Below are positions 1-64,000 of a stretch of DNA of 64,000 bases, piece by piece (positions within the stretch are counted from its first letter, which is position 1; each line of letters starts with the position of its first letter). Made by a program: the position numbers and the translations under genes. The DNA comes from an uncultured Acidobacteriota bacterium. Lineage in GTDB: Bacteria; Acidobacteriota; Terriglobia; Acidiferrales; UBA7541. The stretch spans positions 34,724-98,723 of the forward strand of contig CAWGNM010000011.1 of assembly GCA_963823935.1 (NCBI GenBank), in the 5' to 3' direction. A model generated the notes under the pieces. The model was given only the letters and a program-made list of their open reading frames with translations, had not been told where the DNA came from and did no database searches.

Positions 1-1
1 C

Positions 2-1179
2 ACCGAAGACAAAGGCCGCGACAAAGACGGCAAGCCCAAAGACAATTTCACGCCGGGCTACGAACTGCGCGCCAAGGTCACCGTGCTCGCGGAAGGGCCG
101 CGCGGCTCGCTGACCAAGGAGCTCGTCGCGCGAGAAAAATCTCGACGGCCTGAATCCGCAGGTTTACAGCATCGGCGTCAAGGAGCTGTGGGAAGTTCCG
201 CCGGGCCGCATCAGCCCGGGCTGGGTGGCCCACACGCTGGGCTGGCCGCTCGATTCCAGCATGTACGGCGGCGGCTGGATCTACGGCCTGCGCGAGAACC
301 GCGTCTCGCTCGGCTTGGTCACCGGCCTCGAATACCACAATCCGCGATTCGATCCGCACGAAGCCTTCCAGCAATTCAAGACGCATCCCTTCGTGCGCCG
401 CATTCTGGAAGGCGGCAAGCTGGTGCGCTACGGCGCGAAGACCGTGCCCGTCGGCGGCTGGTATTCCATGCCGCGGACGTATTTGGACGGCTGCCTGATC
501 ATCGGCGATTCCGCGAGCCTGCTGAATTCCCAGCGGCTGAAGGGCATTCACATGGCCATCAAGAGCGGGATGCTTGCCGCCGAGACGATTCTGGACGCCC
601 TGCGCGCGGGCGATACTTCCGCCGCCAAGCTATCCGCGTTTCGCCGCAAAGTGGACGAGAGCTGGATCGCGAGCGAACTGCGCGCCGTGCGCAATTTCCA
701 TCAATCGTTTCAGCACGGCCTGTGGATCGGTCTCGCGCAAGCCGCAGTGCAATTTGTCACCGGCGGCCGCGGCTTGATCGATCCCATGCGCATGCCGGCC
801 GGTTACACGGAGTATCACAAGCTCGACGGCGCCGGGTCCGGCGCCCCCGCGTTTTCAGGGCGACGGCGTGCTCACCTTCGACCGCCTGACCGACGTCTAT
901 CATTCCGGCACTCGCCACGAAGAGGATCAGCCCTGCCATCTGCACGTCCTCGATCCCAGCATCTGCGTCGGCCGCTGCGTGGCCGAATACGGCAATCCCT
1001 GCCAATATTTTTGTCCCGCGGCGGTCTACGAAATGGTGGAAGACAAAGGCGGGCGGCGGCTGAAGATCAACGTCTCGAATTGCGTTCACTGCAAGACCTG
1101 CGACATCGCCGACCCGTACCAGATCATCGACTGGGTGCCGCCCGAGGGCGGCGGCGGGCCCAACTACGAAGGCATGTAG
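2..1179 (+). pseudogene. electron-transfer flavoprotein:ubiquinone oxidoreductase (ETF-QO), 5' end outside window; frame broken twice
   Basis: Three successive frames read AKVTVLAEGPRGSLTKELVA / NLDGLNPQVYSIGVKELWEVPPGRISPGWVAHTLGWPL...IGDSASLLNSQRLKGIHMAIKSGMLAAE / [30 protein letters not shown]...[32 protein letters not shown]. The last piece is the ETF-QO 4Fe-4S C-terminus. Frame changes lie near 130 (A5 run) and near 845 (C5 run). Confidence 0.85.
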
Positions 1180-1206
1180 CGCGGTAAATCCCTGCCGCCG
1201 CCGCAT

Positions 1207-3663
1207 TCACGGAAGCATCCCGAAAACCGAAAGCTCGTTTTGCGTTCCCACGAACACCATCCCGTTGGCCACCGTGGGCACTGCAAACTTCACCGCCAGC
1301 CCGGCCGCGCCGCTCCCGCTCGCGGGACTGGCGAACAGTTCGCTGCCTAAATTCGTGGCGTCGTAAGCGTGCAAAATCGCGGGCGAGGATGTGCCCGCCG
1401 CGCCGGCATATCCGCTATTGTCGAGCGCCCAGACGATGCCATTCGAGGTTCCGATCGACGAGATCGCCGGCGAAACGCCATAGGTGTTGAAGACCTCGGG
1501 CGATTGCGAGCTTGGCCCTGGGCATGACGGCGAGCTAAAGCTGCCGTTCACCACGGGAAATGCCGCCAGCGTGCCGCCCGCGGCGGCCACGTAAATGGTG
1601 GGTGTGCCGTTGCTATTCCAATACGCAGGCGTGCCCGTAAGCGAAGCCGACGCGCCGAAACAAATCGTCCCCAGCGCGCCGTCTTTCGTTAAATTATTTC
1701 GATCCAGCAAATAGAGGCTGCCCGCCTGGCTTCCGGCGATGGCCAGATTCGGATGCGCCGCGCTGCCTGCCGCGGCCGGCAAAAGCAGCACGCCATCGGT
1801 ACCGAGAAGCTGTATGCCCGGGGCCGGCGGCGTGAAGCGATCCGCCACCGTTAAGCCCGAGCTCGCGTTCAGGCGCAGCAGGCTTTCGGCAGTGTCGGTG
1901 CCGCCCGTTCCGGCGTCAAACGTGCCATCCGACGTGGCGACAAAAATATTTCCGTTGCCGTCGTACGAGGGCGCGGCGCCGCTCTCCCCGATTCCGCCGC
2001 GGGAGCCATTGGGCGTGCTATTGAAAACAGCCGCGGGAGCCTAGAGTCAGGTTCGCGGCATTGTAGGCCAATAGCCAGCCATGAACCGGGTCGGTGTCCT
2101 CGTAAGAATCGAAGGCCGCATAAACATTTCCCGCCCGCCAGCAGCAGCGCCGAGCGTTGATTTTCGTGCAGCGGGTCGAAAGAAACCTGGCCGGATTGCG
2201 TGCCGTCTCCGCTGCCGCTTACTTTCGCTTGGATCACCACCGGCGCGCCGAATTTCTCCGCGCCCGTGGTCAGATCGAGCGCGTGCACCCTCTGCACGTA
2301 GGCGCCGTTTTCCTCCGTCTTGGCCACCACATAGAGCGTGGCCGTCGCCGGGTCGATCACAGGCGTCCCGGTGATCCCGATCTCCGGCACAATGTCCTGC
2401 TGCTGGCCGAGATCGGAGGCCGGCACCGAGGTTACGCCCGCGGCCGGATCGATAAAGCTCGCCTGCCACAGCACTTCGCACGAGTCCGCGTCCGCGTCGA
2501 ACGCATACACGCTGTCGTTTTCGGTAGCGACATAGACCACATCGAAAGTTCCCTGATTGGGAATCGCCACACTGGAGACATACAGCGGCTGGGCATAGAT
2601 CTGTCCGTCAACAGGGCAGCCGTACAATTTCCCAAATTGCCCGCCACTCACGTTCGATACCGTAAGAGTAGACTTCCTGCGTGTTCTGCCCCGTCAGGCT
2701 GTCGTCATTTCTCCAGGAATACACGCCGGTAAAGGAGCCCGGCGCGACGATGGTCACGCCCGCCGCCGCCATTACGGGAGGGTTCGTTTGCAGCACGGCG
2801 GTGACGGTTACGTTTGCGTCGCTGGGAACATTTCCCGGCGCGGTATAGCTTCCCGAAGGAGTGATGGTCCCGATGGCCTCATTCCCGTCGTCGGGGGGAG
2901 CGCTCACTTGCCAGACCACGCCCGCGCTGGAGTTCTGCACCGTGGCGGCAAATTGCAGCACTTGGTTCGTCGCCAAATTTGCCGTGCTGGGAGAGATGCT
3001 TATGCTCACCGAAGGAGCGACGATCGTTACGCTCGTGCTTCCCGATATCGCCGAATTGGTTGCCAGCAGCGCCGTGATCGTCGCCACGGAAGGATTGGGA
3101 ATGCGGCTGGGCGCGGTATAGAAACCCGATGAGCTCACCGTCCCGAAGGTGGAGTTTCCGCCATCGACGTTGTTCACCTCCCAGATCACGGCCTGCGGCC
3201 CGTTTTGAACGGCGGCACTGAACTGCAGGGATGTTCCCTCAGCGACATTCGCGTTTGTTGGAGTAATGCTGATCTGTGCGGAGGATGGCGGGCTGACTGT
3301 GACCGTGGCGGAGCCATTGGTCGCGCCATCCGCTTGCAGAACGGCGGAGACCGTAAACGTCGCGGTAGCCGCCACGCTCGCGGGAGCCAGATAGGACGCC
3401 GTGGCCGCGCCCGCGGGCGCGATGGTGCCGACGGCGGAGTTGCCGCCGGGGATCCCATTCACCTGCCAAGTGACCGCCGGATTCGATGTATTTTCCACGG
3501 TCACAACGAACTGGACGTTTCCTCCCACCGAAAGTTGGGCTGAGGAGGGAGAGATCGTGACGCTGGCGACTGGTGGGGGATCCGCAAGAGCGGCGCTTGT
3601 TGTGGTTTTTCCGCCGCAGGCCACTTGCTGTGTGATGGCGATCAGCGCCAGCCATCTCGCCAT
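1207..3663 (-). pseudogene. secreted/lipoprotein-like protein with four Big_2-type Ig-like repeats and a PQQ-like beta-propeller; frame broken about three times
   Basis: N-terminus MARWLALIAITQQVACGG is signal/lipobox-like. Four repeats follow of the type ISP..A.L..G..LQF.A.V.N...V.W.VN..GGN..GTI...G.YTAP. The downstream pieces read VYVATENDSVYAFDADADSCEVLW, LYVVAKTEENGAYVQRVHALDLTTGAEKFG, NGNIFVATSDGTFDAG, GSLYLLDRNNL, IVWALDNSG, LHAYDATNLGSELF and ANGMVFVGT, which look like propeller blades. Frame changes lie near 2655, 2140 and 2045. Confidence 0.7.
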
Positions 3664-3921
3664 GGCGCGGACCCGCGCCCGCGGGAAACGCCTGCGTACC
3701 AGGGGATAGGCAGGTGTCCTAGCTGGGGCCCGGACGGACTTCCTGGCTGCCGCCATACGAACCTCGTAACGACCCGGTTCGTAATTCGCCGATTAATAGC
3801 CCTCTAAGAGGTGGCGGGAAACTACCACCTGCAGCGAAGTGTTGTCAACTAGCGAAGCGTGTGAACGAGAGCCCATTAATGAACTTGCTGCGGCGCCTTT
3901 CGGGTTGATTGCCCTGCGCCG

Positions 3922-4620
3922 TTACTTCTTGCCAGCCTGCCGCTTTCGCTTCTTCGGTTGCCGTTTCTTAGGCCGGGACTTCTTTTGCCCTGCCTGGCGC
4001 TTGGCTCTTTTGCGCTCCGCGCGCAGAACGAAGTGGTAGCGCAGCGGCTCGAGAGAGATAGCCTCGAACCCTGACTTGCCGAGACGCGCGAGCGCTTCCT
4101 CCGCAGTATGGGTGTGGTCCTTTGGCGGCCCGATGGGGCGATCGACGGCGCTATTCCAATCGACGATCAAAAGCCATCCTTGCGGCTTGAGCAAGCGCGA
4201 CATCCCGCGCAGCGTCGCGTCTCCCACTTCATGCAAGACGTTCATGGCCAAAATTCGATCCGCGGCGCCTTCCAGGGAATCGATTTCGTCCACGAGCATG
4301 GGCTGTACGTTGGTCAACTGTTGCGCCGCCGGCTTGGCTTTCAGCAGCTCGAGCATCTCCGGCTGCTCGTCGAGGGCGATTACCTTCAGGTCCGGACGGC
4401 GCTGAGCCAGTTCAATCGAAAATCTTCCCGTGCCCGCGCCGAAATCGACCACCAGCCCGCCTTGCGGCGGATCGAGATGCGCGAAGATGCGCTCCGGCGG
4501 CAGATAATCGAATCGGTCTGGGCTATCGAGGAGCGCCGCGCGGGCCGGATTGAAGACTTCAGGTTGTTTCGCGCCGTGCCTGGAGTCGCGATGCCGTCGT
4601 TTGTGCGAGGGTTTTTTCAT
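3922..4620 (-). CDS. class I SAM-dependent methyltransferase with poly-basic N- and C-terminal tails
   Basis: Intact 232-aa ORF. The SAM-binding motif I is VVDFGAGTGRFS and the post-I motif is KVIALDEQPEM. The C-terminal 33 aa are RAERKRAKRQAGQKKSRPKKRQPKKRKRQAGKK. Confidence 0.8.
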   Translation of the reverse strand: MKKPSHKRRHRDSRHGAKQPEVFNPARAALLDSPDRFDYLPPERIFAHLDPPQGGLVVDFGAGTGRFSIELAQRRPDLKVIALDEQPEMLELLKAKPAAQQLTNVQPMLVDEIDSLEGAADRILAMNVLHEVGDATLRGMSRLLKPQGWLLIVDWNSAVDRPIGPPKDHTHTAEEALARLGKSGFEAISLEPLRYHFVLRAERKRAKRQAGQKKSRPKKRQPKKRKRQAGKK

Positions 4621-4822
4621 GGCGGTTGCCTAGTGTACGCCAGAAAGTAATTCGTGCACTCAGGTAGCGTTGGCCCTTTCGTCCGCGCTCCCGGGAGTTG
4701 CGTGCTCGGGCTTTGCGTCGGCGGCATGGGAGTCTGTAGACTTCCTGTTTGCGGGTTTGCCGCAGTCGCTGGAATTGCGTGCGGCTATGGAGAGTGTAAC
4801 GGAGGCGTTCGGTGAGTGAGAA

Positions 4823-5694
4823 ATGCTGAACATCAAGAAGATTCTGCTGCCAGTCGATTTCGAGCGCCCCGGTTTGAGTGTGGTTCACCAGGCGGCAACG
4901 CTCGCTCGCCGGTTTCATTCCGAAGTGATTTTGCTCCACGCGGTGACGCCGCTCAGCTATTCCGCCGGCGATCTGCCAGGAGCCTACGTGCCGGCGAGCC
5001 GGGACGATTTGCTCGCCGAACTCATTCGCCAGGCCGAGAGACAGCTGGAGCGGTGCCTGAAGCCGGAGCTGGAAGGGTTGAAGGTGGAGCGCCTGCTGCG
5101 GAAAGGCGATCCATCTCTCGAAATTGTGAAGGCCGCTCGCGAACAGGCGGCGGACCTCATCGTGATGCCCACCCATGGTTACGGGCCTTTCCGGCGTTTT
5201 CTGCTCGGTTCGGTCACGGCCAAGGTTTTGCAAGATAGAGACTGCCCGGGATGGAAGGGGCGCAATCAGAAGAAAAGGCCCCCGGCGCGTTCGAGATTCG
5301 CAAAATTATTTGCGCCATCGATTTGAGCGAGCACAGCCGGAACACCATGTCCTGGGCGGCCCAAATGGCCGGGGAATTTGGCGCCCAACTCATACTCGCC
5401 CACATCGTCGCCGAGCCGGACGTCTATAGCTCCGTCGAGCCCCACGACAAAGCGGAATGGCAGAAAGCGCTCGTTTCCTCCGCGGCCAAACGAATCGCTG
5501 AAATTCAGCGGGAAGTGGGTCTCAGCGCGCCGGTCTTCATCGGCAGCGGCGACATACCGGATGCGCTCAGCCGGACAGCGCTGGAGCAAAAAGCGGACTT
5601 GCTGGTGATCGGCCGCAATCCCTCCGCCGGACACCTTCGCGGCACGGGCTACGGACTTATTCGCGAATCGCGCCTGCCGGTGCTGAGCGTGTGA
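4823..5694 (+). pseudogene. tandem universal stress protein (two UspA domains); one frame break
   Basis: Domain 1 reads ILLPVDFE...ILLHAV...DLIVMPTHGYGPFRRFLLGSVTAKVLQDRDCP. Domain 2 reads ICAIDLSEHS...LILAHIV...DLLVIGRNPSAGHLRGTGYGLIRESRLPVLSV. The two ORFs (4823 frame and 5251 frame) join near 5245. Confidence 0.8.
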
Positions 5695-5759
5695 ATCATG
5701 GACACTCTGTGGCTCGGGCTGGCCCCGAACCGTGCAGGGATCCTGCGGCTCTCTGGCGT

Positions 5760-6089
5760 TCAGCGGTTGCCGAAATTTTCCGGGTCGAAGTCGGGGCCGG
5801 GCTGTGCGCCGCCCGCGTCCGAGGTTAGGACAACGCTCTGGCCGGTGAGTTCAAAGCGCTTGCGGCAGCGGATATTGCGGCAGGCGACCATCTCGTCGAC
5901 GCGCACCATATAGGAGCGCGCGTTGGCGAAGCGCCGGCGGTCCTCCTCGCCCGCGCCGCGCGGCAGCTCCTTCTTCTTGGTGCGCACCATCCAGCGAATG
6001 GGATAGGAACCTTCCTGGCGGCAATGCGGGCACACCAGGGTCAGATTCTTCGTCTCCTGGCGCTCGATGTAAAACTGTCGCTCGTCCAT
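5760..6089 (-). CDS. small hypothetical protein with a four-Cys zinc-ribbon-like pattern
   Basis: Intact 109-aa ORF with CPHC...CRNIRC. It sits in a gap between flanking genes, and the codon third positions are GC-rich like the neighbours. I recognise no family. Confidence 0.5.
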   Translation of the reverse strand: MDERQFYIERQETKNLTLVCPHCRQEGSYPIRWMVRTKKKELPRGAGEEDRRRFANARSYMVRVDEMVACRNIRCRKRFELTGQSVVLTSDAGGAQPGPDFDPENFGNR

Positions 6090-6149
6090 TTAGTCCTGGC
6101 TCCCGCCCGGCACGCTCGAAATTCCTGCCGCGCGATTCCTGTTGCGATG

Positions 6150-6992
6150 TCAGCTCCGGGCGCTCTCGCGCGGCTCGGTGAGCTGGCTCATTGTAACAAA
6201 CTCGAAACCGGCGTCGCGCCAGCGGGGTAGCCAGTGTTCGAGCGCGGCCAGCACGTGTTCACGCTGGGCTCCCTGCTGGCGGAAATTGCCGTCGTGCAGC
6301 AGAACGATTTCGCCGCCGCGTTTCTCCCTCGGCTCGTTCGAGCCTGCGTTCGAGTTGGGACGTCGGCCTTCGGGCTCGTACTTCAATTTTGCGCCGCTTC
6401 GCTTGCTCACCGCGCCCAGCCGTTCGATGAGCCGCGGCGCGGAATGGTGCCGCCAATCGTAAGAACCGAGCGACCACATGGCCACCGACCGTAGGCCCGC
6501 CGAGCGCACCGCGCTCCAAAGTTGCGGGCCACGATAACCAAAGGGAGGGCGCATGCAGAAGGGCACGGCTTCTGGCCCGCAGCGCAAGCCTCGGAAAATA
6601 CTGTCTTGGCAGGCCTGCAACTCTTCGGCGATCCGCCACGCCGGCATCCAGGCCAGGTTGGGATGCGTTTCGGTGTGATTGCCTAACGTGTGTCCACGGT
6701 CGGAAATCTCCCGCACCAATTCCGGGCAGGCCCGCGCGAAGCGGCCTACCAGGAAAAAAGTTGCCGGCGCGCCGTAGCGCTCCAGCAGGGTAAGAAGCTG
6801 TGGCGTACAGGCGGGATTAGGGCCATCGTCAAACGTGAGCGCGATAGTGGATGCGTCCAGTGTGTGGTGCACCGCGGGGCCAAAAATCTCGGAGGTGGGA
6901 TACACCGCGGCCCAGGCCGCTACCCCCGCGCCGGCGGCGGCTGCGGCCGAGAGCAAAATGGACCAGGTGTTCGTTGCGTTCATCAGGGCCAT
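6150..6992 (-). CDS. polysaccharide deacetylase (NodB homology domain) family protein
   Basis: Reads TFDDGPNPACTPQLL..YGAPATFFLVG...GHTLGNHTETHP...RPPFGY...LLHDG. I start at the internal MALMNATNTW, which precedes a hydrophobic segment. The 5' part of the long ORF (to 7142) looks non-coding. Confidence 0.8.
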   Translation of the reverse strand: MALMNATNTWSILLSAAAAAGAGVAAWAAVYPTSEIFGPAVHHTLDASTIALTFDDGPNPACTPQLLTLLERYGAPATFFLVGRFARACPELVREISDRGHTLGNHTETHPNLAWMPAWRIAEELQACQDSIFRGLRCGPEAVPFCMRPPFGYRGPQLWSAVRSAGLRSVAMWSLGSYDWRHHSAPRLIERLGAVSKRSGAKLKYEPEGRRPNSNAGSNEPREKRGGEIVLLHDGNFRQQGAQREHVLAALEHWLPRWRDAGFEFVTMSQLTEPRESARS

Positions 6993-7292
6993 TCGGGCGC
7001 GGGCGCATTGTCGCACGCACCTGCGCGCCGGGCCAGGGTAACTATTCTTCGGAACCTCGCGTCTAAAACTGTGCGTCGAGTGGGAAGCGCAAATCGCGCC
7101 GATTTTTGGGCGCGGCCCCGGGCGCATCGAGCGGCGAGGCATTCGCGAAACACACGGCCTAGGGAGCCGATGCCTTCGCCGCCGCCCGGAAAATCTGGCC
7201 CGCCGGCTGTTATAAAAGTGGGTGTTGTTGTAAAAATTGACGCCTTAAGTCCTAATCGCCAGGTCAGAGGGTTCTGTCTCTTGCGGAAAAAC

Positions 7293-10200
7293 ATGACTGT
7301 CCGGCTTGGCTTCGCGGCGTCGCTTCTGCTTCTTTTCCTTTTTCTCTCATCCGCGTTTCGCCTAGGCGCGCAAGACGCGCCCGCGTCGCCGCAAGCTCCG
7401 CCTACCGGGACGGCCACCGGAGTCGTGCGAACTTCCGAAGGCGTGGGCGTTCCCGGCGCGACTTTGCGCCTGGTGGAAACGGCCACTGGACGCGCCTGGG
7501 TCACTTGGACGGACGAAAACGGCCACTTCGATCTGCCGGCCTTGCCGCAAGGCCACTACCGCATTGAAGTCAGCCAACTAGGATTCGATAACGCCACTCA
7601 GGAGTTCGATCTGGGCGGCACGCCGGCCGCCGTCAATGTGCCGCTCAAGGTGGCATCCCTGCAAAGCCTGGAGACAACGCCGCCGCCGTCGCCCGCGACT
7701 GCGCCGAATGCCGCTCCTGCCGCCGGCGCCGCAGCTTCCGGCAACGCCAGCCAGAACTCCGCGGCGCCAAATTCAAACACTCCGGCTCCCAATCAAGTTG
7801 CGAGTCAAAATCCCCGGCGAGGTCGAGGACAGGGTTACGGCGAAGGCGCAGGCGCGCGCGGGGGCGGATTCGGGCGCAGGCAATTTCCCGGCGGTGGCGC
7901 CGCACCCGGCGCAGGCCAGAATGGTGCGGCGGCGCAGGCCGGATCGACCGCCAGATCGACAACTGGACCAGCAGGCGCGCCAGCCGGGCAGGGCGGGGCC
8001 TTTCAACAAGTGATTCTCAACAATCAGAACCTGGCGGCGGGCGAGGAAGAGCCCGGGCTGGGAGCGGAGGGTGGAGCACCGAATGAAGGAGCGCTGGGGC
8101 AGGCTGCCTCCTCCGACGCAGTCCTGATGAACGGCACCGTGGGCCAGGGAGATCAGAACGCCGGTTTCGCGGGAGCGCCGCCGCCGGGTGGAATCCAGTT
8201 GCAAGGTCCCGGCCAGGCGGGCCAGAACGGCTTTGGAGGCACGGGTGGTAACTTCCAGGGCGGAGTGCCCAGCGCGCAGCCTGGAGGCGCAGCTACCCCC
8301 GGTCTTCCCGGCGGCGGTTTTGGGGGACCTGGTGGATTCGGCGGAGGTGGAGGCGGAGGCGGGGGAGGCGGACGCGGCGGCGCGCCCGCGGCAGCGTTTC
8401 GAGGAGGCGGGGGTGGAGGGCGGCAGGGCCAGGCAGCACGCCCTGGGCCGCAGGGCGTGGCAGCGCTTTGGGGCATGCAGCGCGTCATCCGGCAGAGGAT
8501 CAACCGCGTGCGCGCCAGCTTCTACAATCAATACGGCAACTCCGCATTTGACGCCAAGCCATATTCCATCACCCAAGCGAATCCGCCCAAGATCGGAGCC
8601 TGGACCGAACAGATCGGCGGCAATCTGGGCGGCCCGCTGGTGATTCCTCACCTCTACGACGGCCGCGACAAAACATTTTTCTTTGTCAATTTCGATAGCA
8701 CCTGGGCGCGCAATGCGGTGGATCAATTTTCGACCGTGCCCACGGCGGCGGAACGCCAGGGAAATTTCTGCGGCCTCAGTCCCCAGCCGCAGCTCTATCT
8801 TCCCAATTCCGGGGGCGTTGCCGTGTGCCAGATTCCTTCTTCCATGCTCAATTCCGCCTCCCTCGGGCTGCTGCAATATATTCCCCTGCCCAACGTTCCC
8901 GGCCTGGTGGATAACTTCCATCTGCAAACGAGCGTTCCCACCCAGCAGGATCGCTTCAACGCCCGCCTTCTGCAGACCATCTCGCCGAAATTGAACGCGC
9001 GCTTGATCTACGCCCTCAGCGATTCCAGCAATCACGCCTTTCAATCTTTTCCGGATCTCGAGAGCGACGTCTCCACGCTTCGGCCAGTCCGTGACCGCCG
9101 GCCTCACCGAAAATTTATCGCGCCAATGGATCAACGATTCGCAATTAATTTTCTCGCGCAACCGCGTGCAGACCCTGGACAACTTCGCCTACTCGCAGAA
9201 CGTCGCCGGCGCGCTGGGAATTACCGGAGTTTCTGCGGCGCCCATCGACTGGGAACTCCCGTCGCTTAGCTTTAACAACTTCACGCGTGTGACCCCGGCT
9301 GCGCCTTCCCTGGTGCGGAATCAGTCCTATCGCTTCGTCGATGCGGTTACCTACATGCTCCCCAAGCATACGTTGACGTTTGGGGCGGAAGTTCGGCGCA
9401 TCGAGAACAATACCGATTCCGACCAAACGCCCGAAGGCCTGTTCACCTTCAGCGGGCTCGAGACTGCTCTCGTCGGCCCCAACGGCCAGGCCGTCTCCGG
9501 CACGGGCCTGGATTTCGCGGACTTTCTGCTCGGCGATCCCTACTCCACGAACGAACGCTTTGGAACTCCCAGCTCCTATTTCCGCAGCTGGGGCACCGTT
9601 GGCTACGTCAGCGACGATTGGCGGGCGCGTTCCGATTTCACGCTGCAGTTCGGCGCGCGGTACGAATTCTTCACCCCGCCCACCGAGCTCTACGGCCATC
9701 TATCGAATCTGGACTACGACCCGGCTGCTCAGCAGGTTGCGCTGGTGATTCCGGGCGAGGCCGGACCCTTTAGCGGCGCGCTTCCCAGCGGGCTCATCCG
9801 CCCTGACTACAATCACTGGTCGCCGCGTATCGGACTGGCTTGGAGACCGCCGATCAAATCGCTGCAGGCCAACCACAGCATGGTGGTGCGCGCGGGATAT
9901 GGCCTCTTCTACAACGAGTCCATCTATACCCAACTGCTTTCCGAGTTGGCCAACCAGCCGCCCTGGTCTAACTCCCAACTGCGCATCACCAGCCCCGGCG
10001 ATCTCCTCACGCTGCAAGACGGCTTTCCCTCCACCGTTGCGGCCCAAAACACGGTGCAAAATACCTATGCCGTGAATCCCAACTACAAAGTGGGATACGC
10101 GCAGATCTGGAATCTGTCGGTAGAGACGAACATCGCCCCTAATACCGCTCTCGTGCTCACCTACACGGGAACCAAAGGCAGCGATCTCGATATGCTATTC

Positions 10201-11020
10201 GCGCCAAACCGCCCCGCGCCCGGAAGCCTCACGCCCGCCGGGCCCATCGCCAATGCCGCCGACTTCATCTACGACACTTCGGGAGCGAATTCGATCTACA
10301 ACTCGCTGCAAGTCCGGCTGCAGAAGCGCCTCACGCACGGAATCATGATCAACGGCACCTACACGTATGCGAAATCGATGGACGATGCCAGTTCGATTGG
10401 CGGCGGCACGCCCATCGTGGTGCAGGACGCCAACAATTTGCGGGCCGAGTACGGCCTTTCCTCTTTCGATATTCGCCAGCAGGCGCGCATCAACTATCTT
10501 TACGAATTGCCGTTCGGGCAGGGCCATCGCTTCGCGCAAAAAGGATGGGTCGGCGGCCTCTTTGGCGATTGGCGCTTCAGCGGGAATATCGGCGCGCAGA
10601 CCGGCACGCCCTTTACCGCCGAAGTATTGGGCACTTCGGCGGGGAACACCGGCAGTGGCGGCGTCTTCGCCACTCGCGCCGACCAGATTTGCAATCCCAA
10701 TGCCGGCGGCAGCGGCGCGCCCCTGGATTTCTTCAATACTTCCTGCTTTGTGGTGCCGCCGGCGGGCCAGCTTGGCGATGCCTCGCGCAACACCATCGAA
10801 GGCCCGGGCATGTTTGTGTGGAATGCGCAATTCGCCAAGACGTTCACGCTGGGCCGGGATCGCCAGCATCGCCTGGATCTGCGCTGGGAGGTTACCAAAC
10901 TTGACCAACACGCCCCATTTTACGGGGCTCTCCACGCTGGTGAACTCCACCACTTTCGGAGAGGTCGCCGGCGCCGGTAACATGCGCATGATGGAAATCG
11001 TGACGCGCTTTACGTTCTGA
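7293..11020 (+). pseudogene. CarboxypepD_reg-domain TonB-dependent-receptor-like outer-membrane beta-barrel with a ~270-aa Gly/Ala/Pro/Gln-rich low-complexity insert; frame broken at least twice
   Basis: Signal peptide MTVRLGFAASLLLLFLFLSSAFRLGAQ. The CarboxypepD_reg module reads GTATGVVRTSEGVGVPGATLRLVETATGRAWVTWTDENGHFDLPALPQGHYRIEVSQLGF. The barrel reads FFFVNFD...YGLFYNES...LVLTYTGTKGSDLD and ends in the terminal-Phe motif NMRMMEIVTRFTF (third frame, stop at 11020). Frame changes lie near 9081 and near 10900. Confidence 0.8.
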
Positions 11021-11031
11021 GAGCCGTGAAT

Positions 11032-13234
11032 ATGAGAGACGAAATTCGCCGCTTCCTCGCGCTCATCGCCGCCGCGGCTTTGCTGGCCCCCGCGGGGTGG
11101 GCCCAGAATCCGCAGCAAGCGGCCCCGCCTCCGGCTGCGCCGCTGGCGCCGCAAGTCTCGCCCAACCAGAAAGGAACGATCCGCGCGACGGTCAATTTAG
11201 TGGAGGTCGACGTCGAGGTCACCGATCGCAATGGCAACCCCATCAAAGGGCTGAGCCAGGACCAGTTCAGCGTCGCCGAAAATGGCAAGGATCAGAAGAT
11301 CTCCACCTTCGATTATTACGACGTGGAGAGGCTCGAGAAGGCCGCCGCCGAGGACGTCGCGCCGATCACCATCCCCATCGGCTCGGTCAGCCAGCCCGAG
11401 CAAGTGCGGCAGCAGATTCGCGACCGGCGCTTGATCGTTCTGTTTTTCGATCTCACTTCCTTGCAGCCCAACGATCTCACCCGCTCCACCCTGGCCGCCA
11501 AGCAATTCCTAAGCAAGCAGATGACGCCCGCCGATCTGGTGGGCGTGGTGGCCTTCGGCAATCAACTCAAAGTCGTCGCCGATTTCACCAATGATCGCGA
11601 TCTGCTCAATAGCGCCGTCGACGCGCTGCTGCCCGGCAAGGAGTCGCAGTTGGCGGCCCTGGCCGCGGCCACCTCCACCGGAATTGACGCCGCGACCACC
11701 GAAGACACAGACGCGGCTTTCACCGCCGACGATACCGAGTTCAACGCCTTCAATACCGACCGCAAGCTGATCGCCATCGAGTCGCTGGCCGATTTGCTGA
11801 AAGACATTCCCGGCAAAAAATCGGTGATGCAGTTCACCAGCGGCATCACCCAGACCGGCGAGGACAATCGTTCCCAGCTTCGCGCCACCACCGACGCCTC
11901 CAATCGCGCCAACATGTCCATCTACACCGTGGACTCCCGCGGGCTGCTCGCGGAAATTCCCGGCGGCGACGCCAGCGTCGGCGCTTCGGCCGGCAACGCC
12001 ATGTTCACCGGAGCGGCCGTCTTCCAGCAAAGCCAGTCGCGGCAGGATTCCCGCGAAACTCTGGCCACGCTCGCCTCCGATACCGGCGGGCGCAGCTTCT
12101 TCGATCTCGGAGATCTCGGCCAGGCCTTCCATTCGGTGCAGGCCGATACCGACGGCTACTACCTCGTCGGCTACTACAGCACGGACGCCCAGCACGACGG
12201 CCTGTGGCGCAGCATTCGCGTGAAGCTTGCCGGCGTGCCCGGAGCGCGCATTCGCTACCGCCAGGGTTATTACGCGCCCAAGGATTTCGGCGTCTACACC
12301 ACCGAAGATCGCGAGCGCCAGCTCGAAGACGCCATGCGCTCCGAGACTCCCGTGGTGGAGCTGCCCATCGCCGTGGAATCGGCCTACTTCCGCCTCAACA
12401 ATAAACAGATCTTCGTTCCCATCTCCGCCAAAGTCGCGGCCAGCGCTCTGCAATGGGCGCAAAAGAGCGGCAGGCGGCAGGTGGAGTTCGACTTCGCCGC
12501 GGAGATTCGCGACACGCAATCCAACCGCATCGCCGGCGCCTTGCGCGACACCATTACCGTGCGCCTCGATTCCGAGCGTTACGAAGAGCTGCAGCAGAAC
12601 GCCCTGGTCTATCAGGGCGGGATTATTTTGCCTCCGGGAAATTACAAGCTGAAGTTTCTCGCGCGGGAAAATGAATCCGGCCGCATCGGCACCTTCGAGG
12701 ACGATCTGAAGCTGCCGCGCCGTGCAAGCCGATCGCATGCAGTTGAGCTCCGTGGTGCTATCGAGCCAGCTGGTGGAAGCGCAGAAAACTTCCGAGGTGC
12801 AGACCAAGGGCTTCGCGCCGGATGCCAAGCTCAAGCAGTCGCCGCTGGACGTTGCCGGCGAGCGCATCATTCCCAGCGTAACCCGCGTCTTCACCAATCA
12901 GCAGATGCTCTATATTTTCTTCCAGGCCTACGTTCCGGAGAAAGACGACCCCAATCAATTGCGCGCCGGTCTCGAGTTTTTCCGCAACGGCGCGCGCCTC
13001 AGCCAGACGCCCATGGTCGCGCCCGCGCAAGTGGACGATAAAACGCGCACCGCTTCTTTCCGTATTAGTTTGCCGCTGAATGAAATTATGACCGGCCGTT
13101 ACACCGTGGAAGCCGTGGTGGTGCAGGCGGGCGGCGCTCAGGCTGCATTCGGCCGCAACTACTTCGCGCTGCGTCCCAATGCCGGCCCCGCGGCCCCGCC
13201 CGCGCCGGCTGCCTCCGGTCCAGGCGGAAACTAG
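11032..13234 (+). pseudogene. VWA domain protein of the acidobacterial VWFA-related type (TIGR03436-like); one frame break
   Basis: Signal peptide, then TVNLVEVDVEVTDRNGNPIKGLSQDQFSVAENGKDQKI. VWA-like core reads LIVLFFDLTSLQPND...VGVVAFGNQL...MSIYTVDSRGL...LASDTGGRSFFD. The C-terminal piece continues in the 12722 frame (MQLSSVVLSSQL...GRYTVEAVVVQAGG). The break is near 12718. The start is 5-11 nt after the stop of the upstream barrel gene. Confidence 0.8.
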
Positions 13235-13278
13235 CCCGCCCCGGGACGGGAGAAACCAGAACGACCGGAAGCTGGCCG

Positions 13279-14983
13279 TCAATCGATTACGCTGGTTGCC
13301 ACGCCCTGCACGAGCCCGTACGGAGGAGCCTTCGTTGCGCCGCTCAGCGTGCCCGGCTCGAACTCCACATTGGTCGTTCCTACGCCCGAGCCGTCGTTGA
13401 AGTTGAAGTAGTAAGTCGTGTTGCCGTCGGTGCTCGCGATGTTGACGTTCACAAAGTAGACGTTGCCTTGTGTGAACGGTTCCCCCGCCCCCGCGAACGA
13501 TCTCCACCGCCCCGCTGTCTCCGTAGGAGGGATCCGGACCGTTGACGTTCGGATTGGTGACCGTAAGGTTCTGGAACGTCAAGTTGGCGCCATTGGCCGC
13601 ATAGAATCGCGCGCAAGCGCCGTAACTCCCGCTCTGATCGCTGAACGAGTCCTGAATCAGAATGGCCCGGCGCGTTGGTGTTTCGGTTGGCTCAGTGGAA
13701 CGCGGCCCGATTGTTAATGCCCACGTACCCGTAGCGCTGGTTGCCCGGTGGAATGGTTGCGCAAAACTGTGATGCTGATGGGTTGGGACGTTGAATTCAT
13801 CAGCCAGGGGCTGACCATCAAGCCGTCGCCTGCATTGTCGTTGGTGTAGCAATCGGTGATGTGGATGTCCAGCAGGAAACCGGTCGGGTCGTTTGGCTCG
13901 ATATCGATGCCGCTCTGCGGCGCGGTGCCGCTCGTATTGGTGAAGTAGTCGCGCAGATAGTAGACGTGATTCACGCCGCCGGTGATGCTGGAACCCTGGC
14001 GCCGGTTATTGTTGAAGATGCAGTCTTCCACCGTTACGTTGGTGCTGTTGCCCAGATACAGCCCGTCTCCGCCCGAATCGTTGCAGGAGATGCCGCTGAT
14101 GGTGACGTTCGTGGCGCCCACCACGTACAAACAGTGGCGCTGCTCGCCGCTGGTGTACTGCGCCTTGAGCATGTGAAAGATCGCAGTAGCGGCGCCCGCC
14201 CCGGTAATGGTTACATTCGAAGAGCCGATCGTCAGCATAACGGCGTTTGCCCCATAGCCCGGATTAGCCGTTACGGTCGCGCCAGAATCCACGAACATGT
14301 TCGAGTTGCTGGGAAACGTGAGCGGATTGATGTTGTAGTTGCCGGCCGGTATCTCCAGCGCCTGGCCATTTGCCGCCGTCTGGTTGAGTCGCCGTTTGAA
14401 AAACGTTGGTGTCGTCTCCGCCAAAGCCGGCGTTTCCAAAATGCAGCAGGCTGACGGCATTGGGCGGTGCAGCGGCCGTGATGGTGACGGTCGTGGAGGC
14501 GGACATCGCGTTATTGGCATTGCTTACTGCGGTCACCGTGTCGGTGCCGGCAGCCGAGGGCGCCGTGTAAAGGCCCGACGGAGTGATCGTTCCCGCCATT
14601 GCGCTCCAGGTCACCGATTTATCCGCCGAAGTTCCCTGGACATTTGCGGTGAACTGAACTGTTTTCCACGCAGGCGTCGAAGCCGGCGAAGGCGTCAGGC
14701 TGACCGACATTATGGCCGACGTTCCCGCCGAGTTTAATGAAGAACCGCTAGAAGTCGTGGAAGACGAACCCCCGCTCGCGCCTGAAGTTGCGGAAGCCTC
14801 AGAAACAGGTGAATTGATCGATTTGGAACCTGCAGTCGTTACCCCGCTGCATCCCCAGCCGCAAAGAGCAAGAGTCATGAGCACAAAGAAGAGTAGGAAG
14901 AATGGCGAATTATGTGGCCGAAAATGAGCGGGATAGGAAGCTTGGAGCCATGTCTCAAAACCACTTCGGGACCACTGTTGCAT
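13279..14983 (-). pseudogene. secreted right-handed parallel beta-helix (pectate-lyase-fold) protein with an N-terminal Ig-like domain; frame broken about three times
   Basis: Ig-like part reads MSVSLTPSPASTPAWKTVQFTANVQGTSADKSVTWSA..GTITPSGLYTAP. It is followed by LLHFGNAGFGGDDTNVFQ / RRLNQTAANGQALEIPAGNYNI. Beta-helix rungs read NVTITGAGA, NVTISGISCNDSGGDGLYLGNSTNVTVEDCIFNNNRRQGSSI, and IDIEPND...ITDCYTNDNAGDGL. The C-terminus GNVYFVNVNIAST...VATSVID has its stop at 13279. Breaks lie near 14400 (T5/A5 run), 13735 and 13475. The start is uncertain (14983 or 14878). Confidence 0.65.
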
Positions 14984-15245
14984 CTCCACCCCCTGTGGAA
15001 TCCCCGGGCCGACCAACCTTACTGGTTGCGGCTTGTGAATAAACACCGGCGAATAGGGTAATTAGGGTACAGCTAAGGTGACTACCCTACGGCATCCCCG
15101 GTAGGACAGGTGTCGTCCGGGATACTGTTTACCGGTATGTTATATTTTTGGGGGACTCTCATTTTGTGGAGGCGAGCGAGCGAACCCGTTTGCTCACATC
15201 CCGCAGTGGGAAAAGGCGCTGGAATCGTCGGTTCGGGAGCGCGTA

Positions 15246-17642
15246 CTAAACGGTTTGCGGGTCCGCTTGCAGGCTCATGGTTTCGCGGAGTTTGGCCAGC
15301 AGGTCGTCGCGCTTGAAGGGTTTCGGCAGAAGCTTGACGTGCGGCTCGAGCAGTGTGGCATCCCTGAATCCGGTGTAGCCGGACATATACACCACGCGCA
15401 TCTCCGGCCGCATGGGGGCCAATTTCCCCGCCAGAGCGCGGCCATTCATCTCCGGCATGATGACGTCGGTCAGCAGCAGGTGGATCGGCTCCTGGTATCG
15501 CTGCGCGATGGCAATAGCCTCGTTCGGCGAGTTCGCTTCCAGAACTTTATATCCGCCGGCGGCCAGCAAATCGCGCGTCAGGCCGCGCAGCGCCTCTTCG
15601 TCCTCCACCAGCAGAATGGTTTCCGTTCCTCCCCGGGAGGTTTTTGGCTGGGCAGCCGCTTGCTGCGCGCGAGCGGGTTCGTTCACCACCGGCAAATAGA
15701 TCTGGAAGGTGGCGCCTTGGCCGGGCTGGCTATCCACCCAGATGTGCCCTCCGCTTTGCCGGACGATGCCGTAAACCATGGAGAGGCCCAGGCCGGTGCC
15801 GTGGCCGGCTTGCTTGGTGGTGAAGAAGGGCTCGAAAATGCGCGCCTGAGTCTCCGCATCGATACCCATGCCGGTGTCCGCGATGGCCAGCAACACATAG
15901 GATCCGGGGCGCTGAGGCTGGCGATGCCGCACCTGTTCTTCGTCCAGCACCACGTTTTTCGTCTCGATGGATAATCTGCCGCCGCTGGGCATGGCGTCGC
16001 GGGCATTCACCACCAGGTTCATGATCACCTGTTCGATCTGTCCTCGATCCACTTTCACCGATCCCAAGCGGGAATCGAGCTGCGTTTTCAACTCGATATC
16101 TTCGCCAATCAGGCGGCGCAACATTTTTTCCAGCTCCAGAACCACGGCGTTGAGGTCCAGAACCTTGGGCTCCAGCAGTTGCTGGCGGCTGAAAGCCAGA
16201 AGCTGGCGGGTGAGAGCGGTGGCCCTGTCTCCCGCCTTTTTGATCTGTTCGCAATTCCTGTGCAGCGTTCCGTTGGGGGGCAGTTCGCGATCCACCAGGT
16301 CGCAATAGCCGGTGATCACGGTCAGCAGATTATTGAAATCGTGCGCGATCCCTCCGGCCAGCTGCCCAATCGCTTCCATTTTTTGAGCTTGCCGCAGCTG
16401 CTTCTCCAGAATTTTTTGTTCGGTGACGTCCTTCATCAGCGCGATCACGCATTTCTGTCCTGCCACCTCGATGATTTCCGCCGAATCGAAGCCGATGCGC
16501 TTCTCCCCGCACTTGGTGCGAAAGGCAATCTCCAGATCGCGCACCGAGCGCCGCGTTTCCAGCGCCTCCACGAATCTCAGGCGGTCCTCCGGCGTTTGCC
16601 AGAGATTCAGTTCCGAGGAGGTGTGGCCCACCACCTCTTCTCGCCGATAACCGGTCACGCGAAGGAAACTGTCGTTCACATCCAGGAAGCGCCCGTCGGA
16701 GACCGTTGTGATCGTGATCGGCTCGGGGCTGGCGTTAAACGCCTTCTGGAATCGTTCTTCCGCTCGCTTGCGGTCGCTCACGTCGCGGGTGATGGATACC
16801 GCGCCGACGATCTGGTTATTCGCATCCTTGACGGGCGACGTGGTAATGGAAACGTCGATCCGCTGGCCGTTCTTGCGGACGTGAATGCTCTCGCACAACT
16901 GAACGCTCTCGCCGCGCTTCAGCTTTTCGAGGCTGGCCGGCAGTTCATCGGCCTGGTCCGCCGGGATCAGAAAATCTCTCGGCCGTCCCAGCACCTCGCT
17001 CGCGGTATAGCCGTAAACGGCTTCCGCGCCGGCATTCCAGCTGACGATTGTGCCGTCCAGCGCGTGGAGCACGATGGCATCGCTCGAAAATTCAATGATC
17101 GAGGCCAGTTGCGAGAGCCTCTCGGCAATGCGCTTGCGTTCCGCCACCGCGCTCTTCATCTCTTCATACGCGCCCACCAGGTCGCGCGCCCGTTGCGCCA
17201 GCCGCTTCTCGCGTTGCGTGCCCCCGGCGAATTCCGCCTGCGCCCGCAAAAACTGCACGAACGCGCGCCAGGAGTGGTTGTCCATCAAAAGGGGCAGCAT
17301 CACTCTGGCCACGGCGCTCTGAGCGTCGAACGGTTTTGCCGGATCGACCACCGCTTGCAGCGAATGCGTGTATACCTGGGCGCAGGAGCACCGCGCGGCG
17401 GCCGCATCGAGCAGCTCTCTTTCCTGATCGCTGGCCGCCTGTTCGCGAATCTTCAGGATGAGGGCGGAGATTTTCTCGCTGTTCTCCACGCGCTCCAGCG
17501 CCAGTGGAGCCGTTTCATCCTGCGCGGGTATCAAAATGGCCGTGGTGAGCTGAATGTTACGGTCGGAATACTGAAGCACCTCCTCCGCCATTTTCAGTTT
17601 GGCGTTGAGGGCGTTGCAGCCGGGGCTGGGGTCTGGGGACAC
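15246..17642 (-). CDS. hybrid sensor histidine kinase/response regulator with two PAS domains
   Basis: Intact 798-aa ORF. H-box GGIAHDFNNLL, N-box NLVVNARDAM, G1 DTGMGI, G2 GTGLGLS, and a C-terminal receiver ILLVEDEEALR...LLLTDVIMPEMNG. PAS-like segments read AIVLHALDGTIVSWNAGAEAVYGY and ITITTVSDGRFLDVNDSFLRVTGY. No obvious transmembrane segment. Confidence 0.9.
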   Translation of the reverse strand: MSPDPSPGCNALNAKLKMAEEVLQYSDRNIQLTTAILIPAQDETAPLALERVENSEKISALILKIREQAASDQERELLDAAAARCSCAQVYTHSLQAVVDPAKPFDAQSAVARVMLPLLMDNHSWRAFVQFLRAQAEFAGGTQREKRLAQRARDLVGAYEEMKSAVAERKRIAERLSQLASIIEFSSDAIVLHALDGTIVSWNAGAEAVYGYTASEVLGRPRDFLIPADQADELPASLEKLKRGESVQLCESIHVRKNGQRIDVSITTSPVKDANNQIVGAVSITRDVSDRKRAEERFQKAFNASPEPITITTVSDGRFLDVNDSFLRVTGYRREEVVGHTSSELNLWQTPEDRLRFVEALETRRSVRDLEIAFRTKCGEKRIGFDSAEIIEVAGQKCVIALMKDVTEQKILEKQLRQAQKMEAIGQLAGGIAHDFNNLLTVITGYCDLVDRELPPNGTLHRNCEQIKKAGDRATALTRQLLAFSRQQLLEPKVLDLNAVVLELEKMLRRLIGEDIELKTQLDSRLGSVKVDRGQIEQVIMNLVVNARDAMPSGGRLSIETKNVVLDEEQVRHRQPQRPGSYVLLAIADTGMGIDAETQARIFEPFFTTKQAGHGTGLGLSMVYGIVRQSGGHIWVDSQPGQGATFQIYLPVVNEPARAQQAAAQPKTSRGGTETILLVEDEEALRGLTRDLLAAGGYKVLEANSPNEAIAIAQRYQEPIHLLLTDVIMPEMNGRALAGKLAPMRPEMRVVYMSGYTGFRDATLLEPHVKLLPKPFKRDDLLAKLRETMSLQADPQTV

Positions 17643-17733
17643 GATTTTTCGCTATGAAAGAGAGTTGCTCGCCTCACTCAAGCGCAGGCTTGGCCGGGTC
17701 CATCAGGGCGCATCCGGTCCGTCGCCTGGCTCT

Positions 17734-18111
17734 TTATTTCTTCTCCAGGAGCAGCTTTTCGATTTTTTGGCTCAGCCGGGCAAATTCCACGGGCTTGGTT
17801 TCGTACTCGTCGCAACCCGCTTCCAGGGCTTTGGCGCGATCGCCGATCAGGGCGTGAGCCGTTAAAGCAATGATCGGTATCCCGCGGGTGGCGTCTTCGG
17901 CTTTCAGCAGGCGGCTCACTTCCCAGCCATCCATCGCCGGCAAACTGATGTCCATCAGGATCAAATCGGGCTTTTCCAGCCCGGCGCGCGAGTGTCCCTC
18001 CTCGCCATCTCGAGCGGTCACAACGGAGTAGCCATGGCGCTCCAAGCGGCGGGAAAGCATGTCTCGGTTGATCTCGTTATCTTCCACCACGAGAATCTTG
18101 GGCATCGCCAC
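17734..18111 (-). CDS. single-domain response regulator (CheY-like receiver)
   Basis: Intact 125-aa ORF reading KILVVEDNEINRDML...DLILMDISLPAMDGWE...IPIIALTAHA...CDEYETKP. It lies directly upstream of, and on the same strand as, the hybrid kinase. Confidence 0.9.
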   Translation of the reverse strand: MAMPKILVVEDNEINRDMLSRRLERHGYSVVTARDGEEGHSRAGLEKPDLILMDISLPAMDGWEVSRLLKAEDATRGIPIIALTAHALIGDRAKALEAGCDEYETKPVEFARLSQKIEKLLLEKK

Positions 18112-18405
18112 TTCCTCTCTGAAGATCTACTCCTCGCCCGATCGAACCGCGCGATCGAAGCGCCGATCGAACCTGTCGCGCACCTCGGCATCTAACAGCA
18201 GCGGGCAAACTTCGGAAGGAAGCCACTCGCCGCTTGGGGCCATGCCGTCGAGAGGGTTAGGATAGGAGTTGATTCTGCGTTTCAGAATGGAACAAAGGTA
18301 CTGTTCACTCAAACCTTTGATTGAAGAGTGCCCGGCGACCGCCTGACGAGCGATCGCAGCGTGATCGACGAACCTCGGATGGTTGGGCCCGAAGTGAAGG
18401 ACGGT

Positions 18406-18446
18406 TAAAGGGCTAAATTAAAGGGCCTAAATAAAAGGAATGCCAG
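18406..18446 (+). promoter_or_regulatory. AT-rich tandem direct repeat upstream of gnd (candidate operator or UP-like element)
   Basis: TAAAGGGCTAAAT TAAAGGGCCTAAAT AAAAGGAA, two and a half copies of a 13-14-nt unit. It ends about 48 nt before the gnd ATG at 18494. Confidence 0.3.
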
Positions 18447-18493
18447 CAGCGGCGCAAATGCCGTGATTTTATCCCCACCAGGAGCAACCACAC

Positions 18494-19514
18494 ATGCAGC
18501 TCGGAATGATCGGACTCGGCAGAATGGGCGCGAACATGACCCGCCGCCTCCTGCGAGCCAAACACCAATGCGTCGTCTCGGATCACCATCAGGAAAATAT
18601 CAATCGATTGGCCGAGCGAAGGAGCGCAGGGCGCATCCTCGCTGGATGACATGGTCAAAAAACTGGCGCCGCCTCGCGCCATCTGGATGATGGTTCCGGC
18701 GGCAGCCGTCGATTCCACCATCCAGGCGCTCGCCCCCAAATTGCAGCGCGGCGATATCCTGATCGATGGCGGCAACTCCTATTACATCGACGATATCCGC
18801 CGCTCCAAGCAGCTCCAGCCGCAAGGAATCCAGTATGTCGACGTCGGCACCAGCGGAGGCGTCTGGGGCCTCGATCGCGGCTATTGCCAGATGATCGGCG
18901 GCCCGCGCGACGTTGTCCAGCACCTCGATCCCATCTTCAAGGCTCTGGCTCCCGGCCGCGGCGATATACCGCGAACTCCCGGCCGCGAGAAGGTCGACGG
19001 CACAGCCGAAGAGGGTTACCTCTATTGCGGCCCCGCAGGCGCCGGCCATTTCGTGAAGATGGTGCACAACGGCATCGAGTATGGCCTCATGGCCGCTTAC
19101 GCCGAGGGCATCAATATCCTGAAGCACGCCAACGTGGGCAAAACCAAGGCTAAGACCGACGCGGAGACCGCGCCCTTGCGCGATCCCGAGCATTATCAGT
19201 ACGACTTCAATCTCCCCGACGTCGCCGAAGTCTGGCGGCGTGGCAGCGTGGTCGCTTCCTGGCTCCTCGATCTGACGGCCAGCGCTCTGATGAGGCAGCC
19301 CGATCTCGCCGATTTTTCCGGCCGCGTCTCCGATTCCGGCGAAGGGCGCTGGACGATTCTGGCCGCCGTGGAAGAAGGCGCTCCCGCGCCCGTTTTGAGC
19401 TCCGCTCTTTACGAGCGATTCACTTCCCGCGGCGAAAGCGATTTCGCCAATAAGCTTCTCTCGGCCATGCGCTTCGAATTCGGCGGCCACCTCGAAAAGA
19501 AAGCAGCCGGCTAG
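18494..19514 (+). pseudogene. gnd: 6-phosphogluconate dehydrogenase, decarboxylating (short Gnd type); one frame break
   Basis: N-terminus [20 protein letters not shown] is a Rossmann GxGxxG. It continues in the 18651 frame as AIWMMVPAA...LIDGGNSYY...[11 protein letters not shown]...[24 protein letters not shown]...RWT. Removing a single g near 18614 restores ...[22 protein letters not shown]. Confidence 0.85.
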
Positions 19515-19599
19515 CCAACGCGTTACCGCTCATCCCACTAGTTCAGAGCATCCAATAGGCGCCACAATAAGCGCCCATTGACGCGCAAAGGAGTTGCTC

Positions 19600-21087
19600 A
19601 TGAGTGCCACCCTGTCGGCGATCCCCTCGGACGCGCGCACTTCGCAAAAGCCCGCGGCGCTCTCCGACGCCCTGGTCTTTTTCGGCGCCACCGGCGATCT
19701 CGCCTACAAGCAGATCTTCCCCTCGCTCCAGCAAATGATCCGCCGCGGCAATCTGAACGTGCCCGTCATCGGCGTCGCCAAAGCCGGCTGGAATCTCGAG
19801 CAATTCCGCAATCGCGCCAAAGACAGCCTGGCCAAGCACGGCGGCGTCGATCCCGTCGCCTTCCCCAAATTGATGCAGTTGCTGAATTATATCGACGGCG
19901 ACTACCAGGATCCGGCCACCTTCAAGAAGCTGCGCGAACTCCTCGGCCAGGCCCAGCTTCCCACGCATTACCTGGCCATTCCTCCCAGCCTTTTTCCCAC
20001 CGTCGTGGAAGGACTTCGCGCCTCGGGCTGCGCCAAAAATGCCCGCGTCATCCTGGAAAAGCCCTTCGGCCGCGATCTGGCCTCGGCTCAAGCGCTCGAC
20101 GCCACTTTGCACGCCGCCTTTCCCGAGTCCTCCATCTTTCGCATCGACCATTACCTCGGCAAGGAAGAAGTCGAGAATCTGCTCTTCTTCCGTTTTGCCA
20201 ACACCTTTCTCGAGCCCATCTGGAATCGCAACTACGTCCAAAGCATCCAGGTCACCATGGCCGAGTCTTTTGGCGTCGCCGGCCGCGGCAAGTTCTATGA
20301 GGAAGCCGGCGCCATTCGCGACGTGCTGCAGAACCATCTCCTGCAAGTCGTCGGATTTCTCACCATGGACCCGGCCACCAGCCTCTACGCCGAATCCCTG
20401 CGCGACGAGCAGGTCCGCGTCTTTCGCACCATCCCCCCACTCGAGCCAAAAGACGTCGTGCGCGGCCAGTTCGAAGGCTATCGCCAGGTTCCCGACGTCG
20501 CTCCCGATTCCAAAGTGGAGACTTTCGCCGCCGTGCGCCTGGAGATCGATTCCTGGCGCTGGGACGGCGTCCCGATCTTGCTTCGCTCCGGCAAGTGCCT
20601 GCCGGTGACCGCCACGGAAGTTCTCGTGAAGCTAAAGCCGCCTCCCCTCCGCCGCACGGGAAATAGCAATAATTATTTCCGCCTGCGCCTCGGCCCCGAT
20701 CTCTCCATAAATGTCGGCGCGCGAATCAAGCGTCCCGGCCCGGACATGGTCTCCATGCCCGTCGAACTCTCCGCCGTGCAACTCGATCTCAGCGCCGAGC
20801 TCATGCCTTACGAGCGCCTGCTCACGGACGCCATGCGCGGCGATCCGCTTCTCTTCGTGCGCCAGGACGCCGTCGAAGCCGCCTGGGCCATCGTCGATCC
20901 CATCCTCGGAACGGATAAGACGCCGCTTTACTTTTATCCTCGTGGAAGCTGGGGGCCGTCCGAAGCCGACGCTTTGGCCGCCGACGTTGGCGGCTGGCAC
21001 AATCCCGAGCCTTCCCGCACCGGCGGCACATCTCACTTTATGTGGCAATATGACGAACACGAAGACGTCCGCAAGGCCAGCCGTTAG
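19600..21087 (+). CDS. zwf: glucose-6-phosphate dehydrogenase
   Basis: Intact ORF with [19 protein letters not shown] and RIDHYLGKE motifs. AAGGAG lies 6 nt upstream of the ATG at 19600. Confidence 0.95.
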
Positions 21088-22456
21088 CCCTGCCGCGGAA
21101 GCGGCGGAAGCTAAAGAGACTGGATTTGTTTTCGCCGCCGCCGGCTTCGCCGCGCTGGGTGGACTTCTCTTCGGCTACGACACCGGAGTCATCTCCGGCG
21201 CCCTGCTTTTCATTCGCACGCAATTTGCGCTCTCCCCACGCGAGCAGGGACTCGTCGTCAGCGTGGTGTTAGTCGGCGCCGCCATAGCGGCCCTCAGTGG
21301 CGGCCGCCTGGCGGATACTTTCGGCCGCCGCACCATGCTCGTGGTTACGGCGATAATCTTTGTCGCTGGAGCTATGGTTTGTGCAGCTGCGCCCTCGTTG
21401 AACGTGCTGCTGATCGGCAGGCTGATCGTTGGCCTGGGCATCGGCCTCGCCTCCACAACCGTGCCCATCTACATCTCCGAAGTTTCGCCGCCGCAGTCGC
21501 GCGGCTGGCAAGTCTCGCTTTTCCAGCTGGCCATCACCATCGGCATCCTCGCCGCTTATCTTGTGGACTACGCCTTCTCCGGCAGCGGCGCCTGGCGCTG
21601 GATGCTGGGACTGGCGTTCGTTCCCGGCGCGATTCTCGGCCTGGGAATGATCCGCATGCCCGAAAGCCCGCGCTGGCTCGCCGAACACGGCGAAACGCAA
21701 CGCGCGCGCGAAGTCCTGCGGCGCATCCGCGGCGGGAACAATATCGACGCCGAATGGCGCGAGATTCAGGACACGCTCGCGCAAGCCGACGAGCGCAGCC
21801 GCTTCGCCGATCTGCTTGCGCCGCACGTGCGTCCCGCGCTCGTCATCGGCATCGGCCTGGCGATCTTTCAGCAGGTCACCGGGATCAATACGGTCATCTA
21901 TTACGCGCCGGTAATCGTGCAGTCGGCGGGAATCTCCTCGGCCTCGGGAGCCATCCTGGCCACCGCCGGCATCGGCCTGGTGAACGTGATCATGACCATC
22001 GTGGCCATGTGGCTGATCGACCATGTGGGCCGCCGCCCTCTGCTGCTCACCGGAATCGCCGGGATGATCCTCAGCCTGGCCGTGCTGGGCTTCGTCTTCC
22101 GCATGCCCACCGGCGGCGCGCTGGCCTGGCTGGCGGTGATCACGCTGATGGTTTACGTGGCCTCGTTCGCCATCAGCCTCGGCCCCATCTTCTGGCTGCT
22201 GATCGCGGAGATCTATCCGCTCAAGGTTCGCGGCATCGCCGAAGGCACGGCGGCTGGCGTGAACTGGGCCTTCAACTTTGTCGTTTCGCTTACCTTCCTC
22301 ACCCTGATTCAGCTTCTCGGCGCCAGCTCCACGTTCTGGATGTACGCGGCCCTGGCCATAGCCTCCTGGTTCTTCTCCTACTATCTCGTCCCCGAAACCA
22401 AAGGCCGCACCCTCGAAGAGATCGAGCAATCCTTCCGCCACCCCCACGCCGCCTGA
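21050..22456 (+). CDS. MFS sugar porter family transporter
   Basis: Reads [42 protein letters not shown], with 12 hydrophobic segments. The ATG at 21050 overlaps the zwf 3' end by 38 nt. Confidence 0.9.
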
Positions 22457-22549
22457 AGCAGATTCGAGCAATCAATGATTGGTTTTGTCGAGCGCGAAAA
22501 GGCCGTGGCCATCACGGCGCTTTTCGCGCGTACAGAGTTCGCCCAAGCT

Positions 22550-22590
22550 GTCATCCCGAGGCCCGAAGGCCGAGGGATCTGCAGTTCGCT
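22550..22590 (+). repeat. REP-like intergenic element, copy 1
   Basis: GTCATCCCGAGGCCCGAAGGCCGAGGGATCTGCAG, with internal complementarity CCGAGGCC/GGCCGAGG. It sits in the convergent gap between the sugar porter and sodC. Confidence 0.5.
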
Positions 22591-22653
22591 TTTCGTGCCC
22601 TTACTTCACGAGCGCGCCACAGGCGCGACTCCGCGGCTAAATTTGCCTACGGT

Positions 22654-22745
22654 GTCATTCTGAGCGGAGTGGCGCGCGCTTGTTGCCGCATCCCGCTGCG
22701 GGATGCCGCGCCACGCAGTGAAGAATCCCTCTGCGGTTTTTCTTA
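22654..22745 (+). repeat. REP-like intergenic element, copy 2, carrying a nested hairpin
   Basis: GTCATTCTGAGCG...GTGAAGAATCCCTCTGCGG frame. Inside it the outer stem is GTGGCGCG/CGCGCCAC and the inner stem is GCATCCC-GCTGC-GGGATGC. It ends in TTTTTC. Confidence 0.5.
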
Positions 22746-22848
22746 GGGTTTCAACACAGCGCCGCTGCCTTTAGCGCGGCAGCACTCGCGGATCAACCCC
22801 GGGGCATCCTCGATCCACGGTGCACTTCCAGGGCCCGTGCGGCCAGCA

Positions 22849-23376
22849 CTACTTCTCCACCACGCCGCACGCGATCCGGTCCCCGGAATTTCCCGCGGGA
22901 TCGGTCTTGTAATCGTCCGGCCCTGCATGAATCACCAGCGCCGTTCCGCCCGCATGAAAGAGCGAATTCATTCCGTCGCCCAGCGTAACCATGGCCGCGG
23001 TCATGGTCGCTTTGCCCTTGCCGTTTGCGCCCACGTTGAAGTTCGGCAGGTCCCCGGCGTGCGGACCTTCGGGATTATCCTTGCCATGCTTCTTCATCAT
23101 GGGATTGAAATGCCCGCCCGCGGAAGCGAAATTCGGCCCCTGGCACATGCCCACGGTGTGAATATGGATGCCATGCACGCCCGCCGGCAGTCCCGTCACG
23201 CTCACGTTGATGCGCACGCCCTTGGCCGTCTGCGTCAGCGTCGCCGTGCCCACTTTATTCCCCTTGGCGTCGATGAAATTGGCATGCGCTTTGGTCGTCG
23301 CAGTCTGCGCGAATGCCGCGCCACCCATCAGTATTGCGCCCGCTAGTAGCAGTAAACTTCGAAATCGCATCGCCAT
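22849..23376 (-). CDS. sodC: periplasmic Cu/Zn superoxide dismutase
   Basis: Signal peptide MAMRFRSLLLLAGAILMGGAAFA. Metal-site motifs GVHGIHIHTVGMC, GGHFNP, HAGDLPN, ALVIHAGPDDYKTDPAGNSGDRIACGVV. Confidence 0.9.
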   Translation of the reverse strand: MAMRFRSLLLLAGAILMGGAAFAQTATTKAHANFIDAKGNKVGTATLTQTAKGVRINVSVTGLPAGVHGIHIHTVGMCQGPNFASAGGHFNPMMKKHGKDNPEGPHAGDLPNFNVGANGKGKATMTAAMVTLGDGMNSLFHAGGTALVIHAGPDDYKTDPAGNSGDRIACGVVEK

Positions 23377-23574
23377 CCCCCTTTTCGTTCGCCACAGTTA
23401 TACCCGCCCCCACCCGCGAAATGCAATCGCGGCTGATGGCTGCCCTGTTCGGACATTGCCGGCCCCCTTTATTTTAGGATGTGCGCTTGGAATTTGCTTC
23501 CAATCGCCAACGCTGAGGCTCGCTGTCAAGCACGCCTGTGCGATTCACCAGCAGCCAGCGATCTGCCAACTGCT

Positions 23575-23781
23575 TTATGACCAGTTAGTTGATTTAGAGG
23601 ATACGCATTCAGGCGGGTTTACGGGTCTCGCTAGCAATGGATACTCCTTCCCACACTCGCAACGATCGATTCCGCCGCCTCCCCATGCAAGGGGATTTTC
23701 AGCGACTCCCTCAAGCAACCTGCCACAACCAGGGTTCTCGCATTTGAACGAATAGGTGATTCGGTCCATTATTTGTCTCAC
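23575..23781 (-). CDS. small Cys-rich hypothetical protein (zinc-ribbon-like), last gene of a three-ORF cassette
   Basis: 68-aa ORF, or 64 aa from the ATG at 23769. Reads FKCENPGCG...DRCECGKEY. It starts 1 nt after the stop of the upstream ORF. Confidence 0.45.
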   Translation of the reverse strand: MRQIMDRITYSFKCENPGCGRLLEGVAENPLAWGGGGIDRCECGKEYPLLARPVNPPECVSSKSTNWS

Positions 23782-23782
23782 T

Positions 23783-24019
23783 CTAGAACGTCACAACGAA
23801 ATCAACCATGCGGGATTTCTGCGCCGCTTGCTCAGCCTCGATTTTTCTCTGTTCCTTAAGGTCGGGCTCCGGCGGCTTCTGTAAGCGGGCCCATTCAATC
23901 ACTAACTTATGCGCCTGATCGCGTGTGTTCGAATCGGCTGAAGCATCCTCGGCAATTTCTCGGCACCGGACAGCTAACAGCGTTGCGGGGATTTCTTCCA
24001 GTTCTTGCTTAGTAGGCAT
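23783..24019 (-). CDS. small acidic, probably helical, hypothetical protein
   Basis: 78-aa ORF MPTKQELEEIPATLL...KEQRKIEAEQAAQKSRMVDFVVTF with an ATG start. It starts 3 nt after the upstream stop. Confidence 0.45.
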   Translation of the reverse strand: MPTKQELEEIPATLLAVRCREIAEDASADSNTRDQAHKLVIEWARLQKPPEPDLKEQRKIEAEQAAQKSRMVDFVVTF

Positions 24020-24022
24020 CGG

Positions 24023-24264
24023 CTACCATGGGTAAGGAGTTGCTAGGTCAAACGCAGAGAAAATGCCGATATGAGTGATTGTTGCCGTTGAAATCATCGT
24101 TTCGAGATATTCGCCATGTATTTCGGGATAGCTGGCGAGTTCGAGATGCATCCGTTCCTCGCGCGCCGCAATAAACCCTCCGGCCAGTGAAACCATGACG
24201 CACGCTGCCACCGCCTTCCTAGCGGTCGGCGCCTTACTGGCTTTGCCTTTCGGTCGTCACCCAT
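24023..24264 (-). pseudogene. small hypothetical protein with a basic N-terminus and one hydrophobic segment; start region ambiguous
   Basis: The ORF track gives 24023..24211 (AACVMVSLAGGFIAAREERMHLELASYPEIHGEYLETMIS...). A strong AGGAGG-N4-ATG at 24264-24274 lies in a different frame. A 1-nt indel just after that ATG would give M..RPKGKASKAPTARKAVAACVMVSLAGGFIAA... Confidence 0.35.
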
Positions 24265-24392
24265 TCGACCTCCTCGAACGCCTTGCAGATGAATAAATAT
24301 TAACCCTAGGCGACTAAAAAGCGAAACTAATTATTTAACCCAAAAAGCAAAGGCCGGAATTTAACGGCCCCGGCATAGCCACAGCGCGCCGA

Positions 24393-24587
24393 TTATTCCT
24401 TCACAGGCTCAAGTGCTACCGCGGGCACTGCATCGGCATCCATGGTAAGCATCAAGAATTGGCAGTGACCGCAGTGGAATCCCGTGACGCTCACAGAGTT
24501 GTTGAGCACGTCCTCTTCCTGAAATTGAAAAGACAACCCTCTCACCCTGCTCATACGGTCTGACTTGCCGCAACGCATGCATTTCAT
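24393..24587 (-). CDS. small zinc-ribbon protein resembling YgiT/MqsA-N-type zinc fingers
   Basis: MKCMRCGKSDRMSRVRGLSFQFQEEDVLNNSVSVTGFHCGHCQF has a CxxC...CxxC pattern. GGAGG lies 6 nt upstream of the ATG at 24587. A weak hairpin plus T-run follows the stop, at 24341-24375 on the minus strand. Confidence 0.5.
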   Translation of the reverse strand: MKCMRCGKSDRMSRVRGLSFQFQEEDVLNNSVSVTGFHCGHCQFLMLTMDADAVPAVALEPVKE

Positions 24588-24744
24588 CGCCAGCCTCCGT
24601 GCGCCGCATTCTACTCCAAGAAGAAAAAGGCCCGTACGTCGTGGCACTAGCCTTCGCACAGCGCGATCGGCAGCGCCCAGTGGCACAGCTACTCCTGGCT
24701 GTGCAGACACAAAGCGGACGCTGAGCTTTCGCCGGTTAGAAAAG

Positions 24745-24924
24745 TCAAACGGGAGCGAGGGATCTCTCCGTTAGATACTTGCCAGCTTTACTCGTGCGGT
24801 AAAATAGAACATGCTCGAAATTAGCGCAGCGCAATGTTGTCTTCGTGCGGCGGCCACGCTCGTTGCCTCGAATCGCGCCTTTGCCACAATTACCGCTAAG
24901 CGCCATAGAATGACACTCTTGCAT
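24745..24924 (-). CDS. small hypothetical protein (weak call)
   Basis: 59-aa ORF from the ATG at 24924 (MQECHSMALSGNCGKGAIRGNERGRRTKTTLRCANFEHVLFYRTSKAGKYL...), with GGAG 5 nt upstream. I recognise no family. Confidence 0.25.
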   Translation of the reverse strand: MQECHSMALSGNCGKGAIRGNERGRRTKTTLRCANFEHVLFYRTSKAGKYLTERSLAPV

Positions 24925-25392
24925 GAAAGCTCCGAACAACTCCTTTGGAATGATATCCTTGTAAAAAAAGGTGGGGGGAGGGGTGGGGTGGCGCACTTAT
25001 CGTGCCAAACGTCCCAATCTGTAGCGCCGCAGAACTCCAGAGAGGCAGACGTTCCTGTCCGAACCGTTTCCTTTCCGACGTCCTTTGGTAACGAAACGTT
25101 AGTTCGAGTCCCTAAGTGTATGCTTGCATCGTGCTTGAGTTTGCTTGAAGGGCGCGGCGCACCTCGGATTCAGCCGCGCGTCAATCAGTAGCCGCGAACG
25201 TCTCTGCGCGAAAGGAATGGCGATCAGGGCTTCGCGAGTGACAAAGTCATCAGGAGCTTCGCGGCGTTAGTTCATAGCAGCGAACGTCATGGTGATCAGG
25301 ACTTCGCGGCGAGTCATGTCGGCGAAGTAGATCCGCCCCGGGCGCTATCCTGCTCGGTTGTAAATTCACTTGAACAATAGCGGAGAGACGGC

Positions 25393-26570
25393 ATGATCGT
25401 AGGAGTCCCGCGCGAGACTTTTCCTGGGGAACGGCGCGTCGCTATGGTGCCGCTTGTGATTCCCACGCTGGCGAAGAGCGGACTCGAAGTGCACGTCGAG
25501 GCCGGCGCCGGCGTCGATGCCGGCTATCCCGACGCCGAGTACGCCGCCAAAGGAGCGAAGATTGTCGCCGACCGCCGCGAACTCTTCGCCCAAGCCGACA
25601 TTCTCGTTCAGGTGCTCTGCTATGGCTCGAACGACAAGACCGGCCAGGCCGATGTTCCGCTCTTCCATGAGGGCCAGGTGCTCATCGGATTCCTGCGTCC
25701 CCTCGGCGCGCTCGGCCCTTTGCAGGAGATTGCCGCCAAAGGCGTGATTTCGTTTTCCATCGAATTGATGCCGCGCTCCACGCGCGCGCAGAGCATGGAC
25801 GCGCTCTCCTCCATGGGCACCATCTGCGGATACAAAGCCGTCCTGCATCGCCGCCGACACGTTGCCGAAAATCTTCCCCATGCTGACCACCGCCGCCGGC
25901 ACGATCACTCCCGGCCGCGTCTTGGTGATCGGCGCGGGCGTTGCCGGGCTCCAGGCCATCGCCACGGCGCGCCGCCTCGGCGCGGTCACTTCCGCGTATG
26001 ACTTGCGCCCCGCGGCAAAAGAACAGGTGCAAAGCCTGGGCGGCCGTTTCGTCGAGTTGCCCATCGAGGCCAAGGACGCCCAGGACACGCGCGGATACGC
26101 CAAGGCCCAGGACGAATCCTTTTACCAGCGCCAGCGCGAACTGCTGGGCAGAGTCGTGGCCGAAAGCGACGTGGTCATCACCGCCGCGGTCGTTCCCGGG
26201 CAAAAAATCTCCTCTGCTCGTGACTGCCGAGATGGTCAAGGGCATGGCGCCCGGCTCGGTGATCGTCGATTTAGCCGCCGAGCGCGGCGGGAATTGCGAG
26301 CTCACCCGCCCCGGCGAGAAAATTGTGGTGAGCATGGCGTCACCATCATCGGCTGGATCAATCTGGCCAGCACCGTGCCCTATCACGCCAGCCAGATGTA
26401 TGCCCGCAACGTCACCGCTTTCCTTCTGCACCTGATTCAAAAGCGGGAAGCTTAGTCTCGATCTGAACGACGAAATCGTCGCCAGCACGCTGGTCACGCG
26501 TAATGGCGAAATCGTGAATCCGCGCGTGCGCGAGTTTTTTTCGCTGCCGGTTCTGGCGGCGCACTCCTAG
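25393..26570 (+). pseudogene. pntA: NAD(P) transhydrogenase alpha subunit part 1 (PntAA); frame broken about four times
   Basis: Reads MIVGVPRETFPGERRVAMVP...ELMPRSTRAQSMDALSSMGTICGYKAV / [37 protein letters not shown] / [38 protein letters not shown] / [27 protein letters not shown] / SGKLSLDLNDEIVASTLVTRNGEIV. Breaks lie near 25850, 26200 (GG to GGG), 26330 and 26440. Confidence 0.85.
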
Positions 26571-26578
26571 GAGGAGGA

Positions 26579-26876
26579 ATGCCTTCGGACTTCATCTCCA
26601 ATCTTCTTGTATTCATTCTCGCCGGCTTCGTCGGATTTGAAGTGATCAAGCGCGTCTCGCCGCTGCTGCATACGCCGCTGATGTCGCTCACCAACGCGCT
26701 GGACGCCATCGTGGTGGTCGCCGCCATCATCATCGCCGGGCGGCACGAAACCACGCTCTCCACCGTGCTGGGAGTCGATCGCCGTGGCCGCCTCGTTCAG
26801 CAACATGGTGGGCGGATTCCTGATCACCGACCGCATGCTGCGCATGTTCAAATCGGGCAAAACGAAAAAATCATGA
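26579..26876 (+). pseudogene. pntA: NAD(P) transhydrogenase alpha subunit part 2 (PntAB, membrane); one frame break
   Basis: Reads MPSDFISNLLVFILAGFVGFEVIKRVSPLLHTPLMSLTNALDAIVVVAAII, then after removing one g near 26775, VIAVAASFSNMVGGFLITDRMLRMFKSGK. GGAGGAGG lies upstream of the ATG. Confidence 0.85.
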
Positions 26877-28264
26877 CCGCCGCCGACGTTCAGCAGACTC
26901 ATCGATCTCACCTATCTCGTCGCGGCCGTTCTCTTCGTCCTGTCGCTGAAGTGGCTCAGCTCGCCGGTCACCGCGCCGCACGGCGTCCTGGCCGGAGAGA
27001 TTGGAGCCGCCCTGGCCGTCGGCGCCACGCTCTTCAATCCCGAACTGGTCCAGTTCAAGTGGATTATGGTGGCGCTGGTTGTCGGCGCGGGCATCGGCAT
27101 TCCCCTCGGCATGGTGCATATGACCGCTGTGCCGCAGCGGACGGCGCTGAGCCACGCCTTTGGCGCGCTGTCGGCCAGCATGATCGGAATCGCCGAATAT
27201 TACGTGCGCGCCCCGCAGGTCACCAAGTTCGGCATGGTGGAGATCGCCCTCGAGGTGATCATCGGCTCGCTCACCTTTACGGGCAGCGTGATCGCCGCCG
27301 GCAAGCTCCAGGAGATTCTGCCGCAGCGGCCCATCACTTATCGCGGCCAGAACATCGTCAGCCTTTCGGTGCTGGGCGCGGCCCTGGTGCTGGCCTTGGT
27401 TCTGGTGATCCACCCCGAATACATGGTGCTCTTTCCGGTCATGGTCGGCGTCGCGCTTCTCTTCGGCGTGCTGCTGGTCACGCCGATCGGCGGCGCGGAT
27501 ATGCCCACGGTCATCTCGCTGCTGAACTCCTACGCCGGTCTCTCCGCGGCGCTGCTGGGCTTCGTGCTCAATAGCAAGGTGCTGGTGGTGGCCGGCGCGC
27601 TCGACGGTTCCTCCGGCTTCATCCTCTCCGTGATCATGTGCAAAGCCATGAACCGCTCCTTCACCAACGTGATGTTTGGCGCCTTCGGCCAGTTGCAAGT
27701 CTCCGCCAAGGCCGCACGGAAGAGGAAGTCGTCCGCAGCGCCAGCGCGGAAGAGGCCGCCGCGATTTTGTCCGGCGCCACCAAAGTGGTCATCGTTCCGG
27801 GATACGGCATGGCCGTGGCCCAGGCGCAGCACAAGGTCCGCGAGCTTTACGACGCGCTCACCAAGCGCGGCGTCGACGTCAAATTCGGCATCCACCCCGT
27901 CGCCGGCCGAATGCCCGGCCACATGAACGTACTGCTGGCCGAAGCGGACATTCCCTACGACCGCCTGTTCGACATGGACGACATCAATTCGGAGTTGCCG
28001 CTGACCGACGTGGCCCTGGTCATCGGCGCGAACGACGTCACCAATCCCGCCGCGCGCAACGAACCCGGCAGCCCCATTTACGGAATGCCCATCATTGACG
28101 TCGACAAAGCCCGCACCGTTATGGTCATCAAGCGCAGCATGAGCCCGGGATTTGCCGGCATCGATAACCCGCTCTACTACCTCGATAAGACGCTCATGCT
28201 CTTCGGCGATGCCAAAGCCTTTGTGGGAGATATCGTTCGCGAACTGAGCGGCACGCACCACTAG
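26873..28264 (+). pseudogene. pntB: NAD(P) transhydrogenase beta subunit (PntB); frame broken twice
   Basis: The ATG overlaps the pntAB stop (ATGA). Reads LIDLTYLVAAVLFVLSLKWLSSP...MPTVISLLNSYAGLSAALLGF...FILSVIMCKAMNRSFTNVMFGAFG / VVIVPGYGMAVAQAQHKV...FGIHPVAGRMPGHMNVLLAEADIPYD...VIGANDVTNPAAR. Breaks lie near 26885 and 27700. Confidence 0.85.
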
Positions 28265-28472
28265 GCCATGCAGTCTGTATCCGTTTTGGAACAGGCCGGC
28301 CTAGATTGAGACGAATCGCATTCTGAAACTCCCAAACTTTTTCCTAAACCCCTGATTTCTCACGCCGCTCCGCATTCGCGCATGGTAGGCCATGTGCTCT
28401 CACCTCGACAGCATAAAAAAGAGATGGCGAGAATCTGCCTGAAATAAAGCCAGAATCTAGCGAGGATAATCG

Positions 28473-29236
28473 GTGCTCGTATACGACAAAATCCGTCCCG
28501 AGGAGTTAGACCGCCGCGAACTGCAGCTTACGCTGCTCGCCTGCAGCACCATTCTGATCCTGGGCGCGGGTTTGGCGCTGCTGATGTATCCAGTCGTATT
28601 CTCCCGGTCCAACGCGCCCTCGGGTCTGATGTTGAGGAACGCGTTCTACGGATTCTGCACGCTATCGGCGCTGCTGGCCATGTACCTCGTGGATCGCCAG
28701 ATGACGATACTGCGTCTGCGGCGCCAAATCGCCGAGCAGCGCAGGCGAGCCGCGGAATCTAGAATCGAAGCCAGCGCCGAACTCCTGAACGCCATTCCCA
28801 ATCTGACCTCGTTCAAGGATCGCCTGGCCATGGAATACCGCCGGGCGGCCGCCGCGGCGCAGGTTTTGTCCGTGCTGGTGATCACGGTGAAATTGCCGGA
28901 AGATGTGGCCTCCACGCCGGCGGCCATATCTCGCCTCAGCGACGCCGCCAAGGCGATCTCCCGCAGATTGCGAGAGCAAGACTCGGTTTATGTTCTGCGT
29001 CCCTCCTGCTTCGGCACGATCCTGCCCAACGTTACCCGCGCCATCGCCGAGCGCATCTCCGAACGTGTTGCGGAGGGACTATCCGATGCGGCGGGAGCGA
29101 CGAATCGATTTCCTACAAGATCAACGTGGTGAACTGCCCCGCAACGAGCTCGAGCGCGCATGAGCTTCAGGAAGCGGTTCTGAACGTCCTCCCGCATGAG
29201 GATTCGCTGCGGTCGGTCGCGGAAGAGGCCTTTTAG
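28473..29236 (+). pseudogene. membrane protein with a degenerate GGDEF-like domain (RPSCF in place of GGDEF); one frame break
   Basis: Two N-terminal hydrophobic segments and a coiled linker, then FKDRLAMEYRRA...LSVLVITVKL...ISRRLREQDSVYVLRPSCFGTILPN...AIAERISERV. The tail ...SISYKINVVNCPATSSSAHELQEAVLNVL is in another frame, with the break near 29100. Confidence 0.5.
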
Positions 29237-29512
29237 GCCTTGGTTTCTCTACTCACTTGCTGAGGAAAAAGTTTTGCCTATTCTGTAGCGAGCTTCTCAA
29301 TACGGCGAGTTGCCGGCACTCCATTTGTCTGTAAGCCACACACAATAAAACGCTTAGTGAAAATCAGGGTTTGGAAATGCAGCGTGCGTATTCGCCCGTT
29401 TATGAAACTGTGCCCGAGTTGAGAGTCGATTCCAATTTACGGATACCTTTTGTTACCTATGATCGAGCTGGAGATCAACCAGCCGATCGGGTGGCCGGCC
29501 TAGCGGCCTTCC

Positions 29513-32500
29513 ATGATTGAAAACAAAGCCTTTGGCCATTTCGTGGACGGCAATGTCTGCGGGGGTTTCCTGCTTCGCCGCCGGCCGTGCGCGCTTGGCC
29601 TCTTTCTTCTCCTGGTTCTCTCGGTCTGTGGCCTGGATGTGGCTCCTGTGCACGGGCAATCCAGCGGCCAGCCACCTACCATCGTTTCCCAGACGCCTTC
29701 GCCCGGCGCGACTGGGCAGGCATTAAATTCCCGTGTAGCCGCCACATTCAGCGAGGCCATTCAGCCGTCTTCAATCACGTTCGTGTTGGTCGATTCCTCG
29801 AACTCTGCCGTGCCCGCCACGGTAAGTTACGATCCCGCGTCCTACACCGCGACGCTCACGCCCAAGGCATACCTATCAACGTCGCAAACCTATACGGCGA
29901 CCCTAAGTGGCGCAACCGATCCGGCCGGCAACGCCATGACTGGCTCTCTGATCTGGTCGTTTTCCACCGGCTCGATGACCGTGGGCACGCCCACGGTGGA
30001 CGCCAACGGCGTCGAAAGCTATCCCGTAACTTCGGTCTTCCAGGGCCCGCAATCGATGACCGTCCGGGTTCTCGAACCCACCAGCCCGGCCCCCGGACAG
30101 CCGCACCGACTGCTTTACGTGCTCCCGGTGGAGATCGGCGTCACGAGTTTGTCGTCCACTTATAGCGACGGATTGGAGGAGTTGCGCCTGCTGGGTATTC
30201 CCAACCAGTTCAACATGACATTGATTGCGCCCTCGTTCAATTACATGCCCTGGTATGGCGACAACGTCACCAATTCGCAGGAGCGGATGGAGAGCTTCAT
30301 CCTCAACGATCTGATCCCGTTCGGCGACACTTTTGCGAAAGGCACCGAAATCCCGCCGCGCTTGGCCATCGGCTTCAGCAAGTCCGGCAACGGCGTCCTG
30401 TTCCTGATTCTCCGGCACCCTGACGTCTTTAGCGCCGTCGCCGCTTGGGATTCTCCCGCTCAGTTGAACAACTTGAACACCTACGCTCCCGACCTCCAAA
30501 CGAACTTCGGCACCCAAGCGAACTTCAATCTTTACAACATTCCTTCTCTGGTTGCGTCCGGAGGAGCGCCTTTTACCCAGCAGAATCGTTTGTGGGTCAG
30601 CGGAGACCAAGGCTTGTATACCTCGCAGATGGCGCAGTTGGATAGCCAGCTGACCGCAGCTTCCATCCCGCACACTTTTTTGGCCGGCGGCTCCCGGGCG
30701 CATAGTTGGCACAGCGGCTGGTTGCAGGGAGCGGTCACTGCGCTCGATGCCGTATCCATCGTCCGCAGCAACGGCCAGCCATCGGGCGTGCTTGCTCCGG
30801 GAATTACGCAAACCACCATCAGCCTCAATACGGATCAGAAGGCCACCTGCCGTTTTGCGACCACCGCCGGCATCCCCTACGCTTCCATGCCCAACCTTTT
30901 CTCGACCACTGGCGGTACCTCCCATTCAACGGTTGTTACCGGACTGACCAACGGCGCGATATTCAGCTTCTTCGTCCGCTGCGAGGACTCTCTTGGCAAT
31001 TCGAACCCCGAAGATTTCTCCATTGTTTTCTCCGTGGCCAAACCCGGCGATACGACGCCACCGGTGCGCTCCAACGGACAGCCCAGTGGTGTGCTGGCAG
31101 CGGGAACGACGCAGACGAATCTGAGTCTGGCTACGGATGAGAATGCCACCTGCCGGTATGCCACGGTGGCAGGCACTGCGTATGCGTCGATGGTGAATAC
31201 TTTCACGGCGACGGGGGGAACTTCCCACTCGACCGCGCTCAGCGGGCTCGCGAACGCAGGGACCTACAGCTACTACGTGCGGTGCCAGGACGCCTCCGGC
31301 AACGCCAACGCGGACGACTTTGCGATCACCTTCTCTACGGTGGTCTCCGACCCGGCGTCCAGCAGCTTTGCTGGCGTAGAAAGTCCTCTCTCCGAGGGAG
31401 GCATGTGGAACAAGCCCGGGGCTTGGGCCAGCATGGCCAAGAACAACGGGGCCTATGGAACCGGGGCGAACATGGCTGGTCTGGCCTCGCCGATGGTGAG
31501 TTCCGATCAGTTTTCGGAAATCACCTTCGATCAAAATCTGGGCTCGACGAGTTGGGTAGGAGTGACCACGCGGGTTCAAGGAGCCGGCAACGGCAGTTGC
31601 TATCTGGCCATCGCCTATAACGGAGGGGTATGGCTGTATCGCACGGATGACACCGGAACACTGAGTTGGACGCAGTTGGCCGGGGCGAATGTGGACATCA
31701 CGGCGGCGCCGAGGGACCTGCGGCTGGAATCGCAGATAGCGAACCACCGGGTGTATTTCAACGGAGTGGAACTGATCAACTACACGGAGAGCGCGCGGTC
31801 TACACCACGGGGCAGCCCGGGGTAGCGGCATACCAAAACGCATCGACGGCTAAGATTCTGACGTTCACGGGCGGCTCGTTGAGCGGCTCCGGCTCGGGCT
31901 CGGCCCCGCGCACCATGCCCCCGGTACGGTCTAACGGACAGCCCAGTGGCGTGCTGGCAGGGGGAACGACGCAGACGAATCTGAGTCTGGCTACGGATGA
32001 GAATGCCACCTGCCGGTATGCCACGGTGGCAGGCACGGCGTACGCGTCGATGACGAACACCTTCAGCAGCGACGGGTGGAACGGCCCACTCGACTGCGGT
32101 CAGCGGCCTGGTGAGCGGAGGAACCTACAGCTACTACGTGCGGTGCCAGGACAGCCTGGGCAACACCAATCCCGACGATTTTGCGATCACCTTCACGGTC
32201 GGGCTGATCGGGTCCGACCCGGCATCGAGCAGCTTTGTGGGCGTGGAGAGTCCTCTCTCCGAGGGAGGCATGTGGAACAAGCCCGGGGCTTGGGCCAGCA
32301 TGGCCAAGAACAACGGGGCCTACGGAACGGCGGCAAACATGGCTGGCCTGGCCACGCCGATGGTAAGCGCCGATCAGTTTTCGGAAATCACCTTCGATCA
32401 AAATCTGGGCTCGGCGAGTTGGGTGGGAGTGACCACGCGGGTTCAAGGAGCCAACAACGGCAGTTGCTATCTGGCCATCGCCTATAACGGCGGGGTATGG

Positions 32501-33623
32501 CTATTTCGCACGGATGACACCGGGACGTTGAGTTGGACGCAGTTGGCCGGGGCAAGCGTGGACATCACGGCGGCGCCGAGAGATCTGCGGCTGGAATCGC
32601 AGGGGGCCAGCCACCGGGTGTATTTCAACGGAGTGCAACTGATCGACTACACGGAGAGCGCGCCGGTCTACACCACGGGACAGCCTGGGGTAGCGGTATA
32701 CCAAAATTCGACGGCCAAGATCCTGACGTTCACGGGCGGCTCGTTGAGCGGCTCCGGCTCCGGCCCGCGCGTCACGCCACCGGTACGGTCTAACGGGCAG
32801 CCCAGTGGCGTGCTGGCAGCGGGAACGACGCAGACGAATCTGACTCTGGCTACCGACGAGAATGCGACCTGCCGGTATACGACGGTGGCCGGCACGGCGT
32901 ACGCGTCGATGACGAACACCTTCAGCACGACGGGTGGAACGGCCCACTCGACCGCGGTCAGCGGCCTCGCGAGCGGAGGGACCTACAGCTACTACGTGCG
33001 GTGCCAGGACAGCCTCGGGCAACACCAATCCCAACGATTTTGCGATCACCTTCACAATCGGGGCGGCGAGTTCCGATCCGGCATCGAGCAGCTTTGTGGG
33101 CGTGGAGAGTCCTCTCTCCGAGGGAGGCATGTGGAACAAGCCCGGGGCTTGGGCCAGCATGGCCAAGAACAACGGGGCCTACGGAACGGCGGCAAACATG
33201 GCTGGTCTGGCCACGCCGATGGTGAGCGCCGATCAGTTTTCGGAAATCACCTTCGATCAAAATCTGGGCTCGACGAGCTGGGTGGGAGTGACCACGCGGG
33301 TTCAAGGAGCCAGCAACGGGAGTTGCTATCTGGCCATCGCCTATAACGGAGGGGTATTGCTGTTTCGCACCGATGACACCGGGACGTTGAGTTGGACGCA
33401 GTTGGCCGGCGCAAGCGTGGATATCACGGCGGCGCCCAGAGATCTGCGGTTGGAATCGCAGGGGGCCAGCCACCGGGTGTATTTCAACGGAGTGGAACTG
33501 ATCAACTACACGGAGAGCGCGCCGGTCTACGCCACGGGGCAGCCTGGGATAGCGGTATACCAAAACGCATCGACGGCGAAGATACTCACGTTCACGGGCG
33601 GCTCGTTGAGCGGCTCGCCGTAG
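29513..33623 (+). pseudogene. large secreted multidomain protein: SbsA/Big_5-like Ig domain, esterase/alpha-beta-hydrolase-like domain, one FN3/Ig-like module, then 3 x (FN3/Ig-like + ConA/LamG-like jelly-roll module); three 1-nt frame breaks
   Basis: Signal-like RRRPCALGLFLLLVLSVCGLDVAPVHG. The Ig part reads IVSQTPSPGATGQALNSRVAATFSEAIQPSSITF...ATLSGATDPAGN. The hydrolase part reads LLYVLPVE...RLAIGFSKSGNG...FSAVAAWDSP...GGSRAHSWHSGW. The repeats carry PPVRSNGQPSGVLAAGTTQTNLSLATDENATCRYATVAGTAYASM...GGTYSYYVRCQDSLGN and SDPASSSFVGVESPLSEGGMWNKPGAWASMAKNNGAYG...SCYLAIAYNGGVWLFRTDD...HRVYFNGV. Breaks are at about 31796, 32069 and 33016. Confidence 0.75.
31057..33620 (+). repeat. three tandem, near-identical ~860-bp coding repeats
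   Basis: Units start at 31057, 31918 and 32776 (periods 861 and 858 bp). Long stretches are identical, for example acgcagacgaatctgagtctggctacggatgagaatgccacctgccggtatgccacggtggcaggcac and ctctccgagggaggcatgtggaacaagcccggggcttgggccagcatggccaagaacaacggggcc. Confidence 0.9.
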
Positions 33624-33641
33624 ACTCTCCGGCAGATTTGC

Positions 33642-34223
33642 TTAGCGGTAGACGGGAAAAGGCGAGCCGGGGTCGAGATCGAGTCCCAGCTGCAATTTGG
33701 CGGCGTCCGACATGCGGGTGGGAGTCCAGGGCGGATCGAAGACGATTTCGGCGTGAACTTGCCTGACCTCGGGAAGCTGCGATAGCTTGCGCTCGATATC
33801 CGCGCGGAGCACGTCTCCCATGCCGCAGCCCGGCGCGGTCATGGACATTTTGATCTCGATCTTGTGGCCGCCGGTTTCGGCGGGCGTGATCTCGCAGGAG
33901 TAGACGAGGCCGAGATCGACGATGTTGACCGGGATTTCGGGATCGAAAACCGTCTTCAAGCGATCCCAAACCAGCTTTTCGCTGAAGGGAACCGGCCCGG
34001 CTTCCGCGGCCTGCGCTTGCTTGGCGTCTGGAGCGAGGCCCAGGGCGTCCGCATTATTGGCCTCGATGCGCATCATCGCGCCCTGTTCGGTGGTCACCGT
34101 ATAGCTGCCGCCGAGCGACTGGGTGATTCGCACGCGGCTTCCGGCGGGCAGCACCTGCACGCCGCCATAAGGCACCTGAGTGGCCTCACAATCGCGTTTC
34201 AGCTCAATCATACCGCTGGGCAT
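33642..34223 (-). CDS. sufT: SUF system Fe-S assembly protein SufT (DUF59-containing, long form)
   Basis: Intact 193-aa ORF. The C-terminal DUF59 part reads VWDRLKTVFDPEIPVNIVDLGLVY...MTAPGCGMG. It is the last gene of the suf cluster. Confidence 0.75.
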   Translation of the reverse strand: MPSGMIELKRDCEATQVPYGGVQVLPAGSRVRITQSLGGSYTVTTEQGAMMRIEANNADALGLAPDAKQAQAAEAGPVPFSEKLVWDRLKTVFDPEIPVNIVDLGLVYSCEITPAETGGHKIEIKMSMTAPGCGMGDVLRADIERKLSQLPEVRQVHAEIVFDPPWTPTRMSDAAKLQLGLDLDPGSPFPVYR

Positions 34224-34243
34224 ATTCCCTTACTCCGCTTCCA

Positions 34244-34690
34244 TTATTCCGTCGAGACGGCGTGCTGCTCGCCTTCGAGCGCCGCGCGCAAGGCGTGCCA
34301 GGCCAGCGTGGCGCACTTCACGCGCACGGGATATTCGGAGACTCCGGCAAACGCCGCCAGCTTGCCCAGCTCTTCCGATGACGCGCCGTCCTTACCGGTT
34401 ACGACGTGATGGAATTTCTGAAACAGCTCCTCGGCTTGCTCCATGCTCTTGCCCTTGAGGGCTTGGGTCATCATGGATGCCGAGGCTTTGGAGATGGCGC
34501 AGCCGGAGCCCTGGAAGGAGATGTCGCGGATCTGGCCGTCGCCAATCTGGAGGTAAACCGTAAAGTGGTCGCCGCAGAGGGGATTAAAACCTTCGGCACT
34601 GCGATTGGCCGCTTCGATGGTGCGGTAGTTCCTCGGGTTCTTGCTGTGTTCGAGGATGATGTCTTGATAAAGATCGCGCAAATCCGCCAT
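34244..34690 (-). CDS. sufU: SufU-type (NifU N-terminal-like) Fe-S scaffold/sulfur acceptor
   Basis: Reads LYQDIILEHSKNPRN, NPLCGD, GSGCAIS, RVKCATLAW, which give the three conserved Cys. Confidence 0.9.
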   Translation of the reverse strand: MADLRDLYQDIILEHSKNPRNYRTIEAANRSAEGFNPLCGDHFTVYLQIGDGQIRDISFQGSGCAISKASASMMTQALKGKSMEQAEELFQKFHHVVTGKDGASSEELGKLAAFAGVSEYPVRVKCATLAWHALRAALEGEQHAVSTE

Positions 34691-35958
34691 CAGGCGAAAA
34701 CCTCCCTAACTTTCCGCAGCCCGTCGGCCAGCGCGTCCATCTCCTCCACGGTGTTGTAGAGCCCCAGAGAAGCCCGCGCCGTGGCCGGGATGCCGAAGCG
34801 CAGCATGAGCGGCTGCGCGCAGTGATGTCCGGTGCGAATGGCGATCCCTTCGCGATCGAGAATGGTGCCGATATCGTGGGGATGGATGCCTTCGAGGACG
34901 AACGACAGGATGCCTTCCTTTTCCCTGGCCGTGCCGATCAGGCGCAGGCCGGGAATCTCCAGCAGGCGCTTGGTGCCATAAGCGAGAAGTTCCTGCTCGT
35001 GGCGGGCGATGCGGTCGATGCCGATGGCGTTCACGTATTGCAGCGCCGCGGCCAGTCCGATGGTGCCGGAGACGTGCGGCGTGCCGGCTTCGAATTTTTG
35101 CGGCGCGCGGTTGTACAGCGTCTTCTCGAAGGTGACCGAACTGATCATGTCGCCGCCGCCCTGATAGGGCGGCATGGAGTCGAGCAGTTCGGCTTTGCCA
35201 TACAACACGCCGATTCCGGTGGGCCCGTACACCTTGTGTCCGGAGAAGACGTAAAAGTCGCAATCGAGAGCGCACACGTCCACGGACATGTGCGGGACGG
35301 CCTGGGCGCCATCGAGCAGCACGCGGGCGTTCACCTGCTGCGCCGCCTCGACGATCCTGCGCACCGGATTCACCGTGCCGAGGGCGTTGGAGACGTGGGC
35401 GATGGCGACGAGCTTCGTTTTCGGCCCCAAAAGCTTCTCGAACTCGTCCATCATCAGCTCGCCGGCGTCATTCACCGGGACGACGCGCAAGCGCGCTTCC
35501 TTTTCCTCGCAGAGAATTTGCCAAGGCACGATATTGGAGTGGTGCTCCATGGCGGAAATGACGATTTCGTCTCCGCGACCGACATTGGCTCGTCCCCAGG
35601 TCTGGGCCACGAGATTGATGCCTTCGGTGGCCCCGCGAACGAAGACGATTTCGCGGGCATCGGCGGAGTTGAGAAATCGTCCCACCATTTTGCGAGCTTG
35701 CTCGTAGCTCTCGGTGGCTTGTTCGGAGAGGGTATGCACGCCGCGATGAATATTGGCGTTCTCCGAATTGTAGTAATTTACGATGGCATCGATCACCGAC
35801 TGGGGCTTCTGGGTAGTGGCGGCGTTATCCAGGTAGACGAGAGGCTTGCCGTGAACCTTTGCCGCCAGAATCGGGAAATCCTTGCGCAGGCTGTAGACGT
35901 CGTAGCCGGTTTTCCCGGATGAGGGCAGCGATTGAGCGATATTGGTCGCGGTTGTCAT
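34690..35958 (-). CDS. sufS: cysteine desulfurase SufS (class V aminotransferase, group II)
   Basis: Reads FPIL...VYLDNAATTQKP, NIHRGVH, SGHKVYGPTGIGVLYG (PLP-Lys), RTGHHCAQP (active-site Cys). The ATG at 35958 overlaps the sufD stop (ATGA). Confidence 0.9.
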   Translation of the reverse strand: MTTATNIAQSLPSSGKTGYDVYSLRKDFPILAAKVHGKPLVYLDNAATTQKPQSVIDAIVNYYNSENANIHRGVHTLSEQATESYEQARKMVGRFLNSADAREIVFVRGATEGINLVAQTWGRANVGRGDEIVISAMEHHSNIVPWQILCEEKEARLRVVPVNDAGELMMDEFEKLLGPKTKLVAIAHVSNALGTVNPVRRIVEAAQQVNARVLLDGAQAVPHMSVDVCALDCDFYVFSGHKVYGPTGIGVLYGKAELLDSMPPYQGGGDMISSVTFEKTLYNRAPQKFEAGTPHVSGTIGLAAALQYVNAIGIDRIARHEQELLAYGTKRLLEIPGLRLIGTAREKEGILSFVLEGIHPHDIGTILDREGIAIRTGHHCAQPLMLRFGIPATARASLGLYNTVEEMDALADGLRKVREVFA

Positions 35959-37358
35959 CCAACCTCCTCCCACCGTCTGGCGGTTTCCGCGCCTGATCCA
36001 GCGCCGGCGCCCGCCGATTTGGAAGCTTCGGGCAGCCAACCCTGCACGACCAGATCGAGATAGTCGCGCACCGGTTTGCACTTCATGCGATCCAAGCACT
36101 CGTTGGCGAAAGCCATCAGCAGCAGGTTGCGCGCGGTGGTCTCATCTATGCCTCGCGAGCGCATGTAGAAGAGCGCGTTCTCCTCGACCTGGCCGATGGT
36201 GGCGCCGTGGGTGCACTTCACGTCGTCGGCGTAGATCTCCAGTTGCGGTTTGGTATCGATCTGGGCGTCGTCGGAAAGCAGCAAGTTGCGGTTGGTTTGC
36301 TTGGCGTCGGTCTTCTGCGCGTCCTTGTGCACGATGATGCGTCCGTGAAAGACGCCGTGGGCATGGCCGTCGAGGATGCCGTTGTAGAACTGCCGGCTGC
36401 TGCAATGCGGGCTGGCGTGCTCGACGAGCATGTAGTTATCCATATGCTGCCTGCCGCCGGCGATGAACAGGCCGTTGATCAGGCACTCGCCACCTTCGCC
36501 GGCCAGCACCGGATGCACGTTATTGCGGACCAATCCGCCGCCCAGCAGCACCGAATGCGAACTCACATTGGCGCTGCGCTCCTGCTGAGTGCGCAGCGTG
36601 GAGACGTTGAAGGCCTGGCGGTCTTCGCGTTCGATCAGATGATGGGCCACGACAGCGCTTTGCCCGGCGACCAATTCGGTGACCACGTTGGAAAAGAAAA
36701 CGCCGCTGCCGATGGAGACGTAGTCCTCGACGACGTTTACTTCCGTTTCGTCTTCGGCCACGATCAGATTGCGCGGGTGGGTCATCTGCGGCTCTTCGCT
36801 GGGTATGGAAACGAAGAGCAGGCAGACCGGAGCTTCTAGCGCGGTGCGGCGCGGGACATAAACGTACGCGCCGTCCTCGATGAAAGCCTGATTCAATGCG
36901 CAAAAGGCGTCGCGCTCAATATTGACGTAGTGGCCGAGGTGCGCTTTCAATGCGTCACCACCGTCCGCGAGGGCTCGAGCCAGGCTCGCGACCCGCACGC
37001 CTTCCGGCAAGCTTCCCAATTCCGATAGCGCCGGGGCGAAGCGTCCATTCACGAAGACAAGCTGGCAGGCGGCGCCGGGAATGCGATACGGCTTGAGCGC
37101 GTCGGAATAAGCGCCGGCGGATTGTTGCGGTTCGCGAGCCAGCTCGAAGGAGGCTTGCGCGATGGCGTTGACGTTCGTGAAGCGCCAGTCCTCGTCCTTG
37201 GTGGTGGGGAAGCCAACCTCGCAGAAGCGCGCAAAGGCCCGCTCGCGCATGCCGCGCAGCCATTCGGGCTGCCGCTGGGCGCGCGCGCCGAAGGCGTTGA
37301 AGGCGTCCAGATAATGCTGAAGGTAATTCCGAAGCCGTTCTGTGGTAGCGATAGCCAT
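35955..37358 (-). CDS. sufD: Fe-S cluster assembly protein SufD
   Basis: 467 aa from MAIATTERL. The C-terminal beta-helix signature reads ...HGRIIVHKDAQKTDAKQTNRNLLLSDDAQIDTKPQLEIYADDVKCTHGATIGQ. It sits between sufC and sufS. Confidence 0.85.
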   Translation of the reverse strand: MAIATTERLRNYLQHYLDAFNAFGARAQRQPEWLRGMRERAFARFCEVGFPTTKDEDWRFTNVNAIAQASFELAREPQQSAGAYSDALKPYRIPGAACQLVFVNGRFAPALSELGSLPEGVRVASLARALADGGDALKAHLGHYVNIERDAFCALNQAFIEDGAYVYVPRRTALEAPVCLLFVSIPSEEPQMTHPRNLIVAEDETEVNVVEDYVSIGSGVFFSNVVTELVAGQSAVVAHHLIEREDRQAFNVSTLRTQQERSANVSSHSVLLGGGLVRNNVHPVLAGEGGECLINGLFIAGGRQHMDNYMLVEHASPHCSSRQFYNGILDGHAHGVFHGRIIVHKDAQKTDAKQTNRNLLLSDDAQIDTKPQLEIYADDVKCTHGATIGQVEENALFYMRSRGIDETTARNLLLMAFANECLDRMKCKPVRDYLDLVVQGWLPEASKSAGAGAGSGAETARRWEEVG

Positions 37359-37375
37359 CTGGTTTCCTGTGTGCG

Positions 37376-38140
37376 CTAGCGCGCTGCGGCGGAGGCGGGC
37401 TCGGTCCAACTGTAGCCCTTCTCTTCCAGTTCGAGCGCCAGTTCGGGTCCGCCGGACTTCACGATTCTGCCCTCTACGAGAACGTGAACGAAATCGGGGA
37501 CGATGTAGTCCAAGAGGCGCTGATAATGGGTGACCAGGAGAATGGCGCGATCCTTGCCGCGCATGGTGTTCACGCCTTTGGCCACGATCTTCAGCGCGTC
37601 GATATCCAGGCCGGAGTCGGTTTCATCCAGGATGGCCATCTTGGGCTCCAGCACGGCCATCTGCACGATCTCGTTGCGCTTCTTCTCGCCGCCGGAAAAG
37701 CCTTCGTTGACGGGGCGATTCAAGAAGCGCTCATCCATCTCCAGCAGGCGCATTTTTTCTTTCAGGAGCGGGAGAAAATCCATGGCGTCCAGCTCTTCTT
37801 CTCCGCGATATTTGCGCACCGCGTTCAGAGCGGCCCGCAGGAAATAGGCGTTGCTGATGCCGGGAATTTCCACGGGATACTGGAAGGCCATGAACAAGCC
37901 TTCGCAGGCGGCCTCCTCCGGCTTCATGGCCAGCAGGTCCTTGCCATTGAGCGACACCTGGCCCTTGGTAACTTCGTAGGCCTCGCGCCGCGCCAGCACT
38001 TGCGCCAGCGTGCTCTTGCCGGATCCGTTCGGCCCCATGATGGAGTGCACCTCGCCGGCGTTGACCGTGAGGTTCACGCCCTTGAGGATTTCGTGATTAT
38101 GAATGCTTGCGTGCAGGTCCTTGACTTCCAGTAGGTTCAT
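37376..38140 (-). CDS. sufC: Fe-S cluster assembly ATPase SufC
   Basis: Walker [10 protein letters not shown], signature FSGGEKKR, Walker [11 protein letters not shown], and LVTHYQRLL. Confidence 0.95.
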
Positions 38141-38142
38141 AT

Positions 38143-39600
38143 TTATCCGACACTTCCTTCCAGGCTGATGCTCAAGAGTTTTTGCGCTTCCACGGCGAAC
38201 TCCATGGGCAATTCGCGGAACACCTGCCGGCAGAAACCGTTAATGATCATGGAAACGGCTTCTTCGCTGGAGAGCCCGCGCTGCCGCAAATAGAAGATCT
38301 GATCCTCGCCGATCTTGGAAGTCGAGGCTTCATGCTCCATGCGCGCGCTGGAGTTCTGTACTTCGATGTAGGGGAAGGTGTGCGCGCCACATTTATCGCC
38401 GACCAGCAAGGAGTCGCACTGCGTATAGTTGCGCGCTCCGGTGGCGCCCTTTTGGATCTTCACCTGCCCGCGATAGGTATTCTGGCCATGGCCGGCGGAG
38501 ATGCCCTTGGAGACCACGGTGCTCGTGGTGTTCTTGCCGATGTGGATCATCTTGGTGCCGGTATCGGCCTGCTGATAGTTATTGGTGAGGGCCACGGAAT
38601 AAAACTCGCCCACGGAGTTATCGCCCACCAGGATGCAGCTGGGATATTTCCAGGTGATGGCCGAGCCGGTTTCCACCTGGGTCCAGGATATTTTCGAATT
38701 TCGCCCCGCGCACTTGCCGCGCTTGGTGACGAAATTGTAGATGCCGCCGCGCCCTTCCTTATCGCCGGGATACCAGTTCTGCACGGTGGAATATTTGATG
38801 GTGGCGTTTTCCATGGCCACCAGTTCGACGACCGCGGCGTGGAGCTGATTTTCATCGCGGATCGGCGCGGTGCATCCCTCGAGATAGCTGACGTAAGCGC
38901 CTTCATCGGCGACGATCAGGGTGCGTTCGAACTGCCCGGTTTCGGCGGCGTTGATGCGGAAATAGGTGGAAAGCTCCATGGGACAGCGCACGCCCTTGGG
39001 CACGTAGACGAACGAACCGTCGCTGAATACGGCCGCATTGAGCGAAGCGAAGAAGTTGTCCGTGTAGGGAACCACCGAGCCGAGATACTTCTTCACCAAT
39101 TCGGGATGGTTGAGCACGGCTTCGGAAAAGGAGCAGAAGATCACGCCGGCTTCGGCCAGCTTCTCCTTGAAGGTGGTGGCCACCGAGACGCTGTCAAAGA
39201 CGGCGTCCACGGCTACGCCCGCGAGCTTCTGCTGTTCGAGCAGGGGAATGCCGAGCTTTTCGTAGGTTCGCAGGACCTCGGGATCGACTTCATCCAAGCT
39301 CTTCAGGCTGGGCTTTTTCTTGGGCGCGGAATAATAGACCATGTTCTGGTAATCGATGGGGCCGAACTTCACATTGGCCCATTTGGGCTCGCCCTGGGCC
39401 TTTTCGAGGGCAACCCAATGGCGATAGGCCTTCAGGCGCCAATCCAGCATGAACTCCGGCTCGCCCTTTTTTGCCGAGATCAGGCGAACCACGTCTTCAT
39501 TCAGACCTTTGGGGATCGTGTCTTCTTCGACGGCGGTGACAAAGCCCCACTTATATTCTTGGTTGGTAAGGTCCTGAATGGTGTTGATCGTCGTGCTCAT
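38143..39600 (-). CDS. sufB: Fe-S cluster assembly scaffold SufB
   Basis: From [22 protein letters not shown]. Also ...[21 protein letters not shown]...[21 protein letters not shown]...[21 protein letters not shown]. Confidence 0.95.
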
Positions 39601-40066
39601 CGTTCTCTCCTGAGCCAAAAGTAATCGACACGGTGCGGCTCCCGCCCGTGCCCCCTTCATGCATCGGCTTGGTCAAATCGGACAGCCGGATGCCCTCCAG
39701 CGCGTGCTGCAAGGCCTTGCCAATGACGCCCGAGTTGTAGCGAACCGTGCAGGACTGTTCCAGATCGCAGCAGCCGGGAGTGGTGTTGCATTCGGTGAAG
39801 CCGATGGGTCCTTCGAACGCTCCGATGATCTCGGCCACCGATATATCCGTGGCAGAGCGCGCCAGGGCGTAGCCGCCTTTTGTGCCGCGGTGCGAGGTTA
39901 CCAGGCGATGATCCAGCAACTCCCGGAGGACCTTCCCGACGGTGGTGAGCGGCAGTTGCGTGCCTTCGGCCAGTTCACGCGCCGAATGCAGGGAAGGCGC
40001 GGGGCAATGAGCGATATGCGTCATCAGAACGATGGCGTAATCGGTCAGTTTGTTGAGCCGAAACAT
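39551..40066 (-). CDS. Rrf2 family transcriptional regulator (IscR/SufR-like), first gene of the suf operon
   Basis: [19 protein letters not shown]...[42 protein letters not shown] is a winged HTH. A Cys cluster [14 protein letters not shown] is a candidate Fe-S ligand set. The 3' tail overlaps the sufB start by about 50 nt, so the true stop may differ. Confidence 0.85.
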
Positions 40067-40112
40067 TGTTTTTCCCCGAAACTTCTTTCCACGAACTTCC
40101 CTGCGGCTGCCC

Positions 40113-40168
40113 TGAATCTTGACCAAGTTAGTCTAACAGGTAACAAGTGAATCTTGACTAACTTAGTC
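40113..40168. promoter_or_regulatory. two 21-bp direct repeats, each containing a GACTAA-N-TTAGTC-type palindrome (candidate Rrf2/IscR operators)
   Basis: TGAATCTTGACCAAGTTAGTC (40113-40133) and TGAATCTTGACTAACTTAGTC (40148-40168). They lie 47-100 nt upstream of the Rrf2 ATG at 40066. The second copy contains the perfect palindrome GACTAAcTTAGTC. Confidence 0.55.
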
Positions 40169-40445
40169 CAATATCTATTCTAGCGTCTTGGTTCAAATCG
40201 TCAAGCCGGAAATGCCCCGAAATCGAAAAATCTGGGGCCCATCTGGGGGCAATGAGTAGGGTGCAACAGCGGTGCGTGCCGCCGCACGGCCAAGAGTGGC
40301 GGTGCCACTTGGCTCAGGCAGTTCAGCTTGCTGCACCGCTGGGAGCGGCTGTGCCACCGGAGGTAACAACCCGTTTTGGGGCTGGCCCCGTCTAACCAAT
40401 CGTAAACGCGCGAAAAACTGTGCCACACTAGGCGGGCGGGTGCGT

Positions 40446-40453
40446 TGTATAAT
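40446..40453 (+). promoter_or_regulatory. extended -10-like box TGTATAAT (candidate htrA promoter)
   Basis: This is the only perfect TGnTATAAT I saw in the 560-nt gap between the divergent Rrf2 and htrA genes. It lies about 240 nt upstream of the htrA ATG. Confidence 0.3.
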
Positions 40454-40692
40454 CCGGGGACGGTACGGCCAAACTGGCTCGGCCATCGTCTTACTGGTTG
40501 TTTCTTTGTAAGAGAAGGTGGCATCTAAACTGTGTGGTGCGGCGTGCCGAGAGAAGTGGTAAAGGATTCGGCCTCGAGATGGCGGCGCGGAGTTCGGCGC
40601 GTTTCCCGCAATAGGTTTCGCATCATTACACGCAGGCCCCGGCCAAGCAGGCCGGGAGGGCTCATTCATTCAGTGGCAGGAGGCCATGAATC

Positions 40693-42236
40693 ATGAACAC
40701 TAGATTCCTTCAAGTTCGACGTTCCGTAGCGCTGGTCTCTTTGGCCGCGTGTTTGGTGATTGGCGGAGGACTCGCCTGGATGGTGGGCTCGAACGGTCAC
40801 AATACCGTATTCGGCGCCACCAGTCCGGTGACGCTGCGCATCGCCGGCAATCCGGCGGTGGGCGCGACGGGTAATTTCAACGAAGGCTTTTCCGCGGTGG
40901 TCGAACCGCTGCTTCCGGCGGTGGTGAATATCTCCACCTCCAAGATGGTGAAAAGCTCGCAGAACGGCGACTCCCCATTTTTCAACGATCCATTCTTTCG
41001 GCAATTTTTCGGCAATCCCTTTGGCGACGGGGGCAAAGGAGGAGAAGACCAACAACAGCAGCCCCGGGAGCAGAAGGAACACAGCCTGGGATCGGGCGTG
41101 ATCGTAAATCCCGACGGCTACATTCTGACCAATAACCACGTGGTGGACGGCGCGAGCGACGTGCAAGTGACGCTGAGCGACAAGCGCAATTTCAAGGCCA
41201 AGATCGTGGGCACGGATGCGCGCAGCGACCTGGCCGTCCTGAAGATCGGCGCCTCGAGCCTGGCTTCGGTGACGCTGGGCGACTCGACCAAAGCCAAAGT
41301 GGGAGACATCGTGCTGGCGATCGGCGATCCCTTCGGCATCGGCGAAACCGTGACCATGGGCATCGTCAGCGCCAAGGGCCGCCGGGGCCTGGGCATCGAG
41401 GGACCGGAAGGCTACGAAGACTTCATCCAGACCGACGCGTCGATCAATCCCGGAAATTCGGGCGGCGCATTGGTGAATACGCGCGGCGAGCTGATTGGCA
41501 TCAATACCGCCATCATCAGCAACGGCGGCGGAGGCAATCAGGGTATCGGCTTCGCCATCCCCGTGAACATGGCGCGCGAAATCATGGAGCAAATCCTCGA
41601 AGACCGGCAAAGTGAGCCGCGGATACCTGGGCATCATGATCCAGGAAGTGACGCCGGATCTAGCCAAGGCGTTTAACCTGCCTGGGGCGCAAGGAGCGCT
41701 GGTGGGTGACGTCACCGCGGATAGCCCGGGGGGCAAGGCGGGGCTGCAGAAAGGCGACGTGATCACTGCTCTCAACGGCCAGCCGATCGCCGACTACTCC
41801 GACTTGCGGTTGCGCGTCTCGCAGTCGGCGCCCGGCACAGTGGTGAAGATGGACATCCTGCGCAACGGGCAGAAGCAGCAGATCACCGCCACGCTGGGAG
41901 AGGTTCCGGAGAAGGCCCAAACGGCTGAGAATAAGGAAGAGGGCCAAGCTCAGGAGATGGAAGGCGTGCAGGTGGAAAACCTCAGCCCGGAGGTCGCGCA
42001 GCAGTTGAACATGCCGGCGGGAACTCGCGGGGTGGTGATTACCAACGTCGATCCGAATAGCACCGCCGCGGAATCGGGACTGCACGCGCGGCGACATCAT
42101 TCAGGAAGTGAACCGTAAGCCGGTGAACAACGTGCAGCAGTTCCGCGACGCGGTCCGCAGTGCGGGGAACGAACCCTTGCTGTTGCTGGTGAATCAGCAA
42201 GGCTCGACCAGGTATGTAGTGATTTCGCCGAAGTAA
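40693..42236 (+). pseudogene. htrA: HtrA/DegP/DegQ-family periplasmic serine protease with two PDZ domains; frame broken twice
   Basis: Reads [19 protein letters not shown] (His), DLAVLKI (Asp), [16 protein letters not shown] (Ser). PDZ1 in the next frame reads [19 protein letters not shown]...GLQKGDVITALNGQPI. PDZ2 and the tail in the third frame read ...GDIIQEVNRKPVNNVQQFRDAV...LLLLVNQQGSTRYVVISPK. Breaks lie near 41605 and 42085. AGGAGG lies 10 nt upstream of the ATG. Confidence 0.85.
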
Positions 42237-42269
42237 GGCGCAACCCAACACCACAATCAGGCGGCAACA

Positions 42270-42307
42270 AAAAGGCCCGGCGCTTGGCGCCGGGCCTTTT
42301 GCTTTTT
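42270..42307. terminator. bidirectional rho-independent terminator between convergent htrA and serA
   Basis: A-run, then a perfect 10-bp stem GGCCCGGCGC-TTG-GCGCCGGGCC (42274-42296), then TTTTGCTTTTT. Confidence 0.8.
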
Positions 42308-42355
42308 GCTTGGCCGTCTTGCGCTTCGGCTTCGCGTTGCTGGTCGCGCCGGGGC

Positions 42356-43978
42356 TCAGCCTGCGGACGAAGTGGCGGCCTCAGCCGCGCGCGGCAGCCG
42401 CACGATGCGCGCCTCCACGACGTTGGGAATGGAACGCAGGCGGGGCAGAATGGACTCGGGAACGTCGCCATCGAGCTGCACGATGGCCAGCGCTTCCGCG
42501 CCGAGCTGGGCGGCGCGCCGGCCGAGAGCGAATGTGGCGATGTTCAGGCCCTGGGTGCCCAGCAACGTGCCCACCTGCCCGATTACGCCGGGGACGTCGC
42601 GGTTGGTCATGATCAGCAGATTGCCTTCGAGCGGGGCTTCGCAGGCGATTCCGTTGATCTGCAGCAGGCGCGGCGTGGCGCCGTAGAGAATCGTCCCCAG
42701 CGCGGAGAATTCACGCCGCTTGCCGTCTCCCGCCGAGTACGTGGCGATCTCCAGCACATCGGCGATGCCGCGTTCGCGCGGGCGCCTGCTCTCCTGGATC
42801 TCCAATCCGCGTTCGACGGCGCGGGCCGAGGCGTTCACGAGATTGACGTGCTCGTCGAGCACGGCATTCAAAACGCCGGCCAGGGCGGCGCTGCCCAGCA
42901 CGCGGGTGCCGATCTCGGCGGGCTCTCCGGCGTAGGCAATGCGCAGGCGGCGGGCCGGAAAGGGCGCGGCCTGGGCGACGAGCGAAGCCAGGCGCTCGGC
43001 CAGATCGAGATAGGGCCGCAGGCGCCGGTACTGCTCGGGCGGGATCGGCGGCAGATTGACGGAGTTGCGCATCGTGCCGTCCAGCAGGTAGTCGCGGACC
43101 TGCTGGGCGATTTGCACGCCGACTTCCTCCTGCGCCTCGGCCGTGGAGCCGCCCACGTGCGGCGTGGCAATCACGTTGGGCATTTGCAGCAGGGGAGAGT
43201 TGCGCGGGGGCTCCTCCGCGAAAACGTCCAGTGCGGCGCCGGCGAGGTGCTTGGACTGCAGGGCTTCGGCCAGAGCGGCTTCGTCCACGAGTTCGCCGCG
43301 AGCGGCGTTTACGAGGCGCGCGCCTTTTTTCATTTGCGCCAGCGTCTGGGCATTGATCAGGCGCTCGGTGGACGGCGAGAGCGCGGTGTGCAGCGAGACG
43401 TAATCCGACTGGGCCAGAACTTCCGGCAGCGCAAGCAGCTCCGCGCCCCATTCCGCGGCGCGCTCCGCGCTGACGTAGGGATCGTAAGCGACCACGCGCA
43501 TCTCCAGCGCGCGGGCGCGGCGCGCCACTTCCGCTCCCACGCGGCCCAGCCCGATCAGGCCGAGCGTCTTGCCGCGAAGTTCGGCGCCGGCGGTGCCGGA
43601 CTTCTCCCATTTTCCGGCGTGCATGCTGGCGTTCAGTTGCGGAATGGAGCGAGCCATGGAGAGCATCAGCGCCAGCGTGTGTTCGGCCACGCTCGGCGCA
43701 TTGCCGCCGGGCGTGTTCATCACCAGAACGCCGCGGCGAGTGGCCGCTTCGAGATCGATATTGTCCACGCCGACGCCCGCGCGTCCGACGACGCGCAGAT
43801 TGCGCGCATGGCTCAGGAGCTCGTCGGTGACGCGCGTGGCGCTGCGCACGACGAGCGCATCCGCGTCCGCCATCTCGGCGGCGAGCGCCGCGGCGGCGGG
43901 CTGCACGACTTGCCAGCCGGCGTCGGCCAGGAGTTTTACACCGTGTTCACTGATGCGATCCGCAACGATAATTTTCAT
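42356..43978 (-). CDS. serA: D-3-phosphoglycerate dehydrogenase (long form with C-terminal ACT domain)
   Basis: Intact 540-aa ORF. Reads GRAGVGVDNIDL, GLIGLGRVGAEVARR (NAD site), NAARGELVDE, TPHVGGST, and a C-terminal ACT-like LIMTNRDVPGVIGQVGTLLG. Confidence 0.95.
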   Translation of the reverse strand: MKIIVADRISEHGVKLLADAGWQVVQPAAAALAAEMADADALVVRSATRVTDELLSHARNLRVVGRAGVGVDNIDLEAATRRGVLVMNTPGGNAPSVAEHTLALMLSMARSIPQLNASMHAGKWEKSGTAGAELRGKTLGLIGLGRVGAEVARRARALEMRVVAYDPYVSAERAAEWGAELLALPEVLAQSDYVSLHTALSPSTERLINAQTLAQMKKGARLVNAARGELVDEAALAEALQSKHLAGAALDVFAEEPPRNSPLLQMPNVIATPHVGGSTAEAQEEVGVQIAQQVRDYLLDGTMRNSVNLPPIPPEQYRRLRPYLDLAERLASLVAQAAPFPARRLRIAYAGEPAEIGTRVLGSAALAGVLNAVLDEHVNLVNASARAVERGLEIQESRRPRERGIADVLEIATYSAGDGKRREFSALGTILYGATPRLLQINGIACEAPLEGNLLIMTNRDVPGVIGQVGTLLGTQGLNIATFALGRRAAQLGAEALAIVQLDGDVPESILPRLRSIPNVVEARIVRLPRAAEAATSSAG

Positions 43979-44147
43979 GGCCCAAAGAGACTAGCGGCCA
44001 CAATTGGCTCTGTCAATTGAGCATCGATGGAACATACTGCTTGGGCCTCGCGCATGCTTTTCGCAGCGAGCAAGTCCATCCAGGGCAAACACCCTGAGCC
44101 CGTATGCTATAGTTTCGCGCTGACAGAAACGAGGCGCGAAAACACGT

Positions 44148-44603
44148 ATGCCGTTCATCGACCGCATCCAGAAAGACCTCACCGAGGCCATGAAATCGAA
44201 GGAGGAGTTGCGCTTGAGCGTGCTGCGGATGGTAAAAAGCGCGCTCAAGAATAAGGAGATCGAGAAGATCCGGCCGCTGGACGACGCGGAGTCGATGCAG
44301 GTTTTGCAGACGCTGGTGAAGCAGCGCAAGGAGTCCGTGGAGCAGTTCACTCGCGGCGGGCGCGCCGACCTGGCCGACAAGGAGACCCGCGAAATCGCCA
44401 TCATCGAAACGTATCTGCCGGCGGCCGCGAACGAAGCGGACGTGGATCGAGCCATCGAGGCGGCCATCGCGGAGACGTCCGCGAATTCGCCGAAGCAGAT
44501 GGGCGCGGTAATCAAAGCGGCGCGCGTGCACCTGGAAGGCAAAACGGTGGATGGCAAGATGCTTTCCGACCGCGTGCGCGACCGGCTGTCCCGCGTGGGC
44601 TAA
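44148..44603 (+). CDS. GatB/YqeY domain-containing protein
   Basis: Intact 151-aa ORF reading MPFIDRIQKDLTEAMKSKEELRLSVLRMVKSALKNKEIEK...REIAIIETYLP...KQMGAVIKA. Confidence 0.85.
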   Translation: MPFIDRIQKDLTEAMKSKEELRLSVLRMVKSALKNKEIEKIRPLDDAESMQVLQTLVKQRKESVEQFTRGGRADLADKETREIAIIETYLPAAANEADVDRAIEAAIAETSANSPKQMGAVIKAARVHLEGKTVDGKMLSDRVRDRLSRVG

Positions 44604-44636
44604 AGCGCTTCGGCAGCCACCGGGGAGGATCCACTT

Positions 44637-45113
44637 TCAGAATCGAGAAACTAAGAATACTCCGAGTCCGATAGCGACCAGATCTTCCGCAATTGCGATA
44701 ACGAAATCTGGAACGCGCAGAGCACGATCCAAACCCGCCCGAGCACGATAGCCGCCGAATGCGCCTCCGATTCCGCCGACCACTCCGGCCAGCGCTCCGA
44801 GCCACGGCGTCGCCCGGCCAGCCACCGCGAGACATGCACCGCACAAGGCGCTCGTGACGATTCGTGCGGACAGGCCGGGCGCAGCCGTGCGAGGGGGCGT
44901 ACCGGGGAGCTGGTCGACGACCAGTTCCACCAGCGCCAAAAGCGTGAAGAGGCCCACGGCCCACTTTGTTCCCATGAAAGCCAAGGGAGAGCCGTGGAGA
45001 GCGATCCGTCCGAGATGAGCCGCCCAGGCTACGACGGCGGGTGCAGTTAGAGAACGAAGCCCTGCCACGATACCGATACTAAGAGCGAGCAAGAGGACGA
45101 ATCCGGTATTCAT
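44637..45113 (-). CDS. small integral membrane protein (DUF4126-like)
   Basis: Intact 158-aa ORF with 4-5 hydrophobic segments (LLLALSIGIVAGLRSLTAPAVVAWAA...). The family assignment is from memory of similar sequences and is tentative. Confidence 0.5.
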   Translation of the reverse strand: MNTGFVLLLALSIGIVAGLRSLTAPAVVAWAAHLGRIALHGSPLAFMGTKWAVGLFTLLALVELVVDQLPGTPPRTAAPGLSARIVTSALCGACLAVAGRATPWLGALAGVVGGIGGAFGGYRARAGLDRALRVPDFVIAIAEDLVAIGLGVFLVSRF

Positions 45114-45163
45114 AAAGACCCCTCGGTGGCCTCGGCGACTCGGGATGACGGGTTGAATCTTTT

Positions 45164-47707
45164 TCAGACGCTTAGGCCTTTGGCGCGCAGGCCGGCCATG
45201 ATCTTTTCCCGGGTGATGGCATGGTCGCGAATGCGGACGCCGACCGCATTATAGAGAGCGTTCGATATCGCGCCCGGCACCGATCCGATCCCCGTCTCGC
45301 TGAAACTCTTGATCCCGTAAAACCAACGAGGCTCCAGGCTATCCACAAAGATGTTGGTCTGGTCCTGGGGCACATCCATGATGGTGGGCAGGCGGAAAGA
45401 CAAGTAGCCCACGCTGTAGTGGGTGGTTCCGGGAAATTCGCGGTCCCACGGAACGGGATCGGTGGTCATCTGAACGGATTCGACGAGCGAGCCATGCAAA
45501 TCGGCTTCCGCGACCAGCGGATTGATGACGAGGCCGGCGTCATGACAATAGACCGACCTGGTCACTCTCCAGTCGGCGGTCCACGTATCCACCTCTACTT
45601 CCACGAAGCAGGCGGCAGCGCCCTTGGTCATGGCCCTGCCTTGACCTTGGGCCACACCGGCGCCGGTGGTGCGTATCGAGCCGCCGTTGGCTTTGGCCAG
45701 GGCCGCGAAGGTTGTCTTCTTTTTGGGATCTTCCGTCGAGGAGATGGCTCCGTCTTTGATAACCAGCTTGGCAACGTCCACCTTCAGGTCCGCTGCCGCG
45801 CGGCGAAGAAGATCCTTGCGCAGCTTATCGGCGGCGCTAAAAACCGCCGCTCCTTGCAGGGTGATGGTTCTGCCGCCGTACCAGGTATTGCTCGAGGGCG
45901 CGAGATCGGAGTCGCCCCAGACCACGCGCATGCGATCCCGGGTGGTGAATCCGAGGATCTCCGCGACCACCTGAGCGAGCCCGGTATCGTGATTGGTTCC
46001 GCTATCGGGGAGAGCGTTCTTCATGATCACGTAGCCGTCGGCGTCTAACTCCACCTCGGCGCCGAAAGTGCTGCCCGTGGGGCCTCCGGCATCGGCTGGC
46101 GCCGCCCTCTGGTAGCCGACCTCGCCGTCGTGATAACCCATGATGCCGCAGTGGTGCTGGGACATTCCCAGCCCGATGCCTCGCTTGATCCTTCCCGGCG
46201 TGCCTCCGGGTACGGGATTCCGTTTCTCCCATCCGATGGCCTTGGCCCCTTCCTGCAGGACTTCCACGGAGGCAAACGAATCGTAGGTGAGCGCGCCATT
46301 CTCGAGCTCATACCTTCGTCCCAGGTCGCCGGCATGCCAGTCTTTTGCGGGAGAGAGCTTGGTTCCCGGCCTGGAAATATGCATCAGCCGGAACTGGAGC
46401 GGATCTTTCCCCACGGCCTCGGCCATTTCGTCGATCATGCTCTCCCAGGCCCACTTCACCTCTTGCTGGGTATAGCTGCGCACCGAGCGGATGACCATGG
46501 CGTTGGTCTTATAGCTGCACCAGACGGATTTCCAGTTCGGCACCTTGGCGGTGTAGAGCTCTTGCTGGTTTTTCGAAAGCTCCGACGAGGAATGGCCGTC
46601 GGCGTCCTCCGCGCCCACGCTGATATGAATCTCGTGCAGCAGGGCCACGATTTGGCCGTCTTTGGTCGGCGCCCACTTTGAATTTCGTAATCGTCTCCGG
46701 CTTGATGCTGATGTAGGCCAGTTCCTGGTTTTTTGTCAGCGCCACCTTCACCGGCCTGCCGGCCATTTTTGCCAGGTACGCGATAAACGGCTGTATTCGC
46801 GAGGCCGACTGAATCGACCCGAAGGTGCAGCCGTTCCATTTGTTGATGTAGCGGATCGTGGTGGGATCGATGGCCAGCGCGCGGGCAATCTCGGCGCGCA
46901 GCGGGTAGATTCCTTGCCCCATGCCCCAGAACGTGAGCCTGTCGCCATCCCATTTGGCCACGCAACTGAGGGGCTGCATGGGAACGGCCGTCGCGCCGGC
47001 AAAACTGTAGGTGAACTCCTTGATCACGTCGGCTTCCTGGAATCCCTTGTCGACGTCGCCGTGCTTGCTCACCCAGGTGGCATCGGGATCGTAGTGCGGA
47101 TCGTTTTCCGGCATGAGAATGAGATTGCCTCTGCCTCGGCGCACGCGAAGGTCCGGCGCGTCGGGCACAGTGGCCTGAGCGAGCGTGGAGGCAAACGGAA
47201 GAACCTCGTAGTCGACCTCGATCGCGGCGACCGCGTCCTCGGCCAAATCCTCGGTCTCCGCAGCCACGAAGGCGACCGTGTCACCCTGGAAGTTGAGCTC
47301 TTGAGAGAGCGGAAAAGTCTTGGGGCCGTTTTTGTACGTGAGTATGCAGGACACACCCTGGCATCCGCTCGGCTTTGGAAGTATCGAGGCTCTTTATCCG
47401 GGCATGGGGATGGGGGCAGGTGAGCAGCTTGGCATGCAGCAGATTGGGCAGCAGCACACGCGTGGCGTACAGGGCCTTGCCGGTGTATCGCGGAATGGCG
47501 ACCTCAGGCATCGCCGGCATCGGCTTTCCCACTACGTTGAGATTCTCGGGCGGATAGCCCTGCCACTTTTTCGTTACGATCTTGTCATCGCCCTCGACGA
47601 GAGTATCGCCGGGCAGATGGCCGCCGCCGGTGGAAAAGTCGCGCACCATTGGCTGCTTGAGCTGAATCACGGATTCCGGGGCGGATTCGATCTTCGTTTT
47701 TACTCAT
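45164..47707 (-). pseudogene. xanthine dehydrogenase/aldehyde oxidase family molybdopterin-binding large subunit; frame broken about three times
   Basis: Start MSKTKIESAPESVIQLKQ... needs one base removed from an A5 run near 47695. The a/b-hammerhead part reads GKALYATRVLLPNLLHAKLLTCPHPHARIKSLD...FQGDTVAFVAAETEDLAEDAVAAIEVDYEVLP. The Mo-binding part reads ...GCTFGS...ELDADGYVIMKNALPDSGTNHDTGLAQVVAEILG...FVEVEVDTWTADWRVTRSVYCHDAGLVINP...ETGIGSVPGAISNALYNAVGVRI. Further breaks lie near 47340 and 46660. Confidence 0.8.
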
Positions 47708-47831
47708 CCGGAATCTCCTTTTGGCTTTCTGGTGCCGGTGATTCTACACCAACGGGCTCTGTTTGCCCGGGTTAACCGCCAACATGATCTCAATCCTGCG
47801 CTTTTGCGGCGAGGTTCGCGCCGAGCGGGGC

Positions 47832-47941
47832 TGCGCTACGATGCGGTTATGCCGCTGCCGAAGCGATCCGGGTGCGCTACACGGAAGAAGATGCCGGGTA
47901 CATCACAACCTGGCCGGCGGTGTGGCAGAGCTTCGGCCCGG
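47832..47941 (+). repeat. direct repeat copy 1: degenerate 5' fragment of the hypothetical gene at 50935
   Basis: tgcgctacgatgcggttatgccgctgccgaagcgatcc...ggcagagcttcggcccg aligns with 50918-51028 at roughly 85-90% identity by eye, with one 1-nt gap. The similarity ends abruptly at 47941. Confidence 0.8.
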
Positions 47942-47992
47942 CTCGGAAGCTTCCACGGTGTTGCGTCAGTTTCCGATAATTCCCGAGGGCTC

Positions 47993-49485
47993 TCAAGGCG
48001 TTGGAATCGTGCCCGACACCTGGTTTGAATAAGCGCTCTGCACATTGCCTGAATTGACTGCGGTCACAACCCAGTAATAAGTCTGGCCAGCCTGTACGGT
48101 CGTATCGGTGAAAGTCGTGGTCGCGTCCACTATAGAATTGATCTTGGTGTACGGCCCGCCGGAGACGGTTCCCCGATACACGTCGTAGCCTATGACTGCA
48201 GATGTGCTTGCATCCCAGGTCAGAGTCCCAGAATGGGAGATTGGCGCGACGCCAGTACCTGTCAAGGCGATCGACGCTGGGGAATTAGATGCGTTGCTGA
48301 CGACCGAAACGCTTCCCGTTGCACTTCCTGTCGCCGCTGGGGCAAAAGTCACATTCAAGGTCACGATCTGCCCGGAAGTCACGATAAGTCCAGCGGACAC
48401 GCCACTGGCGGTGAAGCCAGGACCGGAGATAGTCACATTCGAGATCGTGATATTGGAACTGCCAGAATTGGTGAATGTCACGCCCAGACTACTGCTGCTG
48501 CTTATGTCTACGTTTCCGAAGCTTAGAGCCGACGCGCTGGCAACTAGCCGCCCAGGAGGAACAGCATTGACGGTGAGGATCGCTGCGCTGCTGGTCGCGT
48601 TGCCCGCCGTGTTGCTGACTACCACGGTGAACTGCGCTCCGCTGGACGAAGTCGTTTCCGCCGGCGTGGTGTAGCTCGAAGATGTTGCTCCGCTGATGGC
48701 CGTCGCGTTCAGGCTCCATTGATAGGTGAGCGGCGCTGTGCCCGTTGCGGTGACGGAGAACGTGGCCGTTTGTCCCGCCGTGATGGTTTAGGCTAGAGCG
48801 GCTGCGTGATGATCGAAGGCGTCACCGGAGCGGGGTTCACGGTGAGAACGGCTGCGCTGCTGGTCGCGTTGCCCGCCGTGTTGGTGACCACCACGGTGAA
48901 CTGCGCTCCGCTGGCCGAAGTCGTTTCCGCGGGTGTAGTGTAGCTCGAGGAAGCCGCTCCGCTGATGGCTGTCCCGTTCTGCCGCCACTGATAACTGAGC
49001 GGTGCTGTGCCCGTTGCGGTCACTGTGAACGTGGCCGTTTGTCCCGCCGTGATGGTTTGGCTCGCAGGCTGGGTGGTGACATGCGGGCTCTGGATTCCGA
49101 GGCCGCTCAGCTTGTCGGTAACGGTGTTACCATCCGCGCGCGTGAACGTGAGCGTGCCTGGGTACGCTTGCGCTGCAGTAGGCGTGAAGGTCACAGCCGC
49201 TAGCAAGCTCTGACCCGGGCGTAGCGTGATTGGCAACGAGGCCCCAGAGTAGCTGAATTGGATGGGCGCTAGTGACACGCCGACAATTTTGATATTCGAG
49301 AGGGTGTTGTTGGTGAGTGTCACAGCCATCGATGGACTGGCAACGCCCACCGTTTGGCTACCGAAATCCATGGGACTAGGATTGAAGGAAATTTTGGCCT
49401 GTGCCGTCGCGCCCGCTGCGAGGAGTAGCGCGAACAACAGCGCACACTTTACGATTTTCTTGCTGCCCTGCCCGGTGGATTGCAT
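47993..49485 (-). pseudogene. secreted Ig-repeat protein (two choice-of-anchor-D/HYDIN-like domains, two I-set-like Ig repeats, C-terminal FN3); interrupted between the Ig repeats
   Basis: Signal peptide MQSTGQGSKKIVKCALLFALLLAAGATAQA. Reads FGSQTVGVASPSMAVTLTNN...; twice TQP.SQTITAGQTATF.VTATGTAPL.YQW..N.TAISGA.SSSYTTPAETTS.SGAQFTVVV.NTAGNATSSAA.LTVN; FGNVDISSSSSLGVTFTNSGSSNITISNVTISG; and the FN3 tail LTWDASTSAVIGYDVYRG...YYWVVTAVN. There is a TAG in the upstream frame and a TAA in the downstream frame at 48789-48800. Confidence 0.7.
48555..49075 (-). repeat. two tandem ~265-bp coding repeats (I-set-like Ig domains)
   Basis: Near-identical blocks, for example ctgctggtcgcgttgcccgccgtgtt and accacggtgaactgcgctccgctgg followed by cgaagtcgtttccgc, occur at about 48590-48660 and about 48858-48930. 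Confidence 0.75.
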
Positions 49486-49829
49486 TGGACCCTCTCGAGG
49501 TCTTGATCAGCTAAGACGTTTCGATCAGCTCAGCTCAACAGACGCGGTGGATTTCGTTGATCGGGGAGAGGGTCCGAACTTCCACTAGCTTAGTGGAGCG
49601 CCGAAGAGGGCACTACTAGCGGCTGGTTCAGATTGAGGACAGGTGCCAAAGGGGACAGTATTTTCACTCAATGAAAAAGCGGTCAGAAGGGTTCGGTGCT
49701 AATCGTGATCTAATTCGTCGCTGTCGAATAGACCGCGATTGCGCTTTGGGTTGACCGATAGTGAATCGGAAGACCGAAGCCGATTGCTGCAGGAGTCGCT
49801 CTGAAGAGTTCGTGCGCGCAGTCGGACGC

Positions 49830-50502
49830 TCACGGAGATCCCCGCCGTTGGTAACAGAGGAAAATGAGGTCGGTTCGGCGCTTCACGCCAAACTTGCTGA
49901 GGAGATTAGAGACGTGGAACCTCACGGTGTATTTGGAGATATTCAGTCTAGTCCCGATCTCTTTGTTGACAAGGTTCTCCAGCAAAGCATCGAGCACCTG
50001 CTGCTCCCGTCCGCTCAATTCCGCCGCGCTCCCCATTTCGAGCCGCCGGCCACGGGTGTCTTCGAGAACCGAGTCCACGAATGCCGACAAGAGTGCCCTG
50101 GGAACCCAGAAGCCACCGGCTGCAATGGGAGGCAGAGCACGCGGCAACTGTTTGCGCGCTTCTGCGTAGGTAAGCAAGCCCTTCGCGCCCAGACGCAGTA
50201 GATCGTAGCTTTCCACAGTGTTGAATTTTTCGGAAACAATCAACAGCTTGGCAGACGGAGAACGCTCCAGCACGGTGGCGATGAGGGCGACGGCCTCGCG
50301 TTGCGAACTGCAAGCGTCGACGACATAGACAGGCGCTTGCGGAAGCGCTAATCGCCTCAGCTCTGGAGTGAGCATCGAGTCTAGGTGGAGTGTCAACACG
50401 TGGAAGACGGCGGCGGGAGCACCCGGGAAAACTCGGCAAGCGCCAAGGATGCGGAGACAAGATACAAACCTTCAGAGGACTCTTGCCCGCGGTATCTTTC
50501 AC
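49830..50502 (-). pseudogene. LuxR-family regulator with an atypical receiver-like N-terminal domain; two frame breaks near the 5' end
   Basis: C-terminal HTH reads LSGREQQVLDALLENLVNKEIGTRLNISKYTVRFHVSNLLSKFGV. The N-terminus is reconstructed across three frames as MKDTAGKSPLKVCILSPHP / LALAEFSRVLPPP / LTLHLDSMLTPEL...VYVVDACSS...KLLIVSEKF...GAKGLL. Breaks lie near 50440 and 50400. Confidence 0.7.
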
Positions 50503-50917
50503 AATCCGAGCCTATGTGAACGAACACATGCCGTTTTAGGACGATGGGGTTTCTGAATGACCGCCATGGCGGGATCGAGCCACCCGTCGGGCAATCGCGT
50601 CGTTGGTGTCGGTATCGGCAAATCTGGGCCGCGTGTGAGCTCTGGTCGCTACTTACCGCTCAGGACCGAAACGGGAAGCTTCACCGTCATTTGGTTCGCA
50701 TCCGGTACGGTGGTCCAGAGGTAATTCGATCAGTTTTCTTCCCGGAACCGTTGCCAGCCGCACACTCACAATATTGGCTTCCTGAAGGCCATTCGTCGGC
50801 CCTTCTAAGTGAGCAATCGGATAACCAGAGCCTTGAAAACTGAAGTAGCTGGACAGATGTGGTTGGCGGTGAGGTGGTCCATGATTTTCGAGACCATGCC
50901 CTCGAAGAGGTCTTCTT

Positions 50918-51028
50918 TGCGCTACGATGCGGTTATGCCGCTGCCCGAAGCGATCCCGGTGCGCTATACGGAAGAAGAGGCCGGATACATCACCACCCGG
51001 CCGGTGGTGCGGCAGAGCTTCCGCCCGG
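50918..51028 (+). repeat. direct repeat copy 2 (spans the start of the intact hypothetical gene)
   Basis: See copy 1. This copy contains the ATG at 50935 and the first ~31 codons. Confidence 0.8.
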
Positions 51029-51549
51029 ACCAACTTCTGGACATGGTGCTGAGCGTCACGGGCAAGGACGCCAAGCGCATCCGGCAAATCTTCCGCTCCG
51101 GCACCGTGGTTTTTCACTTCTACCGCTATTGGTGGACGGGCTTCGATATCGAAGACGGGGAGTTGGCGGGATTGCTGGCGCGCTTTCCCGATCCCGACCC
51201 CTTGCGCGAATTTTGCGCGGCCGACTGTACGCTCATCGCCATAGAGTCCGGCCAGATGCCGCCGCGTCCCGCCGTCGAAATTCAACGTGAGGCCATTTCG
51301 CGCGGGGGATTATTTCGCCGCAGAACTTTTTGGAATGCGCTGCTCGCCGAGGTTGCCTCCACCCCTGTCGCTTACCAGGGCTACTCCTTCGGTTACCACG
51401 CCGATCTTTACCGGCTCGAACTCACTCCGGAGTCGCGGGCGCGCCTTATCGCCGCAACCTCGACCGCCCCTCGGGAGATGCGGAAGGAGCTGCAAGCGAT
51501 AAGCAACGCAGCCCGCGTCGTGTTTGCTTGCCCGCGTCCATCTACGTAG
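50935..51549 (+). CDS. hypothetical protein (no recognisable family)
   Basis: Intact frame MPLPEAIPVRYTEEEAGYITTRPVVRQSFRPDQLLDMVLSVTGKDAKRIRQIF...YRYWWTGFDIEDGELAGLLARFPDPDP... In-frame starts also exist at 50881 and 50896. Confidence 0.55.
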   Translation: MPLPEAIPVRYTEEEAGYITTRPVVRQSFRPDQLLDMVLSVTGKDAKRIRQIFRSGTVVFHFYRYWWTGFDIEDGELAGLLARFPDPDPLREFCAADCTLIAIESGQMPPRPAVEIQREAISRGGLFRRRTFWNALLAEVASTPVAYQGYSFGYHADLYRLELTPESRARLIAATSTAPREMRKELQAISNAARVVFACPRPST

Positions 51550-51679
51550 GGCCTCGCGGTCTGTCTCGGGCTCCAAATCGCATGTGACAATCTTCAAGAT
51601 TTCCGCTAACGTCAATGATTTCGTCGTGACGGTTTAGAGCGCACAGAAGCGGCGCCAGAAGAGTGGAGAAACGAGGAAA

Positions 51680-52468
51680 ATGACGGCCGATCCCGGCAGT
51701 TTTGTCGATTTGGAACACGCGTCGGTGGCGCGCGGCGAAAAGATCGTGCTGCACGATATCTCCCTGCGCATTGCCAGCGGCGAGCACGTCGCCATCCTGG
51801 GTCCCAATGGCTGCGGGAAATCCACGCTGATCAAGACCATGAATTGCGAGTGCTATCCCATCGCGCGCGAGGGGATGCACGCGCGCATCTTCGGGCGGGA
51901 ACGCTGGGAGGTGTTCGAGCTGCGCAAGCGGCTGGGCGTGGTCGCCGCCGAATTGCCCAGCGAACGCACCTTGCACACGCTGGGCCGCGACGCGGTGATT
52001 TCCGGCTTCTTCGCCAGCTCCACGATCTGGCCGGAGATGCACGTCAGCGAGGAGATGCGCCGCCGCGCCAGCGCCGCGCTCGATCAGCTCGAAGCCGGCC
52101 ATCTGGCGGACAAGCCGGTGGGCGAGATGTCCGCGGGAGAGATGCGCCGCGTGCTGATCGGCCGCGCCCTGGTGCACGAGCCCGAGATGCTGCTCATCGA
52201 TGAGCCCAGCAACGCGCTCGATCTGGCCGCGCAAAGCGAATTGCGCCAGAGCTTGCGCCGACTGGCGCAGCAAGGCGTGGGCATCGTTCTGATCACGCAT
52301 CATCTGGCCGACATCCTGCCCGAAATCGATCGCGTGGTGATGATGCGGGAAGGCCGGATTTTCGCCGACGGCCCCAAGACCGAGGTGCTCACCGAGGAGC
52401 GGCTGCAGAAGCTTTTCGGCGTGGCCGTCACCATGGCTCGCCGCGACGGCTTCTACCACGTCTGGTAA
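51680..52468 (+). CDS. stand-alone ABC transporter ATP-binding protein (no adjacent permease)
   Basis: Walker A GPNGCGKST, signature MSAGEMRR, Walker B LLIDEPSNALD, H-loop ITHH. Intact 262 aa. Confidence 0.85.
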   Translation: MTADPGSFVDLEHASVARGEKIVLHDISLRIASGEHVAILGPNGCGKSTLIKTMNCECYPIAREGMHARIFGRERWEVFELRKRLGVVAAELPSERTLHTLGRDAVISGFFASSTIWPEMHVSEEMRRRASAALDQLEAGHLADKPVGEMSAGEMRRVLIGRALVHEPEMLLIDEPSNALDLAAQSELRQSLRRLAQQGVGIVLITHHLADILPEIDRVVMMREGRIFADGPKTEVLTEERLQKLFGVAVTMARRDGFYHVW

Positions 52469-52661
52469 CGTCCGATAGTGATGGAAAAATCCTCAGGTCT
52501 CCCGATACAGGCCATCGGGCGACCTGAGCTACCAATCTCATTCCTTCAGAGACTCTTTTCTCTTGGGCGACCTCAGAATGACATGGACAGGCATTTTTGC
52601 CGCAGCTATGATGCGGCGCTTGCTGCGAGAGCTTTCGCGGCAATGCTGGCTGAGGTGACGT

Positions 52662-54821
52662 TTGGCGACCAAGACATGGAGCTCGACCGCGCCTCCTGAA
52701 GAGTTCAAGCCGTACATCGATTCGGAAAGAGGCGTTGCCGAATTCACCTTGCGGGCCATCCTGGTCGGCATCCTCGCGGGGCTTTTCTTCGGCGCGGTCA
52801 CCGTGTACGTGGGCCTGCGCGCCGGGCTCACCGTTTCGGCCTCCATTCCCATCGCCGTGCTCTCCATCAGCATTCTGCGCGCCTTCGGCAAGGTCAGCAT
52901 CCTCGAAAACAACATCGTGCAGACCACCGGCTCGGCCGGCGAATCGATTGCCGGCGGGGTGATTTTCACGCTGCCCGCGCTGATCTTCCTGGGATTTCCG
53001 CTGGAATACTGGGGCGTCTTCTTCCTGGCGCTGATCGGCGGATGGCTGGGCGTGCTTTTCATGATTCCGCTGCGCCGCCAGCTCATCGTCAAAGAGCACG
53101 GCAATCTGCTCTATCCCGAAGGCACGGCCTGCGCCGACGTTCTCGTGGCGGGCGATCGCGGCGGCTCCTTCGCCAGCCGCGTTTTCTGGGGACTCGGACT
53201 CGGCGGATTGTACTCGGTGCTGATGAATACGATCGGCGTGTGGCGCGATACGCCCACGTATGATCCCAAATGGCTGCCCGGCGCTTCGTTTCGCGCCAAC
53301 ATCACGCCGGAGTATCTGGGCGTGGGCTATATCATCGGTCCACGCATCGCCGGCATTCTGCTTTCGGGGGGCGTTTTCTCCTGGCTGGTGCTGATGCCGG
53401 CCATTCGCTTTTTCGGTTCGCTGGGGCCGAATCAGGCGCTCTATCCCAGCACGATTCCTATTCCGCTCATGAACTCCGACCAACTGTGGTCGAGCTATAT
53501 CCGTCCGATGGGCGCAGGGGCCGTGGCCGCGGCGGGCGTGATCACGCTGGCAAAAACGATGCCCACGATCTGGGGCGCGCTCACCACGGGGCTCAAGGAG
53601 ATGAAGGCGGATCGTGAAGGGCGCACAGCGGTGGCCAGCCGGCTCGAACACGACCTGCCCATGAAGTTTGTGGTGATTGGCGCCGTGGCCGTGGTGGCCA
53701 TGATCTGGATTTTGCTGACGTTCCGCCCCATTCCCGGCGCCAAGACCGGCCTCTTCGCCAATTTTCTGGCCGCGATTTTCGTGCTGGTATTTGGTTTTTT
53801 GTTTACCACGGTCTCTTCGCGCATTACCGGACTGATCGGCACCTCCTCGAATCCCATCAGCGGCATGGCGATTGCGACGCTGATGGCCACTTGCGCCGTG
53901 TTCCTGCTGGCGGGCTGGACCGGCGGCACGTATTCGGCGCTGGCGCTCACGATTGGCGGGGTGGTTTGCGTGGCCGCCGCAAACGCCGGCGGCACGTCGC
54001 AGGACCTGAAAACCGGCTTCCTGGTGGGCGCCACTCCGTCGAAACAGCAGATCGCCTTGATCATCGGCGCCATGGCTTCGGTCTTCGTGATTGGCGGCAC
54101 GCTCAAGCTGATGAATCTGGGCTTGGCCGAATACAAGCCGGTGCAAATCAGCATCGATATCGCCAATCTGCCCTCCGGCGTGCAGGTGGAAAATCCCGCT
54201 TACGTCTACCAGGGCCGCACCTACACGCTCGTCAACGCGCTCGGCTCGGATGTGGTGCCCGATGGGAAATATCTCTATGATCCCGATACACGGCGCGTGG
54301 AGATTCAATGGGTGCAAGGGATCGGCAGCGATAAAGCCGCCGCGCCTCAGGCCCGGCTCATGGCCACGGTGATCAGCGGCATCCTTAATCGGCGGCTGCC
54401 CTGGCGCCTGGTGCTGCTGGGAGTCTTCCTGGTGATTACCGTGGAGCTTCTGGGCATTCGTTCCTTGCCCTTCGCCACCGGCGCCTATCTCTCGATTGCC
54501 ACGACCATGGCCATTTTTGCGGGCGGCGCGGTGCGCTGGCTTGTGGAACGCAGCCGCGGCGCCGACGCGGGCAGCGACGTGGGCCCCGGCCCGCTCTACG
54601 CCAGCGGACTCATTGCCGGCGGAGGAGTTTTCGGTCTGCTGGGCATCGTGGTGGCTCTGCTGGAAGACCAGGAGTTCCGCTACCATATCTTCCGCCCAGG
54701 TCTGTTTCAGTTTGGTCCGAAGATCATGGGCGCCTGGAGCAGCAGCGACCTCTTCGCGGTGGTTATGTTCCTGGCGTTGGCGGCATCGCAGTTTTACTTT
54801 GCGCGCAAAAAGATGGATTAG
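52662..54821 (+). CDS. OPT (oligopeptide transporter) family membrane protein
   Basis: Reads FKPYIDSERGVAEFTLRAILVGILAGLFFGAVTVYVGLRAGLTVSASIPIAVLSI...TGSAGESIAGGVIFTLPAL...GTSQDLKTGFLVGATP, with many transmembrane segments. The start is uncertain: TTG at 52662, or ATG at 52676 if a 1-nt indel near 52692 is assumed. Confidence 0.85.
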   Translation: MATKTWSSTAPPEEFKPYIDSERGVAEFTLRAILVGILAGLFFGAVTVYVGLRAGLTVSASIPIAVLSISILRAFGKVSILENNIVQTTGSAGESIAGGVIFTLPALIFLGFPLEYWGVFFLALIGGWLGVLFMIPLRRQLIVKEHGNLLYPEGTACADVLVAGDRGGSFASRVFWGLGLGGLYSVLMNTIGVWRDTPTYDPKWLPGASFRANITPEYLGVGYIIGPRIAGILLSGGVFSWLVLMPAIRFFGSLGPNQALYPSTIPIPLMNSDQLWSSYIRPMGAGAVAAAGVITLAKTMPTIWGALTTGLKEMKADREGRTAVASRLEHDLPMKFVVIGAVAVVAMIWILLTFRPIPGAKTGLFANFLAAIFVLVFGFLFTTVSSRITGLIGTSSNPISGMAIATLMATCAVFLLAGWTGGTYSALALTIGGVVCVAAANAGGTSQDLKTGFLVGATPSKQQIALIIGAMASVFVIGGTLKLMNLGLAEYKPVQISIDIANLPSGVQVENPAYVYQGRTYTLVNALGSDVVPDGKYLYDPDTRRVEIQWVQGIGSDKAAAPQARLMATVISGILNRRLPWRLVLLGVFLVITVELLGIRSLPFATGAYLSIATTMAIFAGGAVRWLVERSRGADAGSDVGPGPLYASGLIAGGGVFGLLGIVVALLEDQEFRYHIFRPGLFQFGPKIMGAWSSSDLFAVVMFLALAASQFYFARKKMD

Positions 54822-54955
54822 CGCCTTAGATCGTGCGGCGGATCGCCTTTCGCTCGGAGCGATGCGGCGGGTGCGAATTGAGGTTTGAAGCCGTTGCGGC
54901 GCTTGCGCGAGAGCGCGGAATGGCGTAGTTTCCGAACTACGGAGCGAGGTGTTCT

Positions 54956-55345
54956 GTGCCAGGAAAACTTCTTCTTACTTTTGCGGTCGCGGCCGCGCTT
55001 CTCGGCGCCGGCCCCGCCTTTGCGCATCACGGGACCGCCGGATACGACATGGTCAAGGTGGTCACTGTCAAGGGAACGGTGACCAAGGTGGATTGGAATA
55101 ATCCGCACGTTATTTTTCACATTGACTCAAAGGACGGGGGCGAGATCCAGCATTGGTCCCTGGAGGTTTCTCCGCCGTTGCTAATGAACCGGTTTGGCTG
55201 GAACAAGGAGTCGCTCAAGCCGGGCGACCAGGTGTCGGCGGAAACGCATCCGGCCAGAAGCGGGTCCCCCGTAGGCATCAGCGGCACCGCGAGCTTTCTA
55301 TTGAAGTTCGTAGTGAACGGCATGCCGCTGCCTCACCAACCATGA
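54956..55345 (+). CDS. secreted DUF6152-like protein
   Basis: GTG start and a signal peptide ending AFAHHGTAGYD. Then VTVKGTVTKVDWNNPHVIFHIDSKDGGEIQHWSLEVSPP..L.RFGWNKESLKPGDQV, the pattern I associate with DUF6152. Confidence 0.6.
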   Translation: MPGKLLLTFAVAAALLGAGPAFAHHGTAGYDMVKVVTVKGTVTKVDWNNPHVIFHIDSKDGGEIQHWSLEVSPPLLMNRFGWNKESLKPGDQVSAETHPARSGSPVGISGTASFLLKFVVNGMPLPHQP

Positions 55346-55392
55346 GGATGCCGGAATCTCGCGATGAAAGGCCTGGCGTGAGGAGTTCCACG

Positions 55393-56196
55393 ATGCGGAA
55401 TCGCCGAATCAGCCCGCTGGCGACTGTACTGATGGCAGCGTGTTTCTGCTGCTTGCCCGGTGCGCTCGCGCAAACATCGGCGCCGCCAAAGGCCGGCAAT
55501 TCGCCCGCGGCCCAGGCTGCTTCGCGAATGCCGGACCTCTCGGGAAATTGGACCATTGCGCCCGGGGGTACCAGTTGGGATCCCGCGGATCCCAGCGGCT
55601 CGAAGCCGGAGGAGCTTGCCCTCACGCCGTGGGGGCTTCAGCGGCTCAGGGCCGCCAAACCACCCTTCGGGGCCAACCAGACATTCCAGCCTAACGATCC
55701 GGTGCAGAAGTATTGCGATCCGCCGGGTCCGTTCCGTATGTATTCGTACCCCTGGCAGTTCACGATCGTGCAGACGCCCAAGCAGGTCTACCTGCTGTTC
55801 GAATATCTCCACGTGTGGCGCATCGTGCAGATGAATCAGGCGCACCCCAAGGACGTGGACACAACGTGGCTCGGAGATTCGGTGGGGCACTATGAAGGCG
55901 ATACACTGGTAATCGATACCGTCGGCTTCAACGACAAAACTTGGCTCGACATGGTCGGGCATCCACACAGCGAAGCGTTGCATACCATCGAGCGCTTTCG
56001 CCGCGTGAACCACGACACCCTCGAACTGGAGGCCACCTTCCAGGACCCCAAGGCCTACACACACTCCTTCACAGCGAAGCGCAACTTCAAACTGAGCTCG
56101 TTTCCCATGGGCGAGACCATGTGCTCTCTTTCCGAGGACCAGCAGTTTCAAAAGAGCATCATGGATCGCACGGTCCCCTCGGCGCCCGCAAAATAG
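55393..56196 (+). CDS. secreted hypothetical protein, likely partner of the DUF6152 gene
   Basis: Signal peptide MRNRRISPLATVLMAACFCCLPGALA and an intact 267-aa frame (DLSGNWT...CDPPGPFRMYSYPWQFTIVQTP...GDSVGHYEGDTLVIDTVGFNDKTWLD..GHPHSEALHTIERF). It starts 48 nt after the DUF6152 stop. Confidence 0.6.
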   Translation: MRNRRISPLATVLMAACFCCLPGALAQTSAPPKAGNSPAAQAASRMPDLSGNWTIAPGGTSWDPADPSGSKPEELALTPWGLQRLRAAKPPFGANQTFQPNDPVQKYCDPPGPFRMYSYPWQFTIVQTPKQVYLLFEYLHVWRIVQMNQAHPKDVDTTWLGDSVGHYEGDTLVIDTVGFNDKTWLDMVGHPHSEALHTIERFRRVNHDTLELEATFQDPKAYTHSFTAKRNFKLSSFPMGETMCSLSEDQQFQKSIMDRTVPSAPAK

Positions 56197-56308
56197 GCCG
56201 CCAGCGCCAAGTTCTTGCGCTTGGCCCGATTCCACTTTGCTAAATTATTGTTGTGGCACACGGCGGACGTGAGATTTGACGTCCGCGAGTTGCGAACCAG
56301 GGAGATCC

Positions 56309-56980
56309 ATGACTCAGGAACTTTGGAGCGCGGTTGACCGCTACATCAACGACCTCTTCGAGCCGCCGGATGCGGCGCTCACGGCGGCGCTGCAGGCCAG
56401 TTCCGCAGCCGGCCTGCGGCCCATTAACGTTTCACCGAACCAAGGCCATTTTCTGCAATTGCTGGCGCGGGCGCTGGGCGCGCGCAACATTCTGGAGATC
56501 GGCACGCTGGGAGGTTACAGCACGATCTGGCTGGCGCGGGCGCTGCCCGCCGGAGGCCGTCTGATCACTCTGGAAGCGGAGCCGAAGCACGCGGAGGTGG
56601 CGCGAGCGAATATCGCGCGCGCGGGGCTTGGCGGCATCGTGGAGCTACGCCTGGGACGAGCCGTTGAGAGCTTGCCGCAACTGGCGGCCGAGGGCCGCGG
56701 TCCCTTCGACCTCATCTTCATCGACGCGGACAAGCCCAGTTATGTGGACTATTTTGCCTGGGCGCTGAAGCTATCCCGGCGCGGCACTGTCATCATCGGC
56801 GACAACGTAGTACGCAGGGGCGCGGTTGCCGATGCGGGGAGCGAAGATGAGATGGTCCAGGGCGTGCGCCGCTTCAATGAGGCCGTCGCAGCCGAGCCTC
56901 GCGTGACGGCCACGGCCATGCAGACCGTCGGCAGCAAGGGTTACGACGGCTTCACGATTGCGCTTGTCGTTGCCGAGTAA
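56309..56980 (+). CDS. class I SAM-dependent O-methyltransferase (family 3, caffeoyl-CoA OMT-like)
   Basis: Reads LEIGTLGGYSTIWLA (motif I), LITLEAEPKHAEVA, DLIFIDADKPSY, GTVIIGDNV. Confidence 0.85.
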   Translation: MTQELWSAVDRYINDLFEPPDAALTAALQASSAAGLRPINVSPNQGHFLQLLARALGARNILEIGTLGGYSTIWLARALPAGGRLITLEAEPKHAEVARANIARAGLGGIVELRLGRAVESLPQLAAEGRGPFDLIFIDADKPSYVDYFAWALKLSRRGTVIIGDNVVRRGAVADAGSEDEMVQGVRRFNEAVAAEPRVTATAMQTVGSKGYDGFTIALVVAE

Positions 56981-57066
56981 GTAACGGATTTTGCGTCCCG
57001 CGCGGGCTGCCGAGGGAGGCAGTCCGCGCGAGCTACATCGCATCGCCAGCGGGCCCAATCGCCGCA

Positions 57067-57093
57067 TGAAAAGGCGGGCCTCAACGGCCCGCC
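57067..57093 (-). terminator. rho-independent terminator downstream of pal
   Basis: On the minus strand the stem GGCGGGCC-GTTGA-GGCCCGCC (57073-57093) is followed by TTTTC. It lies 16 nt past the pal stop. Confidence 0.65.
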
Positions 57094-57108
57094 GTGTCCC
57101 GAGCAGAT

Positions 57109-57882
57109 CTAGTTGCCGCTGAGCTGTGAGGAACTTGTTCCGCCCATGCGGAAGTGCGCGCGCCGGTTTTGCTGCCAGCAGGATTCGTTGCCTTCGGTGC
57201 AGAAAGGCCGCTCTTTACCGTAACTCACCGTCTGAATGCGATCCCCGGCGATCCCTTGAGCCACCAGGAAATCCTTGGCTGAATCCGAGCGCCGGTCTCC
57301 TAAGGCGACGTTATATTCGGTCGAGCCGCGCTCGTCGCAATGGCCTTCGATGACGATGGCGACCTGCGGATAGGAGCGCAGGAAATCGGCTGTCTTGGAC
57401 AAAGCCTGGCGAGCATCGCCGCGTATATCGGCCTTGTCATAGTCGAAGAATGCGTCTTGAACTTCTCGCGTGAACATCTCCTCGACCGTGGGGCCGGCGG
57501 GAGCGGGCGCGGCTGCCGAGGCCACCGTGACCGTCACATGAGTGCTGGCGGTGGCCGAACCGCCTGGGCCGGTCGCCGTCGCGGTGTACGTAGTGGATTG
57601 GCGCGGCGCGACGGTCGAGGTGCCTTGCGCCGCCACGCTGCCGAGCTCTGGCGTCACGCTGACGGAAGTCGCATTGGTGGCCGACCAACGCAAGTTCACG
57701 GACTGGCCTTGGTCGATATTCGTTCGCGAGGCGTCCAGCGTTATGGTGGGCTGCGCGGGCGGGTTAGCCGCGGGCGGGGCCGCGGGCGGCTTGACCGCTA
57801 CTTTGTGGCTGCACCCCGCGAGGACAACGATGAACCCGAGCAAACCGTACAGAGTTGCATTTCCAAACCGGCGAATTCTCAT
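57109..57882 (-). CDS. pal: peptidoglycan-associated lipoprotein (Pal/OmpA family) with an extra Ig-like insert
   Basis: Lipobox LAGCS from MRIRRFGNATLYGLLGFIVVLAGCS. The OmpA-like C-terminus reads FFDYDKADIRGDARQAL...VIEGHCDERGSTEYNVALGDRRSDSAKDFL...YGKERP. The middle ~95 aa read ITLDASRTNIDQGQSVNLRWSATNATSVSV...TYTATATGPGG. Confidence 0.85.
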   Translation of the reverse strand: MRIRRFGNATLYGLLGFIVVLAGCSHKVAVKPPAAPPAANPPAQPTITLDASRTNIDQGQSVNLRWSATNATSVSVTPELGSVAAQGTSTVAPRQSTTYTATATGPGGSATASTHVTVTVASAAAPAPAGPTVEEMFTREVQDAFFDYDKADIRGDARQALSKTADFLRSYPQVAIVIEGHCDERGSTEYNVALGDRRSDSAKDFLVAQGIAGDRIQTVSYGKERPFCTEGNESCWQQNRRAHFRMGGTSSSQLSGN

Positions 57883-58080
57883 TCCTTCCTCCCTCTCTTT
57901 TCTCGGCTTCAGGAAACTTTGCTGGCGAATCGGGCACCTAGTCTCGTAAGTATATCGTGTCACGATACTACCTCTTTTCCCCGATGGGATGCAAGATCTA
58001 TGGTAGGCCGCTTGCTGTATCCCGAACCTCCACGACGGGGCGCCTAAACTAAGGAGGCGGCCCGGGGACAGCCTGGACAC

Positions 58081-58135
58081 GTTAAGCTTCTCTTAATGTT
58101 GGCCGTTATAAACCGCTGCCAGTTTCTTTCCTTGT
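58081..58135 (+). promoter_or_regulatory. conserved upstream element of TBDR paralog A
   Basis: gTTAAGcttctCTTAAtgttggccGTTATAAAccgctgccagtttctttc. It has a TTAAG-N5-CTTAA inverted repeat and a GTTATAAA box 95 nt upstream of the ATG. It aligns with 61947-62000. Confidence 0.45.
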
Positions 58136-58199
58136 TCTGGGTCTGGGTCACTGTTCAGAGCGCGAAGTTCATTGTGATCTTGTTGACCGGAGGGTGGCT

Positions 58200-61100
58200 A
58201 TGAGAAAAACGATCCGAATTCTCTCGTTGTTGAGTTGTGTCTGCTTTCTGGCTGGATTGCCGTTGTCTGCGCAACTCAATACCGGCCGTATTTTGGGAAC
58301 GGTTACGGACCAAACGGGTGGCGTGATCGCGGGCGCCATGGTTACGGTGACGAACACGCAGACGGGCGTCGCGCGAAATTTGACCACGGATCAGGCCGGT
58401 GAATACGACGCGCCCAACCTGCATGCCGGGCACCTACACAGTTCGCGCCACGGCCATGGGCTTCCAGACGTTCGAGCGGCAGAACATCGCCCTCGGAATT
58501 GGCCAGGATGCGCGTATAGATGCACAGCTCTCGCCTGGGGCAAATTACGCAAACGGTTGAAGTAACCGCGGCGAGCTCCGCTGCTGGACACAACCAGCGC
58601 GGTGCTCAGCGGAACCCTCAGCACTCAGACCATCCTCGATCTCCCGCTGAACGGCCGCAATTTCGAGGATTTGTTGCCGCTACGCCCCGGCGTGATACAA
58701 ACTCCTGGCGGCGGCTCGCTAACGACCTCGACCAATGGACTCCCTCCACAATGGAACAATTACTTTATCGAGGGACTGGATAACAATGAGCCCTTTACCG
58801 GCCAGAGCGTGACCAACACGACGCTGCCATTCGGCGACGCCGCGAGCCTCCTGCCCGTCGACGCCATCCAGGAACTCAACGTGGAGACGAATGCGCCTGC
58901 CGAATTCGGCCGCAGGCCCGGAGCGGTGATAAACGTCGGCCTCAAGTCGGGCACGAACACGATTCATGGTTCGGCATTCGCGTTTGGGCGCGATGGCGCC
59001 TGGGATGCCGACGGATTGGGTAAATCCGCCCTCGCCTTTTCCCCCTCCCCCGGTGGCGCTGGAACAATGGGGAGGCACGGTGGGCGGCCCCATCATCAAA
59101 AACAAGCTGTTCTATTTTGGCGCTTTCGAGCGGCAGAGCTTATAGCGTAGGCAACGCATTTCCGAGCGACAACACCGACGACCTCTACCGCTTCCGGCGA
59201 TCCGAACCAGAGTATTCCGCTAGCCGAGGCTGGCTTGGCAAGCGCCCCCGGGGGACCAATCCCGGTCTGAGCCCGACCAGCCTGAAATTGTTGCCACTGT
59301 TCGGCACGAACAATAACCCGACGCGAAGCTATCACCATCGGTTTTCCGAACGTCTACAGCATTAACAATGCCGTCGGGAAAGTCGATTACCATCCCAGCG
59401 ATCACCATACGATTACCGGTTCCTACTTCTTCGGCAGGGGCCATGCCGTGGGCGAGGACAACGCGTTTACGCAACAGACCTTTGAAACCATCGGGGACAT
59501 GCGGTCTCAATTTCTCAGCACGAGCTGGACGTGGACGCCGAATTCGATTTGGGTAAATGACTTCCGCGTGGGCTGGAATCACTACGCTCGCACCACGAAC
59601 GTGGGCGATTACCAGACTGCCTTCGAGCACTTATGGCCTGAACACCGGCGTGACCGGCTCCCATGGTGCTAGGCCTCCCAAGCATTCAAGTTGGGGGCTT
59701 TAACGCGCTCGGCGGCGACGCGAATTCGCCGAAAACCTACGGCCCCTGCTTCGGATTACGACGTCGTGGATCATGTTTCCTATTCTGCGCGGCAAGCACG
59801 CCTTCAAGTTCGGGTTCGAGGTCGTTTTATTACAAGCATGTTCTATGACGCGGTTGCCGACGGCAGGGGCCGTGATCAACTTCGTACAACGGCGGCCAAC
59901 GCTTTTCCGAATTCTACCCCGTCTGGAAGATTTTCTCAGCCGGCGATGCCGATAACCCGACGTGGCGTGTCACTTACTCGCAGGCAATCCCGCGCGCACG
60001 TTCACGGACTGGGACTATCTCCGGTTTTTTCGAGGATTCCTGGCGGGCCACTTCGAGGCTCACGGTGAACCTGGGCCTGCGGTATGAATACTATACTCCT
60101 CTGAATGAGATAAATAATCTCATTGGCAATTGGTCTCCGACCGTGGGCTTTGAGCAGCAGGGAGTGAATATCAAATCACCCCTACAACGCCGATCCAAAG
60201 GACCTCTCTCCGCGCGTCGGGATAGCATGGGACGTCACCGGAAAGGGCACCACGGTGGTGCGGTTGGGCGGAGGGCTCTACTACACCGAGGCCGTCACCT
60301 CGGAGTATGTAGGCAATATTGCCCTTCCTTCGCGCGCGCCCGGCATTAGTTCGATTCCGACGGGTTACTCGTTGCGTAATGGCGAACGGAACGACGCAGG
60401 CGCCCCTGCTACCGGTGTCGGCGGGTGGCATCGGATCGGCGACGGCTACCATTCGCGGGCAGCGCCCTTAACTGGAATCAGACGGGCGGCGGCACGGTCT
60501 ATCCGCAATCCGCTATCAGCGGCTTCGTTGTGCGGTGACGGGCTTCCGATTGCTCCGGGATCGAAACACGAAGTATCCCTCGCCGTGCAGCATCCTGGCC
60601 ACCAGTGCAAACCTGCCCTGCTCCTCGCGTCGCCAGTTGGAATTTGGGCATTCAACACGCCTTGACTCCGACTCTTTCGGCGGAAGTGGACTATATTGGT
60701 AATCACGGCTCCTTCCTGCCGGCCGATAGGGATTTGAATCAAATCAACCCGAATTCTCAGGCGGAAATAAACTGCGGCCACTGCGAATGCGCCCCCACGC
60801 GATCTCCCGTATTACTCGCAGTTTCCCTATCTCCAATACATAAACTGGATAGATCGAACACCGACCACTCGAACTACAACGCCCTGCAGGCAACGCTGAC
60901 CGCGCGGAATTATCACAACTTGTCGTTCATTGCCGGTTACACGTACAGTCACGCGCTGACCAATGAAGTAGGCTCGGCAGGCTATGGCCTGAAAAATCCG
61001 GAGGACAGCAATAACCCCCAATGGTGGACTACGGCCCTACGGGTTTCGACATCCGTAATCACTTCAGCTTCACGCCGACCTACAACATCCCCGGCAGGAA

Positions 61101-61725
61101 ATCGCCCCTGCAACTCCTGGAGGGCTGGAGCGTTCAATCGGCCGTCCTGATCAACACCGGTTTCGCGTGGGGTGTTTCGGATAGAACAGACCACAGCAAA
61201 ACGAAAGAACAAGGGGACCGCTGGGACTTCTTTGGCAATCCCAGCGATTTCGCCGCAACGAACACCGGGATTCCGTTCTTCGCTGGCACGAAGAAGTCAG
61301 GTGTGGGCCTGGAAACCAGCAATCCAGCCTGCAACAGCCAGGCGGAGAAATTGGGCGCAGCTGAACAGACAGCGTTGGCCACGTATGGATGCTTCGCGCA
61401 GGGCGGCTCGGTCATGTTTGCGCCAGCTGACGGTACGTACGGCAACATGTCCCCGAACATGTTCCCGGGACCCGGCTATGCCGATTGGGATTTCTCCATA
61501 TTCAAGAACACGCGGATCAAGGAACGGCTAACCGCCCAGTTCCGCGCCGAATTCTTTAACATTCTGAACCACACGATAATTTTCCACCCGGACGGCAACC
61601 CCAAAGACACGACCAGCGCTGGGTTTGGCTGTGCGTGTCAAACGCCCGATCAGTATTCAACGAACCCCTATCTGGGAACCGGAGCAGCCCGCGAAATACA
61701 GTTGGGGCTGAAGCTGCTTTTCTAG
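58200..61725 (+). pseudogene. CarboxypepD_reg + plug + TonB-dependent receptor paralog A; frame broken at least 8 times
   Basis: Reads MRKTIRILSLLSCVCFLAGLPLSAQLNTGRILGTVTDQTGGVIAGAMVTVTNTQTGVARNLTTDQAGEYDAPNL. Fragments in alternating frames match paralog B: TYTVRATAMGFQTFERQNIALG / QITQTVEVTA / LSGTLSTQTILDLPLNGRNFEDLL...ELNVETNAPAEFGRRPGAVINVGLKSGTN / ...KNKLFYFGAFE... The end is FNILNH...REIQLGLKLLF with stop at 61725. Confidence 0.8.
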
Positions 61726-61946
61726 GGCCGTTCCAAAACTTAGGGATCCTTTCTCGAATGTCTTGAGCCTAGGTACTCTCGAGATGTAATAGGGTCCCTG
61801 TGAAATACCATCGACCTCCCGCGGCCTTTTTTGCGCCAGGTGTCGGTAATAAATGCGTTCTAAAGTCGGCTCTCATCTCGGGCGCGCACTCCCCCGGGGC
61901 AGAGGATCTGGTGTGTTGCTTACCTAATCTTGCCTTTAATCTTATA

Positions 61947-62000
61947 TTAAGCTTTCCTTAATGTTAGTGGGTATAAACCCGCCAGCAGCTTTCGTAGTCC
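61947..62000 (+). promoter_or_regulatory. conserved upstream element of TBDR paralog B
   Basis: TTAAGctttcCTTAAtgttagtggGTATAAAcccgccagcagctttc. It has the same inverted repeat and TATAAA box, 87 nt upstream of the ATG. Confidence 0.45.
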
Positions 62001-62057
62001 TAGGGATGGGGTGATCGAAAGTCCAAACGTCTTTTCTCGTTAGTCGGGAGGGTGGCT

Positions 62058-64000
62058 ATGAGCAAGGTGATACGAACTCTTTCGCTGCTAGGGTGTGCCT
62101 GCTTGCTGGCTGGATTGCCGTTGTTTGCGCAGGTGAATTCCGGCCGTATTTTGGGAACCGTCACCGACCAAACGGGCGGCGTGATCGTGGGCGCCATGGT
62201 AACGGTGACGAACTCGGAGACCGGCGTGGCGCGAAATTTGACGACGGATCAGGCTGGCGAATACGTTGCGCCGAACTTGAATCCCGGCACATATACCATT
62301 CGCGCCTCGGCGAACGGGTTCCAGACTTTCCAGCGGCAGAACGTCGCGCTGGGACTGGGGCAGGATGCACGAGTTGATGCGCAGTTGGCTCCCGGCCAGG
62401 TGACGCAGACCGTGGAAGTGACGGCGAACGCGCTCCAGCTGGACACCACCAGCGCGGTGGTCAGCGGAACCTTGGGCACAGAGACCATCGCCGACCTCCC
62501 TATGAAGGCGCGCAATTTCCAGGATCTATTGTCGCTCCGTCCCGGCGTCGTACAAACACCAGGCGGCGGTACGCTGACCACCGCCGTGCACGGACTGGCC
62601 CCCTCACAAAACAACAACTTCATCGAGGGGCTTGATAGTAACGATCCGCTCACGGGGCAGAACATTACCAACACCACACTGCCTTGGGGCGATGCCGCCA
62701 CCATTCTTCCGGTCGATGCAATCCAGGAGCTAAACGTCGAGACCAATGCTCCCGCCGAATTCGGCCGCCGGCCCGGCGCCGTCATCAACGTCGGTTTAAA
62801 GACGGGAGGGAACGCGATTCACGGCTCGGCCTTCGCCTACGGCCGCGACAGCGCGTTGAACGCCAACGACTTTGTAAACCCTCTAGGAGGCCCTCCGTCG
62901 CTCAAGCAGCCGATGAATTTGGAGCAATGGGGAGGCACGTTCGGCGGGCCCATCATCAAGAACAAGCTTTTCTATTTCGGCGCCTTCGAGCGGGAGACTT
63001 ACAGCGTGGGCAACGCAGCCGCGTCACGACGCCCACCTCGTTTAACGACGGAGATCCGACCCAGAGCGTTCCGGCTGCCGAGGCCGCGTTGAACGCCCTA
63101 TGCCCTGGAGCCAGTTGGTGCGGGCAAGGAAGCGGCATCATCGACGGCGTCTCGGCCACGAGTGTGAATCCGCTCAGTGCGGCCATGTTGCAGTACTTCG
63201 GCCCAAATAATAACCCGGATTCCAACATAATCCTCGGTCCCGGCCAAGCCACAGCGTTTACGATCAATAATGGGGTCGGCAAAATGGATTACCACCCCAC
63301 CGACCACCACACGTTCACTGCGGCTACTTCTACGGTGGCGGCGATACGACCGGCGGCTATGACGCGAATTACACGTTGGCGCAGTTCGATAGCATCGGCA
63401 AGATGCGCGCCGAGTTCCTCACCACCAGTTGGACCTGGACCCCGAACTCCACATGGGTGAACGATGTGCGCTTCGGCTGGAATCACTACCTTCGCAATAC
63501 GCAGACCGGCGACTACCTGACGCCCGTCACCAGTTACGGGCTCAACACGGGCGTGAGCGACCCACAATTGCAAGGATTTCCCCTCATCACCATCGCCAAT
63601 TTCGGCTCCTCGGCCGGTGGCGGTCCCAAGTCGCCGAGAAACTTCGGCCCAGGGAACGATTACGATTTCGTGGATCACGTTTCCTATCTGCGTGGCAAAC
63701 ACGCCTTTAAATTCGGCGGGGAGATGCTTTACCTGCGTACCTTCTTCGACCAGATTCCCAACGGCCGGGGGACGTTTACCTTCACTGGCGGCACCCAATG
63801 TCATCCCTAACGGTACCGCTTATTACAACGGCATCGTGAATAACCCGCTTGGCACCAATATAACCGACTTGGAGGCTTATCTTGCCGGCCTTCCCGATCT
63901 TAGTTCAGGCGGATCTCTTCTGGAAGGCAGCCCCGCTCGCACCTACACGCAGTGGGACTATTCGGGTTTCTTCGAGGATTCCTGGCGGGTGACGTCGAAA
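62058..64000 (+). pseudogene. CarboxypepD_reg + plug + TonB-dependent receptor paralog B, 3' end outside window; frame broken at least 3 times
   Basis: The frame is intact for 346 aa: MSKVIRTLSLLGCACLLAGLPLFAQVNSGRILGTVTDQTGGVIVGAMVTVTNSETGVARNLTTDQAGEYVAPNLNPGTYTIRASANGFQTFQRQNV...ADLPMKARNFQDLLSLRPGVVQTPGGG...ELNVETNAPAEFGRRPG...KNKLFYFGAFERETYSVGNA. It then continues in other frames (WTWTPNSTWVNDVRFGWNHY...YDFVDHVSYLRGKHAFKFGGEM...), with breaks near 63020, 63330 and 63800. Confidence 0.8.

Follow-up and report, generated by a model that had tools for sequence, protein, structure and literature searches.

Acidobacteriota rank with the most abundant bacteria of soil, and the extracellular machinery with which they degrade polymers has been poorly characterised. 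Two described systems lie close to the locus analysed here: the CE1-type PF00756 esterases of Bacteroides, exemplified by BT_4077 (7xrt) and Bacint_04212 (5vol), and the carbohydrate-binding module CBM66 (DUF1080/PF06439), exemplified by the fructan-binding C-terminal module of SacC (4azz, 4b1l, 4b1m). The wider PF00756 group also takes in esterase D/S-formylglutathione hydrolase and the Ag85 mycolyltransferases. Here we describe a gene that resembles both systems, located in a 64,000-nucleotide window of DNA from an uncultured Acidobacteriota bacterium. The explanation that best accounts for the locus as a whole, to which we assign a probability of roughly 60%, is a single functional secreted or surface esterase that is broken only by three consensus errors and carries a glycan-binding-type array.

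The gene occupies positions 29513-33623 of the + strand, as do all features below, and is 4111 nt long as assembled. The ORF listing of the window contains a 770-aa ORF (29513-31825), beyond which coding carries on in other frames; an exact database look-up of this ORF returned no match, as a frameshifted product would lead one to expect. Once three 1-nt indels are repaired, the gene comprises 4110 nt, or 1369 codons plus a stop codon (33621-33623), and the encoded 1369-aa protein contains, in order, a signal-like N-terminus, a Big_5 domain, an alpha/beta-hydrolase, a free FN3-like module and three copies of an FN3-like module followed by a beta-sandwich. We fixed the indel positions by MAFFT alignment of the three DNA units and by comparison with two relatives: one C is missing after 31795 (31795-31796), where GCGCCGG has become GCGCGG and relatives have GCGCCGG or GCGTCGCGG; one G is extra at 32069; and one C is extra at 33016. 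The orthologue in L001 (P0001/L001) is intact, 1369 aa long and 91% identical at the amino acid level, and shares synteny with the window (pntAB upstream and the SUF operon downstream); that in L002 is likewise intact (1370 aa), with a nucleotide identity of 98-99%. A first-pass annotation of this DNA had proposed a single gene broken by three 1-nt indels, and both the unit alignment and the two relatives confirm it. The motifs that it had named, GFSKSG, HSWH (within AHSWH), ATCRF...FFVRCED and ATCRY...YYVRCQD, are all found in the repaired translation. We read the locus as a single genuine gene, from a soil Acidobacterium, for a putatively secreted esterase.

Consensus (sequencing) error is the most likely source of the three frameshifts, given the intact ORFs in two close relatives and the 11 further frame-breaking 1-nt indels elsewhere in the window, which are spread over five neighbouring genes (pntAA, 5; pntAB, 1; pntB, 2; hyp254, 1; htrA, 2). 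Because neighbouring essential genes of the window are indel-rich too, the indels require no biological explanation. The fragments of these broken neighbours are 95-100% identical in amino acid sequence to intact orthologues, and the closest named genome is a MAG assembled from Nanopore reads only, with a single round of Medaka polishing. Inspection by eye found no motif or homopolymer context common to the indels of the window. If the gene were instead a true pseudogene, the frameshifts would be real mutations of this strain; in keeping with this, all three are window-specific and lie outside long homopolymers, and the orthologue in L003, a second MAG, also carries one frameshift within its repeat region. 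We consider a pseudogene very unlikely: frame-breaking indels equally affect neighbours that include pntAA, pntAB, pntB and htrA, after repair, the protein retains 91-99% identity to intact orthologues and shows no stop codons or other decay, and the closest named genomes are lightly polished Nanopore-only assemblies. Programmed frameshifting was rejected, as the three sites differ in context and have mixed directions (-1, +1, +1), are missing from two close relatives, and are matched by similar indels in unrelated neighbouring genes. As a practical lesson, gene calling in this window needs indel-tolerant methods, and its 'frameshifts' are almost certainly assembly noise.

The N-terminal region (29513-29656), as read from the sequence, consists of RRRP, the hydrophobic stretch CALGLFLLLVLSVCGL and then VHG|QSS, and would be compatible with a Sec-type signal and secretion of the protein. 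It is followed by a Big_5 (SbsA-type) bacterial Ig-like domain (residues 53-152; 29669-29968), which had been recognised in the first reading and which a Pfam search places above the gathering score, with the whole PF13205 model covered (65.9 bits, gathering cut-off 23.6, E 6.2e-18).

Residues 153-414 (29969-30754) form an alpha/beta-hydrolase of the esterase D/CE1/Ag85 type, as judged by Pfam, profile comparison, an AF2 model and Foldseek. The PF00756 score was 19.8 bits for the full-length protein and 23.3 bits for the isolated domain, against a gathering cut-off of 22; many homologues have a precomputed PF00756 match, and an NCBIfam search yielded no usable family for the protein. In profile comparisons with the PDB, the domain matched S-formylglutathione hydrolase (E 3e-5) and ferulic acid esterase (E 6e-5). 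The AF2 model (pLDDT 92.6) placed 3i6y, 7yvt, Ag85C, 5vol and 7xrt at the top of the Foldseek matches (E 3e-13 to 1e-10; TM 0.6-0.7). The predicted catalytic triad comprises Ser289 (30377-30379), Asp365 (30605-30607) and His397 (30701-30703): these residues align to the GxSxG, GDD and HSW motifs of 7yvt and 7xrt and are unchanged across 42 homologues that range from 54 to 98% identity. The nucleophile elbow GFSKSGNG aligns to GHSMGGHG, and the SGD and HSW motifs align to those of the ferulic acid esterase 7xrt. The protein thus shares with the CE1-type PF00756 esterases the alpha/beta-hydrolase fold, the elbow and the motifs of the acid (SGD) and of the histidine (HSW); it differs in that its elbow reads GxSxS (GFSKS) rather than the GxSxG of PF00756 esterases, and solved members of the CE1-type/PF00756 group are only 13-19% identical to the domain. 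Together, the profile matches, the Foldseek results and the invariant triad uphold the earlier identification of an esterase-type alpha/beta-hydrolase; the enzyme is probably active.

The same comparisons bear on what the enzyme may act upon. An esterase for a non-carbohydrate ester (lipid, cutin, suberin, polyester or siderophore), or an Ag85-like acyltransferase, could carry repeats that serve only to tether it to the envelope or matrix, and Ag85C/Cmt1 mycolyltransferases, an oil-degrader esterase and S-formylglutathione hydrolases are indeed structural neighbours of the domain and score like ferulic acid esterases. However, two Bacteroides ferulic acid esterases are among the profile matches, their Asp and His motifs aligned, and the attachment of lectin/CBM-like modules (in relatives, also of sugar dehydrogenases) points to carbohydrate polymers. 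We therefore regard a non-carbohydrate substrate as unlikely.

The free FN3/Ig-like module, IG0 (residues 415-510; 30755-31042), bears the ATCRF...FFVRCED signature and is 64% identical to IG1, the first of the repeated FN3-like modules. An FN3-type Pfam match (Pur_ac_phosph_N, PF16656) reached 33.3 bits with the four modules summed and 20.2 bits with a single module, against a cut-off of 30, and in profile comparison the FN3 domain of chitinase A1 was matched weakly (E 0.04). Pfam and profile comparisons are thus compatible with the initial description of these small modules as FN3/Ig-like, and the model of the module is a beta-sandwich of seven strands. Every IG module contains two invariant cysteines, through which the modules are probably disulfide-bonded; such a pair would fit an extracytoplasmic protein.

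The second component of each repeat is a beta-sandwich of about 185 aa, for which the AF2 model has a pLDDT of 87. The top Foldseek match, the mycobacteriophage baseplate protein 8zdo, was rejected (rmsd 19.6 A; not superimposable), and other multi-domain matches were set aside on the same ground. Among single-domain matches, the best was CBM66 of the B. subtilis levanase (E 1.2e-7 to 1.4e-6; target-normalised TM 0.66-0.71; rmsd 3.6-4.4 A over about 165 columns), followed by galectins and by the galactocerebrosidase lectin domain, which bears out the earlier prediction of a jelly-roll with a ConA/lectin-like fold. CBM66 is the closest solved single-domain structure at 19-21% identity, and the weak profile alignment with it runs over the C-terminal half and includes the GQ(P)G strand. 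Sequence-profile comparison with the CBM66 chains was not significant (E 0.22-0.39); because sequence similarity falls below significance, the ligand cannot be transferred from CBM66 to the module here. Pfam PF06439 gave no match at E <= 1 to a single sandwich module and 17.8 bits, below the cut-off of 26.8, with the three modules summed; distant relatives of the module have no Pfam match. Like the module here, CBM66 of SacC is appended to a catalytic domain; unlike it, the module here occurs in three tandem copies, with an FN3-like module before each.

On the basis of these models, we infer that the sandwich modules may bind glycan. Alternatively, they could be catalytic (DUF1080-type, glycosidase/3-keto-disaccharide-hydrolase-like) or mediate attachment to protein or the cell surface, which would make the product an adhesin-like or multi-catalytic surface protein. 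The faint PF06439 signal is the sole Pfam signal, and DUF1080/PF06439 includes proteins proposed as glycosidases; moreover, the module is also fused to PQQ sugar dehydrogenase and metallophosphatase and occurs as stand-alone proteins of about 200 aa. In contrast, tandem near-identical copies of variable number are typical of binding modules rather than catalytic domains, and among solved structures a non-catalytic CBM comes closest, with lectins next. A catalytic or attachment role thus appears improbable, and glycan binding is the role that we favour for the modules.

The three repeat units lie at 31058-31902 (IG1, 31058-31345; JR1, 31346-31902, with the missing base after 31795), 31918-32761 (IG2, 31918-32206, with the extra G at 32069; JR2, 32213-32761) and 32777-33620 (IG3, 32777-33062, with the extra C at 33016; JR3, 33072-33620). 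The units start at residues 516, 803 and 1089, which yields periods of 287 and 286 aa, or the 861 and 858 nt reported at first pass; the raw, unrepaired spacings are 860/859 to 867/859 nt. At the DNA level, the units are 89.4% (R1-R2), 89.1% (R1-R3) and 93.8% (R2-R3) identical, and their longest identical stretches (75, 74 and 128 nt, far above chance) account for the long shared DNA that had been remarked upon. Tandem Repeats Finder reported no repeat, as its longest period is 500 nt, and the repeats were traced with find_repeats and MAFFT in its place. We found no further copies of any module elsewhere in the window.

The number of copies had been suspected to be a product of mis-assembly. 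Indeed, 860-nt repeats at 89-94% identity can mislead short-read assemblers, and copy number varies elsewhere in the family, so that an expansion or collapse could in principle have altered the true number. However, all four independent assemblies (the window, L001, L002 and L003) contain three units with matching, position-specific linkers (STVVSDP, TVGLIGSDP and TIGAASSDP), and the 6-11% of sites at which the units differ leave ample signal for read placement. We consider an assembly artefact extremely unlikely.

The same assemblies speak to the age of the array, for which very recent amplification or ongoing gene conversion had been suggested. The flanks of the L001 gene are 95% identical to those of the gene here, and in quartet site patterns, orthology-type sites outnumbered concerted-type sites by 37:11, 31:6 and 14:4. 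In a run-length permutation test, only one of nine pairs was significant after multiple-test correction. Very recent amplification is thus not supported, given the presence of the same units and junctions in L001, L002 and L003 and the prevalence of orthology-type sites, and the evidence for ongoing gene conversion is weak; we rejected strong concerted evolution in the clade of the window on the same two results. From these sequence comparisons, the triplication appears to have arisen by unit duplication before the split of the window, L001 and L003 lineages. Since orthologous units group together, the triplication predates these lineages and is neither an assembly expansion nor very recent.

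We found the esterase-(FN3-sandwich)n arrangement to be common in Acidobacteriota, with n = 1-4 and hundreds of homologues in Acidobacteriota metagenomes, which databases name 'hypothetical protein', 'esterase/lipase superfamily enzyme' or similar. Across the family, the units inside one gene are 59-100% identical; one lineage has units that are at least 99% identical, and 3- and 4-unit forms occur within one 90%-identity cluster. The notion of an expandable binding array therefore holds at the level of the family, in which the FN3-sandwich unit may have been repeatedly gained, lost or homogenised. Relatives of the sandwich module are also fused to PQQ sugar dehydrogenase and metallophosphatase, and stand-alone sandwich proteins of about 200 aa exist. 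More speculatively, the 185-aa beta-sandwich could be the founder of a new, mostly acidobacterial CBM family, Pfam-free and related to CBM66 at the level of the fold, and the FN3-sandwich cassette a mobile, expanding and contracting avidity array on varied catalytic heads (esterase, PQQ sugar dehydrogenase, metallophosphatase), its copy number tuned by unequal recombination between strains. We offer this proposal tentatively, as we think it less probable than not to hold in full.

If the preferred reading of an esterase with a glycan-binding-type array is right, the three sandwich modules would bind a glycan polymer multivalently, be it a plant or microbial polysaccharide or the bacterium's own exopolysaccharide, with the FN3 modules acting as spacers, while the esterase would strip ester-linked groups, for example acetyl or feruloyl, off the bound polymer. 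A point against this reading is that the genomic neighbourhood (pntAB, the SUF operon and htrA) contains no polysaccharide-utilisation genes. The family pairs a putatively active esterase with a binding-type module that lies outside every Pfam model. Once the ligand and ester substrate are defined, it would add one more CAZy-type and one CBM-type family and improve the annotation of soil metagenomes, and the repeat array illustrates neatly, in a natural setting, how copy number evolves in a binding array. The gain is incremental, in annotation and enzymology, and leaves concepts unchanged.

The first-pass annotation could assign this architecture to no characterised family. Profile and structure comparisons now largely place its modules in well-described classes (an esterase D/CE1-type hydrolase and a CBM66-like sandwich), so that the architecture as such is a familiar one, a catalytic esterase with repeated binding-type modules; what stands is that this particular family is uncharacterised. 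We found no description of it in the literature on CBM66 or DUF1080 together with an esterase, and, unlike known tandem-repeat CAZymes, the arrangement of Big_5, esterase, FN3 and three FN3 plus CBM66-like units has no characterised representative. In other respects it resembles the modular CAZymes and surface proteins with tandem CBM or Ig repeats, in which a catalytic domain is likewise followed by binding-type repeats between FN3/Ig spacers, repeat number is likewise variable, and repeats are more alike within a gene than between lineages. We place the protein, as an uncharacterised member, in an ordinary class of modular polysaccharide enzymes.

The gene under study is a single gene (29513-33623, + strand) that begins with a 770-aa ORF at 29513-31825 (+), recovered both in the ORF listing and by three-frame translation; its product carries on without a break through frame 2 (from about 31796), frame 0 (about 32070) and frame 1 (about 33017), up to a stop codon at 33621-33623 (+). 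We placed the indels by aligning the three DNA repeat units (R1, R2 and R3) to one another and to two close relatives. Both alignments attributed the frame changes to exactly three single-base indels on the + strand: a C lost after 31795 and two insertions, G at 32069 and C at 33016. The repaired gene encodes a 1369-aa protein with units starting at residues 516, 803 and 1089 and periods of 861 and 858 nt. The units are 89.4% (R1-R2), 89.1% (R1-R3) and 93.8% (R2-R3) identical in DNA, with longest identical stretches of 75, 74 and 128 nt, respectively. The first-pass annotation's description of the sequence, namely one gene, three indels and periods of 861 and 858, was thus borne out in every detail. 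Three ORFs on the (-) strand (29903-30925, 30926-31843 and 32958-33563) were rejected as genes: their products are 201-340 aa long, of low complexity and rich in Arg, Gly and Pro. Antisense ORFs over the gene recur with the units, and DNA of 60% GC typically contains such spurious ORFs.

Intact orthologues were found on two related loci. The protein database holds P0001, a 1369-aa protein with 91% amino acid identity to the repaired window protein; its gene lies on L001, a 381-kb JGI metagenome contig whose neighbours match those of the window (upstream, pntAA-pntAB-pntB and a 254-aa gene; downstream, the SUF Fe-S operon). The second locus, L002 (CAWFVE010000003.1), belongs to the GTDB species-representative MAG 'uncultured Acidobacteriota bacterium MFD05377.bin.2.119'; its ORF is intact, 1370 aa long and 98-99% identical to the window in DNA. 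Frame is kept at all three indel positions in both. We also scored the window's neighbouring genes against their intact orthologues on L001, and found uncompensated 1-nt indels in pntAA (25845, 26198, 26331, 26333 and 26437), pntAB (26777), pntB (26898 and 27715), the 254-aa gene (29109) and htrA (41598 and 42082). These fall in two clusters; none was seen in the SUF operon (33.6-40.1 kb), G6PD or the MFS gene, and the neighbour-gene sites showed no homopolymer or common motif. If the frameshifts were true mutations, the esterase gene would be a pseudogene. We assign this reading a small probability, because the translated fragments of the neighbours with like indels are still 95-100% identical to the intact orthologues, and genes under such purifying selection would not all be dead at once; the indels are thus best read as consensus errors. 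From these sequence comparisons, we conclude that assembly errors almost certainly account for the three frameshifts of the esterase gene.

The named genomes nearest to the window come from the Microflora Danica long-read project. A second MAG from it, MFD10064.bin.2.48 (locus L003), has one frameshift within the repeats, in unit 2. Near the N-terminus, L002 (10040-10080) reads ...GNVRGDSPACRRP..., as against ...GNVCGGFLLRRRP... in the window (29552-29590) and ...GNVCGAFPIRRRS... in P0001. This difference resembles a pair of indels in L002 that compensate each other; the reference MAG, too, would then have small consensus errors. Gene calls anywhere in the window need indel-tolerant handling.

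In the repaired protein, residues 53-152 form a full-length Big_5/SbsA-type Ig domain (E 6e-18), followed by a region (residues 153-414) that scores at threshold for PF00756, 'Putative esterase'. A 42-sequence esterase profile matched S-formylglutathione hydrolase (3e-5) and a Bacteroides ferulic acid esterase (6e-5), as well as a soil-metagenome esterase and the corynebacterial mycolyltransferase Cmt1. The AlphaFold model of the domain (pLDDT 92.6) could be superposed, at TM 0.6-0.7, on esterase D/SFGH, Ag85C and ferulic acid esterases. In the motif alignment, the nucleophile elbow (GHSMGGHG) is matched by GFSKSGNG, the acid motif by SGDQ and the motif of the catalytic histidine by AHSW; the corresponding triad, Ser289, Asp365 and His397, is invariant in homologues down to 54% identity. 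Together, these findings make it very likely that residues 153-414 are a catalytically active member of the esterase D/CE1/Ag85 group of serine esterases.

Downstream of the esterase lie a free FN3-like module and then the three units, each an FN3-like module followed by a beta-sandwich. The four FN3-like modules (~96 aa) weakly match FN3-type domains (Pur_ac_phosph_N and the FN3 domain of chitinase A1) and are beta-sandwiches in the predicted model. Two Cys are invariant in every module; they suggest a disulfide and, by inference, an extracytoplasmic location. The ~185-aa beta-sandwich module taken singly matched no Pfam family, nor did the distant relatives scanned. The model of one FN3-sandwich unit (pLDDT 87) found its best superimposable match in the CBM66 of B. 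subtilis levanase (E 1e-7, TM 0.66-0.71, 19-21% identity), followed by galectins, the galactocerebrosidase lectin domain and the galectin-like protein 1oq1. The first-pass annotation had called this module a 'ConA/LamG-like jelly roll', which is right at the level of fold. Profile alignment of the sandwich to the same CBM66 chains of levanase agrees, but is sub-threshold. CBM66 is the same domain as DUF1080/PF06439 under another name (PMC5673643). The sandwich module is not placed in CBM66 by sequence, and the ligand specificity of CBM66 therefore cannot be transferred to it. Only 242 clusters of sandwich homologues were recovered at E <= 1e-3 in a scan of 1.84 billion representative proteins; the family is therefore small. 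Stand-alone sandwich proteins of ~200 aa also occur (P0151, P0161, P0175, P0177 and others), 31-43% identical to the sandwich of unit 2, with a start at about residue 4. Of these, P0151 alone was scanned, and it matched no Pfam family. They may represent the ancestral form of the module.

Three units are present in each of the window, L002, L001 and L003 (the last at 87% amino acid identity), and all four share the position-specific linkers ...STVVSDP, ...TVGLIGSDP and ...TIGAASSDP. The first-pass annotation had thought a variable or mis-assembled copy number probable; a copy-number artefact is effectively excluded by this agreement. That annotation had also proposed very recent amplification or ongoing gene conversion. 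We counted sites supporting orthology and within-genome homogenisation in quartets of window and L001 units, and found that the former prevailed in every pairing (37 to 11 for R1/R2, 31 to 6 for R1/R3 and 14 to 4 for R2/R3). The triplication is therefore older than the split of these lineages, whose flanking DNA is 95% identical, and very recent amplification finds no support. Orthologous units are 90.8-93.6% identical, somewhat below the flanks, and a few concordant runs exceed the length predicted by permutation (best p = 0.001, in one of nine pairs); occasional short gene conversion tracts are possible, though not dominant. By these comparisons the array of the window's own clade is stable at three units. 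The L003 orthologue carries a C-terminal extension of ~620 aa after the third sandwich (~14250-16095, part of ORF 12514-16095), made up of about eight Ig-like repeats of ~90 aa (SVSLNPTSVTGG...TVNP); neither the window nor L001 nor L002 has it.

When the modules of the window were mapped onto 120 homologues, the esterase-(FN3-sandwich)n arrangement proved common in Acidobacteriota metagenomes and MAGs, Acidobacteriaceae, Bryobacteraceae and 'Acidoferrum' among them. Many proteins have n = 1 (~600 aa); others have n = 2 (~900 aa), n = 3 (~1100-1200 aa) or n = 4 (P0004 and P0006). Among the variants are rows of 4-6 FN3 modules, proteins with esterase and sandwich but no FN3, and fusions to a PQQ-type sugar dehydrogenase or a metallophosphatase. 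Within a single protein, unit identity may be as low as 59-63% (P0017 and P0026, where orthologous positions are 84-86% identical) or as high as 99-100% (P0010 and P0028). At the DNA level, three 852-nt units are at least 99% identical in L008 (Bryobacterales MAG, 10810-13400), four 855-nt units 88-95% in L004 (Acidobacteriaceae MAG, 10787-13600), and those of a further locus, L006, 75%. Within one 90%-identity cluster, P0009 has three units in 1181 aa and P0268 has four in 1466 aa, a difference of exactly one unit; P0009, with three units only, is also at least 90% identical to the product of the four-unit L004 gene, an apparent copy-number polymorphism or a repeat collapse in one assembly. 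Judged from such sequences, the array expands, contracts or homogenises in the wider family. Five homologues (P0040, P0044, P0046, P0047 and P0133) combine the same esterase and an FN3-FN3-sandwich tail with Big_5 and PF07995 (PQQ-type glucose/sorbosone dehydrogenase), the esterase lying between or after the GSDH-matching stretches; such fusions may point to a sugar-oxidising partner activity.

By analogy with known modular carbohydrate-active enzymes, the protein would be exported, its three CBM66-like modules, spaced by the FN3 modules, would bind glycan multivalently, and the esterase would strip ester substituents off the bound polymer. The gene neighbourhood (pntAB, SUF, htrA, G6PD and 6PGD, MFS transporter) gave no functional hint. 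We weighed two alternatives to this glycan-directed esterase: that the sandwich modules are catalytic or adhesive, and that the substrate is a non-carbohydrate ester or the reaction an acyl transfer. The latter is favoured by the Ag85 and SFGH neighbours, which score as high as the ferulic acid esterases.

Family members are named 'hypothetical protein', 'esterase/lipase superfamily enzyme' and the like at source, and no description of the esterase-(FN3-sandwich)n family was found in the literature searched. This specific family is uncharacterised, and its sandwich module lacks a sequence-family assignment; it should be useful for CAZyme annotation of soil Acidobacteriota and to illustrate the dynamics of repeat arrays. 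What looked odd about the gene is explained by assembly error (the frameshifts) and ordinary tandem-module evolution (the very similar repeats). Its architecture, in which binding-type modules are repeated behind a catalytic esterase, is of a well-known kind, and the gene would not surprise a specialist.
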